Shown: one piece after another, positions 1-24,000 of the stretch | How the letters are laid out: each line of letters opens with the position of its first letter | How positions within the stretch are numbered: position 1 is the stretch's first letter | Assembly (NCBI GenBank): GCA_045810505.1 | Contig: JBJMVV010000340.1 | Span: 1-24,000 of the forward strand | Direction of reading: 5' to 3' | Length of the DNA stretch: 24,000 nt | Origin: Massilia sp. | GTDB lineage: Bacteria > Pseudomonadota > Gammaproteobacteria > Burkholderiales > Burkholderiaceae_D | Notes under the pieces: generated by a model | What the model was told of the DNA's origin: nothing | Databases searched by the model: none | Seen by the model: only the letters and a program-made list of their open reading frames with translations | Program-made: the position numbers and the translations under genes

Positions 1-9800: not shown

Positions 9801-10415
9801 ATGGCCGCGCCCCCGGCATTCAATAGCCGCAATCCACTCGAGCCTGGCTTCTGGGACGAGCGCTTCGAGCGGGGTTTTACGCCCTGGGACCGGGGCGGCG
9901 TGCCGCAGGCGCTGCGCGATTTCGCGGCCGCATCAAGGCCCATGGTGACCCTGATCCCCGGCTGCGGTGCCGCCTACGAACTGGCCTACCTGTGCGAACA
10001 GGGCTGGGATGCCACGGCCATCGATTTCGCGCCGGCCGCAGTGGACAAGGCGAGGGCAGGCCTGTCGCAGTACGCCGATCGCGTCGTGCTGGCCGACTTT
10101 TTTGCCTGGCAAGCCGCTAGGCCCCTGCAACTGATTTATGAGCGCGCATTCCTGTGCGCTTTTCCGCGTGCGATGTGGCAGCAGGTGGCGGACCGCTACG
10201 CGGCCCTCCTGCCCGCCGGCGCCTTGCTGGCCGGATTCTTCTTTTTTGACGAGAACGAAAAAGGCCCGCCCTTCGGCATCACCACCGAGCGCCTCGATCA
10301 ATTGCTGTCACCCTATTTCGAGCGTATGGCCGATGCAGCCGTCAGCGATTCCATTCGCGTGTTTGAAGGCAAGGAACGCTGGCAGGTGTGGCGACGGCGT
10401 GCCGACAAGGCTTGA
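9801..10415 (+). CDS. TPMT-family SAM-dependent methyltransferase (thiopurine/thiol/halide methyltransferase-like)
   Basis: Motifs FWDERFERGFTPWD, LIPGCGAAYE, YERAFLCAFPRAMW and KGPPFGIT match my recollection of the TPMT family. The start is 3 nt after the ubiB stop. Confidence 0.7.
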   Translation: MAAPPAFNSRNPLEPGFWDERFERGFTPWDRGGVPQALRDFAAASRPMVTLIPGCGAAYELAYLCEQGWDATAIDFAPAAVDKARAGLSQYADRVVLADFFAWQAARPLQLIYERAFLCAFPRAMWQQVADRYAALLPAGALLAGFFFFDENEKGPPFGITTERLDQLLSPYFERMADAAVSDSIRVFEGKERWQVWRRRADKA

Positions 10416-10441
10416 CAAGCATGTGACATAAGTCGCACAAT
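10412..10441 (+). promoter_or_regulatory. Candidate sigma70 promoter of the blaI operon (TTGACA-N18-CACAAT)
   Basis: Perfect -35 TTGACA at 10412-10417, which overlaps the TPMT stop. -10-like CACAAT at 10436-10441. SD AGGAG at 10457-10461 lies 9 nt before the ATG at 10471. Confidence 0.4.
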
Positions 10442-10470
10442 GGTGTCTACCGTCACAGGAGCCCGCTGCC

Positions 10471-10854
10471 ATGTCCATTCCCTCGATTTCCGAACTGAGC
10501 CTGTTAAAAGCCCTGTGGCGCCAGCAGCCCCTGAGCGCCCGTGAAATTCACGACGCCGTCGTCGATGAAATGGGCTGGTCGTTTTCGTCCACCCGCAAGA
10601 CGCTCGAGCGCATGCTGGAGAAGGGCATGGTCAGCCAGCAGGTGCGCCACGGCGTGCAGGTCTACGAGGCGGTGGCCGAAAAAGTCGATACCCTGGCCGC
10701 CTTTGCCCACGACTTCGGCCGGCGCATCATGGAAATCGATACGCCTTTGCCCGTCACCATGTTCACCGGCAGCAAGCTGGTCGACAAGCAAGAACTGGCG
10801 CAACTGGAACAGTTGCTGCAGGATTGGCCGGAGGAAGACGGAGGCGCGCAATGA
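10471..10854 (+). CDS. blaI: BlaI/MecI/CopY-family winged-helix transcriptional repressor
   Basis: 127 aa with family-typical N-terminus ..ELSLLKALWRQQPLSAREIHDAV..WSFSSTRKTLERMLEKGMV... It is immediately followed by, and overlaps, an M56 sensor-protease gene. Confidence 0.8.
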   Translation: MSIPSISELSLLKALWRQQPLSAREIHDAVVDEMGWSFSSTRKTLERMLEKGMVSQQVRHGVQVYEAVAEKVDTLAAFAHDFGRRIMEIDTPLPVTMFTGSKLVDKQELAQLEQLLQDWPEEDGGAQ

Positions 10855-12677
10855 GCGGCCTCGACCTGTTCAGCATGCGCTTCGCTCTGGCCAGTTTCGC
10901 CTGCCTCGCTGCCGGACTGGGTGTGTGGCCGATTGCCATGCTGTGCCGCAAATACCTGCCCGCGCTGGCGCTGCAGCGCTCGGTGTGGCTGCTGGGCCAG
11001 TTGGCCATTGCCGCCACCTTTGTGTTTGCCTTGATGCCGCAGACGGAAACCCTGCGCGTCGTGCCCGCCATCGAGGTCAATGAGCAGGGAGAGATAGCGC
11101 CGCAGGAACCGGCCGGCGAGATCACCGAGAATGCAGCGCCGCCAGCGCCGGCCGCGGCGCCCGTGTCTGCCATCAACTGGCCCCTGCGCGCCGCCCAGGG
11201 CTGGCTCGGCATCTATCTGCTCGGTGCAGCAATTGCATTTGGCCGCTTGCTGCGCAGCCAGCACACCATTGCCCGCCTTGCTGGCGCCGGCTTGCCGCTG
11301 GCCACGCTGGCCCGGCATGAAGGCTTCGCCAGCATCGAGGCTGCACCGCCCGTGATCGAGGTCGACGCGCCCATTTCGCCGATGCTGTTCGGCATTGTGA
11401 AACCGCGCCTGTTGCTGCCCTTGCAGTTGCGCAGTTTCGATAGCACGCAGCAGCGCCTGATCATCGCGCACGAACTAACCCACTGGCGCCGCCACGACCT
11501 GCAATGGATGGGCGCGGCTGTCATCCTGCAAACCCTGTTCTGGTTTCATCCCCTCATGCGCGAATTGCGCCGGCACCTGTGCTGGGCCCAGGAACTGGCA
11601 TGCGATCGCGCCGTGCTGCATGGCCGCCCACCGGCCGAGCGCAAGGCATACGCCGCAGCCTTGTTGGCCCAGCTGAAAACCCAGTTGCGCCCAAGCGCGC
11701 CCGTGCTCGCCTTTGGTGGCGGCGGCTTGCACAGCCTGACCTCGCGCATTGCCCTGATCCGCGCCCCATTCACGGGCGCCCGTTCGACCCTGGCCCGCTG
11801 GGTGGCCGGCGCGGCGCTCGCGGGCGTGTTCCTCGTCAATCTTGCCTTGCAGCCTGCGCTGGCCTGGCGTGGTGCGCCGCCGCCGTTGCCAACACCGGCC
11901 ATTGGCGCCAGCCAGCCCATCGCTGCCGCCGACGGCACGCTCGACTGCACTCTCATCGTCGACGCCGCCAGCGGCAAGCAACTCGTCAGCGAAGGCGCCT
12001 GCGACACCCGCGTCACCCCCGCCTCGACTTTTAATATTGTCGTCAGCCTGATGGGCTTTGACAGCGGCATCCTGCGCGATGCCCACGCGCCCTTGCTGCA
12101 ATACAAGGCTGGCGGCGGCTTTGCCGACTGGAATCCGAAATGGCGCCGCGCCACCGACCCCACCAGCTGGATCGTCAACTCCAGCGCCTGGTATGCCCAG
12201 CAGGTCACGGCGAAACTGGGCGAGCAGCGCATGGCCGCCTACCTCGACAGTTTTGACTACGGCAACCGCGACGGCTCGGGCGATCCGGGCAAGCACAATG
12301 GCTTGAAAATGTCGTGGATCAGTTCTTCGATGCAAATTTCGCCAAGGGAGCAGGTCGCCTTCCTGCGCAAGGTGGCCCAGCGCGAACTGCCCATCTCGGC
12401 GCACGCCTACGAGGTGTCCGAGCAGATCCTGGCCGTGCCTGCCGGTGGCGGCTGGCAAGCCTACGGCAAGACGGGCACGGCGGCCCCGCGACTGATCGAT
12501 GGCAAGGTCGACCAGACCCACTCCTATGGCTGGTTCGTCGGCTGGGCCCGCAAGGACGGCCGCACCATCGTGTTCGCCCGTTTGCTGAAAGACCAGGACC
12601 GTCCCGGCAGCGCCGCCGGTCCCCGCCTCAAGCAAGCCTTCCTGCAAACCTTGCCTGCCCGTTTCGACGCCCTGTAA
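10851..12677 (+). CDS. blaR1: BlaR1/MecR1-like signal transducer: M56 zinc-peptidase membrane domain fused to a class-D beta-lactamase/PBP-like sensor domain (variant S-T-F-N motif)
   Basis: HELTHWRRHD plus downstream QELACD (M56 motifs). The C-terminal domain has PASTFN(IVVSLMGFDSG), FDYGN, SWISSSMQISPREQVAFL, YGKTGTA and GWFVGW, which are OXA/BlaR sensor landmarks. Start 10851 is chosen for the ATGA overlap with the blaI stop; the tracked 10824 lies inside blaI. Confidence 0.82.
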   Translation: MSGLDLFSMRFALASFACLAAGLGVWPIAMLCRKYLPALALQRSVWLLGQLAIAATFVFALMPQTETLRVVPAIEVNEQGEIAPQEPAGEITENAAPPAPAAAPVSAINWPLRAAQGWLGIYLLGAAIAFGRLLRSQHTIARLAGAGLPLATLARHEGFASIEAAPPVIEVDAPISPMLFGIVKPRLLLPLQLRSFDSTQQRLIIAHELTHWRRHDLQWMGAAVILQTLFWFHPLMRELRRHLCWAQELACDRAVLHGRPPAERKAYAAALLAQLKTQLRPSAPVLAFGGGGLHSLTSRIALIRAPFTGARSTLARWVAGAALAGVFLVNLALQPALAWRGAPPPLPTPAIGASQPIAAADGTLDCTLIVDAASGKQLVSEGACDTRVTPASTFNIVVSLMGFDSGILRDAHAPLLQYKAGGGFADWNPKWRRATDPTSWIVNSSAWYAQQVTAKLGEQRMAAYLDSFDYGNRDGSGDPGKHNGLKMSWISSSMQISPREQVAFLRKVAQRELPISAHAYEVSEQILAVPAGGGWQAYGKTGTAAPRLIDGKVDQTHSYGWFVGWARKDGRTIVFARLLKDQDRPGSAAGPRLKQAFLQTLPARFDAL

Positions 12678-12696
12678 TACTTCACTGGAGAACTGC

Positions 12697-13545
12697 ATGA
12701 ACCTGATCCACCGGGCGCTCGCCTGCGCCCTGCTGGCTGGCTGCGCCACGCCTGTACTTGCCGACAACTGGAACGCGCCCCAGGAACCGTTCGCCATTTA
12801 CGGCAACACGTACTATGTCGGACCACGCGGCGTCAGCGCCGTGTTGATCACCTCGCCAGCGGGCCACATCCTCATCGACGGCGGCAGCGTCGAGTCGCCC
12901 ACGCAGATCGCCGCCCATATCCGCCAACTGGGTTTCAAGGTCGAGGACGTCAAATACATCCTCAATTCCCACGAGCACCACGACCACGCGGGCGGCATTG
13001 CGGCCTTGCAGAAGATGTCGGGCGCCACCGTGATTGCCAGCGAGGCCGGCGCGCTGGTGCTGCGTAGCGGCAAACCCGGCAAAGCCGATCCCCAGTACTC
13101 GGAGGAGCCCCAGCCGATGGGGCCTGCGGCGAACGTGCGCGCCATTGTCGATGGCGGCGTCGTCACAGTTGGCAATGTCCGCGTCACCGCACACGCCACG
13201 CCGGGCCACACGCCGGGCGGGACCAGCTGGGCCTGGCAATCAAGCGAATCCGGCCGCGCCGCGAATATGGTCTACGCCGACAGCCTGAGCGCCTACGCCG
13301 AGCCACCGTTCCGCTACATGGGCAGCACCGCCAGGACGGACCTGGAGCATTCGATCGCCACGGTGGCCAGCCTGCCCTGCGACATCCTCATTTCCGCGCA
13401 TCCGGAGTTCAGTGACTTATGGGAGCGGAAGGCGAGGGCGGAGAAGGAAGGGCACGCGGGGTTTATTGATACGGCTGCCTGCAAGGCCTACGCTGACAAG
13501 GGCGCCAAACGTTTAAAACAATTGCTTGCAGAAGAGGCGAAGTAG
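12697..13545 (+). CDS. Subclass B3 metallo-beta-lactamase
   Basis: B3-typical NWNAPQEPFAIYGNTYYVGPRGVSAVLITSPAGHILIDGG. Zinc ligands are present: SHEHHDHAGG (H116/H118/D120/H121 equivalents), TPGHTPGG (H196) and ISAHPE (H263). N-terminal signal peptide. GGAG RBS. Starts 19 nt after the blaR1 stop. Confidence 0.85.
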   Translation: MNLIHRALACALLAGCATPVLADNWNAPQEPFAIYGNTYYVGPRGVSAVLITSPAGHILIDGGSVESPTQIAAHIRQLGFKVEDVKYILNSHEHHDHAGGIAALQKMSGATVIASEAGALVLRSGKPGKADPQYSEEPQPMGPAANVRAIVDGGVVTVGNVRVTAHATPGHTPGGTSWAWQSSESGRAANMVYADSLSAYAEPPFRYMGSTARTDLEHSIATVASLPCDILISAHPEFSDLWERKARAEKEGHAGFIDTAACKAYADKGAKRLKQLLAEEAK

Positions 13546-13550
13546 AAAAT

Positions 13551-13579
13551 GGGGACAGGCACCTCCGGCGCCAGTCCCC
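13551..13579. repeat. REP-like element, 'F' orientation
   Basis: GAAAAT-GGGGACAGGCACCTCCGGCGCCAGTCCCC, 5 nt after the MBL stop. Confidence 0.7.
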
Positions 13580-13613
13580 CCTGCTGCAAGCGTCACGGCG
13601 ACTCGATTAGCAG

Positions 13614-13641
13614 GGGGACTGGCGCCGAAGGTGCCTGTCCC
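13614..13641. repeat. REP-like element, 'R' orientation, followed by ATTTTT
   Basis: GATTAGCA-GGGGGACTGGCGCCGAAGGTGCCTGTCCC. This is the reverse complement of the 13551 copy, identical at 27 of 28 aligned positions. Confidence 0.7.
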
Positions 13642-13717
13642 ATTTTTCGCGTTTCGTCAAACGGCTTCCTTAACTGAACGGCATTACGGCTCCGCGGGGA
13701 TTTTTACCTGATTAATC

Positions 13718-13752
13718 CACACAAAAGTAGGGGTGCACTTTTGTGTGTTTTC
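13718..13752 (+). terminator. Plus-strand hairpin with T-run (CACACAAAAGT-AGGGGTGC-ACTTTTGTGTG-TTTTC); likely end of the bla operon transcript
   Basis: Perfect 11-bp stem followed by TTTT. Confidence 0.5.
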
Positions 13753-13777
13753 AAAAAAATAGCCCGCTTGCGCGGGC
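13753..13777 (-). terminator. Minus-strand intrinsic terminator (GCCCGC-GCAA-GCGGGC, then UA and U7)
   Basis: On the minus strand this is a 6-bp GC stem with a GNRA tetraloop, followed 2 nt later by seven T. On the plus strand no T-run is adjacent. Confidence 0.5.
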
Positions 13778-13878
13778 CATTAATGCTTTCTTTTTGTATG
13801 TCTTGCGGCGACTGTGCGCGCGAAAATTCTGTTTCTTGATGCGGGTGCGTTATCCCGCCACCAACGTCATGCGTTAGC
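13753..13878 (-). ncRNA. Hypothetical ~125-nt small RNA (predicted only from promoter plus terminator)
   Basis: Bounded by the candidate promoter above and the minus-strand terminator. It contains a GCGGG..CCCGC hairpin and an A-rich stretch (ACAUACAAAAAGAAAGCAUUAAU) before the terminator. There is no credible ORF or RBS. Confidence 0.25.
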
Positions 13879-13884
13879 GATGGT

Positions 13885-13913
13885 ATTAAAACACTAGTGT
13901 TGTCCGTCGGCAA
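13885..13913 (-). promoter_or_regulatory. Candidate minus-strand sigma70 promoter (TTGCCG-N17-TTTAAT)
   Basis: -35 at 13913..13908 and -10 at 13890..13885, read on the minus strand. It faces the minus-strand terminator about 110 nt downstream. Confidence 0.3.
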
Positions 13914-13998
13914 AGTGATTTTCATCCAGTGCGCAGCAAAAACAACACCTGAGACCGCTCGCACCGCAACTTGTCGCCAACCAACTTGTCCCTTTTGC

Positions 13999-14035
13999 CA
14001 TCGACTGTCGATGCCTGCCGCAAAAGCTTTATAAT
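13999..14035 (+). promoter_or_regulatory. Candidate promoter of the fmdB-DUF502-aspS unit: perfect TATAAT (14030-14035) with a perfect 15-nt palindrome CATCGAC-T-GTCGATG (13999-14013) in the -35 region
   Basis: TATAAT lies 32 nt upstream of ATG 14068. The palindrome is read directly. There is no canonical -35. Confidence 0.4.
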
Positions 14036-14067
14036 TCAGGGTTTTGACGATTTTTGCGGAGTTCTCG

Positions 14068-14373
14068 ATGCCGATTTACGCTTACCGCTGCGATGAATGC
14101 GGGTTTGCCAAGGATGTGTTGCAGAAGATCGCCGACCCCGTGCTGACGGTCTGCCCTTCTTGCGGCAAGTCATCCTTCAAGAAGCAGGTCACCGCCGCAG
14201 GCTTTCAACTGAAGGGCACGGGCTGGTACGCCACCGATTTCCGCGGCGGCACGCCGCCTGCGACCGGCACGGCCACCGGTCCCGTCGACAAGCCGGCGCC
14301 GGCCGCCGCCAGCGACAGCGCGCCAGCAGCACCGGCCGCGCCCGCGGCGCCGACAACCGACAGCAAGTCCTGA
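14068..14373 (+). CDS. FmdB-family zinc-ribbon putative regulatory protein
   Basis: MPIYAYRCDECGF..VCPSCGKSSFKKQV..GTGWYATDF, with two CxxC pairs and an Ala/Pro-rich tail. GGAG lies 8 nt upstream of 14068. The tracked start 14044 has no RBS. Confidence 0.8.
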   Translation: MPIYAYRCDECGFAKDVLQKIADPVLTVCPSCGKSSFKKQVTAAGFQLKGTGWYATDFRGGTPPATGTATGPVDKPAPAAASDSAPAAPAAPAAPTTDSKS

Positions 14374-14439
14374 ACTGCCAGCGGGCGGCCGTCGGCGGCC
14401 CGCGCGAACTGAACTTGACACCACCAACCCGAGAACCCG

Positions 14440-15066
14440 ATGCGTAAATACTTCATCACCGGCCTGCTGATCCTGGTGCCCCTGGCGATTACCGCATGGG
14501 TGCTCAACCTGGTCATCAGCACGATGGACCAGTCGCTCCTGATCGTGCCGGAGCGCTGGCAGCCGCGCACCATGTTCGGGTTTGATATCCCGGGCCTGGG
14601 CACGATCCTGACCATCTGCATCGTGTTCCTCACCGGTCTGCTGACCAACAACCTGGTCGGCAACTACGTGGTGCGCATGTGGGAAAAGCTGCTGCAGCGC
14701 ATTCCCGTCGTCAGCTCGCTGTATGGCAGCGTCAAGCAGGTGTCCGACACCCTGTTCTCGTCGTCCGGCAACGCCTTCCGCAAGGCCGTGCTGCTGCCGT
14801 ATCCCCACGCCGATTCCTGGACCATTGGTTTTCTCACCGGGGTGCCGGGCGGCGACGTCAGGAACCACCTGGTGGGCGACTATGTCAGTGTGTATGTGCC
14901 GACCACGCCGAACCCCACCTCGGGCTTTTTCCTCATGCTCGAGCGCAGCAAGGTCGTCGAACTCGACATGACGGTTGACGCAGCCCTCAAATACATCGTC
15001 TCGATGGGCGTCGTCGCCCCCGAGCACCTGCCGGTCAAACCGCCGGCAGCGACCGAAATTAACTAA
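14440..15066 (+). CDS. DUF502 family membrane protein
   Basis: Two N-terminal TM helices, then ..[18 protein letters not shown].. and [13 protein letters not shown], which are typical of DUF502. Confidence 0.75.
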
Positions 15067-15082
15067 CCTGGATCGAAAAATT

Positions 15083-16888
15083 ATGTCCTCCATGCGTACT
15101 CACTACTGCGGCCTCGTCACCGAGGAACTGCTTGGCCAAACCGTCAGCCTGTGCGGCTGGGTGCATCGCCGGCGCGACCACGGCGGCGTGATTTTTATTG
15201 ACCTGCGCGACCGCGAAGGCCTGGTGCAGATCGTCTGCCATCCCGACAACGCCGCCGTTTTCAAGGCGTCGGAAGCGGTGCGTAACGAATACTGCCTGCG
15301 CATCACCGGCACCGTCACCAACCGCCTCGAAGGCACCGTCAACGCCAACCTCAAATCGGGCAAGATCGAGATCACCGCCACCGATGTGGAAGTGTTGAAC
15401 GCCTCGGTGGCCGTACCGTTCCAGCTCGACGACGACAACCTGTCCGAGACCACCCGCCTGACCCACCGCGTGCTCGACCTGCGCCGCCCGCAGATGCAAA
15501 ACAATCTGCGCCTGCGTTACAAGGTCACGATGGAAGTGCGCAAGTACCTCGACAACCTGGGCTTCATCGACATTGAAACGCCGATGCTGACCAAGTCGAC
15601 ACCCGAAGGCGCGCGCGACTACCTGGTGCCGTCGCGCGTCAACGCCGGCAAATTCTTCGCCCTGCCGCAATCGCCCCAGCTGTTCAAGCAGCTGCTGATG
15701 GTGGCGAACTTCGACCGCTACTACCAGATCACCAAGTGCTTCCGCGACGAAGACCTGCGCGCCGACCGCCAGCCTGAATTCACCCAGATCGACTGCGAGA
15801 CTTCCTTCCTGTCCGAGCAGGAGATCCGCGACCTGTTCGAAGACATGATCCGCGTCGTGTTTAAAAACACCCTCGACATCGACCTGCCGAATCCCTTCCC
15901 GGTGATGGATTTTGCCACCGCGATGGGTCTGTATGGCTCCGACAAGCCGGACATGCGCGTCAAAATGCAGTTCACCGATCTGACGGAAGTAATGAAGACG
16001 GTCGACTTCAAGGTGTTTGCGGGCGTGGCCAATTCGGTCGGCGGCCGCATCGTCGGCCTGCGCGTACCGCAAGGCGGCAACATGCCCCGTTCGGAAATCG
16101 ACGCCTACACCCAGTTCGTCGGCATTTACGGCGCCAAGGGCCTGGCTTACATCAAGGTCAACGAAAAGGCCAAAGGCCGTGACGGCCTGCAGTCGCCCAT
16201 CGTGAAAAACCTGCACGATGAAGCGCTGGCAAACATCGTCGCGATGACGGGCGCCGAAGACGGCGACCTGATTTTCTTCGGCGCCGACAAGGCCAAGGTC
16301 GTCAACGACGCCATTGGCGCGCTGCGCGTGAAAATCGGCCACTCGGACTTCGGCAAGAAAGCCGATCTGTTCGAAGACCGCTGGGCGCCGCTGTGGGTGA
16401 TCGACTTCCCCATGTTCGAGCACGATGAAGAGAGCGGCCGCTGGAACGCCACCCACCACCCCTTCACGGCCCCGAAAGACGGCCACGAAGACATGCTGGA
16501 AACCGATCCGGGCGCTTGCATCTCCAAGGCTTACGACATGGTCCTGAATGGCTGGGAACTGGGCGGCGGCTCGATCCGTATCCACCGCGAAGAAGTCCAG
16601 AGCAAGGTATTCCGCGCCCTGAAGATCGACGCCGAAGAAGCCCAGCTGAAATTCGGCTTCCTGCTCGACGCCCTGCAATACGGCGCGCCTCCGCACGGCG
16701 GCCTGGCGTTTGGCCTGGACCGCATCGTCACCATGATGACCGGTTCCGACTCGATCCGCGACGTCATCGCCTTCCCGAAAACCCAGCGCGCACAGGATCT
16801 GTTGACCAATGCGCCGTCGGAAGTGGACGAGAAGCAGCTGCGTGAACTGCATATCCGCTTGCGGAACGCTGAAGCCAAGGTGGTGTAA
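15083..16888 (+). CDS. aspS: Aspartate--tRNA ligase (possibly non-discriminating)
   Basis: [11 protein letters not shown].., [46 protein letters not shown] and GLDRIV. Start 15083 is preferred over the tracked 14975, which overlaps the DUF502 gene. Confidence 0.95.
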
Positions 16889-16897
16889 CACGTAGGC

Positions 16898-16924
16898 GGG
16901 GACTGGTCCTGCGGACCTGTCCCC
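16898..16924. repeat. REP-like variant, 'R' orientation (GGGGACTGGTCC-TGC-GGACCTGTCCCC), followed by ATTTT
   Basis: Lies 9 nt after the aspS stop and has the same outer arms as the other copies. Confidence 0.6.
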
Positions 16925-16936
16925 ATTTTGACCTGC

Positions 16937-17000
16937 TTGGACAGGCGCTTCGCGCTTGTTTTAGGTCCCCCGGACCTAAAACCCCGCAGGGCCAGTCCCC
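16937..17000. repeat. Degenerate 'F' REP copy interrupted by a segment of about 36 nt containing a perfect 11-bp hairpin (GTTTTAGGTCC-CCC-GGACCTAAAAC, 16958-16982)
   Basis: Left arm TTGGACAGGC at 16937-16946. The right part, CCCGCAGGGCCAGTCCCC at 16983-17000, is identical to 499-516. Confidence 0.5.
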
Positions 17001-17021
17001 GGCTTGCGGTAAGCTGTAGCA

Positions 17022-17477
17022 ATGCCCCACAAAATCCCCGAATCCGTCCTCGTCGTCATCCACACCGCCGACCTGCAGGTGCTGCTCATCGAGCGCGCTG
17101 ACAAGCCGGGTTTCTGGCAATCCGTCACCGGCTCGCTCGACGCCGCCGACGAACCCCTGCTTACCACCGCCACCCGCGAACTATTCGAGGAAACGGGCAT
17201 CATCGCTGACGGCGTCAATACCGTCCTGCGTGACTGGCAGATCTCCAACATCTACGAAATCTACCCCGTCTGGCGCCACCGCTACGCCCCCGGCGTGACC
17301 CACAACACGGAACACGTGTTCTCCGTCTGCGTGCCGCGCGACGTGGCCGTGACCCTCAGTCCCCGCGAGCACCTGGACCACGTCTGGCTGCCGTACCTGG
17401 AAGCGGCCGACCGCTGCTTTTCATCGTCCAACGCGGAAGCGATCCTGCAGCTGCCGCAGCATTTTCAACGGGCCTGA
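17022..17477 (+). CDS. nudB: NUDIX hydrolase, dihydroneopterin triphosphate diphosphatase NudB-like
   Basis: ..SVLVVIHTADLQVLLIERADKPGFWQSVTGSL..ATRELFEETGI parallels E. coli NudB (..FWQSVTGS..). Linkage to aspS matches the arrangement in E. coli. Confidence 0.75.
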   Translation: MPHKIPESVLVVIHTADLQVLLIERADKPGFWQSVTGSLDAADEPLLTTATRELFEETGIIADGVNTVLRDWQISNIYEIYPVWRHRYAPGVTHNTEHVFSVCVPRDVAVTLSPREHLDHVWLPYLEAADRCFSSSNAEAILQLPQHFQRA

Positions 17478-17479
17478 CC

Positions 17480-18451
17480 ATGCGCACACTGTTGCTGTTG
17501 ACCCTATTCCCAGCCTTCGCGATGGCGCAGGCCGGATACCCGAACACGGAAAACTTCGGCGTCGATGTCGACAAGGGCGCCGACTGGTACCAGCAATGCC
17601 TGAAAGTGGCCGACGCCAACCCAGCGCCATCGCCCTCGGTACGCGCCGCGCCAAAGTGCGACGCGGCCGACGCTTACTATCTCAAGCTCGACCAGGCCGT
17701 CACCAGCGACGTCGAATGGGCCGCCGTGCGCAGCTGCGCCATCGCGACGAACAATACGGCGGTCCTGTCCATGCTGTACGCGAATGGCCTCGGCGTGCCG
17801 CGCAACGCCGCCGTCGCCACCCGCTACGCGTGCAGCACGGGCGCCGCGCTGGCCGAGATGGAAGGACGTGTGCAGCATCTGGCGAGCCTGGCCCCAAATG
17901 AGCGCTACGACCACTGCGATAACATCACCAGCGGCACCATGGGCGCTGTATGTTCCGCCATCGCCGCCCGCCGCGCCGAGCGCATCAAGACCGCCTTCAC
18001 CAAGCGCCTGCGCAGTTCACTGGCGCCGGCGCAGACGGCGGCGTTTGATCGCCTTTTGAGCGCCGGACAGGCCTTCGCAAAGACCCATGCCGAAAACGAA
18101 ACCTCACCTGGCGGCAGCGGCTACGCCGGCTTTGTCATCGATGCGCAGGCGCGCGAAAATGAATGGCTGCGCGAGCACCTGGCTGCCTTTGAAAAAGGGC
18201 AGTTTCCGCCGGCCGCGAATTTTGCGGCGGACGACGCCGAACTCAATCGCCTGTACGGGGCCCGTATGCACCCCGCCCAGCCCGACCCGAATGCGGTGCA
18301 GCCCGACGCCATTCGCGCCACCCAGCGCCTGTGGCTGGCCTACCGCGATGCCTGGGTCGCCTTTGCGGTCCGGCGCTATCCGCAGATGGATGCCGCAGCG
18401 CTCAAGGCGCTGCTGACCCAGTGGCGCATCAAGCAACTGCAAGGCGTATAA
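17480..18451 (+). CDS. Secreted DUF1311 (LprI-like) domain protein with a Sel1-like repeat
   Basis: Signal peptide MRTLLLLTLFPAFAMAQA. Sel1-like YANGLGVPRNAAVATRYA. DUF1311-like segments: HCDNITSGTMGAVCS.. and DAELNRLY..ATQRLWLAYRDAW. Start is 3 nt after the nudB stop. Confidence 0.55.
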   Translation: MRTLLLLTLFPAFAMAQAGYPNTENFGVDVDKGADWYQQCLKVADANPAPSPSVRAAPKCDAADAYYLKLDQAVTSDVEWAAVRSCAIATNNTAVLSMLYANGLGVPRNAAVATRYACSTGAALAEMEGRVQHLASLAPNERYDHCDNITSGTMGAVCSAIAARRAERIKTAFTKRLRSSLAPAQTAAFDRLLSAGQAFAKTHAENETSPGGSGYAGFVIDAQARENEWLREHLAAFEKGQFPPAANFAADDAELNRLYGARMHPAQPDPNAVQPDAIRATQRLWLAYRDAWVAFAVRRYPQMDAAALKALLTQWRIKQLQGV

Positions 18452-18454
18452 AAA

Positions 18455-19156
18455 TCAGCAGGCCTGCACCGGCTGCAGGCGCTCGAGGATGGCTTCCTTG
18501 ATGGATGCGCTGGCCGCAGGCCCGTGCCCGCGCGGCCCATCGAAGCTGCTCACCGCCCCATCGAGCAGCACGATGCGGTCGCTCAGGAACAGCGCCTCGT
18601 CCAGATCATGGGTCACCAGCAGCACCGTTGCCACCCTCTCGCGCGCGAGCTTCAGCAGCACTTCCTGTAGCTGGCGCCGGGTAAGCGCATCCACCGCCGA
18701 AAACGGCTCGTCCAGCAGCAGCACGCGCGGTTCCAAATACAGGCCGCGCGCCAGCGCGACCCGCTGCGCCTGGCCGCCGGATAACTGGTGGGGCAGGGCG
18801 TTGCCGCGGCCGGCCAGGCCCACTTCCTCCAGCAGGGCAGCGATGCGCTCCGGGTCCGCCTCGCCCCCAAAGCCGACGTTCTGCGCTGCGGTCAGCCAAG
18901 GGAACAGGCGCGGCTCCTGGAAGATCAGGCCGATGCCGTCCGCGGGCCCCGTCACCGCCACCCCGTCCTGCAGCACGCGTCCCCGGTAGCTTGTGTCAAG
19001 GCCGGCGGCAATCGCGAGCAGGGTGCTCTTGCCGCAGCCGCTGGCGCCCACCAGGCTGACGATTTCGCCCGGCTGCAACGCAAGGTGCACATCGCGCAGC
19101 ACGGCGCGCTCGCCGTGGCGCTTGTCGGACACGGATATATCGAGTGCCGCCGTCAT
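18455..19156 (-). CDS. ABC transporter ATP-binding protein, NitT/TauT (sulfonate/taurine/nitrate) family, SsuB-like
   Basis: Walker A GASGCGKSTLL, signature LSGGQAQRVALARGL, Walker B LLLDEPFSAVD, and H-loop VTHD. Confidence 0.85.
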   Translation of the reverse strand: MTAALDISVSDKRHGERAVLRDVHLALQPGEIVSLVGASGCGKSTLLAIAAGLDTSYRGRVLQDGVAVTGPADGIGLIFQEPRLFPWLTAAQNVGFGGEADPERIAALLEEVGLAGRGNALPHQLSGGQAQRVALARGLYLEPRVLLLDEPFSAVDALTRRQLQEVLLKLARERVATVLLVTHDLDEALFLSDRIVLLDGAVSSFDGPRGHGPAASASIKEAILERLQPVQAC

Positions 19157-19962
19157 CTGCGCTGGCCCTCAAAACTGTCGCGCCAGTCAAGCCAGCGCCG
19201 CTCCAGCGCGCGCATGCCGGCGTCGCTGGCCTTGCCGAGGATCGCCAGCAGCACGATGGCGGCCAGCACGATGTCGGCGCGGCTGGTCTCGCGTCCGTCC
19301 GACAGCAGATAACCCAGGCCCCGGCTGGCGGCGATCAGCTCTGCCGCCACCATGAACATCCACGCCAGGCCCAGGCCATTGCGCAGGCCCGTCATCAGGG
19401 ACGGCAGGGCCGCCGGCAGTAGCACCCGCGTCACCATGGCCAGGCGCGAGAGGCGGTACAGGCGGCCCACCTCGACCAGTTTGCGATCGACCCCGCCGAT
19501 GCCGGCCACTGCGCCCATATACACGGGGAAAAAGGCGCCGATGGCAATCAGCACCAGCTTGGGCGTCTCGTCGATGCCGAACCACAGCAGCAGCAAGGGT
19601 ACCCAGGCCAGAGAAGGAATCGCGCGCAGGGCCTGCAGGGTGGGGTCCAGCAGTGCCTCCGTGCGACGGCTCAGAGCCACCATCGCCCCCAGCACCACCC
19701 CCACCGCCCCGCCGGCGGCAAAACCCACCAGCACCCGCACCGTGCTGCTCACCACGTGGCCGGCCAGGCCGTGCGACGCCAGCCAGGCAATCGTCTGCAG
19801 CACCTGGCTGGGCGCGGGCAGCAGATTGGCCGGCACTGCGCCCGCGCGCACCAGCACCTCGGCCAGCACCAGCAGCAGCGCAGGCAACAACAGGCCAAGC
19901 GGAAGCCGCGGGCGCCAGCTAAGCTTGTGCGCCGCGGGCAGGCTGAGTGAGCGGGTGTTCAT
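19153..19962 (-). CDS. ABC transporter permease, SsuC/TauC-like
   Basis: Polytopic membrane protein with an EAA-like loop (..AAELIAASRGLGYLL..). 4-nt overlap with the downstream ATPase gene. Confidence 0.8.
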   Translation of the reverse strand: MNTRSLSLPAAHKLSWRPRLPLGLLLPALLLVLAEVLVRAGAVPANLLPAPSQVLQTIAWLASHGLAGHVVSSTVRVLVGFAAGGAVGVVLGAMVALSRRTEALLDPTLQALRAIPSLAWVPLLLLWFGIDETPKLVLIAIGAFFPVYMGAVAGIGGVDRKLVEVGRLYRLSRLAMVTRVLLPAALPSLMTGLRNGLGLAWMFMVAAELIAASRGLGYLLSDGRETSRADIVLAAIVLLAILGKASDAGMRALERRWLDWRDSFEGQRR

Positions 19963-19965
19963 GGC

Positions 19966-20934
19966 TCAGGCGCGCGCGATGTAGGGTTGCGCAAAGCGCG
20001 TGTCGACCAGGCTGCCGATCACGCGATCAAGGTCCGTGCCCGGCTTGACCAGGTCTTCGGCGCGCAGGATAGGCGCGGCCTGCTGCAGCGCCTTGACGTG
20101 TTCAAGCGAAGGCTGGGGATTCGAGAAATCGCTGCGCAGTTTAATTTGCAGCAGGGCCACCGGCAGCGAGACCTTGGCTTCCTCGGCCAGGATGCGGGCC
20201 CCTTCGGCAGGATGCGCACGCAGCCAGGCGCGCGCCTGTTCGTAGGCCGTGATCACCTTCGCCACCGCCTGCGGCTGGGCCGCCAGAAAGTCGTCGCGCA
20301 CGTTCAGAAAGCCGTAGGTGTTGAACGCCACATTGCGGTACAGGAGCCGGGAGCCGCCTTCCAGTTCGCTGGCGGCCATGTGCGGATCGAGTCCGGCCCA
20401 GGCATCAACCTTGCCCTGTTCGAGCGCCACCCGGCCATCGGCGTGCTGCAGGCCCACGTGCTCGATATCGCTGCGTTTGAGGCCCACGCTGCTCAATGAG
20501 CGCAGCAGGAAAAGATAAGGGTCGGTGCCCTTGGTAGCCGCGACTTTTTTCCCTTTCAAATCGGCCAGGGTGCGGATCGGCGAATCCTTGCGCACCACCA
20601 GCGCGGTCCACTCGGGACGTGAAAAAATATAGGGCGTGCTGATGGGATTACCGTTGGCCTTGGCCAGCAGGGCGGCCAGACCGGCGCTCGAGCCGATGTC
20701 GATGCTGTTGGCGTTGAGGTATTCCAGGGCGCGGTTGCTGCCGGCGCTGAGCACCCATTTGACCGACACCCCATCGGCCTTGAATGCTTCTTCCAGCCAG
20801 CCGAAGCGGCGCAGCACCAGGCTCGTGGGAGAGTAGTAGGCGTAATCGAGCCGCAGTTCTTTCAGCGGCGCGGCGCGGCCGAGGGAGGGCAGCGCCGACA
20901 GGGCGGCCAGTTGTAACAGGGTTCTACGCTGCAT
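19966..20934 (-). CDS. Periplasmic substrate-binding protein, aliphatic-sulfonate (SsuA/NMT1-like) family
   Basis: Twin-arginine-like signal MQRRTLLQLAALSALPSLGRA. Size is typical of an SBP and it sits directly upstream of a cognate permease and ATPase. Confidence 0.7.
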   Translation of the reverse strand: MQRRTLLQLAALSALPSLGRAAPLKELRLDYAYYSPTSLVLRRFGWLEEAFKADGVSVKWVLSAGSNRALEYLNANSIDIGSSAGLAALLAKANGNPISTPYIFSRPEWTALVVRKDSPIRTLADLKGKKVAATKGTDPYLFLLRSLSSVGLKRSDIEHVGLQHADGRVALEQGKVDAWAGLDPHMAASELEGGSRLLYRNVAFNTYGFLNVRDDFLAAQPQAVAKVITAYEQARAWLRAHPAEGARILAEEAKVSLPVALLQIKLRSDFSNPQPSLEHVKALQQAAPILRAEDLVKPGTDLDRVIGSLVDTRFAQPYIARA

Positions 20935-22315
20935 GGGCTTCTTTCAAGTGAGGGGGGGCAATGCTTACCTGGCGCCCCGGGTGATCGGCGGCGAGGCGTG
21001 GACCGGCGCCCAGCAACTGCTCGCGCAGGGTGCCGCCCGTGTAGTCCTGGCGGTAGCGCCTGCGGCGCTGCAGTTCCGGGACGATCAGATCGACCACGTC
21101 GCGCATCGATTCGTGGGCAACCGCGAAAGCGAGATTAAACCCGTCGATGCCGGTGTCGTCCATCCAGGCTTCCAGCTGGTCGGCCACCTGCCCGGGATCG
21201 CCCACGATGACGGGGCCGCGGCCACCCAGGCCGATGAAGCGGGCCGCTTCGCCCACGGTCCACTTGCGGCTTGGATCGGCCGCGCTGAGCGAAGCCAGCG
21301 CCGAGCGGCCTGCATCCGTGTCGATGTAGTCGATGGTGGCGTCGAACGGCAGGCGGCCGAAGTCCACCCCCGTCCAGCCGGACAGCAGGGCCAGCGCCGC
21401 TTCCGGGTCGACATGGCGCTGATATTCCGCCAGCCGGTCGCGCGCCTCAAGCCCGGTGGGCGCGGTGACGATCAGCGCCTGGGCATACACCAGCAGGGCC
21501 TGGCCGTCGCGACCTGCTTCTGTGGCGGCGGCGCGCGCCTGCTCGACGTAGCGTTTCACCACGGCCTTGCTGGGACCACTGACAAAGGTCGCTTCGGCAT
21601 GGCGGGCCGCAAACGCGATCCCGCGCGGCGAGGCGCCCGCCTGGTACAGAAGGGGCGTGCGCTGGGGCGAGGGTTCGCACAGGTGGATGCCGGGCACGCT
21701 GTAGTGGCGGCCCTGGTGATTGATCGGGTGCACCCGGCTGGGGTCCGTGTAGAGCCCGCGGGCCTTGTCGCGCACGACGGCGTCGTCATCCCAGCTTTTT
21801 TCCCACAATTTGTAGACCACGTCGAGGTATTCGTCGGCCAGGTCGTAGCGCTCGTCGTGGCTCAGCTGGCGGTCCAGGCCCAGGTTGCGCGCCGCGCTGT
21901 CCAGGTAGCCGGTGACGATATTCCAGCCGATTCTCCCTTTGCTCAAGTGGTCCAGCGTCGAGATGCGCCGCGCGAACGTGTAGGGATGCTCGTAGGTCAG
22001 CGCCGCCGTCACGCCGAAGCCCAGGTGGGTGGTGGCATGGGCCATCACCGGCACCAGCGCGAGCGGATCGTTCAGCGGCACCTGCACGCCGTGGCGCAGG
22101 GCCGTGTCCATGCTCCCCTGGTAGACGTCGTACACGCCCAGCACATCGGCCAGGAACAGGGCATCGAAGCGGCCCCGTTCCAGCAGCTGCGCCAGCTCGA
22201 CCCAGTGGCCGGCATCCGTGTAGCGGTGGCTGGTGTCGCGCGGATGGGTCCACAGGCCCGGCGACTGGTGGCCCACCGTATTCATCTGGAAGGCATTGAA
22301 GCGGATGGTCTTCAT
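20924..22315 (-). CDS. LLM-class FMNH2-dependent monooxygenase, NtaA/SnaA/DszA family
   Basis: 463 aa. N-terminus MKTIRFNAFQMNTVGHQSPGLWTHPRD..FDALFLADVLGVYDVY is typical of this family. Confidence 0.8.
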   Translation of the reverse strand: MKTIRFNAFQMNTVGHQSPGLWTHPRDTSHRYTDAGHWVELAQLLERGRFDALFLADVLGVYDVYQGSMDTALRHGVQVPLNDPLALVPVMAHATTHLGFGVTAALTYEHPYTFARRISTLDHLSKGRIGWNIVTGYLDSAARNLGLDRQLSHDERYDLADEYLDVVYKLWEKSWDDDAVVRDKARGLYTDPSRVHPINHQGRHYSVPGIHLCEPSPQRTPLLYQAGASPRGIAFAARHAEATFVSGPSKAVVKRYVEQARAAATEAGRDGQALLVYAQALIVTAPTGLEARDRLAEYQRHVDPEAALALLSGWTGVDFGRLPFDATIDYIDTDAGRSALASLSAADPSRKWTVGEAARFIGLGGRGPVIVGDPGQVADQLEAWMDDTGIDGFNLAFAVAHESMRDVVDLIVPELQRRRRYRQDYTGGTLREQLLGAGPRLAADHPGRQVSIAPPHLKEAHAA

Positions 22316-23139
22316 GGCTTTGCGGCGGCCTGCAGGGCCAGTTGATAATCCGGCTTGGCGTAGCCGGAAAAATATTTGTTCGTCACGGCGAGGAACTCGC
22401 GCGACTGGTAGGCGGCCGCAATGTCTTTGGCAAACTGCTTGTCCTTGTCGGCGCTGCGCACGGCCACCCGGTTGATGTAGTTCGGCGAGATTTTTTCGGT
22501 CGCCAGCGCGTCCGTCAGCTTCAGTCCCGAGGCCAGGGCGTAATTGCCGTTCACGAAAGCGAAGTCGGCGTCGTCGAGGGCGCGCGGCAGCTGGGCCGCT
22601 TCCAGCGGCAGCAGCTTGATCTGACGGAAATTGGCGGCGATGTCCTTTTCAGAAGCTTTGACGGGATCGAAATTCGGCCGCAGGCTGATCCAGCCCAGCT
22701 GATCGAGCAGCACCAGCGCGCGGGCCTGGTTGGTGGGGTCGTTCGGCAGCGCCACCGTGGCGCCGGGTTTGACTTCCGCCAGCGCCTTGTGCTTGCGACT
22801 GTAGATGGCGATGGGCGCTGTCGGTATCGTCACCAGGTCCGTCAGGGCCAGCTTGTGCTCCCCGGCGAATTTGTTCAGGTAGACGATATGCTGGAACACA
22901 TTGGCGTCGAGCGCTCCCTCGGCCAGCGCGAAGTTGGGCTGGATGTAGTCGTTGAACTCGATCAGCTTCACTTTATAACCCTGCTTTTCCAGGATCGGCT
23001 TGATACCCAGCTTGATCTGGTCGGCGTAAGGCCCGGCGCTGGTGCCGATGACGATTTCTTTCGGGTCCTTGGCCAGCGCACTGGCGGCAAGGGAGAGGCC
23101 GAGCAGGGCGGCAAGCAGGGTGCGGCGGGTCGCGTGCAT
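22312..23139 (-). CDS. metQ: MetQ/NlpA-family substrate-binding protein (no lipobox, Sec-type signal)
   Basis: Motifs ..IVIGTSAGPYADQ.., ..LIEFNDYIQPNFALAEGALDANVFQH..YL.., ..IAIYS.. and VALPNDPTNQARAL are MetQ landmarks. Confidence 0.8.
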   Translation of the reverse strand: MHATRRTLLAALLGLSLAASALAKDPKEIVIGTSAGPYADQIKLGIKPILEKQGYKVKLIEFNDYIQPNFALAEGALDANVFQHIVYLNKFAGEHKLALTDLVTIPTAPIAIYSRKHKALAEVKPGATVALPNDPTNQARALVLLDQLGWISLRPNFDPVKASEKDIAANFRQIKLLPLEAAQLPRALDDADFAFVNGNYALASGLKLTDALATEKISPNYINRVAVRSADKDKQFAKDIAAAYQSREFLAVTNKYFSGYAKPDYQLALQAAAKP

Positions 23140-23162
23140 TTTATTGTGCTTTCAATGAATAG

Positions 23163-23825
23163 TTAGCGGCGGTCGATGTGGCGGGCGATGCGGGTACCCG
23201 TAAATTGAATGGCTTGCACCAGCGCGAGCAGCACGGCGACGGTGATGACCATGACGTCCGTTTCGAAGCGGTAGTATCCGTAGCGGATGGCGAGGTCGCC
23301 AATGCCACCGCCGCCCACCACCCCGGCCACGGCCGAATACGACAGAAAACTGATCGACAGGACCGTGGCCGCCAGCACCAGGCCGGGGCGCGCTTCCACC
23401 AGCAGCACGCGCGCGACGATCTGCCATTCGGAAGCGCCCATGGCATGGGCCGCCTCGATCACGCCGCGCGGCACCTCCTTCAGGGTTTGTTCGACCAGGC
23501 GGGCAAAGTAGGCCACGGCCGCAATCGACAGGGGCACGCTGGCCGCCAGCGGACCGATCGAAGTGCCGGCGACAAGCCGCGTGAACGGCACCAGCGCGAC
23601 CAGCAAAATGATGAAGGGGAAGGAGCGCACCGTGTTGACCAGCCAGCCAAGCAGCAGGGCGGCGGGGCGGTGGTGCAGCGATTGGCCCTCTGTCACCAGG
23701 AACAGCAGAATACCCAGCGGGCCGCCCAGCAGCACGGCGGCGAACATGCCGATGCCCAGCATGGTCAGGGTCTGGCCCAGCGCAACCCACAGTTCGGGCA
23801 GCAGGGTGATGGCGTGATCAAGCAT
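23163..23825 (-). CDS. metI: Methionine-type ABC transporter permease MetI
   Basis: 220 aa, 5-TM MetI-like: ..GMFAAVLLGGPLGILLF.., ..EAAHAMGAS.WQI.. and ..GGGGIGDLAIRYGYYRF... Confidence 0.85.
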   Translation of the reverse strand: MLDHAITLLPELWVALGQTLTMLGIGMFAAVLLGGPLGILLFLVTEGQSLHHRPAALLLGWLVNTVRSFPFIILLVALVPFTRLVAGTSIGPLAASVPLSIAAVAYFARLVEQTLKEVPRGVIEAAHAMGASEWQIVARVLLVEARPGLVLAATVLSISFLSYSAVAGVVGGGGIGDLAIRYGYYRFETDVMVITVAVLLALVQAIQFTGTRIARHIDRR

Positions 23826-24000
23826 GCACTTGCTCCTGCCAAATGGCCGCGCGCTCGTGGCGGTGGTATGCCAGTTCGCGGCCCAAGGCTGTCTTGCGCA
23901 CCGTACCCGTCTCGGCCAGCGCGAACTGTTCGGCGATGATGCCGTCCTCGATCACCGCGACCCGGTCGCAGATGGCGCCCAGCACGGACAGTTCATGGCT
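23818..24000 (-). CDS. metN: ABC transporter ATP-binding protein (MetN-like), C-terminal 60 codons only; the 5' part lies outside the window
   Basis: My translation of the minus strand gives SHELSVLGAICDRVAVIEDGIIAEQFALAETGTVRKTALGRELAYHRHERAAIWQEQVHA*. This is an H-loop region followed by a short tail. The stop overlaps the metI start (ATGCTTGA). Confidence 0.65.
   Translation of the reverse strand, partial: SHELSVLGAICDRVAVIEDGIIAEQFALAETGTVRKTALGRELAYHRHERAAIWQEQVHA

What the first reader, a model, noticed from the sequence alone, without database searches (positions are those of the whole stretch)
12024..12035. BlaR1 sensor domain has S-T-F-N instead of the invariant S-x-x-K (no SxxK anywhere in the domain)
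Codons TCG ACT TTT AAT (residues 392-395 counted from Met 10851) sit exactly where OXA enzymes and BlaR1/MecR1 sensors have S-T-F/Y-K. The context PASTFNIVVSLMGFDSG mirrors PASTFKIPNSLIALD. In that family the lysine is N-carboxylated and acts as the general base for serine acylation.

The other landmarks (YGN, the Trp of SWIS, KTG, WFVGW) are retained. The second motif reads S-S-A/S-A-W rather than S-x-V or S-x-N. I scanned the C-terminal domain and found no alternative S-x-x-K.

AAT is one substitution away from AAA/AAG. The options are therefore a sequencing error or recent inactivating mutation, a sensor that binds ligand non-covalently or is acylated by another base, or a domain repurposed for a non-beta-lactam signal.
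Basis: partly seen in the sequence, partly recalled or inferred. Interest (0 to 1): 0.65.

Follow-up and report, generated by a model that had tools for sequence, protein, structure and literature searches.

The report
BlaR1-type sensor lacking the catalytic lysine
A membrane antibiotic sensor next to a carbapenemase gene in soil bacteria (Oxalobacteraceae) has asparagine where penicillin-recognising proteins normally have an essential lysine; about 200 relatives share this, so it is a conserved natural variant and not an error, and it is probably a sensor built to hold the antibiotic without destroying it.

Summary
Codons TCG ACT TTT AAT (12024-12035) encode S392-T-F-N395 in a 608-aa M56 protease + class D-fold protein (10851-12677). 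The whole protein contains no S-x-x-K.

It is not an error. All 120 database homologues (52-97% identical) and all 80 species loci from Oxalobacteraceae carry S-T-F-N, encoded by both AAT and AAC. The sensor domain is under purifying selection.

A second change co-occurs. The Ser that hydrogen-bonds the lysine carbamate in OXA-57 is Ala in 98% of the clade and Ser in 97% of related enzymes. The other active-site landmarks are invariant.

77 of 80 loci have beta-lactamase genes beside the sensor (B3 metallo, class C, class D, or fusions). The class D enzymes among them keep S-T-F/Y-K.

A sister lineage of fused sensors keeps Lys and Ser but has Glu in place of the carbamate-binding Trp.

Engineered Lys-to-Ala/Asp OXA enzymes still acylate but cannot deacylate. 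The best reading is therefore a naturally deacylation-dead beta-lactam sensor. This is inferred, not shown.

Published surveys saw the family but did not comment on the substitution. Verdict: a new variant of a known kind, of moderate to high interest.

The parts
10412..10457 (+). Promoter and operator of the blaI-blaR1-bla operon. It comprises -35 TTGACA (10412-10417), the dyad TGTGAC-N4-GTCGCA (10422-10437), a -10-like CACAAT (10436-10441) that overlaps the dyad, and a further half-site GTCACA (10452-10457).
   Evidence: Sequence read. The same layout, TTGACA-N4-5-TGCGAC-N4-GTCGCA-TnAT plus a downstream CGTC[AG]C, is found upstream of blaI in 11 other loci. The assignment as a BlaI operator is an inference from position and dyad symmetry.
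10471..10854 (+). blaI-like repressor gene (127 aa). Its stop overlaps the blaR1 start (ATGA).
   Evidence: Pfam Penicillinase_R, 67.9 bits. A BlaI homologue lies immediately upstream of the sensor gene in 57/80 related loci.
10851..12677 (+). blaR1-type sensor-transducer gene (608 aa): an M56 zinc protease/transmembrane module fused to a periplasmic class D-fold domain.
   Evidence: Pfam PF05569 + PF00905. The AlphaFold2 model aligns with the S. aureus BlaR1 cryo-EM structures 8exq/8exp over about 630 columns, though the global fit is poor (TM 0.32-0.37, rmsd about 20 A). Its C-terminal domain matches class D enzymes at TM 0.88-0.90.
11469..11483 (+). HELTH zinc-binding motif of the M56 protease (residues 207-211). 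The candidate third ligand, E248, is at 11592-11594.
   Evidence: H207, E208, H211 and E248 are invariant in the 40-sequence alignment A1.
11937..12674 (+). Sensor domain (residues 363-608), class D beta-lactamase fold.
   Evidence: NCBIfam bla_class_D_alt 303.5 bits (cut-off 280) against blaR1_generic 154.8 bits (cut-off 400). Best solved relatives are 6ni0 and OXA-57 (9hpt). dN/dS is 0.02-0.12 against close relatives.
12024..12035 (+). S392-T-F-N395: the S-x-x-K position with Asn in place of the carbamylated Lys.
   Evidence: N in 121/121 homologues and 80/80 loci; K in 118/118 related stand-alone enzymes.
12180..12197 (+). Second motif and following residues, S444-S-A-W-Y-A449. A449 replaces the Ser that hydrogen-bonds the carbamate.
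   Evidence: A449 is Ala in 98% of the clade and Ser in 97% of enzymes. In OXA-57 the equivalent S109 hydroxyl hydrogen-bonds the K56 carbamate with 100% occupancy in molecular dynamics (preprint 10.1101/2024.12.23.630153).
12258..12266 (+). Y470-G-N motif, retained.
12315..12317 (+). W489, the omega-loop Trp that binds the carbamate in enzymes. It is retained here.
   Evidence: 100% W in the clade. The Lys-keeping sister sensors have Glu at this position.
12468..12479 (+). K540-T-G-T543. KTG is retained. T543 is invariant in the clade but only 28% in enzymes.
12525..12527 (+). Y559, a clade-specific Tyr immediately before GWFVGW, where the beta5-beta6 loop ends. Its role is unknown.
   Evidence: 98% Y in the clade; no residue exceeds 14% in enzymes.
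12697..13545 (+). Subclass B3 metallo-beta-lactamase gene (282 aa, MSI-1/SMB-1-like, HEHHDH motif). It starts 19 nt after blaR1, so it is the presumed regulated gene.
   Evidence: NCBIfam bla_subclass_B3 318.2 bits (cut-off 240); blaMSI-1_fam 358 bits. The short spacing is read.
13551..13648 (+). Long, near-perfect inverted repeat followed by a T-run just after the MBL stop codon. It is a likely operon terminator.
   Evidence: Read directly from the sequence. No tool was run on it.

Best explanation
The gene encodes a working BlaR1-type beta-lactam sensor-transducer whose periplasmic domain descends from a betaproteobacterial OXA-type class D beta-lactamase. That domain has been permanently stripped of the carbamylated-lysine machinery: Lys to Asn at 395, together with loss of the carbamate-holding Ser (Ala449).

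Proposed mechanism:
- A beta-lactam enters the still-intact binding site (Ser392, Ser444, Lys540-Thr-Gly, oxyanion hole).
- It acylates Ser392, more slowly than in an enzyme. A proton relay other than the carbamate would be used, most plausibly Ser444/Lys540.
- With no carbamate to activate water, the acyl-sensor cannot deacylate.
- The occupied site changes the conformation of the M56 protease module, as in S. aureus BlaR1, where the ligand displaces extracellular loop EL1.
- BlaI is inactivated and the blaI-blaR1-B3 metallo-beta-lactamase operon is derepressed from the TGTGAC-N4-GTCGCA operator.

Asn395 would thus hard-wire the 'decarboxylated' state that Gram-positive BlaR1 reaches only after acylation.

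Shown here: the substitution, its clade-wide invariance, the co-substitution, purifying selection, the operon context and the phylogenetic nesting. Inferred: acylation, absence of turnover, signalling and induction.
For: Conservation
- N395 is invariant in 121/121 homologues down to 52% identity and in 80/80 species loci, written as both AAT and AAC.
- The sensor domain has dN/dS 0.02-0.12 against close relatives. In most loci it is at least as conserved as the M56 module.
- The rest of the catalytic apparatus is invariant: S392, S444, YGN, W489, KTG, GWxVGW. This argues that binding chemistry is retained.

Coupled change
- Only two positions separate the clade cleanly from 118 Lys-bearing relatives: K to N395, and S to A449 (98% against 0-1%).
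- In OXA-57, the closest solved enzyme, that Ser (S109) and the Trp (W149) are the hydrogen-bond partners of the K56 carbamate.

Context
- 77/80 loci have at least one beta-lactamase gene beside the sensor, drawn from three molecular classes plus fusions.
- 57/80 have blaI directly upstream.
- The adjacent class D enzymes keep S-T-F/Y-K. The operator dyad is conserved.

Phylogeny
- N-type sensors and the Lys-keeping fused sensors form one clade nested among stand-alone enzymes (38/40 bootstraps).
- The Lys-keeping lineage has instead lost the Trp (SE[LV]SPTL). Both fused lineages have therefore lost a different member of the carbamate triad.

Experimental precedent
- OXA-48 K73A, OXA-24/40 K84D, OXA-51 K83D and OXA-239 K82D are used as 'deacylation-deficient' variants, and the structures described show the carbapenem covalently bound to the catalytic Ser (PMC6783824).
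- S. aureus BlaR1 gains its long-lived acyl state by decarboxylating K392 (PMC5957439).
- S. aureus BlaR1 signals by ligand displacement of EL1 (PMC9834060).
Against: - No biochemical or genetic data exist for any member. Acylation, lack of turnover and induction are all inferred.
- The engineered precedents are Ala and Asp, not Asn. They were acylated under crystallisation or long-incubation conditions, and acylation without the carbamate may be too slow for a physiological sensor.
- If merely removing Lys were enough, Ala, Asp, Gln and others should also appear. The strict invariance of Asn implies a specific positive role that this model does not explain.
- W489, which in enzymes serves mainly to hold the carbamate, is still invariant. 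That is unexplained unless it pairs with the Asn carboxamide.
- 23/80 loci have no blaI within 5 kb.
- No atomic coordinates were available from the model, so the geometry around N395, A449, T543 and Y559 could not be examined.
Confidence: 0.5

Rival explanations
1. Reversible, non-covalent receptor. The domain binds beta-lactams in the conserved groove but is never acylated. Occupancy alone displaces the EL1-like loop and activates the protease, so the switch turns off when the drug is removed, for example by the co-expressed metallo-beta-lactamase.
For: - The general base is gone.
- In S. aureus BlaR1 the proximal signal is steric displacement of EL1 from the binding groove (PMC9834060). In principle this needs occupancy, not a covalent bond.
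- KTG and the groove residues needed for recognising the carboxylate are invariant.
- A reversible sensor would suit a periplasm in which a fast carbapenemase clears the inducer.
Against: - The nucleophile S392 and the proton-shuttle S444 are invariant across about 200 sequences at about 50% overall divergence. Non-covalent binding alone would be expected to tolerate Ala, Gly or Thr at these positions.
- Lys-less OXA variants do acylate.
- Non-covalent affinities of class D folds for beta-lactams are typically weak (general knowledge, not tested here).
Confidence: 0.2
2. Repurposed ligand. The domain no longer senses beta-lactams but another periplasmic molecule, such as a cell-wall fragment, a hydrolysed beta-lactam or an unrelated metabolite. 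Alternatively it is only a structural cap, and the M56 module is triggered in some other way.
For: - The defining Lys is lost, and there are clade-specific residues of unknown role (Y559, T543).
- The sister Lys-keeping fused sensors lie upstream of a TonB-dependent receptor gene rather than a beta-lactamase in the two contigs where the neighbour could be typed. Sensors of this fused family can therefore be wired to other outputs.
- Loss of this Lys recurs in stand-alone class D-fold proteins of unknown function.
Against: - 77/80 N-type loci are physically coupled to beta-lactamase genes. The class of those genes has been exchanged repeatedly while the sensor stayed. This is hard to explain unless the input is a beta-lactam or something tightly linked to beta-lactam stress.
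- All beta-lactam-contacting motifs other than Lys and Ser are invariant.
Confidence: 0.12
3. Dead sensor. The domain is a decayed relic and the regulator is constitutive or non-functional.
For: A residue regarded as essential is missing. NCBIfam blaR1_generic is far below its cut-off.
Against: dN/dS is 0.02-0.12 in the sensor domain. The active-site residues and the HExxH...E motif are invariant. The sensor domain is generally at least as conserved as the M56 module. The clade is present in at least 80 species, with synteny to blaI and bla genes.
Confidence: 0.04
4. Sequencing error, or a recent strain-specific Lys-to-Asn lesion (AAA/AAG to AAT).
For: AAT is one substitution away from AAA or AAG.
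Against: All 120 homologues and all 80 species loci have Asn, written with both AAT and AAC. The 97%-identical metagenomic relative (L081/L082) has the same residue.
Confidence: 0.01

Closest known systems
BlaR1/MecR1 beta-lactam sensor-transducers of Firmicutes (S. aureus BlaR1, B. licheniformis BlaR, MecR1)
   Same: The architecture is the same: an M56 zinc protease/transmembrane module with HExxH...E, followed by a C-terminal extracytoplasmic class D-fold domain. There is an adjacent BlaI-family repressor and an adjacent resistance gene. The full-length model aligns to 8exq/8exp, although the global fit is poor.
   Different: - The Firmicute sensors have S-x-x-K with an N-carboxylated Lys that decarboxylates after acylation. 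This protein has S-T-F-N.
- The sensor domain is only distantly related to theirs (PDB 1nrf E = 1e-18, against E = 1e-74 for an OXA-type enzyme).
- NCBIfam blaR1_generic scores 155 bits against a cut-off of 400.
- The host is Gram-negative, so the domain is periplasmic.
- The regulated genes include a B3 metallo-beta-lactamase.
Chromosomal betaproteobacterial class D beta-lactamases of the OXA-42/OXA-57/OXA-22 group (PDB 6ni0, 9hpt)
   Same: They share 46-49% identity by structure-based alignment and the same fold (TM 0.88-0.90). The protein scores above the NCBIfam bla_class_D_alt cut-off. They share S-T-F, S-x-V, YGN, W, KTG and GWFVGW.
   Different: The enzymes are about 270-aa secreted proteins with a carbamylated Lys held by Ser109 and Trp149 (OXA-57 numbering). 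Here Lys is Asn, that Ser is Ala, and the domain is fused behind an M56 membrane protease.
Engineered 'deacylation-deficient' OXA variants (OXA-48 K73A, OXA-24/40 K84D, OXA-51 K83D, OXA-239 K82D, OXA-1 K70D)
   Same: They are class D folds lacking the carbamylated Lys that still form a covalent acyl-Ser adduct and hold it (PMC6783824; PDB 4mll listed). This is the functional state proposed here.
   Different: Those are laboratory mutants carrying Ala or Asp. This is a natural, invariant Asn with a coupled Ser-to-Ala change, embedded in a signalling protein.
Lys-keeping M56-class D fused sensors of Oxalobacteraceae (P0270, P0272, P0274, P0277, P0280; WP_056159201.1 and others in the supplement of PMC9045261)
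   Same: They have the same fused architecture, are 54% identical and colinear over both modules, and form the sister clade.
   Different: They keep S-T-F-K and the carbamate-binding Ser but have Glu instead of the omega-loop Trp, and Ile instead of Y559. The downstream gene is a TonB-dependent receptor in two contigs, not a beta-lactamase.

Membership tests
BlaR1/MecR1 sensor-transducer | N-terminal M56 zinc metalloprotease module with HExxH and a downstream Glu | tested here: met
   PF05569, 118.8 bits (cut-off 31), residues 13-303. HELTH is at 207-211 and E248 is invariant.
BlaR1/MecR1 sensor-transducer | C-terminal extracytoplasmic class D-fold penicillin-binding domain after the last transmembrane helix | tested here: met
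   PF00905, 150.8 bits. Foldseek TM is 0.88-0.90 to class D structures. Helix 311-338 is followed by a disordered linker and then the domain at 363-608.
BlaR1/MecR1 sensor-transducer | S-x-x-K active-site motif with the (carboxylatable) Lys | tested here: not met
   The motif is S392-T-F-N395, and there is no S-x-x-K anywhere in the protein.
BlaR1/MecR1 sensor-transducer | Cognate BlaI/MecI repressor gene adjacent | tested here: met
   PF03965, 67.9 bits, at 10471-10854, overlapping the sensor start. It is present in 57/80 related loci.
BlaR1/MecR1 sensor-transducer | A beta-lactam resistance gene in the same operon or locus | tested here: met
   A B3 MBL lies 19 nt downstream. 77/80 related loci carry a beta-lactamase gene.
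BlaR1/MecR1 sensor-transducer | Curated sequence model (NCBIfam NF000326 blaR1_generic) | tested here: not met
   154.8 bits against a cut-off of 400.
BlaR1/MecR1 sensor-transducer | Beta-lactam-dependent acylation of the sensor Ser, BlaI cleavage and induction | not testable with these tools
   This needs biochemistry and genetics. No published data were found.
Class D (OXA) beta-lactamase | Curated sequence model (NCBIfam NF000270 bla_class_D_alt) | tested here: met
   303.5 bits against a cut-off of 280, residues 366-603. This explains why public records name these 600-aa proteins 'class D beta-lactamase'.
Class D (OXA) beta-lactamase | Carbamylated Lys of S-x-x-K as the general base for acylation and deacylation | tested here: not met
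   Asn395. It is Lys in 118/118 related enzymes.
Class D (OXA) beta-lactamase | Carbamate-stabilising partners (omega-loop Trp; Ser after S-x-V-W-Y in this subfamily) | tested here: inconclusive
   Trp489 is present and the Ser is replaced by Ala449. The roles are taken from the OXA-57 study.
Class D (OXA) beta-lactamase | S-x-V, YGN and K-T/S-G motifs | tested here: met
   S444-S-A (S-[V/T]-V in the clade), YGN 470-472 and KTG 540-542.
Class D (OXA) beta-lactamase | Soluble secreted enzyme of about 250-300 aa with a signal peptide | tested here: not met
   The domain is the C-terminal third of a 608-aa membrane protein.

The most novel reading that the evidence does not exclude
These would be the first natural penicillin-recognising (S-x-x-K superfamily) receptors that sense beta-lactams without the motif lysine at all. 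The most novel form is a reversible, non-covalent switch in which invariant Asn395, paired with Trp489, positions the ligand rather than activating Ser392. The sensor would then be reset when the co-regulated carbapenemase clears the drug. This logic differs from the one-shot acylation of Gram-positive BlaR1.
Probability: 0.2. Interest if true: 0.8.

Novelty: new variant of a known kind. Interest (0 to 1): 0.6.

Why it matters
**Challenge to a textbook rule.** The S-x-x-K lysine is treated as defining for penicillin-binding proteins, serine beta-lactamases and BlaR1/MecR1 sensors. Here a whole family-level clade of evidently functional, selected beta-lactamase regulators lacks it. This offers a natural experiment on what the lysine is needed for in sensing as opposed to hydrolysis.

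**A view of how an enzyme becomes a sensor.** An OXA-type enzyme fused to an M56 protease gave two daughter lineages. Each then dismantled a different part of the carbamate triad: Lys and Ser in one, Trp in the other.

**An annotation problem.** These 600-aa proteins pass the NCBIfam class D equivalog threshold and are named 'class D beta-lactamase' in public records. Resistome surveys may therefore count lysine-less sensors as OXA enzymes.

**Clinical relevance by proxy.** The sensors sit on inducible operons for B3 carbapenemases, class C enzymes, class D enzymes and bifunctional enzymes in soil Oxalobacteraceae. This group has been proposed as a source of bifunctional beta-lactamases. Knowing how induction works would matter if such cassettes were mobilised.

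Tried and rejected
- **Sequencing error or strain-specific lesion.** Rejected.
- **A relocated lysine or other substitute base in the sensor domain.** I compared 121 clade members with 118 Lys-bearing relatives column by column. No clade-specific Lys, His, Glu or Asp appears. Only N395, A449, V398, V452, Y559 and T543 stand out. Y559 is a candidate of unknown role.
- **Using the AlphaFold2 model (mean pLDDT 70.5) to measure distances around N395.** The tool returns no coordinates, so this was not possible. The Foldseek search only confirmed the fold.
- **Looking for Lys-bearing fused relatives among the best 150 representatives at 50% clustering.** None appeared. They were found only through the supplementary alignment of PMC9045261 and a targeted search.
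- **Literature.** No paper in the library pairs 'STFN' with this sensor family; the six that contain both 'STFN' and 'lactam' look unrelated by title and were not read. No paper discusses Lys-to-Asn in Oxalobacteraceae BlaR homologues. No data on inducibility in Janthinobacterium or Massilia were found.
- **Papers not held.** The OXA-1 K70 paper (PMC2756174) and June et al. (PMC3910802) are not in the library. The OXA-1 K70A/D/E Bocillin data are therefore not used as evidence.
- **dN/dS at larger distances.** At about 65% identity dS is about 0.6-1.1 and the ratios (0.27-0.42) are uninformative.
- **First bootstrap run.** It timed out and was redone with a lighter method.
- **A second genome-contig scan.** This was not possible, so I could not test whether N-type and K-type sensors coexist in one genome.
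Full report
**1. What is at the coordinates**

Window 12024-12035 reads TCG ACT TTT AAT. These codons lie in a 608-codon ORF, 10851-12677 on the + strand.
- The product has a Pfam Peptidase_M56 domain (residues 13-303) and a Transpeptidase/penicillin-binding domain (379-595).
- Counted from Met 10851, the codons are S392-T-F-N395.
- A scan of the whole protein finds no S-x-x-K. HELTH (207-211), YGN (470-472), SW489I, KTG (540-542) and GWFVGW (560-565) are all present.

**2. The surroundings**

The gene is the middle member of a compact operon.
- A 127-aa Penicillinase_R (BlaI-type) repressor gene (10471-10854) overlaps its start in an ATGA.
- A subclass B3 metallo-beta-lactamase gene (12697-13545) starts 19 nt after its stop. 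It is MSI-1/SMB-1-like, has an HEHHDH motif, and scores 318 bits on NCBIfam bla_subclass_B3 against a cut-off of 240.
- Upstream of blaI there is a TTGACA -35 box, the dyad TGTGAC-N4-GTCGCA overlapping a -10-like CACAAT, and a further GTCACA half-site (10412-10457).
- The same layout, with consensus TGCGAC-N4-GTCGCA, recurs upstream of blaI in 11 other loci. I read it as the BlaI operator; this is an inference.
- A long hairpin followed by a T-run comes after the MBL gene (read by eye).
- Two metagenomic contigs encoding a 97%-identical sensor show the same chromosomal neighbourhood: ubiB, TPMT, blaI, blaR1, MBL, a zinc-ribbon gene, DUF502 and aspS.

**3. Error, lesion or clade character?**

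A search of 5.8 billion proteins gave 554 hits. The best 120 are 52-97% identical and, where named, come from Massilia, Duganella, Janthinobacterium and Rugamonas. All of them have M56 plus Transpeptidase domains.
- In a MAFFT alignment every one of the 121 sequences has S-T-F-N.
- A scan of one genome per species (GTDB) returned 396 relatives. The best 80, all but one named from Oxalobacteraceae or labelled only at a broader rank, all have S-T-F-N, written as AAT in some and AAC in others.
- Part of this set was retrieved through a pattern that does not include the Asn: the P-V-S-T-F-N loci can only have matched YGW[FY]VGWA.
- Against close relatives the sensor domain has dN/dS of 0.02 (97% relative) and 0.12 (L001). 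This is lower than for the M56 module.

Sequencing error and recent inactivation are excluded.

**4. Where the domain comes from**

The sensor domain is much closer to real class D enzymes than to Gram-positive BlaR1/MecR1 sensors.
- NCBIfam bla_class_D_alt scores 303.5 bits (cut-off 280), and OXA-42/OXA-22-type models score 260-270 bits. blaR1_generic scores 154.8 bits (cut-off 400).
- The best solved relatives are the Burkholderia enzymes 6ni0 (E = 2e-74) and OXA-57 (9hpt). B. licheniformis BlaR (1nrf) scores 1e-18.
- An exhaustive HMMER search of 1.84 billion representatives collapsed the whole fused clade into one 50% cluster. Everything else in the best 150 was class D-like without an M56 module, mostly stand-alone proteins of about 250-300 aa.

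**5. What else changed with the lysine**

I compared 121 clade members with 118 Lys-bearing relatives column by column.
- Two positions discriminate almost perfectly. K to N395 is 100% against 0%. S to A449 is 98% Ala in the clade against 97% Ser in the enzymes.
- Position 449 is the Ser of S-x-V-W-Y-S.
- In OXA-57 the carbamate on K56 is held by the hydroxyl of exactly this Ser (S109, 100% occupancy in molecular dynamics) and by the indole of W149 (preprint 10.1101/2024.12.23.630153).
- The clade has therefore lost the lysine together with one of its two carbamate partners.
- Everything else in the active site is invariant: S392, S444, YGN, W489, KTG and GWxVGW.
- T543 and Y559 are additional clade-specific invariant residues of unknown role.
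- No clade-specific Lys, His or Glu that could act as a relocated base was found.
The clade consensus is the canonical S-[V/T]-V.

**6. Context across species**

In 77 of the 80 species loci at least one beta-lactamase gene lies beside the sensor (for domain assignments). The class of that gene varies:

| Adjacent beta-lactamase gene(s) | Loci |
|---|---|
| Class C | 27 |
| Class D | 13 |
| B3 MBL plus class D | 11 |
| Class D plus class C, largely LRA-13-like fusions | 10 |
| B3 MBL alone | 5 |
| B3 MBL plus class C | 5 |
| Divergently transcribed upstream (class C, or class D plus class C) | 6 |

- The class D enzymes in these same loci all keep S-T-F/Y-K. This is a useful internal control.
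- blaI is directly upstream in 57/80 loci. In the rest it is not within 5 kb; in L019, for example, an aldo-keto reductase gene precedes the sensor.
- The sensor module has stayed constant while its cargo was exchanged repeatedly. This is the strongest argument that it still responds to beta-lactams or to something inseparable from them.

**7. A sister lineage that keeps the lysine**

[quoted passage not shown] Its text does not mention the Lys-to-Asn change.
- Its supplementary alignment shows ten S-T-F-N sequences and four fused sequences with S-T-F-K.
- I retrieved database members of the latter type: P0270, P0272, P0274, P0277 and P0280.
- They have S-T-F-K and keep the Ser (VWYSQQ). Their omega loop reads SE[LV]SPTL, with Glu where the carbamate-binding Trp should be, and they have Ile instead of Y559.
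- P0274 is 54% identical to the window protein, colinear through the M56 and sensor modules.
- In neighbour-joining trees with 40 bootstraps the N-type is monophyletic in 37, the K-type in 40, and the two together exclude stand-alone enzymes in 38.
- The simplest history is one fusion of an OXA-type enzyme to an M56 module, followed by two lineages that each removed a different element of the Lys-Ser-Trp carbamate triad.
- In the two K-type contigs where the downstream gene could be typed it encodes a TonB-dependent receptor, not a beta-lactamase.

**8. How it most likely works**

Published work bears on the mechanism in three ways.
- OXA-48 K73A, OXA-24/40 K84D, OXA-51 K83D and OXA-239 K82D are used as 'deacylation-deficient' variants, and the structures described show the carbapenem covalently bound to the catalytic Ser (PMC6783824). 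Loss of the lysine in a class D fold blocks deacylation far more than acylation.
- S. aureus BlaR1 owes its long-lived acylated state to decarboxylation of K392 after acylation (PMC5957439).
- S. aureus BlaR1 signals when the bound antibiotic displaces extracellular loop EL1 from the groove (PMC9834060).

Putting these together, my best explanation (confidence about 0.5) is that N395 and A449 hard-wire the carbamate-free state. The domain can still be acylated at Ser392, with Ser444/Lys540 as the likely proton relay, but it cannot hydrolyse the adduct. The occupied site then activates the M56 protease, BlaI is removed, and the operon is derepressed. All steps after 'the residues are changed and conserved' are inferred.

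The main rival (about 0.2) is a reversible, non-covalent receptor. The invariance of the nucleophile Ser392 and of Ser444 argues against it but does not exclude it.

A change of ligand (about 0.12) is disfavoured by the beta-lactamase linkage. A dead sensor (about 0.04) is disfavoured by purifying selection.

One observation remains unexplained by any of these. The replacement is always Asn and never Ala, Asp or Gln, and Trp489 is still invariant. This suggests that Asn has a positive structural or catalytic role, perhaps an Asn-Trp-Ser hydrogen-bond network.

**9. Comparison with what is known, and novelty**

By architecture, operon and fold the protein works like a BlaR1. It fails two formal membership tests for that family: the S-x-x-K lysine and the NCBIfam model. 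It passes the sequence-model test for class D beta-lactamases but lacks their catalytic lysine and is not a soluble enzyme.

The family was seen before (PMC5967600; PMC9045261). I found no text that notes or interprets the lysine loss, the coupled Ser-to-Ala change, or the Trp-less sister lineage. I rate it a new variant of a known kind, with interest 0.6.

**10. Practical consequence**

Because these proteins exceed the NF000270 cut-off, several public records name the roughly 600-aa fused proteins 'class D beta-lactamase' (names listed). They should not be counted as OXA enzymes.

**11. Limits**

- No experiment exists for any member.
- No coordinates were available from the structure model.
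- The trees are neighbour-joining on 255 columns.
- The BlaI operator is inferred.
- I could not test whether the two sensor types coexist in one genome.

Noticed in passing
P0175, P0177, P0187, P0194, P0212, P0216, P0233, P0235, P0244, P0246, P0250 (also P0255, P0257, P0169, P0224, P0268, P0189): A set of stand-alone class D-like proteins (about 190-325 aa) carries C-[ST]-F-N at the S-x-x-K position. Cys replaces the nucleophilic Ser and Asn replaces the Lys. Others have CSFS, CDFS, STFD, ATFD, STFE or GTYE. Loss of the motif lysine therefore recurs in this fold, and a possible Cys-nucleophile subgroup exists. They did not form one clade in a rough NJ tree.
   Followed up: partly
L083:64-2927, L084:32-2887 (K-type sensors P0270, P0277); also P0272, P0274, P0280: A sister lineage of M56-class D fused sensors keeps S-T-F-K but has Glu in place of the omega-loop Trp (SE[LV]SPTL). 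It is followed by a TonB-dependent outer-membrane receptor gene instead of a beta-lactamase. P0279 looks like a secreted stand-alone version of the same Trp-less domain.
   Followed up: partly
L056:6738-8336, L080:6738-8330 (also L063, L067, L068, L073): In Massilia oculi, M. timonae, M. arenae and relatives, the gene after the sensor is a single 530-532-aa ORF. It joins an MSI-1-like B3 metallo-beta-lactamase (residues 1-286) to an OXA-50-like class D domain (S-T-F/Y-K). Both halves score above the NCBIfam equivalog cut-offs. This is an apparent MBL-OXA bifunctional fusion. In L062 the two are separate ORFs that overlap.
   Followed up: partly
L004, L006, L007, L009, L011, L017, L019, L023, L025 and 13 other full-length loci: 22 full-length loci, plus L001 whose short contig lacks the upstream region (23 of 80 in all), have no blaI homologue within 5 kb of the N-type sensor gene. 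In L019 an aldo-keto reductase gene and a LysR-type gene lie upstream. The repressor must be encoded elsewhere, or the output differs.
   Followed up: partly
window 12525-12527 (Y559) and 12477-12479 (T543): Two further residues are invariant in the N-type clade but not in enzymes. One is Tyr just before GWFVGW, at the end of the beta5-beta6 loop. The other is Thr right after KTG, the position whose backbone forms the oxyanion hole in OXA enzymes. Their roles are unexplained. Y559 is Ile in the K-type sister sensors.
   Followed up: no
window 13551-13648: An unusually long, near-perfect inverted repeat (arms of about 35 nt) is followed by TTTTT directly after the MBL stop codon. It could be a terminator or a REP-like element (read by eye).
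   Followed up: no
window 11055-11072 (residues 69-74 of the sensor-transducer): The first extracytoplasmic loop (about residues 62-109, low pLDDT) contains a short invariant patch, R69-x-x-P72-x-I74, followed by an acidic residue. It might be the counterpart of the EL1 segment that occupies the binding groove in S. aureus BlaR1. This is speculative.
   Followed up: no
P0281: This 273-aa metagenomic protein looks chimeric. Its N-terminal half resembles an ordinary secreted class D enzyme (with Trp). Its C-terminal 90 residues are nearly identical to K-type sensor P0270. It is probably an assembly artefact.
   Followed up: no
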